From: Patescibacteria group bacterium
GTDB taxonomy: Bacteria; Patescibacteriota; Minisyncoccia; Phycocordibacterales; JAGLPS01
Reading direction: 5' to 3'
Assembly (NCBI GenBank): GCA_038057845.1
Contig: JBBUCK010000090.1
Span: 17,183 to 52,984, forward strand
Length of the DNA: 35,802 nucleotides
Shown: piece by piece, positions 1 through 35,802 of the stretch
How positions within the stretch are numbered: position 1 is the stretch's first letter
How the letters are laid out: the number at the start of each line of letters is the position of its first letter
Program-made: the position numbers and the translations under genes
Notes under the pieces: model-generated
Databases searched by the model: none
Told to the model about the DNA's origin: nothing
Seen by the model: the letters and a program-made list of their open reading frames with translations, nothing else

Positions 1-27
1 CTTTGAAACCTTATCAAAATAAATCAT
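1..27 (-). CDS. ftsE: 5' end of a gene running off the window; probably cell-division ABC ATPase FtsE
   Basis: Translates MIYFDKVSK, typical of an FtsE/ABC ATPase N-terminus; lies just downstream of prfB (prfB-ftsE-ftsX order is common). Only 9 codons are visible. Confidence 0.4.
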
Positions 28-166
28 GACTATCATATAAGTATACCCTGTTAGAAATCTACAGTCTATAAAATGCCATTAAAACCACAAAGTAGGATTT
101 TTGCAAAGAAAAACCGCCTAAAAACAGAGGAAAATGCTTCAATTAAGCTCTTTTGAGAAAAAAAAA

Positions 167-1063
167 TTAGAGGTTTTTCTCCGCTTCTATAAATTCATCT
201 AAATCCCCTTCAAGTATGCGGGCAATATCATGGACTTCTACTTCAGTACGATGGTCCTTAATCATTTTGTAGGGATGGAAGACATAAGAACGGATTTGAT
301 TGCCCCACTCTATTTCGGTTGTTTTGCTTATATACATTCCCTGTTCTTTCTCCATACGTTTTTCTTCAAGTGCTTTATATATTTTCCCGCGTAAAATTAT
401 CATTGCCTTCTCACGATTCTGCAATTGGGACCGTTCGGATGCGGCATGGGCTGAAAGCTTAGTTCTAATATGGACAATTCTTACTGCCGTCTCGCGTTTA
501 TTCACATTTTGTCCTCCGGGACCGCTTGAACGTGCGAATTCTACCGAGATTTCATCATCAGGAATTTCAATTTCACCAGTTTTTTCAAATTTTGGAATCA
601 CTTCAACAAGGGCAAAAGATGTATGTCGAAGTTTTTTTGCATTGAACGGTGAGATACGTACAAGACGATGAACGCCGGATTCGTTTTTCAGGACCCCGTA
701 GGGGCCTGACCCTGAGCCTGTCGAAGGGTTCCCCTTAATCTCAATGGTGATATTTCGATATCCTCCATGGTCATTTTCGTTGCTATGAACAATCGTATAG
801 CCCCAACCTTTTGCCGCAATATATTTTTCATACATTGAAAGAAGAATTTTCGCAAAATCCTCTGCATCATCTCCCCCGGCGCCAGCAAAAAGGGTCATAA
901 TGGCATCGCCCTTGTCATATTTCCCCACACCTGCCTGTTCATCCTTAAGTCTCTGGATTTCTTTAATGATTGCTTGTGCACGAGTTTTATCACTCCAAAA
1001 TTCCGGAGCTATCATTTGTTCCTCTAATTCTTTTATTTTTTTAGAAGTATCTCCTGAAGTCAT
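167..1063 (-). CDS. prfB: Peptide chain release factor 2 (short form, 298 aa)
   Basis: GAGG, ESGVHRLVRISPF (SPF motif), GPGGQNVNK (GGQ) and WGNQIRSY motifs. ATG at 1063 is preferred over the ORF-track start because TGCTAGAGT (extended -10) lies at 1072-1080. Confidence 0.95.
   Translation of the reverse strand: MTSGDTSKKIKELEEQMIAPEFWSDKTRAQAIIKEIQRLKDEQAGVGKYDKGDAIMTLFAGAGGDDAEDFAKILLSMYEKYIAAKGWGYTIVHSNENDHGGYRNITIEIKGNPSTGSGSGPYGVLKNESGVHRLVRISPFNAKKLRHTSFALVEVIPKFEKTGEIEIPDDEISVEFARSSGPGGQNVNKRETAVRIVHIRTKLSAHAASERSQLQNREKAMIILRGKIYKALEEKRMEKEQGMYISKTTEIEWGNQIRSYVFHPYKMIKDHRTEVEVHDIARILEGDLDEFIEAEKNL
710..728. repeat. Mini-hairpin repeat CCCTGAG-N4-TCGAAGGG inside prfB (encodes PSTGSG)
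   Basis: ccctgagcctgtcgaaggg; same motif at 3046-3064 (reverse) and same AGCCTGTCGAAG core at 25697-25708. Confidence 0.6.
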
Positions 1064-1108
1064 ATGCGATAACTCTAGCAAAAATAGCCTGTCCTCGCTA
1101 CGCAAAAG

Positions 1109-1139
1109 AAAAGGCAAGGAATTTACTCCTTGCCTTTTT
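1109..1139. terminator. Intrinsic terminator
   Basis: aaaaggcaagga-attt-actccttgccttttt hairpin with A/T tails, downstream of the 1148-1408 gene. Confidence 0.7.
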
Positions 1140-1147
1140 GCGAAATT

Positions 1148-1408
1148 TCACCTATCTTCCGCAACTAATATGCCCTCGGAAATAATAGTTTCCCTTTTCC
1201 CGATTTTCAAGACACGGGTCGAATCTTTGATAAAAAGCGCATAGTGACCCTCCCACACGGTAATTACTTTCCCATCATTCGCATAGAGAGTAATTTTTCG
1301 GTCTTTGGCGGGAAACGATAAATCGGTCATTGAAGGTCTTAATGGTTCCTCACCACAACCCACTATTGCTGCCACTAGGACCAATAAAAAAATGAATTTG
1401 TGGTTCAT
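1148..1408 (-). CDS. Small putative lipoprotein
   Basis: Signal peptide ending in a lipobox-like IVG-C; AAAGGGGG RBS upstream. Confidence 0.6.
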   Translation of the reverse strand: MNHKFIFLLVLVAAIVGCGEEPLRPSMTDLSFPAKDRKITLYANDGKVITVWEGHYALFIKDSTRVLKIGKRETIISEGILVAEDR

Positions 1409-1483
1409 TCCGCCCCCTTTCTTTTATTTTATTTATACAAGTTCCTGATTAAGACACTACTAGAAATAGGTAGACAGTCAAGC

Positions 1484-2167
1484 TTACGCTTCTCGCATGA
1501 TATCCCGATGAAATAACCATCCCCCAATAAATGCCGCCGCGTAGGCAAAGAGAGATACTAAAACAAGAAATAATATATTGCCGCTCAAGATGGCGTCTCC
1601 AAACAAAATACCGATGGTGGTCCCTGGAGTATGAAGTACCATCATTGAAGCAATAAAAATCGGAAAGGAAACTTTTGTAAGTCCTGCTGTATAAGCAAAA
1701 ATTTCAGGGAATCCAGCAAAAGCAAGACGGGCCTTAAGAAAAGCCGATAGTTTTGAACTGCGTGAAAGTATTTTTTCAAGATTTGGTACTTGAGACTGCG
1801 GCACAAAAAACATAACAATTGAGCGTCCGAAAAAGCGACTGATATAAAAAGCGACCGAGAACCCGAGAACGTCGCCAATTGCCGTGACAGCTAAACCCTT
1901 CCAAAAACCAAATGCGGCGCCGGCAATCGCGTAAACGGGTCCACCCCCGAGAGGAACAACGATAATAGTTGTCATCTTGAGGGCAATAACCGCAAGAGGA
2001 GCCCAGATCCCTGCCGTTTTAACAATATCTTCAAGGCGGTCAATCCCGATTGAAACGGTAAGCCAGTATGCGCATCCAATCGTAATGACAAAAAATATAA
2101 TATTTTTTAGAGCATCGTGAAGCGATGCTTTTTGTCCTTCCTGACTTTCAAGTATGGGTTTTTCCAT
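1484..2167 (-). CDS. VTT/TVP38/DedA-superfamily membrane protein
   Basis: Multiple TM helices; AGAAFGFWKG, G..LG..VAFYISRFFG and Y.AGLTKV patterns. Start uncertain (2167 or 2212). Confidence 0.8.
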   Translation of the reverse strand: MEKPILESQEGQKASLHDALKNIIFFVITIGCAYWLTVSIGIDRLEDIVKTAGIWAPLAVIALKMTTIIVVPLGGGPVYAIAGAAFGFWKGLAVTAIGDVLGFSVAFYISRFFGRSIVMFFVPQSQVPNLEKILSRSSKLSAFLKARLAFAGFPEIFAYTAGLTKVSFPIFIASMMVLHTPGTTIGILFGDAILSGNILFLVLVSLFAYAAAFIGGWLFHRDIMREA

Positions 2168-2236
2168 TGTTTCGGCTAAAACAAATTTTATAAAATTTGT
2201 TCGCTCAAACATTTTTCTATGAAAAATGTTTTAGGG

Positions 2237-2309
<73 letters not shown>

Positions 2310-2390
2310 ATTTAATCTAAAAAGTGTAAAGTATATTCTACCCCCGCCCGAGGCGGGTCAGCCTTGGGCTGAAAGACGGCTAAGGCGGCA
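2310..2390 (-). repeat. Upstream partial duplication of the tRNA-Thr(CGU) 5' end with inserted hairpins
   Basis: gctaaggcggca at 2299-2310 and 2379-2390; hairpins ccgcccgaggcgg (2344-2356) and tcagcc-ttg-ggctga between them. Confidence 0.6.
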
Positions 2391-2503
2391 AATATCTTTA
2401 ACGATTTACTGGGACATACTTTAGCAAAAACTACCGTAAAACAGAAGTCGGTAAAATGCTATAATTACCCTGCATTCTTTTACCAACCTTAACATAAATT
2501 ATT

Positions 2504-2743
2504 ATGAACGCTTCAGCACAGGCAGTTGAAAATCTTAAAAGAGAGATTGAAAAAGAAAGTCAAGAAATTCACAAAAAGGAAAGTGATTTAAGCAAAAAGA
2601 AACAGGAACTACAAAAAATTGAAGTGGAAATTAAAACGCTTGAATCGGAAATAGGACAATTGCATGGGCATATGTCTGAAAATGAAAGAGAAATTAAAGA
2701 TATACAGCAAGAACTGCAAAAAATGATGCAGAGCAAGAATTAA
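2504..2743 (+). CDS. Small coiled-coil hypothetical protein
   Basis: 79-aa E/K/Q-rich heptad pattern; TGCTATAAT promoter upstream and terminator downstream. Confidence 0.7.
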   Translation: MNASAQAVENLKREIEKESQEIHKKESDLSKKKQELQKIEVEIKTLESEIGQLHGHMSENEREIKDIQQELQKMMQSKN

Positions 2744-2780
2744 ACAAAAAGACACGGTTTCTCCCGTGTCTTTTTGTTTA
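2741..2780. terminator. Bidirectional intrinsic terminator
   Basis: taaacaaaaagacacgg-tttctc-ccgtgtctttttgttta (17-bp inverted repeat) between convergent units. Confidence 0.8.
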
Positions 2781-2791
2781 ACATGCGCCTT

Positions 2792-2915
2792 GAGCCGTTG
2801 GCCAGATTGGTCACAGCTCGCTATAGCGGACGCGACCCCGCCTCAACGTCGCAAAGCGACATATTCCGGCCTTCAATTCTGGATAGACGCAAAGCAGTTT
2901 GCGTCTTCCAAACGG
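2792..2915 (-). repeat. tRNA-3'-tethered structured element (copy 1, on tRNA-Thr-GGU)
   Basis: Inverted copy of the T-arm (2872-2882 vs 2926-2936) and direct copy of the tRNA 3' end (gagccgttggccaga, 2792-2806 vs 2916-2930); core shared with 10646-10801 and 13051-13277. Confidence 0.75.
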
Positions 2916-2916
2916 G

Positions 2917-3180
2917 AGCCGTTGGCCAGAATTGAACTGGCGACCTACTCCTTCATATATACTCCTTTTTACCGAAACACTTATATAAGGAGATTAGACT
3001 GTATCTTTCTCCGCCTCGGGCGGAGACCCTTGTCAGTCGTTCGAGCCCTTCGATTTCCTCAGGGCTACGGTCTGACCCTGTGCGAGGGCTTTAACCGTAA
3101 TTCGGGATTCACTAGAAGATTACTCTCAAAGTGGGCAAAAATTTACCATGGAGTTGCTCTACCAACTGAGCTACAACGGC
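2917..3180 (-). tRNA. tRNA-Thr(GGU), intron-containing (exons 3145-3180 and 2917-2953)
   Basis: Joined exons give a 73-nt cloverleaf: GCCGTTG...ACTCC-AT-GGT^AA-GGAGT...GCCAG-TTCAATT-CTGGC-CAACGGC-T. Confidence 0.92.
2954..3144 (-). ncRNA. Group I intron (191 nt, no ORF) inserted just 3' of the anticodon (36/37)
   Basis: 5' exon ends in U, with P1 GGU/GCC giving a U.G pair; intron ends in G; P4 ACGGT/ACCGT, P5 GCCCT/AGGGT, P7 GACTG/CAGTC in AACGACTGA ... AAGATACAGTCTA, P8 TCTCCG/CGGAGA, P9 CTCCTT/AAGGAG. Confidence 0.88.
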
Positions 3181-3442
3181 ATTTTTTGTTCTGGTAATAC
3201 ACCAGAACAAAATAATGGCGTCGTACTAAAAAGTCTACTGCCTGCCCGTGAGATTGCGAAGCAATCTTTTCGGGGAGCTACAACGGCAAGTGAGGAATAG
3301 AGAGGATGCTAGCATACTCTCTATTTCCGAGCGAAGCCGTTGCAAGCTTTGCTTACAACGGCAAGTGAGGAGAAAAGGAAGCACAAGTACTTACTTTATC
3401 TCCGAACGCCACCGTTGCAAGGGTACTATCCCTTACAACGGC
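3181..3442 (-). repeat. Tandem structured units in the tRNA-Thr(GGU) 5' leader, each starting with a copy of the tRNA 5' end
   Basis: GCCGTTGTA begins at 3442, 3362, 3287 and 3180 (the tRNA); unit lengths 80, 75 and 107 nt. Confidence 0.8.
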
Positions 3443-3508
3443 AAGTGCCTCACCTTGTATTCCCCTTCTGTAAGAGGAAGGCAGGCACCAAGTACAAGCC
3501 TGCATATT

Positions 3509-3517
3509 AGTATATCA
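3509..3517 (-). promoter_or_regulatory. Extended -10 promoter for the tRNA-Thr(GGU) transcript
   Basis: TGATATACT on the minus strand upstream of the repeat leader. Confidence 0.5.
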
Positions 3518-3670
3518 GGCAACCTTTTTCAAATGCTATTTTTAATCTAATCTTCCAACAACAAGATTGAGTTTTTCCAACCGTTATCTCAAGCTACCCC
3601 CATCATCAATTTTGCACGATCGTGTAATATTGATGATAGCTAAAAATCTTAGAAATCTTGGCCGGAAAAA

Positions 3671-5548
3671 TTAATCAGAAATTTCTTGGAGAATCTTCTC
3701 CGCCTTACTAACAAGATCAAGGGCGGCAGAAGAGTCTATGACCCGATTCTTTCTATAGAAATTCACTTGAGCGACAAAAGCTTCGAGACTCTTTTCCACT
3801 CCTTCTTGTAGGCGTTTGATTTTCTTTTGCAATTTCTCGTCGTCAGGATTAGTAACCAAGTCATTTTCAAATTCTTGAAGGTCCTTAAGACCCTCAAGGA
3901 CTAAAACCAAATTTATACGAAGTGTTTTATACGCAAAAAAACTTTTAATAAGTCCGTTTGCCCGATATGCATCAACGAGAGCGATAAGACTTTCGGTCAT
4001 TTGAATCGGGTCTGCCGTTTCTTCAAGCTCATATGGTTCGCTTATATCGGCAGGAGTCGTTTCATTTATTGGATCGTAGTTTACCGTATAGCCAATTTCC
4101 TGCCCTGTTATGACAGTGCCTTGAACGGTATTAACTATGTCGGAGTCATCATCAATATGCGATACACCCATGTGATATTCCCCGTTGCCGATTCCCGTTA
4201 GCTCAATCTTGTACTCGCCATTAATCGGGTTAGGGATAGTTACAAATTTCGGGCCAAGAGGGTCGCTTGTTGATTCGTAAAAGGCCTCGGGAATTTCGTT
4301 TATATCTTTTGTTATGACAGTGCCGTCGGGAGCCACCACCTTTACATCAACAGGAGAGGCAAACCAGAATGAGAGGATGGCGTTTGGTTCATAGGGTGGG
4401 AGAATTACGCCGGATGGCGCGGAAAGTCCTAATGAGGCGAAAATATGTGAAATTGCATTAGTCGGTAATTCTTCATGAGGAGAACTGACTACGTAGTAAT
4501 TAATCAACGCGGCGGATTGTGCGTGCACAGGAGTAAAAAATTGTGCAAACCATTTTAAGAAAGGAGAAGTGTCGTCTTTGACAAGAACAGGCACATACGG
4601 AAAATCGATTTCAGCGCTAAACGCAAGAACAGTATTATCTCCAATTGCGTCGTTAGGAATCGGGTCAAGCGGGTCTGGTTTTCCATCAACCCACAACTTA
4701 GGTTCTGTACCACGGTCAACGACGGGAATTGTATTTACTGTGCTAGAGCCTGTGCCGGCAACCATAGTAATTTCCCGCACTCGATCTTGTAAGTCAAAAA
4801 GGCCTGTTTCAGAATTAAGCCACGCCAAAAGTGGATTCTGTTCGTTGAGATTAGAAGTGAATTTTGTTATCTGTGTGTCTTTGTCTGTCACATAGTCGTA
4901 AACCGGTAGAAGTTCTTTGATGGAAGGAAAAAAGGTGTGAATCGCATCATAATTATCACGAATAGATAGATGAGAAAAATCTAAATACCAAAGATACTTA
5001 TTTATGTCAGCTTTCGCACCCTCTGACCAATGATCCGGAAGTCTTCCCCCTTCCCACACACCATATGCATCAGAAGAACCATAATTAGGAGTCCCGAGCA
5101 TGAAAAACTGGTCGACATCATTTCGGTAATTACTTCCCTGAATATATGCCCGAGCAACAAGACCCCCCATACTGTGCGCAATAATATCAACCTTTCCTGA
5201 CTGTGAGTACTGCTTTGCCTGATTAATAACAGGTATAAGATAATTAGAAACAGAATCGGTGTTATTTTTTCGCCAATCGTAATGAGCGATGAAAAGATTT
5301 TGACCCTCAACAAAACCGCTTATTTCAAGGGCATTAATGAGATTGTTATAATTTTTCGCATTTTCCGAGAACCCCCACGGAGTTTGAACCAGAGTTTTGT
5401 TAGTAAACACATCGGTGTTTAGAGATGAACCAAAACCAGGGATAATTACGATAGGATCTGGTTCAGACAACTGGGCGTTACTGGCGAGAGACAGGGTCAG
5501 AAAAAGAACGAAAATAAAGAAAGATTTTATGAGTGTATGTTTATTCAT
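3671..5548 (-). CDS. Secreted alpha/beta-hydrolase (PGAP1/LCAT-like lipase or acyltransferase) with C-terminal beta and helical domains
   Basis: Signal peptide; PIVIIPG oxyanion region, AHSMGG nucleophile elbow, LGTPNYGS, GDNTV (Asp) and PHEELP (His). Confidence 0.85.
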   Translation of the reverse strand: MNKHTLIKSFFIFVLFLTLSLASNAQLSEPDPIVIIPGFGSSLNTDVFTNKTLVQTPWGFSENAKNYNNLINALEISGFVEGQNLFIAHYDWRKNNTDSVSNYLIPVINQAKQYSQSGKVDIIAHSMGGLVARAYIQGSNYRNDVDQFFMLGTPNYGSSDAYGVWEGGRLPDHWSEGAKADINKYLWYLDFSHLSIRDNYDAIHTFFPSIKELLPVYDYVTDKDTQITKFTSNLNEQNPLLAWLNSETGLFDLQDRVREITMVAGTGSSTVNTIPVVDRGTEPKLWVDGKPDPLDPIPNDAIGDNTVLAFSAEIDFPYVPVLVKDDTSPFLKWFAQFFTPVHAQSAALINYYVVSSPHEELPTNAISHIFASLGLSAPSGVILPPYEPNAILSFWFASPVDVKVVAPDGTVITKDINEIPEAFYESTSDPLGPKFVTIPNPINGEYKIELTGIGNGEYHMGVSHIDDDSDIVNTVQGTVITGQEIGYTVNYDPINETTPADISEPYELEETADPIQMTESLIALVDAYRANGLIKSFFAYKTLRINLVLVLEGLKDLQEFENDLVTNPDDEKLQKKIKRLQEGVEKSLEAFVAQVNFYRKNRVIDSSAALDLVSKAEKILQEISD

Positions 5549-5560
5549 AAGATTAAAATA

Positions 5561-6109
5561 TTAAAGATATTTAGCAAAAGCCCCAAGTCCCTCTATCATC
5601 TCAACAAAAAATCGATGTGCCAAAAAAGCGAAAAAACCGGTACTCGCAGCAAGTACCACAAACCAGCTTTTTAAAGTAAATTTTTCGTATATCAATCCTC
5701 TTAAATAAAACATGGAAAGAGGCCATAAAACGATCAGAGATAAATCCTGTATAAGAGGCACCTCCGACAAACTACGCCCGATTTCAGAGTAATAATTAAT
5801 ACCTTGTAAATAAAGCCAATCTTCAAACTTCCAGAATAATTCAATAATAAAATTAGATAACCAGAAAGAAAGAGGATAGATCCAAAAAATCCACCACCAT
5901 CTCACCGGTTGAATCTTCTTAATTCTGACAAAGAAAAATGGAAGAAGTGTAATTAAAATTATAACCAAAGGTAGAAGCCAGTCTGTTACAAAAAGAAAGA
6001 TTTTGTTTTCTTCCGCAAGATAATTAACTCGCTCAGTAGTAACTTTTACGACAAAAAAAACTACAGCTACAGCTAAAACCCAGCGCAATGACCAAATCTT
6101 TTTTTTCAT
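5561..6109 (-). CDS. Polytopic membrane protein, candidate partner/immunity protein of the lipase
   Basis: About 5 TM helices; shares W..P, PF, K..KW/RW and LWPLS motifs with 6116-6364 and 6894-7364. Confidence 0.7.
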   Translation of the reverse strand: MKKKIWSLRWVLAVAVVFFVVKVTTERVNYLAEENKIFLFVTDWLLPLVIILITLLPFFFVRIKKIQPVRWWWIFWIYPLSFWLSNFIIELFWKFEDWLYLQGINYYSEIGRSLSEVPLIQDLSLIVLWPLSMFYLRGLIYEKFTLKSWFVVLAASTGFFAFLAHRFFVEMIEGLGAFAKYL

Positions 6110-6115
6110 TCAGAT

Positions 6116-6364
6116 TTAATTATACAAATAATTCAAACTTAATAAAATATTTTTCCATTTTATAGGCTTGAAGCTATGGAAACTAATAAAGAGAAACGGA
6201 CAAAGTGTTGAAAACAACAACAAAAGTGGTGGAAGCCATTCTGTAAAAAAAAGTCTCAGATCTGGCCCAGAAAGATATTGAACTGGGTTTGCTGTTCTTT
6301 CGATAAGAATAAAAACTAAGAAAAAACTTGCGAGCCAAAATATATTCAAAATTTTTTCTTTCAC
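6116..6364 (-). pseudogene. Truncated paralog of the 5561-6109 membrane protein
   Basis: LFFTEWLPPL...TLCPFLF..KPIKW aligns with LFVTDWLLPL...TLLPFFF..QPVRW but stops at 82 aa. Confidence 0.55.
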
Positions 6365-6422
6365 TAAATTTATTATAACAGATAGTTAAGAACTAAAAAT
6401 AGTATCCTTTCTCGTTGTCAGA

Positions 6423-6884
6423 TTAGCCATAATTGGGAGTGCCCAACAAAAATAGCTGGTCAACATCGTTACGATAATTATTTCCCTGAATATATGCACG
6501 AACAACCAAACCGCCCATGCTGTGAGCAATAATGTCTATTTTTCCATTTGGCGCATTCTGGAGCGTTTGATTAATAGTAGGAATTAAATAATTGATTGCA
6601 CTATCCAGATTGCTTTGCCTCCAGTCATAGTGAGCAATAAAAAGAGTCTGATTTAAAACATATCCTTTTATTTCTAGCTCGTTAATAAGATTGTTATAAT
6701 TTTTTGCACCAGCGGTAAAACCCCATGGGGTCTGGACTGGTACTTTATTTATAAAAATATCAGTATTTACAGAAGCCCCTATACCAGGAATGATTATGAT
6801 GGGGTCTGGGTCAGTTAGTTGCGCATGAATAAAAGAAAAACCAACTACAAATAAAGTTAATAAGATAAATAATTTATACTTCAT
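6423..6884 (-). pseudogene. Truncated paralog of the lipase (N-terminal 153 aa only)
   Basis: Highly similar to the N-terminus of 3671-5548; ends GTPNYG-TAA-TCT-GAC, i.e. G*SD versus GSSD in the full copy; lacks catalytic Asp and His. Confidence 0.75.
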
Positions 6885-6893
6885 TGTAAAAAT

Positions 6894-7364
6894 TTAAAAT
6901 AGTAATCCCCCAAAACCATCTGATATTCCATAAATTAAATACTGCCAAATAAAAGTACCGAGTCCAAGACTTACAATAAATGACAAGAGTAAATTTCTTA
7001 AATTAAATTTGATATTAAGTATCTTTAATATCCAAAATGTGGAAAGAGGCCATAAAAGGAAAAAACCTAAAAATGTATTGGAGCGACTATTCTCCATCGC
7101 CAAAACAATGTTAGTAAGACCACTTAAACGAGCTAATAGGGTTGTGATAGAGTCAACGAGATAAAAATTAAGTTCAAAATGAATAAACCACGATAATGCA
7201 TACGCAAAAGGTACAAAATACCATTTTGCGAGTTTAAAGCGTTTAATGCTGATAACTATGAACGGAGAGAAAACCAAAATGAGAAGAATTACAAAAGTTG
7301 CCCATTGAATGGTCTCTGGAATAATTAAGTCAAAAAAAAGGGAGTGTAGGAAAGTTTTATCCAT
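6894..7364 (-). CDS. Polytopic membrane protein, paralog of 5561-6109
   Basis: TM helices; FSPF..SIKRFKLAKW..AYALSW and LLWPLS..KFNLR motifs; directly upstream of the truncated lipase. Confidence 0.7.
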   Translation of the reverse strand: MDKTFLHSLFFDLIIPETIQWATFVILLILVFSPFIVISIKRFKLAKWYFVPFAYALSWFIHFELNFYLVDSITTLLARLSGLTNIVLAMENSRSNTFLGFFLLWPLSTFWILKILNIKFNLRNLLLSFIVSLGLGTFIWQYLIYGISDGFGGLLF

Positions 7365-7392
7365 TAATTTTTATTATGTCAAAAATACTGTG

Positions 7393-8379
7393 TTAAATTT
7401 TTGAAAGATAGTTTCGTTTAAGAGCAAAAGACATATAACCTGCCCCCATCATCCCAAGACCAGCAATAACAAGAGCAAGTGGCCAACCTAAACTGCTTGA
7501 AAAATATTCGGAGGTAATTTTAAGTATATATAACATTAAAAAGACTGTTCCCCACGTTAGAAACGAATTACTCTTGAGATAGACGCTTAAAAACAGAGCC
7601 CAGAAAACTAAACCGGGATAAATTAATTCCCAAAATACATTTTGACTTGGTTTCCATTCCCCAAGCATTAATGCTGCCCCAAGAAATCCCAATATACCGA
7701 AACCGTACAGAAATCCGGAAAGTGGAGCACGTTCATTCTTGGAGAAAGAGTGTCCTATTAGTATATAGGCAATACTGGCAATAAGAACACGGTACATATA
7801 GAACTTCCAATCATTAAAATAGACCCCTCCTTCTGTTATAAAACTCGTAAAACTAAAAAAGAACGATGTAGCAAAAAGGGTACTAAATAATGTAAAAATA
7901 TTTTTATGAAACACAAAATATGACAAAAGGTAAGTTCCTAAAAGGATACCGGAGATGGTACTCTGCGAACCAAAGCTGTTGGCATCAAAACCTGCGTTAT
8001 CAAAAACAATCCAGAGACCGACTGGCATCACGAGTACAGAGATAAGGTGGAATGCTGATCCAATAACATCAGTTTCCTTATCTTTGTTAAATAGCAAACC
8101 AACAAAATAAGCGGCAATACCAGAACCGAGCGTTGCCAAAACTTTTGTTACAAATCCCAATATTGACCAATTTTGCCAAACTAAGATTGAAATTCCCAAG
8201 AAAATGATTGCGCCACCGATGTAGTATAAAATTTCAGCGATGCCAAGTTTTTTTGTCAAAACAAAATCTGTCTTAATGTCACTTCCAGAATCATACGCCT
8301 CTGTTAATTCCTTCTTTGTAATAATTTTTTGCTCAGCAAGCATTCGGACATATCCTAAAACCTCTTCCTTGTTTGCCAT
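7393..8379 (-). CDS. Multi-pass membrane protein (DUF2157-like)
   Basis: ILYYIGGAIIFLGI...NWS pattern; about 10 TM helices. Confidence 0.7.
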   Translation of the reverse strand: MANKEEVLGYVRMLAEQKIITKKELTEAYDSGSDIKTDFVLTKKLGIAEILYYIGGAIIFLGISILVWQNWSILGFVTKVLATLGSGIAAYFVGLLFNKDKETDVIGSAFHLISVLVMPVGLWIVFDNAGFDANSFGSQSTISGILLGTYLLSYFVFHKNIFTLFSTLFATSFFFSFTSFITEGGVYFNDWKFYMYRVLIASIAYILIGHSFSKNERAPLSGFLYGFGILGFLGAALMLGEWKPSQNVFWELIYPGLVFWALFLSVYLKSNSFLTWGTVFLMLYILKITSEYFSSSLGWPLALVIAGLGMMGAGYMSFALKRNYLSKI

Positions 8380-8384
8380 AATAT

Positions 8385-8894
8385 TTATTTTATCCAGCCA
8401 ATAAAACGAAAAGATGGACCATTCAACTGAAGCTTCTTACTTACATTATGACCCTTAAGATACCGTATATCGTAGTCATTTTCCGACCAGAAGAAAAATG
8501 GGAAGAAACTATTACTGCGACTGCCGTAAACAATTTCAAAACCATCGGGTGATACGGCGTTTGAATCAAAATTTAAATACTGTGTTTGCTCAAATGAAAT
8601 CTCTTTACTTTCATTTTTTACAACATCATAAATGTAGAGCGTGCTTTTACTTTGTGGTAAATTATAATTGGGATTTTCACGTCTTTGTGTTTCACTCCTA
8701 ATCAAAGCCCCATTCTGCACAGAATACTGATATTTGTTGTAGTAGTAAGAACTGCTTTCAACTAAGTATAGAAAATTATACTTAGGTTTAATAAAAATTC
8801 CCGGTAGATAAATGCTCCCAGCAACAAACAATATCATTAATATTGGGATAGACGCACCTACAATGAATGTTATGTTTTTCTTAATTATCTCCAT
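8385..8894 (-). CDS. Hypothetical membrane-anchored protein
   Basis: N-terminal TM helix, soluble aromatic-rich domain ending FIGWI; co-oriented with its neighbours. Confidence 0.7.
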   Translation of the reverse strand: MEIIKKNITFIVGASIPILMILFVAGSIYLPGIFIKPKYNFLYLVESSSYYYNKYQYSVQNGALIRSETQRRENPNYNLPQSKSTLYIYDVVKNESKEISFEQTQYLNFDSNAVSPDGFEIVYGSRSNSFFPFFFWSENDYDIRYLKGHNVSKKLQLNGPSFRFIGWIK

Positions 8895-8953
8895 ATCTTT
8901 AGTATATCAAGAAAACTTAATCGAAAGCTTCTTTATAGGTTGTTCCATATTTT

Positions 8954-9415
8954 TTAATTAAAAAGATAACTAAGAAAGGCTAAAAGAATACCGCCAATAA
9001 AAAAACGGTAATAGGACATAGGCATGGGTCCATACCAATGAGGATGCCACGGAATATTTTCTTTATTAAATTTTGAGATACCAAAATGCGGATTTAATAC
9101 AAACCAGAGAAAATCTTCAATAATCCAAAAAAAGAAATAGAGCGACATAATGCGTAGTTCCCATGCTGGGCTCCACTCTGCGGCAAGAAAAAACGGGAAA
9201 TGAAGAAAAACAAATATTGAAAGAAAAAGCCAGAGATGATATCCAGTAAGTGGTGATTTCCCCCAAAAAAGGTTCATTGCCTTATATTTTATACGCCATG
9301 TAGGCAAGTTTTCCGCCCATCCGTGCTTACCTTCAATATTGATTTCTAGTTTCGCAACGCAGTATGCAATCAAAGGAAGGAAAACAAGTGCTCGAAGAAA
9401 CGCTTCGTCAATCAT
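8954..9415 (-). CDS. Hypothetical membrane protein
   Basis: LEINIEG..GWA..LPTW, TGYH and EDFLWFVLNP motifs with TM segments. Confidence 0.7.
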   Translation of the reverse strand: MIDEAFLRALVFLPLIAYCVAKLEINIEGKHGWAENLPTWRIKYKAMNLFWGKSPLTGYHLWLFLSIFVFLHFPFFLAAEWSPAWELRIMSLYFFFWIIEDFLWFVLNPHFGISKFNKENIPWHPHWYGPMPMSYYRFFIGGILLAFLSYLFN

Positions 9416-9839
9416 TATATGAAAAAATTAACGTATTAGGATGCGAGGCCAACCATGTTTGAAAAGCTACTTCAACAGGAATAAAAACTTCGCCTGTTTC
9501 GGCATGAGTCATTATTACTTTCCCTTTTGAATCACGACTCACCACGACAGGCTCTCCGGCGATTTGGTCGTAGATTGGATTTATGCTTCCAAATATATAC
9601 GCCGGATAAGCCTTGTTGTATTCACTAATAGAGAAACCGTACACGGGAGTCGAAGCAGACAATTTTTCTTCCATATTCTGAACATTTTCCTCACTGGGAA
9701 CATCGAGAGTGCCCCTATCAGAAAACTCATTATTCTTTGAAGAATTTAACTTAGCAGGTAAAGAAAAAACAAAGTAAACGAGAATAAGCAATAGTATGCC
9801 GAAAAGTAGTTGGGGGAGATATTTTTGTATGTTTATCAT
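9408..9839 (-). CDS. Hypothetical membrane-anchored protein (C-terminus reminiscent of DUF3179)
   Basis: TM anchor; KAYP and F..W...HPNT motifs; start uncertain. Confidence 0.55.
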   Translation of the reverse strand: MINIQKYLPQLLFGILLLILVYFVFSLPAKLNSSKNNEFSDRGTLDVPSEENVQNMEEKLSASTPVYGFSISEYNKAYPAYIFGSINPIYDQIAGEPVVVSRDSKGKVIMTHAETGEVFIPVEVAFQTWLASHPNTLIFSYND

Positions 9840-9870
9840 TTCATTCCAGTATAACAAATGTTAATAGAAC

Positions 9871-9899
9871 TTGTATGCACTCTTGTTTCGTGTTATATT
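9871..9899 (+). promoter_or_regulatory. Sigma70-type promoter for tRNA-fMet
   Basis: TTGTAT, 17 nt, then TATATT with a TGn extension. Confidence 0.5.
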
Positions 9900-9953
9900 T
9901 CGCCCATTATCCGAGAGTCAATCCACTAACAAGTGAATTGCCCACGGACAGAT

Positions 9954-10024
9954 CGCGGGATGGAGAAGTAGTATCTCGGAAGGCTCATAACCTTCAGGCC
10001 CTGGTGCAATTCCAGGTCCCGCAA
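9954..10024 (+). tRNA. Initiator tRNA-fMet(CAU)
   Basis: CGCGGGA/TCCCGCA with C1.A72 mismatch; GAAGG-CT-CAT-AA-CCTTC anticodon arm; CCTGG-TGCAATT-CCAGG T-arm. Confidence 0.88.
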
Positions 10025-10039
10025 AAGTTTCGAGGAAAC

Positions 10040-10114
10040 TTTTGCGAGGCTCGCCAAAAAGGCGGCCCGCAATCATTTTGCGAGGCTCGTCTCGCCAGAG
10101 GCGGACGGCCCGCA
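10040..10114 (+). repeat. Two tandem hairpin units ending in a copy of the tRNA-fMet 3' end
   Basis: ttttgcgaggctcg at 10040 and 10076; cggcccgca at 10063 and 10106 (the tRNA ends ggtcccgca). Confidence 0.65.
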
Positions 10115-10160
10115 TTTACACAAAAAACCTCCACCTTAGGCTGGCGGTTTTTTGTGTAAA
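10115..10160. terminator. Long hairpin/terminator
   Basis: tttacacaaaaaacc ... ggttttttgtgtaaa 15-bp inverted repeat. Confidence 0.7.
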
Positions 10161-10170
10161 ATTGGGATAT

Positions 10171-10410
10171 ATGTACTTCGTCTATATTCTTCTAAGTTAT
10201 AAAGATAACAGAACATATGTCGGATATGCAAAAAATCTAACAGCTCGGCTATATGAACATAACTGTGGACGTGTAAAAGCAACAAAACATCGTCGACCGT
10301 TTAAAATGTTCTATTCAGAACAATTTCCAACATTAAAAGAAGCAAAAAAACGTGAACTGTGGTGGAAAAGTAGTAGAGGTAGAAGTGAACTCAAGAAGTT
10401 TTTTGTATAG
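10171..10410 (+). CDS. Small GIY-YIG nuclease family protein (79 aa)
   Basis: YFVYIL...TYVG...RL.EHN.G...TK..RP...EA..RE...KS..GR pattern. Confidence 0.88.
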   Translation: MYFVYILLSYKDNRTYVGYAKNLTARLYEHNCGRVKATKHRRPFKMFYSEQFPTLKEAKKRELWWKSSRGRSELKKFFV

Positions 10411-10490
10411 TGAAAGAGATTTGTAGGGATATTAATTTTACTTTATCCAATATAGATTTTACTTAGAGAGTGTAGTAATCTAGGAAATAC

Positions 10491-10573
10491 ACCGACGCAA
10501 GGGAGCCTTATAGTTCCTTGTGTCGGCAGCATTCGGAGAAAGAATGCACACGCGCCTTCTTTGCTCCTCATTT
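10491..10573 (+). repeat. tRNA-5'-tethered acceptor-stem-mimic unit on tRNA-Met
   Basis: ACCGACG-CAAG-hairpin-CTTG-TGTCGGC-A-GCATTCGGAG-hairpin-CTCCTCATTT directly abutting the tRNA; same layout as 3288-3442. Confidence 0.75.
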
Positions 10574-10645
10574 GCCGACGTAGCTCAGTGGTAGAGCACT
10601 TCACTCATAAAGAAGTGGTTGGAGGTTCGATTCCTCCCGTCGGCA
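10574..10645 (+). tRNA. tRNA with CAU anticodon (probably elongator Met; Ile2 not excluded)
   Basis: GCCGACG/CGTCGGC-A acceptor stem; CTTCA-CT-CAT-AA-AGAAG (31.39 mismatch); GGAGG-TTCGATT-CCTCC. Confidence 0.88.
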
Positions 10646-10801
10646 CCCGCAGGGTGGCGCGGAGTCCTGCAACTGCTTGCAGGACGGGAGGAATCGAAGA
10701 CCGTAGCGATGTTTTTGCAAAAGCAAAAACCGCGAGGGCGGCCTGCGAGTTCTTGAGCGGAAGCGAGAGAAACTTGTAGGCAATCCCTGCCGTCGGCACC
10801 A
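10646..10801 (+). repeat. tRNA-3'-tethered structured element (copy 2, on tRNA-Met)
   Basis: gacgggaggaatcgaa (10683-10698) is the exact reverse complement of 10626-10641; ccgtcggcacc is repeated at 10790-10800. Confidence 0.78.
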
Positions 10802-10825
10802 GTAATCTATTGGGTTTTAAGTTTG

Positions 10826-10899
10826 CGCGAGCGACGGGACTCGAACCCGCAGCCTTTCCCGTGACAGGGGAATGCTCTAGCCAATTGAGCTACGCCCGC
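10826..10899 (-). tRNA. tRNA-Asp(GUC)
   Basis: GCGGGCG/CGCTCGC-G acceptor stem; TTCCC-CT-GTC-AC-GGGAA; GCGGG-TTCGAGT-CCCGT. Confidence 0.93.
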
Positions 10900-11552
10900 A
10901 TTTTAATAAACTTTTCGAACACAATTTTCTTTCGAGGTAAGTACAACCTTATTTCTTTGCCATTATACATCCGTTTATACAGATGAAGAGAACTGCGTAT
11001 GCTGTAATATAGCCGAGAAAAACCCTTCCTGCAAGACAGACCTCCTTTTATTCCGTACTCCTCAAGAGCCCTTTTTAAATCCTTTAAAAATCTTTGGGAA
11101 CAGGAAGTAAAAACAGTTTGAATTGCTATGTGTTGTGTTTTTCTTTTTTTGTGAATAATACCGACCCATACATTGCCATCGCCATCAAAATATCCCCGTA
11201 CAAAATGGAAGAGATACCGGGAAGGTATGTTAGGAAAGAAAAGATGGTAAGATTTTTTTTCACACAACCCAAGTGCCCTTAGATCATCACACATTTCATA
11301 GCTTCCAATTTGCAAGGTATATTTTGTCTTTTCATTCCCTGTTCCAGGACGTTTCCCTATGAAATGGTTTGACTGAAGAACAGTGCGTATATCATATAAG
11401 AGTTTTTTATCCGTAATCTTCAAATTCAAAAAGTGACTTCCTCTTTTGGAAACGCTTATATTTCCATCAGCAATAATAAAGCCTAAAACATACGCCATGT
11501 TAGCAGACCATTTTTTGAAGAAATTTTTGTTTATTTTTTTATACACAGGCAT
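10890..11552 (-). CDS. Free-standing two-motif LAGLIDADG homing endonuclease-like protein
   Basis: YVLGFIIADG and FVRGYFDGDG motifs; very basic; stop codon lies inside tRNA-Asp (nt 8-10). Confidence 0.88.
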   Translation of the reverse strand: MPVYKKINKNFFKKWSANMAYVLGFIIADGNISVSKRGSHFLNLKITDKKLLYDIRTVLQSNHFIGKRPGTGNEKTKYTLQIGSYEMCDDLRALGLCEKKSYHLFFPNIPSRYLFHFVRGYFDGDGNVWVGIIHKKRKTQHIAIQTVFTSCSQRFLKDLKRALEEYGIKGGLSCRKGFSRLYYSIRSSLHLYKRMYNGKEIRLYLPRKKIVFEKFIKMRA

Positions 11553-11590
11553 GTTACCTAACCATAATTATAACAACATGGGCTCTATTT

Positions 11591-11613
11591 GTCCCATTCG
11601 CTCGCGCAACAAA
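11591..11613 (+). repeat. tRNA-Asp 3'-end remnant / att-like direct repeat (left)
   Basis: tcgctcgcgcaacaaa at 11598-11613 is identical to 13267-13282; 12 nt match the tRNA-Asp 3' end, which lies on the opposite strand. Confidence 0.7.
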
Positions 11614-11641
11614 AAAGAGCCATATTTATATGGTTCTTTTT
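11611..11641. terminator. Intrinsic terminator following the tRNA remnant
   Basis: aaaaaagagccatat-tt-atatggttcttttt hairpin. Confidence 0.65.
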
Positions 11642-11681
11642 CTGTATACTGATTGGACTAAGAAACTGGTACAATACAAAT

Positions 11682-12899
11682 ATGTTTACATACCTTATTT
11701 TTACAATACTTGCAGTTGTGGTCGGTACAGTGTCTTTATGTGTGTTAATTATTCGCTTGATTAAAAAACCATCTATTTATGCTGTGTTGAAACAGCGAAG
11801 AAATTATTTTCCTATAATTTTAGTCATTGTTGCTCTTCTTGTTGGATTTCTAGCAAACAAAACTTATCCGCCAAATTTTGCTATGCCAGCATTTATGATG
11901 TCGCATGCTCCAGGAGGAATACCTGCTTCTATACCATTTGGTAAAATTGTTGAATTTTTTAAGTATCAAAATAGATTTGAAAAAGTTGCTGATATTGGTG
12001 CTAATCCAAATTTAGTACCAGAAAAATCACAAACTCCCGACACTGATGGCATTGTTCGTATTAGCTTGGTAGCTCAAGAAGTAATATCAGAAATTTCTCC
12101 AGGCATTTACTTTAATTATTGGACATATAACAATCAGGTTCCAGGACCAATGCTTCGTGTTCGTGAAGGAGATACTATTGAACTAACTCTCACAAACCAC
12201 ATATCTAGTCTACATCCACACAACATAGATCTTCATGCTGTTACTGGTCCTGGTGGTGGAGCAGTTCTTACAAATGTAAGACCAGGAGAAACAAAAACAT
12301 TTAAATGGAAAGCATTAAACCCAGGGCTTTATGTATATCATTGTGCAACAGCAAATGTAAGCACGCACAATTCTCACGGGCAGTACGGACTTATTATGGT
12401 AGATCCGAAAGATGAAAAATTTGCTTTACCAAAGGTTGATAAAGAATTCTACATCATGCAAGGAGAGCTATATACAGAAGGACAGCTTGGCAAAAAGGGG
12501 TTAGTGCCTTTTGATTCTGAGGCTTTGCTTGATGGAATACCGAATTACGTGACATTTAATGGTAAAGTTGAGCAAATTCCTAGAATGCATGCAAAAGTAG
12601 GGGATATTGTAAGAATGTATGTTGGCAACGGAGGGGTTAATCTTATTTCATCTTTCCATGTTATAGGAGAAATATTCGATACTGTATATCCAAATGCAAA
12701 TATCGGTGGAGCGCTCGAACATAACACTCAGGCTACTGCAGTATTACCAGGGGGAGCAAGTATTGTTGAATTTAAATTGGAAGTACCTGGTAAGTATCTC
12801 TTAGTTGATCATGCTCTTGCACGAATGAATAAGGGTGCTTGGGCAGTACTGGAAGTTTCTGGTGACGAAAGTTCAGATATTTTTTCAGCCGGGAAATAA
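11682..12899 (+). CDS. nirK: Copper-containing nitrite reductase (AniA/NirK-like) with N-terminal TM anchor
   Basis: HNIDLHAVTGPGGG, YVYHCA, SSFHVIGE and LVDHAL motifs; ATG 11682 lies 6 nt after TGGTACAAT. Confidence 0.92.
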   Translation: MFTYLIFTILAVVVGTVSLCVLIIRLIKKPSIYAVLKQRRNYFPIILVIVALLVGFLANKTYPPNFAMPAFMMSHAPGGIPASIPFGKIVEFFKYQNRFEKVADIGANPNLVPEKSQTPDTDGIVRISLVAQEVISEISPGIYFNYWTYNNQVPGPMLRVREGDTIELTLTNHISSLHPHNIDLHAVTGPGGGAVLTNVRPGETKTFKWKALNPGLYVYHCATANVSTHNSHGQYGLIMVDPKDEKFALPKVDKEFYIMQGELYTEGQLGKKGLVPFDSEALLDGIPNYVTFNGKVEQIPRMHAKVGDIVRMYVGNGGVNLISSFHVIGEIFDTVYPNANIGGALEHNTQATAVLPGGASIVEFKLEVPGKYLLVDHALARMNKGAWAVLEVSGDESSDIFSAGK

Positions 12900-13000
12900 G
12901 GTGTCAAGAATTATTTTATTTGAAATATAGGAATATAGATTGTTTCATCATTCATCCTCTCAAAGCTGGTTCTGATATCGTCCAGTAAGTCGCGCAAAGC

Positions 13001-13032
13001 CAAAACCCGATAGATTTTTCTATCGGGTTTTG
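13001..13032. terminator. Hairpin/terminator
   Basis: caaaacccgataga-tttt-tctatcgggttttg. Confidence 0.65.
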
Positions 13033-13050
13033 TGCTTATGCACAACGAAA

Positions 13051-13282
13051 GCGAGCAAATTACTTTGCTCGCGATGGGACTTGAAAAGCGGAGGTATAAT
13101 TTTGTTTCCGCGAAGCGGAAGGCAAAATTACCGAGCCGGGTGAGAAGCGAATACGTGGAGCTTCGCAAGACCTTTTGAGACAATTTCTAAATTGTCCAAA
13201 AGGTGTACAGACCCTGTAAGGGTCGCGAGAAATTTTCGTCAGGAAATTTACTCGTGGCCAAGCCCATCGCTCGCGCAACAAA
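13051..13282 (+). repeat. tRNA-3'-tethered structured element (copy 3, orphan, tRNA-Asp-type) ending in the right att-like repeat
   Basis: gcgatgggacttgaa (13071-13085, an inverted T-arm) ... ggtcgc/gtggcc stem ... cccatcgctcgcgca (13263-13277). Confidence 0.72.
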
Positions 13283-13337
13283 CAAAAAGGCCCGGGAGTT
13301 ATTCCGAGCCTTTAGAAAGACTGCCGATTGGAGAGAG

Positions 13338-13646
13338 TTAGTTTAATGAACTGCTCCTTCTCAAAGACGTGATAATTATCCCAGCATCCACAATACTTCC
13401 TATCTCATGAATTTCCACAACCATAATCGGAAGCGTGTCCGGCATTCCGGATTCTTCAATTTTTTCTAAAAGTTCGTCAGCTTCTTCTGCTTCTACCATG
13501 TTTGTTTTTAAAACAAACTCAACCGCCAGACGGCCGCTCACCTTTGAGTGAATATGAAATGCTAAGCCATATTTGGGAAAGAAGATAAATCCGTGTGATA
13601 AAGGATACTTATCAATTAACTGGAAAAACGCCTTCGATTCGCCCAT
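13338..13646 (-). CDS. Hypothetical protein
   Basis: Strong RBS (AAAGGAGGG) upstream; hairpin at 13286-13313 downstream. Confidence 0.6.
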   Translation of the reverse strand: MGESKAFFQLIDKYPLSHGFIFFPKYGLAFHIHSKVSGRLAVEFVLKTNMVEAEEADELLEKIEESGMPDTLPIMVVEIHEIGSIVDAGIIITSLRRSSSLN

Positions 13647-13806
13647 ATACCCTCCTTTGCTTTAGAAAATTATACAAAGTATCTAAATTGTATTTGACCA
13701 TTTCTATTGGAAAAAATCAATCCTTCTTCAACTTCGCGCTTCGTCCCAGGACTCAGCACCGAAGAGTTCAAGATTGGCACTAAGACATAAATGTGTCGAC
13801 AAAAGA

Positions 13807-13839
13807 AAAGCCCCCTGAAAAAATTCATCAGGGGGCTTT
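13807..13839. terminator. Intrinsic terminator
   Basis: aaagccccctga ... tcagggggcttt. Confidence 0.7.
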
Positions 13840-13856
13840 AAAACGTTTTTGGGGAA

Positions 13857-14192
13857 TTATACCATTGCTGGTTCCATGCTTTCTTCCATGGCAAACATTG
13901 TTTTGACGCTGTGCAACAGCGGCACAGGACGGCTCCGATCAACAAGAATATCGGCATAACTTAGAGCTTTACATCCTTTCAGATACGGGGTCTCGTGGAC
14001 CTCATTGATGAGACGACGAAAATTAGGTCCCGATATTGCTGCCTCGCTGAACGCCTGCGCGACAATTTCCTCGGCAGCTCGCCTGGAAAACGCGTCAACC
14101 GGCTGTTCACCTTCGTGCAAGGCAAGTCTGACATGTCCAATGCAATCTCCTCTCTTGATGCTTGGTCTGAAATGCCGCCTTCTCTCTTTCAT
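13857..14192 (-). CDS. Hypothetical protein
   Basis: Strong RBS (AAGGAGGGGGAG) upstream and terminator downstream. Confidence 0.6.
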   Translation of the reverse strand: MKERRRHFRPSIKRGDCIGHVRLALHEGEQPVDAFSRRAAEEIVAQAFSEAAISGPNFRRLINEVHETPYLKGCKALSYADILVDRSRPVPLLHSVKTMFAMEESMEPAMV

Positions 14193-14298
14193 ACTCCCCC
14201 TCCTTGCTAAAATGGTTAAACGGTACTTATCTGGGGAAAACTTTATCAGAGTTTTTATACTAAGTCAACTAAAAAAAGTTCTTAAGAAGTTCACAACT

Positions 14299-14982
14299 CT
14301 AAATGTAATAGAATTCTTCAAACACTCTTTTATAGAGTTCAATAACACGTTTTGCTTCTCGTTGATTGAGGAGAAAATCTCCACCTTCATGAGCGATAGA
14401 ATTTCTTATTTTATGAGCCTCCCACGCATAATCTAAAGTTTCAAAATCACTTTTCTCAATTGATTTTAATTTTTCTCCCATTGATTCACCACCATATCCC
14501 ATTTTGTCTAAAATTTCCTCAAGCATGATATCAGCTTCAAGAATAGCCAGTTTCCAATCAGAAGAAGAGTCGGATTCAACTAATTTAATAACTCGTTCCC
14601 ATTTTTCATTAAGAAGTTGTTCGGGGCGAGAATCAATCATTTCTAGTGAAACTCCTTTGGAAGGATACAATTCAGCATGCTCAATTGCCCTGATTGTATT
14701 GATCTTCCGCATGAGGTGAAAAAGACCAACAAGAAATATAAAAGAAATAAAAAACGAGAGAATTTTTAGAAGCGGTAAAATTTCAAAAAAAACCTCTCGA
14801 AGATGGGCAAGAAAGCCCACTTCCGCGCGCGCTATAAGATTTTGAATAAGACGACGAACAGCATCGGCAACAGCCAACACAAGAAGAACAATTACCCCAA
14901 TTTCAATCGCAGTGACAACAGGGTCTTTTGAAATTTCGGGCGCTGATTTTTTTTCCTTTTTTTCTTCTTTTTCTTCAGCCAT
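14299..14982 (-). CDS. Hypothetical membrane protein downstream of gatA
   Basis: Two TM helices, then WKLAILEADIML and AWEAHKIRNSIAHE (RxxxxH, HEPN-like signature). Confidence 0.75.
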   Translation of the reverse strand: MAEEKEEKKEKKSAPEISKDPVVTAIEIGVIVLLVLAVADAVRRLIQNLIARAEVGFLAHLREVFFEILPLLKILSFFISFIFLVGLFHLMRKINTIRAIEHAELYPSKGVSLEMIDSRPEQLLNEKWERVIKLVESDSSSDWKLAILEADIMLEEILDKMGYGGESMGEKLKSIEKSDFETLDYAWEAHKIRNSIAHEGGDFLLNQREAKRVIELYKRVFEEFYYI

Positions 14983-14985
14983 ATA

Positions 14986-16413
14986 TTATAATTCTCCCAA
15001 AAACTTTTTACCCACTGAAAAAAGAGTGCTTTCTGCTCCATGAGGAGCCATAAATTGGAGACCGAGTGGTAAATTCTTCCCCTCTCGCGCAACCTCTCCA
15101 GAAGGGATTGAAATAGCAGGTACGCCCACAATGTTTGCCGTAACTGTAAAAATATCAGCAAGATACATTGAAAGCGGGTCATTTGCCTTTTCTCCGATTT
15201 TGAAAGCGGGTGTCGGAGCGGTCGGGGTAATTATGGCATCAACTACATCAAAAACTTTTTCAAAATCACGGCTGATAAGCCTGCGAATGGCGCTTGCCTT
15301 ATTATAATACGCATCGTAATAGCCTGACGAGAGGACATAGGTACCCAGCATGATACGGCGGCGAGCTTCTTTTCCAAAGCCTTCTCCGCGAGTAAGCAAA
15401 TAATCCTCTAGAAGGTCCCCCCCTTCTTTACGCATCCCATATTTAACGCCATCAAAACGCGCGAGATTTGAGGATACTTCCGCAGGCATCAAGATATAGT
15501 AGGAAGCGAGAGAATATTTAATGTTTGGGAGAGAGATTTCTTTGATTTCATACCCAAGTGTGGAGAGCTCCCTAATTGAATTTTCAAAATTTACTTTGAC
15601 ATCCACATCCATACCCGGAGTCTCTAAAACTTCTTTGGGTACGCCAATAACGATTTTCTCCCCTTTTTTCTTTGTTGAATAAACATCTGAAGAAAGGGAT
15701 GTGCTGTCCTTAGGGTCACGCTCTTTTATCACATTAAAAATTATTTCCGCGTCTTCAACCGTTTTTGTGATAGGGCCGATAACATCAAGAGAAGAACCCA
15801 TTGCCATCAAACCATATCTTGAAACAATGCCATATGTGGGCTTTAAGCCGACACAGCCACAAAAGCTTGCTGGCTGGCGAATAGAGCCCCCTGTGTCGGA
15901 GCCCAGCGCGGCTAAGGCCATACCGCCAGAAACTGCTGCTGCAGAACCACCGGATGAACCCCCAGGGACGCGACTAGTATCATGGGGATTCTTGGTAACT
16001 CCAAAAGCGGAATTTTCCGTTGAACCTCCCATAGCAAACTCATCCATATTGGTACGCCCGAGAAAGACAACATTTTTGTCAATAAGTTTTTGCGCAGTTG
16101 TCGCTGTGTAGGTTGCAGTATAATTTTCAAGAATCTTTGAAGCCGCTGAAACTTTTCTTCCCTTAATGAGAATATTATCCTTGATAGCCAAAGGAATACC
16201 TATGAGAATATTTTTCCCTCCCTCATTTATTTTTTCTTGCGCGTGCCTTACTTGCTCCTTAATGTCTTTATAGATTTCAAGATACGCATGAATATCTCTA
16301 TCTTTTTCATTGACAACAGAAAGAAAAGTATTGGCAAGTTCTTCCACGGAAAAATCGCGGGCAAGAAGATGCTCATTTGCTTTTCGTATCGTGAGATTTT
16401 TTAGGTCGAGCAT
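14986..16413 (-). CDS. gatA: Asp/Glu-tRNA amidotransferase subunit A
   Basis: Amidase signature: KDNI, NMDEFAMG, PGGSSGGS, GSDTGGSIRQPA, SSNLARFDG, RRIMLGTYVLSSGYYDAYY. Confidence 0.97.
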   Translation of the reverse strand: MLDLKNLTIRKANEHLLARDFSVEELANTFLSVVNEKDRDIHAYLEIYKDIKEQVRHAQEKINEGGKNILIGIPLAIKDNILIKGRKVSAASKILENYTATYTATTAQKLIDKNVVFLGRTNMDEFAMGGSTENSAFGVTKNPHDTSRVPGGSSGGSAAAVSGGMALAALGSDTGGSIRQPASFCGCVGLKPTYGIVSRYGLMAMGSSLDVIGPITKTVEDAEIIFNVIKERDPKDSTSLSSDVYSTKKKGEKIVIGVPKEVLETPGMDVDVKVNFENSIRELSTLGYEIKEISLPNIKYSLASYYILMPAEVSSNLARFDGVKYGMRKEGGDLLEDYLLTRGEGFGKEARRRIMLGTYVLSSGYYDAYYNKASAIRRLISRDFEKVFDVVDAIITPTAPTPAFKIGEKANDPLSMYLADIFTVTANIVGVPAISIPSGEVAREGKNLPLGLQFMAPHGAESTLFSVGKKFLGEL

Positions 16414-16418
16414 TTCAG

Positions 16419-16682
16419 TTAGAGTCCCGTTAGAGATAGGAAGCGCTTTAGGCGATTTTTAATGTAACGTTTTCCCATACCAGATTTAAGATACATTTCT
16501 CGAGTACAAGCATCTTCCTCGTTTATACACGCTTCATAGTAAATAATTTTAAAAGGACCGCAACCTTTGGTATAAGTGGATTTTCCAGTGTTATGTTGTT
16601 TCAAGCGCTTCCGTAAATCACTTGTTGAACCGGTATACCATTTATTGTCTTTCGTACTTTGCATAATATAAGTGTAAAACAT
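16419..16682 (-). CDS. Small GIY-YIG nuclease family protein (87 aa)
   Basis: MFYTYIMQS...WYTGST.DL.KRL.QHN.G...YYEA...DA..RE.YLKSG.G; reads through the inverted repeat (RFLSLTGL). Confidence 0.9.
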   Translation of the reverse strand: MFYTYIMQSTKDNKWYTGSTSDLRKRLKQHNTGKSTYTKGCGPFKIIYYEACINEEDACTREMYLKSGMGKRYIKNRLKRFLSLTGL

Positions 16683-16704
16683 ACGTATGTTATCTCTAAC
16701 GGGA
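16425..16704. mobile_element. 280-bp element with 14-bp terminal inverted repeats, encoding a GIY-YIG nuclease
   Basis: tcccgttagagata (16425-16438) / tatctctaacggga (16691-16704); flanking direct repeat ttagag (16419-16424, 16705-16710); sits between gatC and gatA. Confidence 0.8.
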
Positions 16705-16992
16705 TTAGAGAATATTTTTGACTTTAAGATAATTTCCACTTTTTTTAGGAAATTCAGCAACGAGAACGTCTGTGTGTGCCCCGCTTTCGTGAGAATTCAC
16801 ATCATCACGAAATACATTCTTAAGAGGCCCTGTAGAAATATCCTTTTCGTCTAAAGAAGTAGACGCTTCTTTAATTTGCTCAATATAATCCAAAATAGAA
16901 TCTATTTCAGTACGATATTTTTCTACTTCGGAAGCATCAAGTTTGAGCCTTGAGAGCGTAGCCAATTTTTCGATTTCTTCACGGGTAATCAT
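16705..16992 (-). CDS. gatC: Asp/Glu-tRNA amidotransferase subunit C
   Basis: MITREEIEKLATLSRL...ILDYIEQI...NVFRDD...YLKVKNIL; upstream of gatA. Confidence 0.93.
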   Translation of the reverse strand: MITREEIEKLATLSRLKLDASEVEKYRTEIDSILDYIEQIKEASTSLDEKDISTGPLKNVFRDDVNSHESGAHTDVLVAEFPKKSGNYLKVKNIL

Positions 16993-17047
16993 GATTTTAA
17001 GTGTACGGATAAAGGTTCCTCGGAGCAAGACCTTGAGATATTAAAAA

Positions 17048-17077
17048 GGGCCGTCTTTTCTTAAGAAAAGACGGCCC
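17048..17077 (-). terminator. Intrinsic terminator (perfect 30-bp palindrome)
   Basis: gggccgtcttttcttaagaaaagacggccc followed by TTTTT on the minus strand. Confidence 0.75.
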
Positions 17078-17188
17078 AGTAGGGTTATATGCGTTACTGT
17101 TTTATGTAACGCGGGGCACCCGAAACCACTTGAGATGGTTTAATGATTAAGAAGGATTATGATTTTTTCGTCCGCCGCCCATCCGCGG

Positions 17189-17266
17189 CTACTCTGGAAT
17201 GCCACCAGCAGACGTAATTACATGATGACTACCAACACCAATGCCTCCGTCGGGCAAAGTGCGCAT
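17189..17266 (-). CDS. Candidate 25-aa small ORF (or decayed gene)
   Basis: AAAGGAGGTG RBS 7 nt before ATG; TATACT upstream; MRTLPDGGIGVGSHHVITSAGGIPE. Confidence 0.3.
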   Translation of the reverse strand: MRTLPDGGIGVGSHHVITSAGGIPE

Positions 17267-17323
17267 GTGGCTTCACCTCCTTTCCAAATCTAAGAGAGAG
17301 TATACTCCTATAAAAAACTAGAA

Positions 17324-18025
17324 TCAACTGTGGACACTCTCCATTATAGGAGTTTTGTACCATTCTTTTTTTTGTTCAGCCGAAGGACGCATGTGTGCGG
17401 GTAGGAGTGCTTCGACTTTTTCCATCAGAATCATTGTCTCTCGTGTCAACACATGGATTGGCACATGCTCTCTGTTGCCCTCATAGAAAATTCGATAAGG
17501 TTGTCCAAAACGAATTTCTATCGGAGAGCGCTTGAGATATTTACTTTCTGAAGAAAGTACTTTATTGCTCCCTATGATTGCTGTTGGCGTAATCACACAA
17601 TTACTGCGAATAGCAATTGCAATAGCGCCTCGGTCGCCCTTCTTGAGAATTCCATCCTTCCCTCTTGTCCCTTCAGGAAAAATCAAGACACAATGTCCCT
17701 CCCGAAGTAAGGCCACGGCATCTGTTACGGCCTTTCTGAACAAAACCCGATCAACCGCAATGGTTCCTATTGTAACCATGAACCACCTTAAGAATTTATT
17801 GTCAAAAAGTTTTCTTTTTGCCATTGTATGTGTTCTTCGCGGGATACTTGAATGGACAAGTGGAGGGTCAAGACCGCTTATGTGATTACACACAACAAGC
17901 AATGCGTCTTTTTTGGGAATTAGCTCTTTCCCCACGATTTTAAGCGGGAAAAAGAAACGAGCAAGTAAAGCTATCCCATCATTTGCTATACGGTAAACAA
18001 TCCAATTCCTTATAGTGAGCTTCAT
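17324..18025 (-). CDS. plsC: Lysophospholipid acyltransferase (PlsC family)
   Basis: NHISGLD (HX4D), AK..LF, VDR and FPEGTR motifs. Confidence 0.88.
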   Translation of the reverse strand: MKLTIRNWIVYRIANDGIALLARFFFPLKIVGKELIPKKDALLVVCNHISGLDPPLVHSSIPRRTHTMAKRKLFDNKFLRWFMVTIGTIAVDRVLFRKAVTDAVALLREGHCVLIFPEGTRGKDGILKKGDRGAIAIAIRSNCVITPTAIIGSNKVLSSESKYLKRSPIEIRFGQPYRIFYEGNREHVPIHVLTRETMILMEKVEALLPAHMRPSAEQKKEWYKTPIMESVHS

Positions 18026-18134
18026 TTTTGCCTCCTTCTATAGACTTTTTAGAAACACCAAAGAGCTTCTTTCTGGAAAGGAGTATACCAAAAATGGCAC
18101 ACCTTGCCAGTAAGCTAGCAAGGTGTGCCATTGA

Positions 18135-20165
<2,031 letters not shown>

Positions 20166-20183
20166 CTACTATAATTTCTCCTA

Positions 20184-22016
20184 CTAATCAGCCAGAGGGT
20201 GGACGCAGTTTACAATTTGACTTAGTACAGTATCAAGTTCTCCATAGTTAGCGGCATCAAAATAAAATGCATTACCGTCAGGGTCGGGCGTATTGGGTTC
20301 TGCGAAACTTGCTGCTTCTGTGCTTAAGAAATCACCACAACCAGCATAATCCCAACAATCATTTCCAAGTCCTACACCAATAACAAAAATGTCTATACCA
20401 AAAGACCTTATCAGGTCAGCTTCATAGGCGATTGCCGTTTGGGCGGCCCTTCGACGCATTGAATTATGGTTTGAGGGACTAGGGTCATTCGTAGAACCAT
20501 CTGCTCCATTAGTTTTCACCATACCTCTTCCTTTTTTATTTTCGAAACTAAAAGTATTACCATTACCATCAGCGCCAGGAGGACCATACGCCTGAAGAGC
20601 CGAACGGTAAGCTGTTTGTGAACCGTCAGTAACAACAATAATATAATCGGGAGAAGTTTCATCTGGTCGGTCATGGGAATCATAATAAGGTAAAGTTGCT
20701 GTATTGAGATTCCCGTTTTCAGTGTCAGTTTTTTCAAATACTGCGCATGACATTACAACAGAATTGTCGCAGCCAACTCCGCAAGAAGGTGTAGGATAGT
20801 GTCTTGCAAGAAATGATTGGGCTGTTTGATTTATTTGAACATTTTCTCCCACAAGGGTAGTAACAGCTCCGAATCTCAAAAAATCTGGGACATCGTCCGT
20901 AGGATTCGTTGTAAAAAATGGTGTTCCGGCTTGGTTAGGATTAACATATAGTTCTAGACGTACTCGTTCCCCTGGTTGAGTTTCTGTTTCTCGTCCCACA
21001 GGAGGAGTTGTGGTTGGAGTCAAGGGATTTGCCCATGTGTCAGCAGTAGCGATATATATATTGTATTTGCCTGGGGGAATAGTCGGTTGAGGATTATCAG
21101 TTGGTTGGGGGTCGTAAGGATTTACACCAGCTGCCATAGTAGTAGTACTTCCCTCGAGACGCATTGCTGGAAAAGTAACTACTGCGCGATTCGGCCCTCC
21201 CGCCAGAGGACAATAGTAATAATTATCTCCAGTATTACTTAGACGGGACCCTATTAAGTTTGGTGAGGGCTGGTTTGAGAGTTCAGCTTTCCCAAATCGA
21301 AGAGCTTCTTGCAAATTAGTGAAATTTCTAGGCCACTGAAGACCGGTAGAAATGGTATTAAGAATGTCCGCCTTAACTCCAGTTAGATGTTGAACAAGCG
21401 TTGTGTCGCCTCCAAATACAACAATACCTACGTGCACACCAAGGTCAGTAGGATTGAGTGTCTCAACAAGTGTATTAAGAGCGCTTTTCATATCAGCAAA
21501 TTCGGCAGCATCAATACTTGAAGAGACGTCCAACACAAACATGATATCTGGTCTATACGAACAAATGCCATAGGCTTTAAGGTCCTGTTGACGCTCGTAT
21601 TTTCTCGTTGCATTCGCGGCAACAGTGTTGTAACCTTTCGCATCAATATCAAGATTAAATATCCCCGGCAAACGCGTTACAGTAGTTGAAGAGTAGTAAG
21701 GATAGCCAACATGGCCAAATTCAAAATGGAAAATGGTTTGTCCGGGAGTGGGGGGAAAATCAAAAGTGCTATCATTACACCGAATAGTAAAAAGTTTGGT
21801 ATTTGAAAAATTCTTACGATTCAAAAGTCCCCAGTAACGAGCGCATTCGGAGCCCGCTTCGCCAGCATAATATGCAAGTTGAGATTCTCTTACCGCTGTT
21901 GAAAGAACATAACTTCGACTTGTAATCATTGAAATAGAAAGACCTAAAGAAAGAATGATTGCAGAAATCACAATAGCAAGAAGAAGTGCGATACCTTTTT
22001 GTTCTTTGTATTTCAT
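20184..22016 (-). CDS. PilX-like minor pilin fused to a vWA domain (candidate pilus-tip adhesin)
   Basis: KG^IALLLAIVI prepilin N-terminus without Glu5; AYYAGEAG.EC; MIDAS DVSSS, TNL..AL, VVTDG and IFVIGVG. Confidence 0.8.
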   Translation of the reverse strand: MKYKEQKGIALLLAIVISAIILSLGLSISMITSRSYVLSTAVRESQLAYYAGEAGSECARYWGLLNRKNFSNTKLFTIRCNDSTFDFPPTPGQTIFHFEFGHVGYPYYSSTTVTRLPGIFNLDIDAKGYNTVAANATRKYERQQDLKAYGICSYRPDIMFVLDVSSSIDAAEFADMKSALNTLVETLNPTDLGVHVGIVVFGGDTTLVQHLTGVKADILNTISTGLQWPRNFTNLQEALRFGKAELSNQPSPNLIGSRLSNTGDNYYYCPLAGGPNRAVVTFPAMRLEGSTTTMAAGVNPYDPQPTDNPQPTIPPGKYNIYIATADTWANPLTPTTTPPVGRETETQPGERVRLELYVNPNQAGTPFFTTNPTDDVPDFLRFGAVTTLVGENVQINQTAQSFLARHYPTPSCGVGCDNSVVMSCAVFEKTDTENGNLNTATLPYYDSHDRPDETSPDYIIVVTDGSQTAYRSALQAYGPPGADGNGNTFSFENKKGRGMVKTNGADGSTNDPSPSNHNSMRRRAAQTAIAYEADLIRSFGIDIFVIGVGLGNDCWDYAGCGDFLSTEAASFAEPNTPDPDGNAFYFDAANYGELDTVLSQIVNCVHPLAD

Positions 22017-22030
22017 TGTTTCAGAAGTAA

Positions 22031-22618
22031 TCATAGGACAGTATCAAAAATGTTTGTCTTTATAGTAAAACTTTTTTGCACAAGAACAGAATTCTTCCAC
22101 ACTATCGTTACCTCAAGAACTGCCTCATGAGTATTAAGAGAAGAAATAACAACTTTTCTTGTAAAACGACTGTCCGTCCAATCTGCCCCAGACCCGTAGC
22201 CGTACGCGCCTGTAACATTATTGAATTTAAGTGGAGAGCACGTAGCGGCACATGCAGTGGCTGGTGTTGGTTGCACAAGGTCATATAGAGTATCGACTAT
22301 ACAGCCGTTAGGCGCGCCACAAGGAGTGTCGAGGTTGAGAAGCCAGCCTGTTGAATTGCCGAGAATTTCATTAAGACTATTTTGTTTTTTCTTTGCCATC
22401 ACATATTCAACAGCATCTTGGGCAAGATAGGCTGCCATCACCTGGTCACGAGCAAGAGCAGTAATGCTTATCCCCCGAGAGGCAATCAACATCGGTGCGG
22501 TAATAGAGCCGAGAAGAATCGAAATTGCAACAAGAGTTTCTACAAGCGTGAACCCGCCCAAAACTTTCTTTTGAAAGTTTTGGTGGATGAATTCTTCGTT
22601 TTTATTTGACTGATACAT
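22031..22618 (-). CDS. Minor pilin (PilV-like)
   Basis: G^FTLVETLVAI N-methylation motif; A.YLAQ and FTR.V.I patterns. Confidence 0.85.
   Translation of the reverse strand: MYQSNKNEEFIHQNFQKKVLGGFTLVETLVAISILLGSITAPMLIASRGISITALARDQVMAAYLAQDAVEYVMAKKKQNSLNEILGNSTGWLLNLDTPCGAPNGCIVDTLYDLVQPTPATACAATCSPLKFNNVTGAYGYGSGADWTDSRFTRKVVISSLNTHEAVLEVTIVWKNSVLVQKSFTIKTNIFDTVL
22554..22586. repeat. 33-bp palindromic insert in pilin signal peptide (copy 1)
   Basis: ccgcccaaaactttc-tttt-gaaagttttggtgg between gtgaac and atgaat. Confidence 0.75.
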
Positions 22619-22624
22619 ATAATT

Positions 22625-23224
22625 TTATAAATCAGTAGCCCGTTGAGTAACCGTCGTCTGTATATTAAAAATGGTTGTTTCAAGACCTACGGCCTGTGTT
22701 TGAGCACGTAATATGAAAAGAATTTTTGCATGGACTTCATCGCGAGAACCTGAACCTGTTACGTAAAACTTCAAATCATTGATAGTCACTCCAGGTTCGG
22801 TCAATCGAAGCCATGAACCGCCACCATCGGTTGACTTTTCAACGTGGTCTAGGTCTATATCAAGACGATAGATAATTTGGTCGTTTGGTAAAGTGACATC
22901 TCCAGCCTCATCCTCAAAAGCAATATATGTCCCTGCATCGCAGTTTCTAGGACTCCCAATGCCATCGTTTCCGGCTGCAATTTGCGCGGTTAAATCAGTT
23001 GCAGAGCCACAATTATACGCTCTTCCTTTTCTTGCGCTACGCACAACCTCTTCTATCGTAAAATCGAGGTTATCAACAATCCTTCGCGTTGCTTGGGCCC
23101 TTTTATTAGCATCAGCAACAACAAAAAGGGCGGTAATAGCAATAAAAACAACGACCATAAAAAGCCCCAAAGCCACTAGAGTTTCAATTAATGTGTACCC
23201 TTTTTCATGAGAAATACGCGACAT
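22625..23224 (-). CDS. Minor pilin (PilW-like)
   Basis: G^YTLIETLVAL; C-terminal IQTTVTQR. Confidence 0.85.
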   Translation of the reverse strand: MSRISHEKGYTLIETLVALGLFMVVVFIAITALFVVADANKRAQATRRIVDNLDFTIEEVVRSARKGRAYNCGSATDLTAQIAAGNDGIGSPRNCDAGTYIAFEDEAGDVTLPNDQIIYRLDIDLDHVEKSTDGGGSWLRLTEPGVTINDLKFYVTGSGSRDEVHAKILFILRAQTQAVGLETTIFNIQTTVTQRATDL

Positions 23225-23239
23225 TTTATTTAGTATATC

Positions 23240-23391
23240 ATTACTGGGAGCGGACAGGATACCCTCCCGCCTTAGGCGGAGGGCTGAATGGCCGCATTAC
23301 TGATTGAAACGAGCGGAGCTCGTTCTTCTTGAGTTATGAACACCCCCGATTCGTCACAAGGAGTTTTGGATACCTCGCTCTTTGTGACGAA
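23240..23391 (+). repeat. Intergenic multi-hairpin element, homologous to the insert in pilD
   Basis: ATTACTGGGAGCGGACA...TGGCCGCA...CGAGCGGAGCTCG (23310-23322)...GATTCG. Confidence 0.65.
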
Positions 23392-23396
23392 GTTCT

Positions 23397-23993
23397 TTAC
23401 TGACACGATGGACCTTTGCTTATGTACATTCTTCCGTCTGTCCATATACAGATTCTCCGTTCAACTGAACCATTAGGAGACTTGAGGACCAATTCTCCCC
23501 TATATCCATCTAATGGAGGACTTGTTCTTGTTATTGTGGGAGTAAGTTTTGATTTTTCAAAATAAACAGTGAACTCGGCGGTCTCGGGTGCAGCGATTGG
23601 AGTTTCGTAAAATAATCTAGTAATACCACTTGGAACTGGATACGCAATGTCTGTAGAAGTGCTAGTGTTTTGAAACGCACGGAAAATGTATTCGTTGTCG
23701 TGAAAATGAACAGCATACTTGCCGTAAAAATTATCTGTTCCTGGTTGGAATTCTTTTACAGATGTGGCATACACTTGCGCCTCGCGTAATGTGAGTATTA
23801 CTTCATTGGCAAGTCTGTCTACTTCAACAATTTGCCCATACGTACGATAATTGAATATGCCGATGCCAGCAATAATAGCCATGATGGAAATACTCACAAG
23901 AAGTTCCATAAGAGTAAACCCGCCTGAAACTTTCTTTTGAAAGTTTTGGTGGGTAAACCCTTCCGAAGTTTTGGACATATGTAGGTTTTTCAT
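23397..23993 (-). CDS. Minor pilin (FimT/FimU-like)
   Basis: G^FTLMELLVSI; LREAQ..A; C-terminal I...G. Confidence 0.85.
   Translation of the reverse strand: MKNLHMSKTSEGFTHQNFQKKVSGGFTLMELLVSISIMAIIAGIGIFNYRTYGQIVEVDRLANEVILTLREAQVYATSVKEFQPGTDNFYGKYAVHFHDNEYIFRAFQNTSTSTDIAYPVPSGITRLFYETPIAAPETAEFTVYFEKSKLTPTITRTSPPLDGYRGELVLKSPNGSVERRICIWTDGRMYISKGPSCQ
23920..23952. repeat. 33-bp palindromic insert in pilin signal peptide (copy 2)
   Basis: ccgcctgaaactttc-tttt-gaaagttttggtgg between two gtaaac copies (23914, 23953). Confidence 0.78.
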
Positions 23994-24961
23994 GATACAA
24001 AAATAGAAAAATCAATAACTGAAACCCCGAAAAAGAAAACAAGAGCAGTACCGAATATCAAAAAGGGTCCGAATGGTATTTCGCTTTTCATTGTAAGGAC
24101 CTTCGCCCCAAGAAGCAAATCATCATCACTTCCTTCGGGGCGAATCAGGTCGTTCTGACTCTGAGAGTCATCAGACTCGAATGAGGAGGTCCTTGCTGGA
24201 TAAGAGCGAGCTCCGCTCGCTGGTTCTCCCGTGCGGTCATATTCATGACCGCTTCCAGTAATCTCTCTATCCTTAAATAACAAATTTTTACCCTTTAAAA
24301 AACGCGAGAAGAAAAGAAGGACAAGACTTACAATAGCGCCAATCCAGAAAGAAAGAATAATTGCGCTCAGGCCACCTTGAAGTCCAAGAAAAAAACCAAT
24401 TCCTAATGCAAGTTTCCCATCACCGAGTCCAATCCACTCACCTTTTGAATACCACCATAAAAGGAAAAAGGGGAGAAAAAATAAAATCCCTGACAAAACG
24501 TATAAAAATCCATCACCGGTAAAAAGTCCTTTTATGCCGTATAAGAAAATAATACGAATGAATGCAATGAAAATGAAGGAAAAAACGATTTCGTCAGGAA
24601 TAATCGTATGCTTGAAATCATACACCGCGATGATGATAAGAAGACTCCAAACAATTATTGAAAAAACAAATTCCACACTGAAACCAAACTTAAGAAAAGA
24701 AAGTAAAAAAAGATCGCCGGTCAATAATTCCACGAATGAATACTGAAAAGAAACGGGAGCGTTGCATTGAACGCAACGGCCGCGAAGAAAAAAAAAGCTT
24801 AAAAGCGGAATAAGTTCTAGAGGGGAAAGAGTATGAGCGCACGATTCGCAATGTGACCTTCCTTGTATTGATTCTTTTCCATACCGATTAATGATAACGT
24901 TAAGAAAACTGCCGATAATTGTCCCGAGAACAAAAATAGTAGTGTAGAGAACTATATCCAT
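23990..24961 (-). CDS. pilD: Prepilin peptidase with in-frame insertion
   Basis: GSFLNV.I.R, RS.C..C, RGRC..C, D....IIPD, G.GD.KL and IPFGPFL motifs. Confidence 0.93.
   Translation of the reverse strand: MDIVLYTTIFVLGTIIGSFLNVIINRYGKESIQGRSHCESCAHTLSPLELIPLLSFFFLRGRCVQCNAPVSFQYSFVELLTGDLFLLSFLKFGFSVEFVFSIIVWSLLIIIAVYDFKHTIIPDEIVFSFIFIAFIRIIFLYGIKGLFTGDGFLYVLSGILFFLPFFLLWWYSKGEWIGLGDGKLALGIGFFLGLQGGLSAIILSFWIGAIVSLVLLFFSRFLKGKNLLFKDREITGSGHEYDRTGEPASGARSYPARTSSFESDDSQSQNDLIRPEGSDDDLLLGAKVLTMKSEIPFGPFLIFGTALVFFFGVSVIDFSIFVS
24130..24262 (-). repeat. Multi-hairpin element inserted in frame in pilD (boundaries approximate)
   Basis: ATTACTGGAAGCGGTCA...TGACCGCA...CGAGCGGAGCTCG (24207-24219)...GATTCG on the minus strand. 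Confidence 0.65.
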
Positions 24962-24990
24962 GAATATAGTGAATAATACCGCAGTCTAAC

Positions 24991-25020
24991 AAAAAAACCA
25001 CCCATATGGGTGGTTTTTTT
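24991..25020. terminator. Terminator after the major pilin gene
   Basis: aaaaaaaccacccatatgggtggttttttt palindrome. Confidence 0.8.
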
Positions 25021-25060
25021 GTTTTTTTGAAGTTAGGTCTCGCTAGAAGCAAAACACTAA

Positions 25061-25567
25061 TTATTCAACACATAGACCCGACGCGATTTCTGCAGTTACT
25101 CCTGCTTGATCGTTCGTGGCTATAGTTACTTCCTTTGATTTACCACTACTATCTACACACCATCCTTTGAGTCTGTCTGACTTATATTGAGTTACGACTG
25201 CCCAAGCACTGCCGCCAACTGTCGCGCCACAAGCATTCAAACCGCCGGAAGCGGTTAACGCTCCAGCAATTTGGTTCTTAATGGTTGTCTGCCCAAAAAG
25301 TGAACCCGCAGCAGTAGGACAAACACCAGAAGCAACAACGAGTGGAGTAGTAGCGTTACAAGCAGTCGCATCAGTGTAACATCCATAGCTATCGTATTGA
25401 ATTTCAGCCTGTGATCGGATACCAGCAAGAGTGGCCTTAATGGCCGCATCAGATCCTTTGGCTCGAGCAGTGTTGAGACTTGCCAACACAACTGACGAGA
25501 GGATACCAATAATTGCAATAACAACGAGCAACTCAATGAGTGTAAAACCTTTGTTTGTTCTTAACAT
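25061..25567 (-). CDS. pilA: Probable major type IV pilin
   Basis: KG^FTLIELLVVIAIIGILSSVVLASLN.AR.K..DA; WCVDS.G; has its own promoter and terminator. Confidence 0.88.
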   Translation of the reverse strand: MLRTNKGFTLIELLVVIAIIGILSSVVLASLNTARAKGSDAAIKATLAGIRSQAEIQYDSYGCYTDATACNATTPLVVASGVCPTAAGSLFGQTTIKNQIAGALTASGGLNACGATVGGSAWAVVTQYKSDRLKGWCVDSSGKSKEVTIATNDQAGVTAEIASGLCVE

Positions 25568-25650
25568 ACTTATCAAAATGATTTTAATAATTCTTACTCG
25601 ACCGCTCTCCTTGAGAGAGAAGCCGCTTTGTTTAAAGCGTATCAGCCTTT

Positions 25651-25680
25651 ATTATACCCTACTCTTAAAATGAAAAACAA
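25651..25680 (-). promoter_or_regulatory. Promoter of the pilin gene
   Basis: TTGTTT, 18 nt, then TATAAT on the minus strand. Confidence 0.5.
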
Positions 25681-25685
25681 GCCTT

Positions 25686-25716
25686 TGTTAACACTTAGCC
25701 TGTCGAAGTGTTAACA
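25686..25716. repeat. Hairpin with AGCCTGTCG loop (related to the prfB insert)
   Basis: tgttaacactt-agcctgtcg-aagtgttaaca. Confidence 0.55.
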
Positions 25717-25745
25717 TCTCGACGTTGCTTCATATCAAACAACGT

Positions 25746-26948
25746 TTAGAAACTTCCCGCAATGTTGTATATAGGGAGCAACACTGCGGCAAGAAGGACT
25801 CCAACGCCGACACCCAAAGCAACTATCATAACTGGCTCAATAAGGTCAACAAGCGTATCAATGGCTGTCGTTACTTCACGCTGGTAGAACTTAGCCATAG
25901 TCTTTAGTATATTTCCAAGCTCACCAGTTTCTTCGCCTACGCGAATCATTTGCACAATAATAGTTGGCATTTCTTCATGCTCTAAAAGAGCAGAAGAAAA
26001 AGGACTTCCTCCCCGCACTGATTCAAGACTATCTAGAAGGATGCTTCGATAAAGCGGACTTCCCACAACAGAAGCTGTGATTTCAATTGCACGAAGCATT
26101 GGAATACCCGAGGCAATCATTGTACTCATGTTGTCGGAAATACGTGAAAGGTAGAGTTTTTTATAGAGATCGCCCACATATGGAACTCGTAGTCGGAAAA
26201 TATCAAAAGCAAGCGCTCCATCTGGAGTTTGGATAAAACGTCCGAGGAAAAAACCTCCTATAGCAAGGAATACGAGAATAAAAAGTCCGTAATTAATGAA
26301 AAAGTCACTTGTCCATATGACTAGCTTAGTATAGATCGGTAATTCCCCACCAGATTCAACGAGAACAGCTGTAATTTTAGGAATAATTACAGTGAACATT
26401 AGGGCCATCACAGCGATAAAGACAACGATAACAAAAGCAGGGTAGATGAGAGCTCCTTTTGCTTTGGAAGTAACTTCATACGTACGGTCAAGATAATCGG
26501 CCAGGTAGTTAAAGATTTCGTCCAACCGTCCCGATTCCTCACCTGAACGCACCATGTTTACATAAAAATCAGAAAAAATGGTCGGGTGCCTTGAAAGTGC
26601 TTTTGAAATTGAGCTGCCGGCTTGCAAGTCGTTTGCAACATTATCGAGGATTTCGCGTAAAATTTTGTTTTCAGCTTCGTTAGCAAGTAATTTAAAAATT
26701 CGGAGTGCCGGAACCTTTGCCTGAAAGAGCGTTGACATTTGTCGAGAAAGAATAACGATGTCTTTAGCAGAAACATCGTGAAGAAAAGAAAACCATGCTA
26801 ACTCACGACGTTCTTCAACTGGAATAATCGAAGAGAGAACAAGTCCTTGGTTCTGAAGAGAACCAATTGCAGCATCAATATTGATAGACTCGATTGTTCC
26901 CCTTCTTTCCTCCCCCGCTTTATTTATCCCTTTGTAATTAAATAACAT
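25746..26948 (-). CDS. pilC: Type IV pilus platform protein (GspF family)
   Basis: RQMSTL..A.VP, GEESGRL, ALIYP, GEETGEL and LIEP motifs. Confidence 0.95.
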   Translation of the reverse strand: MLFNYKGINKAGEERRGTIESINIDAAIGSLQNQGLVLSSIIPVEERRELAWFSFLHDVSAKDIVILSRQMSTLFQAKVPALRIFKLLANEAENKILREILDNVANDLQAGSSISKALSRHPTIFSDFYVNMVRSGEESGRLDEIFNYLADYLDRTYEVTSKAKGALIYPAFVIVVFIAVMALMFTVIIPKITAVLVESGGELPIYTKLVIWTSDFFINYGLFILVFLAIGGFFLGRFIQTPDGALAFDIFRLRVPYVGDLYKKLYLSRISDNMSTMIASGIPMLRAIEITASVVGSPLYRSILLDSLESVRGGSPFSSALLEHEEMPTIIVQMIRVGEETGELGNILKTMAKFYQREVTTAIDTLVDLIEPVMIVALGVGVGVLLAAVLLPIYNIAGSF

Positions 26949-26957
26949 GAATAAATA

Positions 26958-28019
26958 TTAGAGCATTCGCTCAAGAGTTTTTTGGTTAGCTGAATGAAGG
27001 TAGGCATTTTCAACAGTAATTTCTCCACGACGTACTAAATCAGCAAGACAGCGATTAAGGTCAATCATGCCTTCTTGTGAGCTTGTTTCAATAACTGTAC
27101 CGATTTCGTGAGTCCTTCCTTCTCGTATAAGGTTTGAAACTGCACTATTGGAAAGTAAAAGTTCGTACGCAGGAATAAGACCACCTGAAATTCGTGGAAC
27201 AAGACGCTGGGAAAAGATACCAATTAAACTTCCTGCGAGTTGCATGCGAATTTGGTCCTGCTGTGTCGCAGGAAAAGAGTCAATGATACGGTCGACTGTT
27301 TGAGCTGCGGTATTTGTATGAAGTGTGGAAAGCACAAGATGTCCCGTTTCCGCCGCTGTCACAGCAGTTGAAATAGTGTCTGGGTCGCGCATTTCGCCAA
27401 TCATCAAGACATCAACATCTTGTCTAAATACACTATGAAGACCTGATTGAAAGCTCATTGTGTCGTATCGAACTTCACGTTGGTCAATAATTGATTTTTT
27501 TTGTTCAAACACATACTCAACTGGATCTTCAATTGTAATGATGTGCTCTAGCCTGTCGGAATTTATCATTTCAATAATAGTTGCGAGGGTTGTGCTTTTG
27601 CCTTGTCCTGTAGGCCCAACAACAAGAAAGAACCCTTGCTGTTTACGCGTAAACAACTCAAGCGTTTCTGGAAGGTTAAGTTCTTTAAGAGTACGAATAC
27701 GTCGCGGAATTAGACGGAGGGCAACACTTATTTTCCCTTGTTGATAGTATGAATTACCTCGAAAACGAGCTTTTTCTTTAAACACATAAGCAAAATCAAC
27801 TTCTTTTTTATCAGCTAAAATTTGTTTTTGTTCTAGAGTCAAAAGCGCGCTCGCAAGCCCGGAAAGAGTTTCTTTGGTAAGTATGTCTTTTTTGACAAGT
27901 GGAATAAGAAAACCTGCCACCCTAAGTGTCGGATGACGGCCTTCGGAGAGATGAAGGTCAGAACCATCTTCGCTGATTATTGTCTCCAACAATTCATCAA
28001 GTTCTTGTTTATAATCCAT
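26958..28019 (-). CDS. pilT: Type IV pilus retraction ATPase
   Basis: GSDLHL, GPTGQGKSTT, TIEDPVE, GEMRD and AAETGHLVLSTLHT. Confidence 0.95.
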   Translation of the reverse strand: MDYKQELDELLETIISEDGSDLHLSEGRHPTLRVAGFLIPLVKKDILTKETLSGLASALLTLEQKQILADKKEVDFAYVFKEKARFRGNSYYQQGKISVALRLIPRRIRTLKELNLPETLELFTRKQQGFFLVVGPTGQGKSTTLATIIEMINSDRLEHIITIEDPVEYVFEQKKSIIDQREVRYDTMSFQSGLHSVFRQDVDVLMIGEMRDPDTISTAVTAAETGHLVLSTLHTNTAAQTVDRIIDSFPATQQDQIRMQLAGSLIGIFSQRLVPRISGGLIPAYELLLSNSAVSNLIREGRTHEIGTVIETSSQEGMIDLNRCLADLVRRGEITVENAYLHSANQKTLERML

Positions 28020-28139
28020 CCCGTTTAGAGACAGGTCGCGGTCTTCCCGCCCTGCCTGTGCTTATTCTTGTAAAAATTCACTCGACTTGTATTTATATTA
28101 TACACCTTATTGTGTTACGCGACCGCGGTCTCTAACGGG
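28020..28139. mobile_element. 120-bp MITE related to the 16425-16704 element, inserted at the pilT start
   Basis: cccgtttagagac...gtctctaacggg ends; inner ggtcgcg/cgcgacc; atccat duplicated at 28014-28019 and 28140-28145. Confidence 0.8.
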
Positions 28140-28171
28140 ATCCATTGCCATATCTAACTTAAATTTAAAAA

Positions 28172-28567
28172 TTATTTATTTTTTGCTTGTACAATTTTGA
28201 GGACTTCTTCTACTACTTCGGAAGGAATGGCCGTTGCTTTTATAATATACCCATCAACCCCGAGACTCTTGGCATTATTCACATCACTTTCTCCGCCTTG
28301 ATTTGTAAGCATGATAATTGCCGCGTGAGGAGCAAGATTGTCTTTTTTAATGAGTTTTAAAAGTTCATTACCATCAATTGCCGGCATAATCACGTCGAGA
28401 AGAAGAACATCGGGGTCAAGGCCTCCGCGAAGCTCTGTTAATGCCTCTTCCCCTCCTGTAATTGCCGTGACGTCAAAATTTTCTTTCCCAAACTTAAGCG
28501 AATACATGTTGAGAAGAAATTGGTCGTCATCAACAATTAAAATCTTATATTTTTTTTGAGTATCCAT
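28172..28567 (-). CDS. Single-domain response regulator (receiver)
   Basis: ILIVDDD, LLDVIMP.IDG, MLTN and YIIK. Confidence 0.92.
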   Translation of the reverse strand: MDTQKKYKILIVDDDQFLLNMYSLKFGKENFDVTAITGGEEALTELRGGLDPDVLLLDVIMPAIDGNELLKLIKKDNLAPHAAIIMLTNQGGESDVNNAKSLGVDGYIIKATAIPSEVVEEVLKIVQAKNK

Positions 28568-28625
28568 ACTATCCGCCCTATTTCCTCTTTAAAGCACCTA
28601 TTTACTATACCATAATCTCCCTGCG

Positions 28626-30365
28626 CTAGAGACCATTAACCTCTTCAAAAGGAACTATTCTCTTAAAAGATTTCAGAAGCGCGTCTTCTTTCATCGTAAT
28701 CATTCCATTCTTTCGGGCAATTTTCCAAATATCAATTTCTGTAGGGGTTCCAAGAACAGATGCTTCGAGCTCTTTATCCATTTCAAGAACTTCCATGACT
28801 GCAACACGGCCCCGGACACCTGACGGACATTCTGCTGTTGGAGAAATTTCATATAATTCCTTTCCTATTGGCAAATCTTTTTTAAATGCTTGTGGCAGGT
28901 CAGCGAATTGTTTTTCAATCATCATAGCCATTCCCCCTTCCACAGATATTGGTTTTCCAGCTCCTGGGCAGAGAGTGCGCACAAGTCTTTGTGCCATAGC
29001 GAGAATAAGGGTAGGTCCTATAAGGTACGGATCAACGCCCATGTCGATGAGACGAGGAATAACACCGATGGCATTGTTTGTGTGAATGGTTGAAAGAACA
29101 AGGTGACCGGTAAGTGCGGCTTGAATGGCAAGTTGGGCAGTTTCTTTGTCTCGAATTTCACCAACCATGATAATGTCTGGGTCTTGTCGAAGTGTTGTGC
29201 GCAGACCAGTTGCAAAGGTATAACCAATTTCTGGACGAACCTGGGATTGGTTTATCCCCTCAATACTATACTCAATCGGGTCTTCAAGACTCAAAACATT
29301 TTTTGTCTCCTTATCTATTTCATTTAACATTGCATACAGAGTTGTTGTTTTACCCGACCCGGTCGGACCTGAAATGAGAATAAGGCCGTACGGACGTTTT
29401 ATCGCGCGACGAATAGCTTCGAGGTTATTTTTACTCAATCCAAGTTCATCAATTTTTTTAACTCCTTTTTCTTGGTCAAGAATACGCATAACAACCTTCT
29501 CACCATAAAATGTTGGGAATGTTGAAACGCGAAAGTCTATTTTACGTCCCCCGATTTTTGCCGAAAAACGACCATCTTGTGGTTTTCGTTTTTCATCAAG
29601 AGGCATGCTCGCAAGAATTTTGATACGAGCAACGACTGCCGCATGCGCCTCTTTAGGAAGAATCAAGCTTGTATTTAATATGCCATCAACACGAAAACGA
29701 ACACGCACAGTGTCACGCGTACGTTCAATGTGGACGTCTGATGTATTACCTTCGGTCGCGTAACGCAAAATTGTCGCAACAATTTTTTTTACTGGAGCAT
29801 CTTCGGCTGTTTCTGCACTCTCTTCAGAACCATCGCCGCTTTCTCTTTCTTTGAGTTTTTCACTAGGAGTTCCTTCGGCCTCTGTACCCTCATCATCAAG
29901 ATCTCTTTCAAGTTCTTCAAGCGCTTTTGTCACCTCACGCGAAAGGCCCTTATACATGTTAATAACTTTTTCAAAATCTTGAGAAGAAATAAGAAAAAGC
30001 TTAAAAGGCATGTGCACCTTGGAAGAGATGAAAGTAAGAGCATCACGTGCCTCAATATTGTCCGGGTCGGTAATACCAACTTCAAGTACGCCATCCTTTA
30101 CTCCGATAGGAACAAATCGATAATGAGTTGCAGATTCTTCAGGAATATATTCAAGAATAGTGCTCTCAATATCTCTATCACCTATTGAATACACGGGAAC
30201 ATTCAGATGTTCTCCTTTACTTTCAAGAATGTCTACTGCGGGAACACCCATCTCAACAAGCACCTGCTCTATGGATTCTCCACTAGTTCCCGCCTTACGT
30301 CGAATAGAAGGAATATTTTCTTCCTGAATAATATTTTTTCTTGCAAGGATTTCTAATATGCCCAT
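28626..30365 (-). CDS. pilB: Type IV pilus assembly ATPase (GspE/PulE family)
   Basis: SDVHIE, RFRVDG, PQDGR, GPTGSGKTTT, LEDPIE, LRQDPD and ALTGHLV. Confidence 0.95.
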   Translation of the reverse strand: MGILEILARKNIIQEENIPSIRRKAGTSGESIEQVLVEMGVPAVDILESKGEHLNVPVYSIGDRDIESTILEYIPEESATHYRFVPIGVKDGVLEVGITDPDNIEARDALTFISSKVHMPFKLFLISSQDFEKVINMYKGLSREVTKALEELERDLDDEGTEAEGTPSEKLKERESGDGSEESAETAEDAPVKKIVATILRYATEGNTSDVHIERTRDTVRVRFRVDGILNTSLILPKEAHAAVVARIKILASMPLDEKRKPQDGRFSAKIGGRKIDFRVSTFPTFYGEKVVMRILDQEKGVKKIDELGLSKNNLEAIRRAIKRPYGLILISGPTGSGKTTTLYAMLNEIDKETKNVLSLEDPIEYSIEGINQSQVRPEIGYTFATGLRTTLRQDPDIIMVGEIRDKETAQLAIQAALTGHLVLSTIHTNNAIGVIPRLIDMGVDPYLIGPTLILAMAQRLVRTLCPGAGKPISVEGGMAMMIEKQFADLPQAFKKDLPIGKELYEISPTAECPSGVRGRVAVMEVLEMDKELEASVLGTPTEIDIWKIARKNGMITMKEDALLKSFKRIVPFEEVNGL

Positions 30366-30405
30366 ATAAATCTATGTTATACCCAAAAACCGAAAACCTG
30401 TTTTT

Positions 30406-30705
30406 TTATTTTTTTATCGCGGCAAAAGGGTTAATCCTTCCCACTATTTGAGAAGGGATAATCAAGTCAAACTCCTTGAGATTTTGGAATTCAGATGTTG
30501 CAAAAAAGGAACCATCAAGTGAGACCTCGTTGAGACGATTTAGCGTCTCCACCACTTTTTGCCCAACAGCACTCACTGGTCGTGATGAATCTAGGGGTGT
30601 CATCTTAAAAAAAACTGTATACCCCCAAAAAACAATCACAGCAAAGACAATGAGGATAATTGATCCTGTGTTTTGCTTTAAAAAGTTTTGATTATTCTCG
30701 TTCAT
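30406..30705 (-). CDS. Small membrane-anchored pilus-cluster protein (PilP position)
   Basis: TM anchor; C-terminal GR.NPF; located between pilO and pilB. Confidence 0.65.
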   Translation of the reverse strand: MNENNQNFLKQNTGSIILIVFAVIVFWGYTVFFKMTPLDSSRPVSAVGQKVVETLNRLNEVSLDGSFFATSEFQNLKEFDLIIPSQIVGRINPFAAIKK

Positions 30706-30715
30706 AATTTCTTGA

Positions 30716-31264
30716 TTAAGGAAGCCAGTAGGTTTTCATTGTCACTTGATACGAAAATGTTGGCATTCCTGAACTAACAGTAAAAGATATGTTTGAAAAA
30801 TCAACAATGCGCAGATTGGATTCAAGATCCGACATAAACTGAATGAATTTTTCGTATGTCGCATTAAAAGAAAAAGTCATAATTACTGTTTTATATTCTT
30901 CAGAAAGCGGCTCGGTTATATTTGTAGAAGCATTGGTTCTTGACCGGTTTTCTTGAACACGAATTGCCCGAATTTTAATACCATATTTTTCTCCGATACC
31001 ATCGATTTCAGCAGTCAGCCTTACGTTATCAATTTCAGACGGAACCATTTTCTCCAATCGGAGAAGGTTATCGTTTGTAAATGTGTTATATCTGTTAACA
31101 AGAGTTGTTTTTAACTCTGTAAGCGCTTGAGCCTTCTCAAGCGCTTGTTTATATTCTTTTGCCTCTGATTGCAATTCACGTACATCCGCATATGTTGGGT
31201 CAATGTACATATAAAAAACAGCGAAAGAAAGAATGATTAGTAAAATTGGAAGAATGGGTTTCAT
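30716..31264 (-). CDS. pilO: PilO-like protein
   Basis: TM helix plus coiled coil; Y..F..F..DLE...RI motif; position in cluster. Confidence 0.8.
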   Translation of the reverse strand: MKPILPILLIILSFAVFYMYIDPTYADVRELQSEAKEYKQALEKAQALTELKTTLVNRYNTFTNDNLLRLEKMVPSEIDNVRLTAEIDGIGEKYGIKIRAIRVQENRSRTNASTNITEPLSEEYKTVIMTFSFNATYEKFIQFMSDLESNLRIVDFSNISFTVSSGMPTFSYQVTMKTYWLP

Positions 31265-31269
31265 TTTAT

Positions 31270-31893
31270 TTAGTATGGAAAACCGCCGAAAGAAAGTGAC
31301 TGCAAGGAATCTTTATACAAAAGACTTTTAGCATCAAACACAACACTTAACCTGAAAAGCACATTACCCTCGTTATCAAGATCGAGGTCAGAAAAAGTAG
31401 AATTTTTCACTTGTTCACTTTCATTTAAAACATCCGACTGAAGAACAAGCGTCGCGTAATTTTTTGCTCTTCCTCTCATCTCAACCCCAATACCGCTTTC
31501 AAGATTGTTGATCGTGTAACTAAAATCCGTAAATTGAACGTTCTGTAAGGTAAGCGACTGGAGAAGTTCAAAAAAAGCCGTTGTTGAAATATGTTCGAGG
31601 AGAAGCTTGTGGGCTGATTTAAGACGGCCATCAAGAGCAATCAATGTATCGACTACTTCATCAGAATCGAGAGATGATTGCGCCTTCACAAGTTTGGAAT
31701 CAAGGTCGCTAATATGTTTAAGAAGATATTGTTGATAACTGAAAACACCGACAGAACCAACAAGGACTAAAAGAAAAATAATACCTCCAACAAAAGGCAT
31801 GAGTGCAGTTTGTCGACGAGTAGTATGGCCAACGCGCCCTTGGAGAACAACGGGCTTTTTGGGAATAAAAGATTGTGTAAACTTAGGATCCAT
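31270..31893 (-). CDS. pilN: PilN-like protein
   Basis: SFIPK N-terminal motif, TM helix, coiled coil; between pilM and pilO. Confidence 0.75.
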   Translation of the reverse strand: MDPKFTQSFIPKKPVVLQGRVGHTTRRQTALMPFVGGIIFLLVLVGSVGVFSYQQYLLKHISDLDSKLVKAQSSLDSDEVVDTLIALDGRLKSAHKLLLEHISTTAFFELLQSLTLQNVQFTDFSYTINNLESGIGVEMRGRAKNYATLVLQSDVLNESEQVKNSTFSDLDLDNEGNVLFRLSVVFDAKSLLYKDSLQSLSFGGFPY

Positions 31894-31935
31894 GAGAACT
31901 ATGAACTTCCCCTCAAGTATATCACGAGCATATAG

Positions 31936-33057
31936 CTATTCAAATTCTTGCAAGCGACGAAGTGCTACACCAAGAGCTACGGCAAACTCTGGACCAACAG
32001 TTTTGAGTACTTCATCAAGAAAAGCTGGAGCTTCCACTTTTGAAAATGGGTCCCCGAGTACAACTTCTGACTGAAATGCGCTGTGTGCACGATCTTTAAA
32101 ACCTGCAAGCTCGACACCTCCGCCAACGAGAACTACCTTATGTATGGTTTTTGAATATTTTTTCTGATAGGCGATTATCGCGCGGCTTGCTTCGGAAAAA
32201 ACGTAGTCGAGAATAAGTGACATTGCTTCAATGGCATCCCTGTCATCAGCGTGCCCACCAAGTTTTGGGTCACGTTTTATCACTTCTGCTTTTTCCACAG
32301 GAACAGCAAGAGCTCGAGAGAGAGCCATGGTAATATCTTGAGAGCCGCGATTAATCGCGTGCGAACTGCGCACAATTCCCCGTTCCAGAATGTAGAGTTT
32401 GGTAGAAGCCGCTCCCATATCAAAAATCATTACTGGAGCTGTGTCTTGATCAAGTGAAGAACGCATTGTACTGAAAACTTCAATTTCAAAGAAGCTCGCA
32501 TTGAGGTTGCTCTTTTGCACAATTTCTTGATATTTCGCAATAGAGTCGTTGTGAATCGCCACAATAAGAACATCCTGCTTGCCCGCAAGTTTCACTTCAT
32601 TATGCGTTTTATCGGCAGAAGAATTTTGATCCGGAGAATTTTTGCTTTCAGGAATAACAGACCAGTCAAGAGTAACTTCCGAAATAGGGACAGGGATATA
32701 TTTTCTTGCCTCAATCGGCACCATACCAGCAAGTTCTGCCTCGGGAACCGCGGGCATTTCAACTATAGTCATGAGACTTGAACTAAATGGAATCGCAAAA
32801 CCGCATTCGCGCGTAGTTACTCCAGATTCTTTAATGACATCGCTTAACGCTTCGACGAGCTTCTCTACTGCTGAATTTGTCGCGCGGCCTATTTCCATAT
32901 CGGCGTATGGCCCGAGCGCAATAGCACCATATGTATCAAGTGAAGCCTTATTTCCTTTTTTGCTTAATTGAACAACTTTAATTGCGGAAGCGCCAATATC
33001 AACACCAAGAACGGATCGACTTGATTGTTTGAAAAGATTTTTTAAAAACGGAGGCAT
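31936..33057 (-). CDS. pilM: Type IV pilus assembly protein PilM
   Basis: LGVDIG..AIKVV, EARKYIP, DMGA..T, LVGGG and A.GVALR actin-like motifs. Confidence 0.95.
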   Translation of the reverse strand: MPPFLKNLFKQSSRSVLGVDIGASAIKVVQLSKKGNKASLDTYGAIALGPYADMEIGRATNSAVEKLVEALSDVIKESGVTTRECGFAIPFSSSLMTIVEMPAVPEAELAGMVPIEARKYIPVPISEVTLDWSVIPESKNSPDQNSSADKTHNEVKLAGKQDVLIVAIHNDSIAKYQEIVQKSNLNASFFEIEVFSTMRSSLDQDTAPVMIFDMGAASTKLYILERGIVRSSHAINRGSQDITMALSRALAVPVEKAEVIKRDPKLGGHADDRDAIEAMSLILDYVFSEASRAIIAYQKKYSKTIHKVVLVGGGVELAGFKDRAHSAFQSEVVLGDPFSKVEAPAFLDEVLKTVGPEFAVALGVALRRLQEFE

Positions 33058-33106
33058 TTTCGATATAATTTTTTAGTATAACATAAGAGTATATCAACTA
33101 TTATAT

Positions 33107-33757
33107 ATGTTTAAACAGATTTTTGCTCTAATGAATGAACTGTTTTTCCCTTCCCTTCCGGAAGTGAAAAAACTCCAAGAAATGAAAGTGGAAGAGTATA
33201 TGGAGACATTTCCAAAAGCAGAAATAGGTAAGAAAAATGTTCACGTGCTCTGGAAATATAGCCACCCACTTGTGAAAACGGCTATTTGGGAAATTAAATA
33301 CAATAAAAATGTTCTGATTGTGAAGCGTGTTGGAGAGATTTTATATGCAGAGATTATGGCCCACCTTGAAGATTATGTGCTTTTTGAAAACACGAGAAAA
33401 ATATTACTTATCCCTATACCCTCTTCCCATCGACGATTTAAGGAGCGTGGCTATAACCAAACAGAATTACTATGTGAAGCTATATCAAGTTTCGACAATA
33501 TGAATTTATTTGAATATAAGAAAAATATTTTAATGCGAATAAAAGAAACTTCGCCACAAACAAAAACATTAACTAAAAAAGAACGTGAACAAAATCCCGT
33601 GGGGTCCTTTGGTATCAAAAAGCCGGAAGAGGTGGTGAAGCGAACTGTAGTGCTTATAGACGATGTTCTCACAACTGGAAGTACGTTAAAAGAAGCAGTA
33701 AGGGTTCTCAAGAAAGCCCGAGCAAAAGATGTATTTGTTTTTACTATCGCTCATTAA
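33107..33757 (+). CDS. comF: ComF-family phosphoribosyltransferase-like competence protein
   Basis: IPIP, RGYNQ, LIDDVLTTGSTL. Confidence 0.9.
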   Translation: MFKQIFALMNELFFPSLPEVKKLQEMKVEEYMETFPKAEIGKKNVHVLWKYSHPLVKTAIWEIKYNKNVLIVKRVGEILYAEIMAHLEDYVLFENTRKILLIPIPSSHRRFKERGYNQTELLCEAISSFDNMNLFEYKKNILMRIKETSPQTKTLTKKEREQNPVGSFGIKKPEEVVKRTVVLIDDVLTTGSTLKEAVRVLKKARAKDVFVFTIAH

Positions 33758-33876
33758 AAACAGCTTTTAGCTCCGACCAGAAGCATCGAGACTTAAGTAG
33801 GAATTAGCTTTTAGACAAATTATTCCAAAAATAATGGGAAAAGAAAGACAGATGTGTTAAAGTCTTTTTACACCAT

Positions 33877-33968
33877 GGAGAGGTGGCTGAGCGGTCGAAA
33901 GCGCCTCACTGCTAACGAGGTAAGCCCGTTAAACGGCTTCGCGGGTTCAAATCCCGCCCTCTCCGCCA
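33877..33968 (+). tRNA. tRNA-Ser(GCU) with encoded CCA
   Basis: GGAGAGG/CCTCTCC-G-CCA; CCTCA-CT-GCT-AA-CGAGG; long variable arm. Confidence 0.95.
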
Positions 33969-34004
33969 GTAGTTTTTAGAGCTTAAACAAAAGAGTTTTA
34001 AGCT

Positions 34005-34679
34005 ATGCTTATAAAAACTTTAAACTTTATGAATATACACTTTACTTATAATCGAGAGAAAGATGTTTGGTGCCTATTAAACAAAGGCAAAAGCTCAAAC
34101 AATTCGCAAACAGCGACCAAGGTGTACGAGGAACTTGTACATGCGTATGGGGAACATCTAACACCGGACAAGGTTTCAGCATTCATTGATACCTATATCG
34201 CCGATAAAGGTATTGATATACCTGCTCTCATAACCAAATTTGAAAATGATTGGTCTGCGATTGCCGACGAATACTATATACGCGCGGAACGCGTGTTTGG
34301 TAAAACCTTGCCGCACGATGTGACGGCATATCTGACGGTTAATACACGATGTCCATATAGCATCGAAAATCATTACTTCTTTGTTTCCATGCTCAATACA
34401 TCGGCTAGAAAGACGATCGTGCACGAGCTTTGGCATTTTTATACATGGCAGAGATTCGGGTCAGATTACGAAACTCGATTAGGAAAGCAGAAATACAATG
34501 ACATCAAGGAAGCCCTTACTGTTTTACTTAATATCGAATGTACTGATTTGCTTCCAGAAGGCGTGACTGATACCGGATATCCTCAGCATAAAGAATTGCG
34601 TGAAAAAATCGTGACAATTTGGGAAGACACGAAAGATATCGAGAAGGTCTGGGTTGAGTCAGAGAATAGTTTGGTATGA
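34005..34679 (+). CDS. Hypothetical protein with HExxH motif (possible zincin-like metallopeptidase)
   Basis: IVHELWHF with downstream KEALT; start may be 34029. Confidence 0.65.
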   Translation: MLIKTLNFMNIHFTYNREKDVWCLLNKGKSSNNSQTATKVYEELVHAYGEHLTPDKVSAFIDTYIADKGIDIPALITKFENDWSAIADEYYIRAERVFGKTLPHDVTAYLTVNTRCPYSIENHYFFVSMLNTSARKTIVHELWHFYTWQRFGSDYETRLGKQKYNDIKEALTVLLNIECTDLLPEGVTDTGYPQHKELREKIVTIWEDTKDIEKVWVESENSLV

Positions 34680-34858
34680 TTATCCATATAACAAAGACTA
34701 AGCAAGCTAAAAAGCAGATCGGTATTTCCCCGGAACGTCTGGCGGAACTTCGTTGTGCCACACTTATAGCTTCTACCGGCTCATCACTCCGCCTTTCTGA
34801 CTCCAAAGTCACCAACGAGCAAGTTAAGCAGATACTTAAGTCGCTAAATCGCATATAG
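34676..34858 (+). CDS. Small protein resembling the N-terminal helices of Fic-family proteins
   Basis: PERLAELR.AT.IAS.GSS.R...SK.T..QV; ATGA overlap with the upstream gene. Confidence 0.4.
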   Translation: MIIHITKTKQAKKQIGISPERLAELRCATLIASTGSSLRLSDSKVTNEQVKQILKSLNRI

Positions 34859-35038
34859 CAGATATATACGAAAGTATGCGATTATATGCGTAAATCAATA
34901 GACCTTGCGGGCAAAGGCTGGGATTTCAAATAGATTTGGCTTTTCTTGGTAAATTCGCCTGAATTTTCGTATAATCTTATCAACCTTGTTGTAGCTAAGC
35001 CGTCCTATCGGTTCAAACTTCCGGGCATCGTCCCCGCC

Positions 35039-35073
35039 ATTAAAAACCCCCGCTTAAAGCGGGGGTTTTTAAT
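35039..35073. terminator. Bidirectional terminator
   Basis: attaaaaacccccgctt-a-aagcgggggtttttaat. Confidence 0.75.
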
Positions 35074-35162
35074 TAGAAAATAAATTTGCGTATAAGATAA
35101 GTATAAAGTAGTATTTGGCTAGAAAATACGGCAAAAAACTAAATGAGAGGAGTGTGGTGAAA

Positions 35163-35802
35163 ATGGAAGAAAAAGAGAAAGAAGAGAAAGAAATAGAAGA
35201 AAGTGACCTTGATACGATTCTTGAGTTCCTTGGAAAAGAAACACCAATCGACATTCTACCGGAAACTGAGGCTATTTTTGTCTTTGGGCACTACCAACCG
35301 CTCGTTGCCCAACACGCCACAGAACTTTGGAAAAAAAAGAAAGGGGAAAAAATTATTCTCACAGGTAAGGGTGGAAGCGGTTTGATACCGAAAACATTCA
35401 ATACGGAAGCGGAATATTTTGCTTCAATCCTCACAAAAGCCGGCATTCCGGAACAATCGCTGATTCTTGAAAAGGAATCATCCAATGTTCTTGAGAATGT
35501 GAAAATGGGAATCATGGCATGTCATGCAATCGGGTTTTTTCCTAAAACTCTCGTACTGTGCGCGCTCCCTCCATTGTTATTGCGCACACACGCCACCTTC
35601 CAAAAACAATTTCCGGAAATCGCGGTTTATGGAAGCGCGTTCCCTATGCCATCGAAATGGTTTACCGATACGAGAATGAAGCGTTTACTGGGAGAATTTG
35701 ACAGATTAAAAAATTACGCGAAAAAAGGAGATATTAGCTATGTAGAAATTCCTGAAAAAGTTCTTTTAGCAAAAGAAAATATAAGAAAGGCGCTTATGCC
35801 CT
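35163..35802 (+). CDS. YdcF/DUF218-family protein, running off the window end
   Basis: Open frame absent from the ORF track: AIFVFG, IILTG.GG, TEAE.F, GIP...LILE.ES.N.LENV; GAGGAG RBS. Confidence 0.8.
   Translation, partial: MEEKEKEEKEIEESDLDTILEFLGKETPIDILPETEAIFVFGHYQPLVAQHATELWKKKKGEKIILTGKGGSGLIPKTFNTEAEYFASILTKAGIPEQSLILEKESSNVLENVKMGIMACHAIGFFPKTLVLCALPPLLLRTHATFQKQFPEIAVYGSAFPMPSKWFTDTRMKRLLGEFDRLKNYAKKGDISYVEIPEKVLLAKENIRKALMP

What the first reader, a model, noticed from the sequence alone, without database searches (positions are those of the whole stretch)
2792..2936. A conserved structured element attached to the 3' end of different tRNAs, with tRNA-specific terminal stems
Seen in three places (2792-2915 on Thr, 10646-10801 on Met, 13051-13277 Asp-type) in the same order: hairpin GCAA(A)-YTRC-(T)TTGC; an inverted copy of that tRNA's own T-arm (CCAGAATTGAA, GACGGGAGGAATCGAA, GCGATGGGACTTGAA); a CG-rich stem with GA/GAG internal loop and variable hairpin; a stem that covaries (GGTCGC/GTGACC, GCCTGC/GTAGGC, GGTCGC/GTGGCC) around a variable hairpin; AA; then a direct copy of the tRNA's 3' end. 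The inverted copy can pair with the distal copy (closing a multi-way junction and freeing the tRNA) or with the tRNA T-arm. Inference: one element family whose ends are rewritten from each host tRNA, either a tRNA-targeted non-autonomous mobile element with templated ends or a conserved pre-tRNA trailer RNA (processing switch or integration decoy). A simple att-site duplication does not explain the inverted copy or the covarying core. I cannot match it to an RNA family I know.
Basis: partly seen in the sequence, partly recalled or inferred. Interest (0 to 1): 0.85.

Follow-up and report, generated by a model that had tools for sequence, protein, structure and literature searches.

The report
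Small structured inserts in tRNA genes
A family of small, folded, protein-less DNA inserts sits in the T-loop end of many tRNA genes of these tiny groundwater bacteria, comes and goes between close relatives, and has not been described as far as I could find.

Summary
All three sites (E1 2934..2792 minus, E2 10628-10801, E3 13051-13275) share a core: GNC-GGA, hairpin P2, GA-GN'C-GG, hairpin P3 (GGTCGCG..CGTGACC). On 72 copies the core shows strong covariation, a near-invariant G.U/G.T wobble and an invariant bulged A, so the folded strand is the tRNA-sense strand.

No Rfam family matches. The family is abundant: 17 copies in this genome, 51 of 61 genomes of the order, and 59 matches in one genome. 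Most copies lie just 3' of tRNA or tmRNA genes.

Comparison with a same-genus genome shows these are insertions. E1 and E2 are absent there. The distal "direct copy" is the displaced original tRNA 3' end, with its CCA and flank. The working tRNA now ends in an element-borne copy of positions 56-73, often followed by a terminator-like hairpin.

None of the four enzyme families tested tracks the element: Y1 transposase, tyrosine recombinase, LAGLIDADG, reverse transcriptase. No RNA data exist.

Best reading (0.55): a non-autonomous, single-strand-folded mobile element that targets the T-loop and spreads through tRNA homology. The inverted copy and the mobilising activity remain unexplained. A functional RNA is not excluded.

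The parts
2917..3180 (-). tRNA-Thr(GGU) gene interrupted in the anticodon loop by a group I intron of about 191 nt; host gene of E1
   Evidence: Read directly. ARAGORN -i finds it with a 191-nt intron but mislabels the anticodon. Weak Rfam Intron_gpI hit at 2978-3154, 21 bits, E 0.006. The intronless ortholog tRNA-Thr(ggt) in G001 has the same exons.
2917..2934 (-). E1 proximal copy: tRNA positions C56 to discriminator 73, the working 3' end of the tRNA
   Evidence: Sequence. In a single-strand fold it pairs with the inverted copy at 2882..2872.
2886..2905 (-). E1 hairpin 1 (GACGCAAA-CTGC-TTTGCGTC)
2872..2882 (-). E1 inverted copy of tRNA T-loop and T-stem 3' strand (CCAGAATTGAA)
   Evidence: Perfectly complementary to 11 nt of the tRNA T arm.
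2809..2870 (-). E1 conserved core: GCC-GGA, P2 hairpin, GA-GGC-GG, P3 hairpin (GGTCGCG..TGTGACC)
   Evidence: Model R1 hit at 2801-2880, 52.1 bits. Covariation.
2792..2809 (-). E1 distal direct copy of the tRNA 3' end (C56..73, one T-loop base missing)
   Evidence: 15 of 17 positions match the tRNA.
10574..10645 (+). tRNA-Met (elongator type), host gene of E2. Positions 44-64 differ at 6 sites from G001 and G002, while positions 1-43 are identical.
   Evidence: and alignment A5.
10628..10645 (+). E2 proximal copy (C56-A73), followed by CCC instead of CCA
10646..10665 (+). E2 linker holding a degenerate inverted copy of the acceptor 3' strand
   Evidence: It pairs with the tRNA 3' end in the folds.
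10666..10683 (+). E2 hairpin 1
10683..10698 (+). E2 inverted copy (GACGGGAGGAATCGAA). It has 16 of 16 complementary positions to the present tRNA T-loop, T-stem and acceptor, but is only partly complementary to the distal copy.
10699..10781 (+). E2 core, a divergent subfamily (P2 and P3 GCCTGCGAG..CTTGTAGGC)
   Evidence: Read by eye and folded. It is NOT hit by model R1. Relatives of this subfamily follow tRNA-Asn in G001 and G002.
10781..10801 (+). E2 distal copy: the displaced ancestral tRNA-Met 3' end with CCA
   Evidence: It reads the same as the 3' end (A57 through CCA) of the tRNA-Met of G001, which has no element; G002 also has no element and matches it except for one T-loop base.
13051..13072 (+). 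E3 hairpin 1
13071..13085 (+). E3 inverted copy of a tRNA-Asp-type T arm and acceptor; it pairs with the E3 distal copy
13086..13259 (+). E3 core with extra hairpins between P2 and P3
   Evidence: Model R1 hit at 13190-13267, 30 bits. Sequence.
13259..13275 (+). E3 distal copy of a tRNA-Asp-type 3' end; orphan, with no tRNA upstream
10825..10899 (-). tRNA-Asp, which carries no element here although the G001 ortholog does

Best explanation
The finding is one member of a large family of small (about 100-250 bp), protein-less, structured insertion elements. They occupy the T-loop-to-3'-end of tRNA and tmRNA genes in one order of Patescibacteria.

Shown:
- The inserted block starts at C56 of the tRNA gene. 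In order it carries its own copy of positions 56-73 (without CCA), usually an A-run/hairpin/T-run that looks like a terminator, an inverted copy of the T arm, and a conserved two-hairpin core.
- The core ends exactly where the old C56..73(CCA) of the gene resumes.
- The tRNA stays intact but now ends in element-borne sequence. The old 3' end is left behind as the distal repeat.
- Copies are gained and lost between species of one genus, and they form tandem arrays.
- Related copies sit behind different isoacceptors in different genomes.

Inferred:
- The element acts in single-stranded form, because only the tRNA-sense strand keeps its pairs (G.T wobble, bulged A, compensatory changes).
- It spreads without an enzyme of its own. 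It would use homology to the tRNA gene on both sides: uptake of DNA and host recombination, or excision and re-entry as a small circle through the 18-nt repeat.
- The folded block can loop out of a heteroduplex with an empty tRNA gene.
- The inverted copy would zip the block shut against the tRNA-like arm.

The activity that first creates a version for a new tRNA is unknown.
For: Family and structure:
- Model R1 finds 17 copies at E<1e-4 in the genome.
- On 72 copies, 93.4% of cells pair and 20 of 24 pairs change on both sides. G.U occurs in 70 of 71 at one pair, and a bulged A in 70 of 71.

tRNA link:
- 22 of 29 relatives' loci hold a tRNA.
- In G036, 30 of 44 hits lie within 400 nt downstream of a same-strand tRNA, and 27 of 43 tRNAs carry one. 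In G049, 10 of 10 hits and 10 of 36 tRNAs.
- One copy sits at a tmRNA gene.
- In 10 of 36 tRNAs examined, the distal repeat starts exactly at C56.

Insertion polarity:
- G001 (same genus) lacks E1 and E2. G002 also lacks E2.
- The E2 distal copy matches the G001 tRNA-Met 3' end including CCA. G000 tRNA-Met has 0 differences in positions 1-43 and 6 in positions 44-64.
- For tRNA-Gly(gcc), the G001 gene ends in CCA plus flank. In G000 the distal copy keeps the CCA and a homologous flank, and the proximal copy lacks CCA.
- G001 tRNA-Ser(gga) is a divergent allele plus an element. Its distal remnant is the G000-type 3' end.

Turnover: of 21 tRNA types shared by G000 and G001, at least 8 differ in element state.

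Terminator-like hairpin in the linker: 19 of 37.

Compact single-strand folds: E2 -47.7 kcal/mol, z -8.0; E1 -31.9 kcal/mol, z -5.2.

Patchy spread: 51 of 61 genomes in the order, but only 6 of 150 other genomes across the phylum, 5 of them in other classes.
Against: - No mobilising enzyme was found. Y1 transposase is in 37 of 61 genomes, a tyrosine recombinase in 58 of 61 (mostly one Xer-like copy), LAGLIDADG in 19 of 61 and reverse transcriptase in 24 of 61. None tracks the element.
- No empty/filled polymorphism or circle junction was seen in four metagenome runs, which were contigs only.
- The order-wide conservation of core sequence and structure is more than a passive hitch-hiker needs. 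It would suit a functional RNA equally well.
- The tRNA-specific inverted copy is not explained by recombination alone. It is not consistently better kept than the distal copy: mean 10.8 against 12.0 of 17 positions, and it is better in 9 of 36 and worse in 23 of 36.
- An 18-nt right-hand homology is short for RecA-type recombination (from general knowledge, not tested).
- The evidence for a replaced 3' end at tRNA-Arg(tcg) is ambiguous, because both of its copies carry the new sequence.
Confidence: 0.55

Rival explanations
1. The core is a functional structured RNA, made by read-through from the tRNA gene and cut out by the tRNA-processing enzymes. The stem between the inverted and distal copies mimics the acceptor/T-arm minihelix. 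The RNA acts in tRNA maturation or as a tRNA-like small RNA. The genomic mobility is secondary.
For: - Strand-specific covariation, an invariant G.U and a bulged A are typical of RNA motifs.
- The family is conserved across 51 of 61 genomes of an order.
- Own-partner closing stems are stronger than mismatched partners: mean -12.3 against -8.6 kcal/mol, p 6e-5.
- The E2 distal copy ends in an intact acceptor strand plus CCA. In the RNA fold of tRNA plus E2, the tRNA 5' strand pairs with it.
Against: - Terminator-like hairpins stand between the tRNA and the core in 19 of 37 copies, with no room for a promoter behind them.
- No promoter-like site lies at E1-E3.
- Copy number runs from none found to 59 matches per genome, and congeners differ at 8 or more of 21 shared tRNAs.
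- Only 31 of 67 closing stems are strong, and distal copies are often decayed.
- The E2 inverted copy would unfold its own tRNA if co-transcribed.
- No RNA run holds the locus, so expression is untested.
Confidence: 0.2
2. The elements are stripped-down remnants of larger integrase-bearing islands or prophages that integrate at the T-loop of tRNA genes (att arms without cargo, cis-mobilisable elements). They are moved in trans or in cis by such an integrase or by the resident Xer recombinase.
For: - The layout is that of tRNA-gene integration: an identity block from the T-loop to the 3' end, a replaced 3' end, a displaced repeat, tandem arrays, and use of tmRNA.
- A tyrosine recombinase is present in 58 of 61 genomes.
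- One true hit lies on a contig classed as viral.
Against: - No full-size version was found. No far-apart repeats of tRNA 3' ends occur in G000.
- None of the G036 hits without a nearby tRNA has a distal tRNA copy, apart from the tmRNA one.
- Extra integrase genes do not lie on the contigs of the listed R1 hits.
- The viral contig has no integrase.
- There is no match in phage or plasmid records.
- A double-strand recombinase gives no reason for G.T wobbles and compensatory changes on one strand.
- The sequences to the right of the crossover differ between tRNAs.
Confidence: 0.15
3. The blocks are kept because they serve the host at the DNA level. They could act as terminator or insulator modules behind tRNA genes, or as decoy attachment sites that draw integrating elements away from the working tRNA gene.
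For: Many linkers look like bidirectional terminators. The distal copy is a spare T-loop-to-3'-end target.
Against: A terminator needs no conserved two-hairpin core. No larger element was seen inserted in a distal copy. Presence is erratic among close relatives.
Confidence: 0.07

Closest known systems
Integrative elements at tRNA/tmRNA genes with T-loop crossover (genomic islands, prophages); described by Reiter et al. 1989 and Williams 2002, both recalled and not read here
   Same: The insertion falls in the T-loop region. The element carries a replacement for the gene's 3' end. The old 3' end remains as a direct repeat of about 18-21 nt. Tandem arrays form and tmRNA genes are used as well.
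   Different: These elements are only 100-250 bp with no integrase or any gene. They have a conserved strand-specific folded core and an inverted copy of the tRNA arm. The family is found behind at least 14 different tRNA types plus a tmRNA gene rather than one cognate gene.
Cis-mobilisable elements (CIMEs) and MITEs: non-autonomous derivatives flanked by att sites or inverted repeats
   Same: Small, non-coding and multi-copy. They are flanked by att-like repeats, form arrays, and depend on functions supplied elsewhere.
   Different: No autonomous parent was found. There are no family-wide terminal inverted repeats, because the 'inverted repeat' is tRNA-specific. Covariation is preserved across an order.
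REP/REPIN elements with RAYT, and IS200/IS605-type palindrome-associated elements (single-strand 'peel and paste')
   Same: Short hairpins with conserved imperfections (wobble, bulged base). They are strand-specific, abundant and intergenic. Insertion occurs without a target duplication of their own.
   Different: Y1/HUH transposase genes do not track the element. For example G001, G003, G008, G030 and G045 have 13-25 copies and no Y1 hit, while G043 has 13 Y1 hits and no element. The target is a tRNA T-loop, and the element brings a gene fragment with it.
Folded single-strand recombination sites: integron attC and CTX-phage attP(+) used by XerCD (recalled)
   Same: The site exists only when one strand folds. 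Extrahelical bases and mismatches are conserved while the sequence varies. Recombination happens at the base of a hairpin.
   Different: No IntI-type integrase was sought or seen, and use of Xer is untested. The partner site is a tRNA gene, not attI or dif.
Group I introns in bacterial tRNA genes
   Same: Mobile structured insertions in tRNA genes of the same genomes. One sits in the tRNA-Thr that carries E1, and it is likewise absent from G001.
   Different: The element is not excised from the tRNA, because the tRNA is complete upstream of it. There is no match to Intron_gpI.

Membership tests
Any Rfam 15 RNA family | Match to a curated covariance model | tested here: not met
   The gathering-threshold scan of the window found only 5 tRNAs. 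Scans at E up to 10 of 2600-3400 and 9800-13500 found no hit over E1, E2 or E3 apart from a terminator look-alike next to E1.
tRNA-gene integrative element (att-type integration) | Direct repeat of the tRNA 3' segment flanking the insert, with the gene-proximal copy completing the tRNA | tested here: met
   In 10 of 36 tRNAs examined the repeat starts exactly at C56 and runs to the discriminator.
tRNA-gene integrative element (att-type integration) | Empty site in relatives, and a distal repeat that equals the original gene end | tested here: met
   tRNA-Met, tRNA-Gly(gcc), tRNA-Thr(ggt) and the tRNA-Ser(gga) remnant.
tRNA-gene integrative element (att-type integration) | Integrase gene within the element or a full-size relative | tested here: not met
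   There are no ORFs in the elements. No full-size version was found. Integrase hits are not co-located with listed R1 hits. The viral contig has no integrase.
MITE | Family-wide terminal inverted repeats and a short target-site duplication made by a transposase | tested here: not met
   The ends are tRNA-specific. The repeat is the gene's own 56-73 segment, and its proximal copy can be foreign. A non-tRNA subfamily in G036 does have A-run/T-run palindromic ends.
REPIN/RAYT or IS200/IS605 non-autonomous element | Co-occurrence with a Y1 (HUH) transposase gene | tested here: not met
   PF01797 is in 37 of 61 genomes, with no relation to element counts.
Retro-element (SINE-like, tRNA-primed) | Reverse transcriptase available in the genome | tested here: not met
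   PF00078 is in 24 of 61 genomes. It was not found in G000, G001, G002, G003 or G036, which hold 7 to 59 R1 matches each.
Group I intron | Match to the intron model and removal from the mature RNA | tested here: not met
   There is no Intron_gpI hit over the elements. The tRNA is complete upstream of the element.
Structured RNA motif (functional ncRNA) | Compensatory base changes that keep helices | tested here: met
   20 of 24 pairs change on both sides, 0 of 500 shuffles reach the observed values, and slid controls give 31-52% paired against 93.4%. The alignment was fitted to the model, which favours it.
Structured RNA motif (functional ncRNA) | Evidence of transcription and defined ends | not testable with these tools
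   No RNA run holds the locus. The runs laid were DNA contigs.

The most novel reading that the evidence does not exclude
This would be a nucleic-acid-only homing element. A folded single strand uses its inverted copy as a guide to pair with the T arm of a tRNA gene. The conserved P2/P3 core serves as the handle for a host recombination or repair activity. Insertion at U55/C56 overwrites the tRNA's 3' end with the element's own copy. In effect it is a protein-free gene drive on tRNA genes that can retarget by changing its guide.
Probability: 0.15. Interest if true: 0.9.

Novelty: new variant of a known kind. Interest (0 to 1): 0.7.

Why it matters
tRNA genes are the classic landing sites of large integrase-bearing islands. 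Here the same site logic (T-loop crossover, replaced 3' end, displaced repeat) is used by an insert of 100-250 bp that encodes nothing, yet keeps a strand-specific fold across a whole order of ultra-small bacteria.

If the reading holds, three things follow:
- The 3' ends of tRNA genes in these organisms are routinely overwritten by foreign sequence. tRNA-Met here has a foreign T arm, and the inserted copies seen here do not encode CCA (E1, E2, tRNA-Gly).
- A large share of the scarce intergenic DNA of these 0.5-1.1 Mb genomes is one selfish or domesticated motif.
- There must be a host activity, still unnamed, that recognises a folded strand next to a T-loop.

It also explains why tRNA finders miss or mis-end genes in such genomes, and why their assemblies break at tRNA loci.

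Tried and rejected
Known RNA families: Rfam at the gathering threshold and at E up to 10 gave nothing for the elements.

Literature: seven full-text searches found no paper describing the element. The terms covered CPR/Patescibacteria/Parcubacteria, tRNA trailers, minihelix, MITEs, T-loop integration, repeats and RNA motifs. I saw only search listings and abstract starts and read no paper. Supplements were closed and not needed.

Whole-collection pattern scans: the core pattern is too easily matched in GC-rich genomes. It served only to give Patescibacteria, Kaiserbacteria and Nomurabacteria titles among many chance hits. In viral contigs only 1 of 80 fetched loci was a true model hit. That contig showed an array of elements near one end and no integrase.

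Phage and plasmid records: no match.

Enzyme candidates: Y1 transposase, tyrosine recombinase, LAGLIDADG and reverse transcriptase do not track the element. A LAGLIDADG gene lies next to tRNA-Asp in the window, but the family is found in only 19 of 61 genomes.

Expression and excision: no RNA run holds the stretch. Contigs of four DNA runs gave no joint across E1, E2 or E3, only intronless tRNA-Thr alleles of relatives. This neither supports nor opposes mobility.

Promoter/terminator scans at E1-E3 were uninformative.

The idea that the inverted copy is kept better than the distal copy was tested and not borne out. The idea of a universal closing stem P1 held for only about half of the copies.

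My first regex screens were noisy and were replaced by the covariance model. E2 and its relatives are a divergent subfamily that model R1 does not detect, so counts from R1 are lower bounds.

For the adjacency count I used 54 of the 69 rows (those with E below 1e-4) and dropped the other 15.

Not done: no R-scape, no structure prediction of proteins, no complex prediction, and no second covariance model for the other element types.
Full report
WHAT IS THERE

The window is part of contig C90 of a 755-kb, 112-contig genome. Collection titles for related contigs name Patescibacteria, Kaiserbacteria and Nomurabacteria.

- E1 lies on the minus strand. It follows a tRNA-Thr(GGU) at 3180..2917, which ARAGORN misses by default because its anticodon loop holds a group I intron of about 191 nt. 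Evidence: a weak Rfam hit at 2978-3154 and ARAGORN -i. The same-genus ortholog is an intronless tRNA-Thr(ggt).
- E2 follows tRNA-Met (10574-10645).
- E3 stands alone between two terminator-like hairpins.

ANATOMY

From 7 compact units in the genome I obtained an alignment, and RNAalifold gave a structure. It reads: GNC, GGA, hairpin P2, GA, GN'C, GG, then hairpin P3 (GGTCGCG .. CGTGACC).

The covariance model R1 finds 17 copies at E<1e-4 in this genome. These include arrays of three units behind tRNA-Lys and behind tRNA-Arg(gcg).

On 72 copies from 49 sources:
- 93.4% of cells pair, against 70.7% in shuffles and 31-52% when partners are slid.
- 20 of 24 pairs change on both sides.
- The N/N' pair uses all four Watson-Crick types.
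- One pair is G.U in 70 of 71 copies.
- A bulged A in P3 is present in 70 of 71 copies.

The wobble fixes the folded strand as the tRNA-sense strand. The alignment was fitted to the model, which favours pairing, but the slid controls are far lower. No Rfam family matches.

DISTRIBUTION

51 of 61 genomes of the same order (58 families) have hits, with 1 to 46 per genome in that run. G036 gives 59 matches at E up to 0.01.

In an even sample of the phylum, only 6 of 150 other genomes have hits: 1 of the same order, 0 of 5 of the same class, and 5 of other classes.

The tRNA link is strong.
- 22 of 29 relatives' loci hold a tRNA.
- In G036, 30 of 44 hits lie within 400 nt downstream of a same-strand tRNA, and 27 of 43 tRNAs carry one.
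- In G049, 10 of 10 hits and 10 of 36 tRNAs.
- One copy follows a tmRNA gene.
- A subfamily in G036 is not tRNA-linked and has its own palindromic A-run/T-run ends.

THE tRNA-SPECIFIC PARTS

Behind a tRNA the order of parts is as follows:
- tRNA up to the discriminator;
- an inverted copy of T-loop plus T-stem 3' strand (8-18 nt), ending ..ATCGAA;
- the core;
- directly abutting P3, a direct copy that in 10 of 36 tRNAs examined starts exactly at C56 and runs to the discriminator.

IT IS AN INSERTION, AND THE DISTAL COPY IS THE OLD GENE END

G001 is of the same genus.
- tRNA-Thr(ggt) there has neither intron nor E1.
- tRNA-Met there, and in G002, has no E2.
- The G000 distal copy of E2 reads the same as the native 3' end of the G001 gene, from A57 through the CCA.
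- The present G000 tRNA-Met is identical to G001 and G002 in positions 1-43 but differs at 6 sites in positions 44-64. Its new T arm is perfectly complementary (16 of 16) to E2's inverted copy.
- For tRNA-Gly(gcc), the G001 gene ends in CCA. In G000 the distal copy keeps the CCA and a homologous flank, while the proximal copy runs into the element without CCA.
- G001 tRNA-Ser(gga) is a divergent allele followed by an element. Its distal remnant is the G000-type 3' end.
- The G000 element behind tRNA-Arg(tcg) is closely related along its length to the G001 element behind tRNA-Arg(gcg). Likewise the G000 Lys(ctt) linker equals the G001 Lys(ttt) linker. Copies therefore move between isoacceptors. 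The evidence that tRNA-Arg(tcg) had its last 8 nt replaced is weaker, because both of its copies carry the new version.
- Of 21 tRNA types shared by G000 and G001, at least 8 differ in element state.

WHAT MOVES IT

The elements have no ORFs. Four enzyme families were profiled over the 61 genomes:
- Y1 transposase, 37 of 61;
- tyrosine recombinase, 58 of 61, mostly a single Xer-like gene;
- LAGLIDADG, 19 of 61;
- reverse transcriptase, 24 of 61, and not found in G000-G003 or G036.

None tracks the element. No full-size, gene-carrying version was found. One viral contig has an array but no integrase. Phage and plasmid records have no match.

Folded as a single strand, the inserted block (C56 to the end of P3) is compact. 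In E2 the element-borne 56-67 pairs with the inverted copy, enclosing a small hairpin and hairpin 1, followed by P2 and P3 (-47.7 kcal/mol, z -8.0). E1 is similar (z -5.2).

I therefore favour an element that works as a folded single strand and spreads through its two tRNA-homologous flanks by host recombination. This could follow DNA uptake or excision at the 18-nt repeat. That step is inference.

WHAT DOES NOT FIT

- The core is kept far better than a passive passenger needs.
- The inverted copy is tRNA-specific but not consistently better preserved than the distal copy.
- A closing stem between the inverted and distal copies is strong in only 31 of 67 units, although own partners beat mismatched ones.
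- In an RNA fold of tRNA-Met plus E2, the inverted copy would unfold the tRNA, and the 5' acceptor strand pairs with the distal copy.
- Linker terminators argue against co-transcription. E1 and E2 lack them.
- No RNA data exist for this organism. A functional RNA therefore remains a live rival.

VERDICT

What is unusual is the conserved folded core, the inverted copy and the lack of any enzyme.

I found no description in Rfam or in seven literature searches (listings only). I rate it a new variant of a known kind (integration at tRNA genes), with interest 0.7.

Noticed in passing
window 2978-3154 (-), within tRNA-Thr(GGU) 3180..2917: A group I intron of about 191 nt lies in the anticodon loop of tRNA-Thr(GGU). 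It is absent from the same-genus genome G001. Metagenome contigs of relatives join across it.
   Followed up: partly
window 3271-3362 (-), upstream of tRNA-Thr(GGU): Two partial copies of the tRNA 5' end lie here, each preceded by CTCACTT. The first is followed by its own inverted complement, forming a hairpin. A similar hairpin and a GGAGAAAGA..TCTTTGCTCCTCATTT leader precede tRNAs in G001 and the tRNA-Met of the window. tRNA genes therefore also carry structured, tRNA-specific 5' flanks.
   Followed up: no
G000 C53:220-299 (-) (L009) and G001 L359:582-663 (-): A core copy lies UPSTREAM of tRNA-Ser(gga), behind a 25-nt copy of the tRNA 5' end. This is the mirror image of the 3' arrangement and suggests insertion in the D-loop region.
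   Followed up: partly
G000 C31:36150-36570 (-) (L004), C31:11400-11800 (+) (L006); L036, L041: A second, unrelated small element occupies the same place behind tRNAs. It consists of an inverted T-arm copy, a long hairpin (GCCCGATTGAG..CCAATCGGG or GGTTGAG..AACC), then a short hairpin with a CTGTAAG-type loop whose 3' strand runs into the T-loop copy.
   Followed up: no
window 10026-10120 (+), behind tRNA-Met 9953-10025: Two small hairpins lie here. Their arms look like an inverted and a direct copy of this tRNA's acceptor 3' end, and there is no core between them.
   Followed up: no
window 10890-11552 (-): A free-standing LAGLIDADG homing-endonuclease gene abuts the 5' end of tRNA-Asp. G001 has an ORF at the corresponding place between its two tRNA-Met genes; I did not search it against any family.
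   Followed up: partly
G000 C31:11509-11600 (+) and C90:1109-1200 (+) (outside the window): tRNA-like sequences with good T arms and acceptor ends directly follow tRNA-Arg(cct) and tRNA-Gln. ARAGORN does not call them.
   Followed up: no
G036 C7: 310880, 628101, 569532, 279412: These are near-identical copies of a core subfamily that is not tRNA-linked. They are bounded by A-run and T-run palindromic ends. One of them lies inside the loop of a larger palindrome.
   Followed up: partly
genome-wide, G000 and G001: In the cases compared, the tRNA genes that carry an element lack an encoded CCA: G000 Gly(gcc), Met and Thr(ggt). Their element-free orthologs in G001 encode it.
   Followed up: partly

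Follow-up and report, generated by a model that had tools for sequence, protein, structure and literature searches.

The window analyzed here is a stretch of 35,802 nucleotides from the genome of a Patescibacteria group bacterium (GCA_038057845.1, contig JBBUCK010000090.1, positions 17,183 to 52,984; host genome G000). Its minus strand from 3560 to 2700 was read as one transcription unit for tRNA-Thr(GGU), leading from a promoter-like site through a 61-base leader stretch, two tandem structured units (A and B), a displaced fragment of the gene, an insert, the tRNA itself and a 3′ module to a terminator-like hairpin; a third unit lies at a tRNA-Met(CAU) gene on the plus strand (Table 1). Read by eye, the arrangement TTGAAA-N17-TA(A/T)(T/G)AT also stands upstream of the Thr unit in two other genomes, G001 and G003. 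Where the window has its 61-base leader stretch, G001 has only about 15 bases, and the sequence of the stretch would possibly fit a decayed older unit. The promoter scan called no promoter-like site within the 94-base insert. The original prediction places units A and B before the tRNA they resemble. They do lie upstream of it, but the 13-base copy of the tRNA 5′ end and the 94-base insert separate unit B from G1 of the gene at 3180.

Table 1. Coordinates of the three units, the two tRNA genes and their accompanying features in the window
Feature	Position	Strand	Basis or remark
Promoter-like site TTGAAA-17-TAATAT heading the tRNA-Thr(GGU) unit	3504..3532	-	Sole sigma-70-like call in 2650-3650
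61-base leader stretch from promoter to unit A, ending in GGCACTT	3443..3503	-	Sequence reading
Unit A	3363..3442	-	R1, 68.4 bits; RNAfold
Unit A, hairpin 1	3411-3442	-	Copy of tRNA bases 1-9, cap, inverted copy
Unit A, linker GGCGT-TC		-	
Unit A, hairpin 2	3369-3403	-	
Unit A, tail TCACTT	3363-3368	-	
Unit B	3288..3362	-	R1, 78.4 bits; RNAfold
Unit B, hairpin 1	3336-3362	-	
Unit B, linker TTCGC-TC		-	
Unit B, hairpin 2	3294-3328	-	
Unit B, tail TCACTT	3288-3293	-	
13-base copy of the tRNA-Thr 5′ end (GCCGTTGTAGCTC), displaced gene fragment	3275..3287	-	Sequence reading
94-base insert with two hairpins, between fragment and working tRNA	3181..3274	-	Sequence reading
tRNA-Thr(GGU)	2917..3180	-	Exon 1, 3143-3180; exon 2, 2917-2951
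191-base anticodon-loop insertion, candidate group I intron	2952-3142	-	ARAGORN intron option
3′ module ending in a second copy of the tRNA-Thr 3′ end	2791-2916	-	
Terminator-like hairpin	near 2741-2782	-	
Met unit	10491..10573	+	R1, 61.1 bits; folds
Met unit, hairpin 1	10491-10527	+	
Met unit, linker AGCAT-TC		+	
Met unit, hairpin 2	10535-10567	+	
Met unit, tail TCATTT	10568-10573	+	
tRNA-Met(CAU), adjoined by the Met unit	10574..10648	+	ARAGORN and Rfam tRNA model, 73.7 bits

Because of the 191-base insertion in its anticodon loop, tRNA-Thr(GGU) was missed both by ARAGORN without its intron option and by Rfam at the gathering score. With the intron option, ARAGORN returned 2915-3180 with a 191-base intron and the label His(atg); the anticodon GGT is our own reading, with which the intron-less G001 ortholog is in accord. 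The Rfam Intron_gpI model, whose gathering score is 50, gave a weak match to the insertion (21 bits, E = 0.0069). No anticodon-loop insertion is present in the tRNA-Thr orthologs of G001 and G003, and in G119, a unit-bearing tRNA-Asp is interrupted by 234 bases at a comparable position. The module behind tRNA-Thr is one of many in this genome: 3′ modules of 120 to 170 bases follow numerous tRNAs, both in the window (2791-2916 on the minus strand and 10649-10800 on the plus strand) and on contigs C9, C20, C31, and C32. They combine an antisense copy of the T-loop region with a conserved GGGGTCGCG-hairpin-CGTGACC block and end with a second T-arm 3′ strand, acceptor 3′ strand and discriminator, in the manner of the tRNA-linked repeats (TLRs) of Escherichia coli. 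A CTGAGAG...CTCGAACGAGGTC motif occurs in some 3′ modules as well as inside the Thr insertion.

The scaffold that had been described for two units at 3288-3442 (minus strand) and one at 10491-10573 (plus strand) was confirmed in all three. Units A and B read GCCGTTG-TAAG-loop-CTTG-CAACGG(T/C), followed by a 5-base linker, TCGGAR, a hairpin and YTCCTCACTT. The Met unit reads ACCGACG-CAAG...CTTG-TGTCGGC-A-GCAT-TCGGAG-hairpin-CTCCTCATTT and directly adjoins G1 of its tRNA. RNAfold places two hairpins in each unit, and units A and B are identical at 59 of 83 aligned columns. Rfam returned no family over either unit-bearing segment, whether the whole window was searched at the gathering score or 2700-3600 at E values up to 1. 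Only mechanical open frames overlap the units, with no family match at threshold; the 100-amino-acid frame at 3248-3550 (plus strand) gave a DMRT-like match of 20.8 bits, below the cut-off of 27. Two candidate identities were rejected: no core motif of a self-cleaving ribozyme (hammerhead, HDV-like, or other) was recognised by eye in a unit, and a group I P1 helix with U:G at base 8 does not describe hairpin 1, since base 8 pairs as T:G, T:T, or C:G among the units. DNA contigs from four sequencing runs cover the Thr region; for 2000-11000 of the window, no RNA run was found. Those of run X7, from an independent study, match 3143-3447 without difference and those of run X2 match 3155-3441 without difference, so the tandem pair is not an assembly artefact. 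Run X6 holds a strain variant of unit B in which two double changes keep the hairpin 2 pairs 3321/3300 and 3317/3304 (indexed from the RNAfold structure of unit B). As compensatory changes, these show selection on pairing, without saying in which molecule.

The scaffold pattern matched 15 times in 41 genomes, against 3 times for the same pattern reversed. In 3 of 40 related genomes, the pattern of the original prediction picked out cognate units ahead of Thr, Phe, Lys, and Met genes, and many more cognate units before tRNAs emerged when 401 genomes were searched. Within the same order, a covariance model built from 22 units (R1) then gave 74 units, spread over 33 of the 151 genomes searched, the other 118 having none; across the rest of the phylum (about 149 genomes) it gave two weak matches, one of them a true unit before tRNA-Gly. 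Classified by what follows them, 36 of the 74 matches abut a tRNA and 8 a further unit; a TAYAVT box lies at +6 in 14, and the remaining 16 have other neighbours. By our own count, tRNA loci hold 49 of the 74 units, leaving about one unit in three with no tRNA behind it. The tRNA-abutting units span 19 anticodon classes, and every one of them has the orientation of its tRNA and ends directly at +1 with T at -1, a base found in 86 of 86 aligned units (alignment column 219). Orientation, abutment at +1, and T at -1 also fit a role in RNA processing.

In the 755-kb host genome, the best R1 score beyond the three window units is 16.4 bits, and 2 of the 22 tRNA genes found (Thr and Met) bear units. 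G001, which belongs to the same genus, has units at Thr, Phe, and Asp and none at Met. The same isoacceptors, namely, Thr-GGU, Met-CAU, Gly-UCC, and Trp, bear units in several families, which could reflect inheritance under selection. Viral contigs were scanned with a single pattern variant, TCGGAA-N18-46-TTCCTCAYTT; applied to 80 of at least 113 pattern-matching stretches, R1 gave only 7 matches of 20 to 27 bits; by eye, none of them shows a cognate hairpin 1 or is followed by a tRNA. In the literature outside subscription journals, our searches turned up no account of leaders or cassettes of this kind from Patescibacteria/CPR.

All parts of the unit follow a fixed order: a sequence X, a short cap, its reverse complement X′, NGC, R-Y, TC, a variable hairpin, TC, R-Y, and TT, after which comes the X of the gene. 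We defined X as the first 9 bases downstream of the unit. These almost always have the form G-N6-TA, with G at base +1 in 70 of 74 cases and TA at bases +8 and +9 in 65 of 74. In 46 of the 74 units, the start of the unit repeats the 9 downstream bases at 8 or 9 positions, compared with 2.5% of shuffled pairings; an antisense copy that pairs with them at 8 or 9 positions is present in 65 of the units (control, 20%). Among 24 units, which range from 70 to 87 bases in length, 13 have a 5′ arm that matches the tRNA over all 9 bases. The cassette thus delimited, a resident of ultra-small groundwater bacteria, measures about 75 bases and has no reading frame. Hairpin 1 has 12 to 14 stacked pairs and starts with the cognate 7-base acceptor sequence. 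Over 86 aligned units, 84.9% of the cells are paired, as against 62.2% after shuffling (none of 500 shuffles reached the observed value) and 38 to 53% in slid controls. The linker C is almost invariant (85 of 86). Linker and tail form a 2-base helix that covaries (GT/AC, 26; AT/AT, 10; GC/GC, 9; AC/GT, 8; n = 84) and flanks a constant mismatch of TC opposite TC. Read by eye, hairpin 2 often closes in a small palindrome with a C-N-A-G loop.

The survey upholds part of the original prediction. It had proposed a 5′-side element family whose first stem tracks the adjacent tRNA, and this holds at 36 tRNAs of 19 anticodon classes, with the copy rule obeyed by 46 of 74 units; the scaffold does recur ahead of further tRNAs, and the stem varies with the tRNA. 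Tandem amplification is likewise borne out, since 8 of the 74 units directly precede another unit and several of these 8 pairs are identical.

What did not survive is the idea that hairpin 1 faithfully mimics an acceptor stem or minihelix. Its 5′ arm does equal tRNA bases 1 to 7 at the head of a helix of about 12 pairs, as in a minihelix, but just 7 of 35 cases have the real 3′ acceptor strand of the tRNA as the 3′ arm (the rows compared include two that are not tRNAs). Instead, the 3′ arm complements the 5′ arm, so that G:U pairs of the tRNA are replaced by Watson-Crick pairs; G3:U70 of tRNA-Ala, for instance, becomes G:C in 4 of 5 Ala units. The helix continues through tRNA bases 8 and 9 (TA), which are not part of the acceptor stem, and is followed by a conserved GCRY-TC instead of CCA. 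The discriminator match reported for unit B and the Met unit is present in both; it is not a property of the family, in which the base behind the helix and the discriminator agree 15 times in 35, compared with 10.4 expected by chance. Templating by tRNAs as such fails as well, the same cassette and the same copy rule being found at protein-gene promoters and other non-tRNA sites. The likeness to a tRNA stem arises only because the cassette usually sits before tRNAs, and a function such as that of a chargeable minihelix should not be read into a likeness that follows from the copying rule.

The sites without a tRNA include a class of their own. In 7 matches, the flank has the form G-N4-TATAAT-like with a start codon at +18, and the frame that begins there has 114 codons or more or continues to the end of the locus; the copy rule holds at these promoter-type sites too. 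The start codon comes 6 bases after the -10-like box, and several such flanks read TGATATAAT, which we take to be a match to the extended -10 consensus. The -10 box sites before protein genes lack a good -35 and for this reason were not called in the promoter scan; we read them as promoters because a TATAAT-like box is followed by 6 bases and a start codon. Judged by sequence, this geometry is that of a leaderless promoter, so that a unit located there would lie upstream of the transcription start. Protein genes also start 6 bases after a TGATATAAT box at loci L090, L091, L111 to L113, and L100 (genomes G062, G005, and G073), which suggests that leaderless mRNAs may be common in these genomes.

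Units at different sites of one genome resemble each other in hairpin 2. Of 79 pairs of units from different loci of the same genome, 17 reach an identity of 0.8 or more in hairpin 2, compared with 0.7% of 2,613 between-genome pairs, while hairpin 1 differs; in G149, a unit before tRNA-Thr and a unit at a non-tRNA site are 97% identical. Neither strand is favored: the more stable fold is the sense one in 31 units and the antisense one in 41, and wobble cells comprise 96 G:T and 106 A:C. Orphan units were also encountered, with X′ and X of tRNA-Met at non-tRNA sites in G149 and X′ and X of tRNA-Thr beside tRNA-Trp in G001. Seven matches show a unit, then a 13- to 48-base tRNA 5′ fragment, an insert, and the full tRNA; this layout occurs in G035, G040 (twice), G044, and G149, in addition to the Thr gene of the window. 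The promoter-site class, the 3′ arm complementing the 5′ arm, the lack of strand bias, the likeness within genomes, and the linker-tail helix are new here.

The material between fragment and tRNA is a second type of insertion, a hairpin-rich insert of 57 to 160 bases behind a 13- to 48-base fragment, seen at 3181-3287 of the window (minus strand), at about 12400-12490 of contig C31 of the host genome, and at loci L085, L092, L106, and L120. The inserts at the window Thr gene and at a Lys gene of G035 begin alike, with CC-hairpin-GG followed by CA(C)GGCAG. Together, units, displaced fragments, and introns make the tRNA genes of ultra-small bacteria easy to mis-annotate.

On balance, we favor the view that the units are copies of a short DNA cassette, mobile or duplicative and not made for tRNAs in particular, which enters a G-N6-TA site behind base 9, regenerates the displaced end, and is passively co-transcribed where it lies in a tRNA leader. 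We infer an insertion origin, an intermediate, an enzyme, and a resetting of X and X′ at each new site. The copy rule, an X′ made from X and not from the 3′ strand of the tRNA, the conserved structure, the non-tRNA sites, the shared hairpin 2, the absence of strand bias, the quick turnover between related genomes and dispensability of the units, and the displaced tRNA 5′ fragments are the reasons for this reading. The cassette would enter right after base 9, bringing or regenerating a working copy of the displaced 9 bases, so that a tRNA 5′ end or a promoter -10 box would stay intact. The displaced copy of X would stay upstream and fold with X′ into hairpin 1. Opened at X, the cassette would correspond to a small circle recombined with the chromosome within X by Campbell-type integration, in which X′ may present or guide the core, as in the guide-target pairing of IS200/IS605 elements or the folded attC site of integrons. 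The direct copies of X flanking a unit would permit tandem gain and loss by repeated insertion or unequal exchange. Before tRNAs, the cassette sits between promoter and gene and is therefore carried in the pre-tRNA leader, presumably to be removed by RNase P, with hairpin 1 keeping the antisense arm X′ off the 5′ strand of the tRNA itself.

A more specific version is held only tentatively and, in our estimate, will rather not prove correct: the unit would be a gene-less, site-specific integrating element of 75 bases whose hairpin holds a copy and an inverted copy of its 9-base G-N6-TA target, so that it could settle on tRNA gene starts or promoter -10 boxes, restore them without a seam, and pile up in tandem, with this guide rewritten at each site by an enzyme of the host or of a phage. 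We know of no precedent for a joint resetting of X and X′ at a new site. The Y1 transposase domain (PF01797) occurs in 22 of 33 unit-bearing and 68 of 118 unit-free genomes, a cross-count that assumes the same genome sample for both searches and compares incomplete genomes that are not independent by kinship. Two of the three GIY-YIG genes of the host genome (about 80 amino acids; Pfam E = 3.6e-16), at 10171-10410 of the window (plus strand) and at C31:12138-12378, end 6 to 83 bases upstream of tRNAs with 5′ insertions, the Met unit in one case and a 19-base Phe fragment in the other. When these GIY-YIG proteins were used as tblastn queries, no homolog was found in 108 unit loci (232 kb) of other genomes. 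In comparisons of empty and filled sites, the flanks upstream of tRNA-Met in the host genome and G001 do not align, and the same-genus genomes G024 and G138 share only tRNA-sized matches. No excised or circular form of the cassette was seen. If such an element is real, it would be among the smallest site-specific mobile elements known, with natural target recognition by a built-in, resettable DNA hairpin, and would bear on the origin of guide-based targeting.

Several described systems share single traits with the units. The nearest described relatives are the TLRs of E. coli. They are short non-coding repeats in tRNA and rRNA operons, often in tandem; each repeats one end of its neighbouring gene, and for most of them no function is known. 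TLRs lie downstream and end in 18 to 19 bp identical to the 3′ end of the gene (PMC8144298). Compared with this account, the units lie upstream, hold 9 bases of the 5′ end together with an inverted copy, have a two-hairpin scaffold, and also occur at promoters, and the 3′ modules of this genome resemble TLRs as so described more closely than the units do. IS200/IS605 elements (IS608) and REP/RAYT systems are reported to be hairpin based and to have their target or cleavage site read by pairing with a short internal guide (PMC5934647, PMC3201880). The units agree with IS200/IS605 elements in layout only: X stands directly before the cassette, and in 65 of the 74 units X′ pairs with X at no fewer than 8 of the 9 positions. 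The IS200/IS605 guide has about 4 bases and partly non-canonical pairing, there is no copy of the target, and the element lies directly 3′ of the target. What the units contain, in contrast, is an inverted copy with Watson-Crick pairing over 9 to 11 bases, plus a further direct copy; their hairpin stems vary, whereas IS200/IS605 stems are constant within the family of a genome.

Integrative elements that target tRNA genes, with duplication of the att core according to the Campbell model, carry a copy of the gene part they displace, so that the gene is whole and a displaced fragment remains beside the element. Known examples run to kilobases, code for an integrase, and take the place of the 3′ part of the tRNA, whereas the units have 75 bases, no gene, a position on the 5′ side, a 9-base core, and an added inverted copy. 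Mitochondrial repetitive hairpin elements reportedly form small gene-less hairpin repeats that invade intergenic regions and gene edges; they belong to other hosts, and to our knowledge no target-copying rule has been reported for them. As for a miniature inverted-repeat transposable element (MITE), X′ and X could serve as inverted ends, yet they change with the site, and X, which stands to the left of X′ and as the right end, is not duplicated again farther right.

The strongest competitor to a DNA cassette is an element acting in cis in the pre-tRNA leader, which we consider unlikely. The hairpins and the NGCRY-TC...TC-RY-TT junction would here set up or tune 5′ maturation by RNase P, with X′ pairing either with the upstream copy, which leaves the tRNA free, or with the 5′ strand of the tRNA, which masks or presents the cleavage site like an external guide sequence. 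Such a role agrees with the position of units downstream of a conserved promoter and upstream of the tRNA, an interval that holds no promoter-like site, with their exact end at +1 behind a T, with their presence at the same isoacceptors in several families, and with the presence of an RNase P RNA in the host genome (97.3 bits, E = 5e-31). Folding is also compatible: the minimum-energy fold of the Met unit and its tRNA keeps the cloverleaf when the 5′ copy is present, and in silico deletion of the first 11 bases loses the acceptor stem, as X′ through tRNA bases 1 to 11 becomes a hairpin of -26.7 kcal/mol. Covariation is strong, and the Thr-GGU unit follows a change in the acceptor stem (GCCGTTG in the host genome, GCCGATG in G003). 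However, the cassette is also found at protein genes, upstream of promoters of the leaderless type, its wobble pairs have no sense-strand bias, and hairpin 2 is nearly identical at unrelated loci of one genome. The unit is moreover dispensable, being found at 2 of 22 tRNAs of the host genome and in 33 of 151 genomes, and species of one genus differ in which tRNAs bear it.

Quite improbable in our view is an origin with no dedicated mobility at all, in which local recurrent replication errors make the units and ordinary recombination between tRNA genes spreads the scaffold. Template switching at a quasi-palindrome would extend a hairpin into the flank, and slippage between 9-base direct repeats would generate the arrays. 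Hairpin 1 does repeat the flank in inverted form almost without error, some tandem units are identical, direct repeats flank the arrays, and no association with an enzyme was found. Replication errors leave unexplained, however, the near-identical second hairpins at unlinked loci, including non-tRNA sites, and the constancy of the junction motifs and of the G-N6-TA rule across 33 genomes.

Synthetic minihelices, microhelices, and external-guide-sequence complexes are substrates of RNase P, the CCA-adding enzyme, and synthetases, and the units share with such minihelices a 12-pair helix starting with the acceptor sequence and a 5′ leader ending in U; they differ in having no NCCA tail, in losing the identity wobble pairs, and in not tracking the discriminator. 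That units released by RNase P act as free minihelix RNAs, serving as substrates or decoys for synthetases, the CCA-adding enzyme, or tRNA-targeting nucleases, is very improbable: the 12 to 14 stacked pairs opening on the cognate 7-base acceptor sequence, the tRNA-like length of 70 to 87 bases, and the same leader tail before each array unit would suit it, but the 3′ arm erases the identity wobble pairs by complementing the 5′ arm, the discriminator is not tracked, GCRY is conserved where CCA would follow, units also stand at non-tRNA sites, and the lack of strand specificity of the wobble pairs lends no support to RNase P-substrate, synthetase-substrate, or decoy roles.

The units put long structured leaders on some pre-tRNAs in organisms without characterised RNA biology. 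Three further observations concern the host genome. The RNase P RNA match, at C31:3086-3572, extends over 487 bases compared with 367 positions in the model, with a score just below the 100-bit cut-off, and suggests that this RNA may carry insertions. At C31:12567-12700, a run of N directly follows tRNA-Phe and precedes a second copy of the 3′ two-thirds of the tRNA; it is probably a scaffolding gap within a repeat. Finally, a related intergenic motif without an Rfam match occurs at C9:12351-12430 and C17:3720-3795 of the host genome and at loci L067, L069, and L071 to L073. It consists of a constant outer helix, TTGTTGCC/GGCAATAA, around GTCGCTCGC-TC-hairpin-(G)CTCACTC, and resembles a unit whose antisense arm is paired to the downstream copy.

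Follow-up and report, generated by a model that had tools for sequence, protein, structure and literature searches.

In the 35,802-nt stretch of DNA analysed here (the window), gatC and gatA are separated by a short open reading frame (ORF) for a GIY-YIG nuclease, and all three genes lie on the minus strand. The source bacterium is ultra-small and comes from groundwater, and gatC and gatA are essential translation genes. The nuclease ORF sits in a 280-bp unit (Table 1) with TCCCG at one end and CGGGA at the other, bounded by two 14-nt arms that are 252 nt apart and 100% complementary. The arm at 16425-16438 reads TCCCGTTAGAGATA on the plus strand, and the other is its exact reverse complement. 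TTAGAG, which is CTCTAA on the gene strand, abuts both arms on the outside. gatC terminates at the TAA of one of these repeats, and the nuclease ATG (16682) follows 22 nt past that stop. Within the element the nuclease ORF meets no stop codon. Its reading frame continues across the 16438-16425 arm (...LSLTG) to the TAA of the second repeat (16424-16419, with the stop itself at 16419-16421), beyond which gatA starts after another 5 nt. Deleting the element and one repeat in silico gives ...ATTCTCTAA CTGAA ATG. Because CTCTAA was duplicated together with the gatC stop, gatC retained its stop codon and the stop-to-start spacing before gatA was preserved. An earlier sequence-only reading had described this anatomy, namely the 280-bp unit with perfect 14-nt terminal inverted repeats, the 6-bp flank holding the gatC stop, the 87-aa ORF that runs through the repeat onto the duplicated stop and the 5-nt distance to gatA after removal, and every part of it held when re-derived.

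Table 1. Positions in the window of the element, its repeats, the neighbouring genes and one gene-less copy
Feature	Position	Strand	Remarks
Whole 280-bp element	16425..16704	-	Arm pair and 275-285-bp layout common to 21 of the 29 best homologue loci elsewhere
Terminal inverted repeat, upstream end in gene orientation	16691..16704	.	8 nt before the GIY-YIG ATG
Terminal inverted repeat, downstream end in gene orientation	16425..16438	.	Encodes the C-terminal LSLTG of the nuclease
Target-duplication copy 1, CTCTAA on the gene strand	16705..16710	.	Includes the gatC stop; single copy at the G001 empty site
Target-duplication copy 2	16419..16424	.	Its TAA is the stop of the GIY-YIG ORF; 5 nt before the gatA ATG
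87-aa single-domain GIY-YIG ORF	16419..16682	-	Pfam PF01541, E 2.6e-16
gatC, upstream host gene	16705..17028	-	Pfam GatC, E 6.6e-11; ORF as listed by program, with an internal ATG as possible true start
gatA, downstream host gene	14986..16413	-	Amidase, E 3.5e-134
122-nt gene-less copy at the start ATG of a minus-strand pilT-like ATPase gene	28019..28140	.	TCCA at both flanks on the plus strand, TGGA on the gene strand

Exact matches to the 14-mer are confined in the window to the two arms of the element. With up to three mismatches we found five matches, the two exact ones included, where 2.29 are expected. By our own arithmetic, chance alone would yield an exact 14-nt inverted pair within 300 bp about 0.04 times per 35.8 kb, and the abutting 6-bp direct repeat multiplies this by a further 1/4096.

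The 87-aa protein matches Pfam PF01541 over residues 1-68 with 60.1 bits (cut-off 22.6). It contains this one domain and no other Pfam match, and its size fits that of the single-domain Ssn family proteins, about 90-100 aa. Among solved structures, BH0048, a UPF0213 protein (PDB 1ZG2, E 3.2e-11), comes closest, followed by EF2693 (PDB 1YWL, E 0.06). NCBIfam returned only a sub-threshold match to group I intron endonucleases (E 1.4e-6; 28.5 bits, with the cut-off at 56). For an alignment of element ORFs we took 19 from 30 loci by the rule that M, V or L stands at the projected first codon and that at least 78 aa follow; the other 11 loci are not all broken, and internal stops are marked in four of them. 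Over the 19 ORFs the columns Y, Y, Y.G, R, H, YYEA and RE are conserved to at least 90%, all of them intact in the 87-aa protein, and an LK column is kept as well. These columns are of the catalytic type, with the presumed role of each residue taken from the Y6, Y17 and E64 mutants of the nuclease SsnA. The median dN/dS over 31 pairs of element ORFs is 0.17, a rough value given that dS (0.9-2.8) is near saturation; this substitution pattern indicates that the nuclease ORF is under purifying selection. The C-terminal tail varies among the homologues with the repeat type. Altogether, the nuclease is related to the UPF0213 proteins and resembles the Ssn nucleases. With the UPF0213 or YhbQ-type proteins BH0048 and EF2693 it shares the size and the single-domain layout, but the identity is confined to the catalytic core, and we know of no described link between UPF0213 proteins and flanking repeats or mobility.

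We scanned the assembly (755 kb in 112 contigs, 89% complete) for the core of the arm and found 16 short elements with the same tips as the 280-bp copy; their lengths range from 65 to 151 nt and are mostly 115-124 nt. The GIY-YIG copy is the only longer unit, so that the genome holds 17 copies in total and gene-less and coding copies stand at 16:1. Directly after 14 of the 16 short elements comes an ATG, which in 12 cases opens an ORF of 82-912 aa; two reach contig ends. The short copies lie in operons exactly ahead of start codons, and the N-termini of the ORFs behind them resemble LepA, RsmA, MurA, PriA, Fmt, a PilT-like ATPase and others (names assigned by eye). If the ends are taken as TCCCG...CGGGA, which is our own reading, perfect 4-5-nt flanking repeats that begin with T surround 11 of the 16 (TGGA, TGAA, TGAG, TGGAG, TGGAA, TTGA). 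The terminal A of the element together with the duplicated TG.. then rebuilds the ATG, as in the copy at 28019-28140, whose terminal base is the A of the ATG. In 11 of the 14 copies the ATG-side end reads ACCT(G/A)TCTCTAACGGGA, while in three it is the other end, showing that the orientation of the ATG-abutting copies is biased, not fixed.

Most short copies belong to internal subtypes with AGAGAC or AGAGGC, then CGCGGTC, and diverge from the 280-bp copy past position 12. A second family of short elements (TCCCGATAGTGTTA...) has the same tip and abuts ATG in the same manner, and tandem or nested copies and many subfamilies are present. The predicted minimum-free-energy DNA folds of the 122-nt copy and of the 280-bp element, calculated without a shuffle control, pair the two arms at the base. 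A reading of the short copies as in-frame insertions or leader peptides was discarded: their lengths (115-124 nt) are not divisible by three, and the frames opened by the upstream ATG are short and unconserved. We also rejected an RNA-family identity, as no Rfam family fits the element. At gathering thresholds Rfam found five tRNAs and nothing else in the whole window, and the two element regions gave only chance-level hits at E up to 10.

The sequence-only reading had proposed that relatives should carry an empty gatC-gatA allele, and this is what we found. A search for gatC succeeded in 40 relatives, and for 29 of these the gatC-gatA junction was read, 28 junctions being interpretable. In G001, a genome of the same genus, the site is empty and reads ...AAAAATATTCTCTAA ACGC ATG, with one CTCTAA copy, a 4-nt spacer and the same gatC end ...ATTCTCTAA. 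The gap between the two genes, judged by HSP ends, is at most 60 nt in 23 of the 29 relatives and 187 nt at its largest, and neither the 280-bp unit nor a GIY-YIG insertion is present at any of the 29 loci. In G002, which belongs to the same family, the gatC-gatA spacer is occupied by a different, gene-less element of 143 nt with TCCCGTTAGAAG... tips that abuts the gatA ATG. Of the start-codon sites, all five tested in G001 are empty (lepA, rsmA, fmt, pilT and priA); the pilT-like site of the 28019-28140 copy is empty in G001, G002 and G003, and the rsmA start codon carries three different arm subtypes in three genomes. Presence and absence vary within the genus at all six sites examined. We conclude that the 280-bp unit is a mobile element.

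In reads, an empty allele would be visible as ...ATTCTCTAA joined straight to CTGAAATG. Contigs from four public runs of three studies (X5, X7, X8 and X10) contain the filled allele in nearly identical form with both junctions covered, and no contig of these runs joins across the element; contigs drop rare variants. At precisely 16425 and 16705, several contigs leave the locus and run on into other flanks, which is how a repeat behaves in assembly. The contigs of the four runs give no sign of current mobility at gatC-gatA, and the insertion appears to be fixed in the populations from the three studies.

Within its family, the gatC-gatA copy is an atypical member. It lies on a stop codon, 12 nt ahead of the gatA ATG, whereas the family usually sits on start codons; its duplication measures 6 bp as opposed to the usual 4-5 bp; and its ORF ends on the TAA of its own duplication, where the family usually has TGA. 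The resemblance between flank and terminal repeat, raised as a caveat in the first description, is real: the duplicated TTAGAG is identical to arm positions 6-11, and on the gene strand the gatC end and the arm form a 7-bp hairpin, TCTCTAA-TCCCG-TTAGAGA. We estimate that a random 6-mer matches one of the 18 six-mers of the arm by chance in about 0.4% of cases. That the duplication equals the core of the repeat could point to another origin of the junctions; it may also be that a target resembling an element end was used.

At E<=1e-8, 89 of the 151 genomes sampled from the order contain homologues of the nuclease, often more than one; at E<=1e-20, 38 of 301 genomes sampled from the phylum do. 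A unit of 275-285 bp with inverted-repeat ends surrounds them at 21 of the best 29 homologue loci elsewhere (22 of 30 with our own copy), in many families of the order. By script, the junction codon is ATG in 14 of the 22 units; L042, L045 and L051 also print CGGGATG, misplaced by the end-normalisation. In 13 of the 22 units the nuclease ORF ends on the TGA of an ATGA at which it overlaps the start of the host gene, and since the stop is borrowed from the host in so many units, the missing internal stop is a trait of the family. Target duplications of 2-7 bp flank 14 of the 21 other GIY-YIG units, and the host ORFs opened by the rebuilt ATG in other genomes belong to differing genes and range from 131 to at least 500 aa. 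Arm types differ by lineage (TTAGAG, TACGAA, ATAGTG and AATGTG; in distant members ACCCAGT... and CCACGTGAG...), and the paired arms stay complementary throughout. Because gene and arms are physically linked, this concerted change shows a constraint on symmetry but not, by itself, recognition by the protein. Judged by homology and repeat structure, a family of repeat-bounded GIY-YIG elements is widespread in the Patescibacteria (CPR).

The same data bear on the idea that the gene is a free-standing homing endonuclease gene like Seg or Mob of T4-like phages, which cuts the empty allele and is then copied by recombinational repair. GIY-YIG is indeed a classical homing-endonuclease fold, the NCBIfam match, at 28.5 bits against 56, points weakly to group I intron endonucleases, and the intergenic position between two conserved genes would suit such a gene. 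The host genes, however, differ between genomes (in this one lepA, rsmA, fmt, priA, murA and pilT), and no single cognate target or common host gene unites the carriers. Terminal inverted repeats and short target duplications are foreign to homing, the 87-aa catalytic core has no extra DNA-binding domain, and gene-less copies have spread to many sites. We therefore consider homing highly improbable.

Which enzyme mobilises the element can be approached from the ends. In the fragmented assembly of this genome, every arm pair spaced by at most 3 kb delimits a short copy, the nuclease copy or a combination of neighbouring copies. A genome-wide search for tip pairs, with cargo and flanks tabulated, had been suggested as a check on the idea of a distinct element; in this genome the cargo was either the GIY-YIG gene or no gene. 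Repeat pairs at a spacing typical of insertion sequences (IS) are absent from our genome and from the 150 places of the order that were listed, 307 further matches lying outside these. We also scanned the genome for the transposase families PF00665, PF01609 and PF01797 and compared the ends of the rve, DDE_Tnp_1 and Y1_Tnp loci. The IS21-like locus on C40, the IS4/5-like locus on C99 and the rve locus on C64 were rejected as mobilisers, their ends being unrelated and without TCCCG tips, and so was the Y1/RAYT-like gene on C41, which is bracketed by different hairpins (ACGAAGGGCGGTCCTTCGT). Thus, no conventional transposase was found within such arms in this genome, an outcome on which the proposal of a distinct element had been made to depend. 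No transposase of a known class (DDE, HUH or serine/tyrosine) lies inside the element, whose sole ORF is the GIY-YIG gene, and among the loci of the three families searched none shares its ends. An integron attC identity was dismissed by eye: in attC sites the core order is the opposite of GTT...AAC, so the order seen here is reversed, and the copies are dispersed among housekeeping genes.

In many respects the copies look like insertion sequences and miniature inverted-repeat elements (MITEs), such as the Correia elements of Neisseria and MITEAba12. They share terminal inverted repeats, short target duplications and gene-less copies with common ends, they are present or absent between relatives, and they lie in operons; multiple occupied sites with empty counterparts in relatives complete the likeness. 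They differ in that the enzyme is a GIY-YIG protein rather than a DDE, DEDD, HUH or serine/tyrosine enzyme, in that the coding unit is only about 280 bp and in that insertion falls precisely on start codons, which are rebuilt. One may ask whether an unrelated transposase moves them in trans as MITEs of the usual non-autonomous kind, with the GIY-YIG gene travelling in one MITE lineage as a passenger or selfish gene. The 16 gene-less copies to one coding copy would suit this, the genome does encode DDE and Y1 transposases, and GIY-YIG enzymes are not known to carry out strand transfer. An 11-mer tip occurs in 46 of the 151 genomes, up to 41 times, where the reversed control occurs 0-2 times. 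By our own count, which takes no account of relatedness among the genomes, a GIY-YIG hit is present in 22 of the 24 genomes with at least four tips and in 67 of the 127 others, but two tip-rich genomes, G008 (99% complete) and G098 (92% complete), have none. Against a passenger speak the 275-285-bp layout kept at 21 of the 29 best loci, with the nuclease gene as the only one between the arms and its ORF entering the arm, as well as the purifying selection on that ORF. The transposase loci of the genome, moreover, have no TCCCG-type ends, and the IS-like spacing is missing in the genome and among the 150 places listed from the order. On balance we think that a foreign transposase is unlikely to be the mover.

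A second comparison is with REP/BIME sequences and their RAYTs (REP-associated tyrosine transposases). Here, too, a small nuclease gene lies between inverted, hairpin-forming repeats that have multiplied through the genome, and protein and repeat diverge together between lineages. The enzyme is, however, a GIY-YIG protein and not an HUH Y1 transposase as in RAYTs; the separate Y1_Tnp/RAYT-like gene of this genome at C41 carries hairpins of its own. To our knowledge, target duplications have not been reported for REPs.

The closest characterised system is that of the Ssn nucleases. SsnA of N. meningitidis, a single-domain GIY-YIG protein of 94 aa, needs the hairpin repeat CGTCATTCCCGCGMAVGCGGGAATCYRG in single-stranded form for binding, and its cut falls a few bases upstream (Chenal et al., Nat Commun 2025, PMC11893778). 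It is described there as recognising the ATTCCCGCG...GCGGGAAT stem of the Neisseria NTS repeats; Ssn genes are said to be typically flanked by such repeats, and the authors liken the NTS-ssnA-NTS arrangement to IS and REP/RAYT (PMC11893778). As far as this account goes, both systems have a single-domain GIY-YIG protein of about 90 aa and inverted repeat copies that bracket the gene and also occur without it, and in both the stem starts (A)T(T)CCCG...CGGG(A)AT. They differ in that each end of the CPR element is one arm of a long-range inverted repeat, while the Ssn repeat, as described there, is a self-contained hairpin of 20-50 nt. The CPR element also differs from the Ssn units of this account in having target duplications of 4-6 bp, empty sites in relatives, insertion at start or stop codons and an ORF without its own stop, and its nuclease has a UPF0213 protein as closest solved relative. 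The published SRM motif has four matches in the genome against 0-2 in ten first-order Markov simulations, which we do not regard as enrichment, and none of the four is found near the other two GIY-YIG genes or at a distance of 10 nt or less from any of the 17 elements. We thus rejected the element repeats as SRMs in the published form; relative to the NTS repeat as given in that source, only the TCCCG/CGGGA base of the stem is similar. We would say that the element may work like Ssn, without claiming membership. Neither "Patescibacteria" nor "Candidatus" occurs in the main text of PMC11893778.

The likeness raises the question of a domesticated pair of the Ssn type that serves the host, whether by cutting single-stranded DNA at cognate hairpins (e.g., in the modulation of transformation or recombination) or through regulatory RNA or DNA hairpins formed by the repeats at gene starts, the copies being immobile relics. 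The Ssn precedent (PMC11893778) would allow this, the insertion is seemingly fixed in the populations of three studies, the short copies directly precede start codons within operons, and both ends pair in the predicted DNA fold. Immobile relics are hard to reconcile with presence and absence differing within the genus at six of six sites, with the target duplications and with three repeat subtypes on the rsmA start codon of three genomes; the many subfamilies and the tandem or nested copies are likewise marks of repeated insertion. We hold a purely host-serving pair to be quite improbable, although host role and mobility do not exclude each other.

The explanation that in our view probably accounts best for these data is that of very small mobile elements of the CPR with terminal inverted repeats, whose sole gene encodes a GIY-YIG nuclease of about 86 aa, one of which inserted where gatC ends; we infer that the nuclease is the mobilising enzyme. 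The original proposal of a distinct, tiny mobile element carrying a GIY-YIG gene, in that reading for a putative nickase, gains support from the empty site, the 16 miniatures, the 21 of 29 loci elsewhere and the absence of alternative transposase ends. A bolder form of this explanation would make the elements autonomous transposons of a new enzymatic class, in which the GIY-YIG protein of 86-87 aa is the only function of the element, about 280 bp is the smallest self-mobilising size, landing occurs on start codons (here on a stop codon) and the stop comes from the duplicated target. To this we give slightly less than an even chance.

In the mechanism that we propose, recognition of the two repeats by the nuclease, probably when they pair at the base of a single-stranded DNA hairpin, would lead to cuts at the boundaries of the element. 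A staggered cut in the target would give rise to the duplications of 4-6 bp, and host ligation and gap repair would finish the move; at the end of gatC, integration would in this way have duplicated the 6 bp CTCTAA. The nuclease would also act in trans to move the gene-less copies. In the bolder form of the explanation, ribosomes would be passed on to the host gene, which would allow essential operons of minimal genomes to be colonised without killing the host. GIY-YIG proteins are hydrolytic nucleases for which we know of no strand-transfer activity, so the element would not be self-sufficient as a DDE transposon is, and the joining is the weakest step of the model.

In the literature that we covered (full texts, with few subscription journals), no GIY-YIG gene inside a unit of terminal inverted repeats and target duplication is described, and no MITEs of the CPR that target start codons. 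For the annotation of CPR genomes, the finding means that "GIY-YIG family proteins" of 80-90 aa and start-codon hairpins ought to be entered under mobile elements instead of among the host genes or regulatory sites. In practical terms, each lineage offers a tiny nuclease with a defined, putative recognition arm of 13-16 nt; matched sets of Ssn enzyme and sequence have been proposed as tools for single-stranded DNA (Chenal et al., PMC11893778). If the nuclease moves the element, a GIY-YIG route would be added to the short list of DNA transposition chemistries, and the lower size limit of an autonomous mobile element would be a new one. The family shows how selfish DNA can persist in genomes of 0.5-1 Mb with almost no non-coding space, namely by inserting at gene boundaries and restoring the start and stop signals that it displaces.

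A gene-less copy of the same family as the gatC-gatA element sits on the ATPase start codon of a pilT-like gene, flanked on both sides by TCCA on the plus strand, which reads TGGA on the gene strand. This start-codon site is empty in the same-genus genome G001, in the same-family genome G002 and in a further relative, G003. The coordinates of all features are collected in the table.

Coordinates of short elements and associated genes (G000, the genome of the window; C, its contigs)
Feature	Location	Strand	Details
Gene-less copy, family of the gatC-gatA element	window 28019-28140		122 nt; pilT-like ATPase gene on minus strand
Element on rsmA start codon	G000 C9:18716-18839		
Second short-element family, copies	G000 C22:16100-16222, C68:14300-14440, C89:1-250, C100:5140-5195, C5:556-577		
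Second, distant small GIY-YIG gene	window 10171-10410	+	79 aa; 38% identity to the element's nuclease
tRNA gene	window 9954-10024		
tRNA gene	window 10574-10645		
Third small GIY-YIG gene (locus L002)	G000 C31:12040-12570		80 aa; intact
RAYT/IS200-like Y1 transposase gene (locus L064)	G000 C41:61930-62700		

A second short-element family in G000 has the ends TCCCGATAGTGTTA...TAACACTATCGGGA and likewise adjoins ATG. Several of its copies are located at contig ends, and the C89 entry consists of two copies in tandem. In another genome (L053), an element whose arms are of the corresponding ATAGTG type does carry a nuclease gene; no such nuclease-bearing element was found in G000.

Two further small GIY-YIG genes lie close to tRNAs. 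The one in the window sits between two tRNA genes, downstream of a tRNA, and is separated from it by GC-rich hairpin blocks that repeat the 3'-terminal CCCGCA of this tRNA; it has no TCCCG-type arms. The third has CCCGCC...GGCGGG hairpins on either side, and after these come a 19-nt duplicate of a tRNA 5' end, another hairpin and finally the intact tRNA. Judged from this arrangement, the locus looks like the insertion of an element into a tRNA gene, where a long duplication has preserved a working tRNA copy. In G003 (L071), a short hairpin (CCCAGTTGCAAAGCGAAGCTTGCAACGGG) precedes the full lepA gene, and upstream of this hairpin stands a diverged duplicate of lepA codons 1-17; the arrangement is a gene-end duplication adjoining a hairpin element. 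The Y1 transposase gene carries ACGAAGGGCGGTCCTTCGT hairpins at both sides and a third copy within its ORF; together they form a repeat system distinct from the TCCCG elements.

The gatC-gatA spacer of G002 (L007) holds an independent 143-nt gene-less element, TCCCGTTAGAAGCC...CTTCTAATGGGA, adjoining the gatA ATG, so that two separate insertions have struck this operon junction, each at its own position. In four other relatives (L016, L018, L023, L030) the spacer measures 120-187 nt and is filled with different sequence that is palindromic or rich in hairpins; three of these spacers are AT-rich and one is GC-rich, and they may represent small elements of unrelated kinds in this position. Finally, at the rsmA start codon (L074-L076 and the G000 site), G001 has no element and G000, G002 and G003 are filled. 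Because the three filled genomes carry three different arm subtypes there (TTAGAGG, TACGAAAT and TTAGAAAC), the comparison suggests that the rsmA start codon is a recurrent insertion hotspot.
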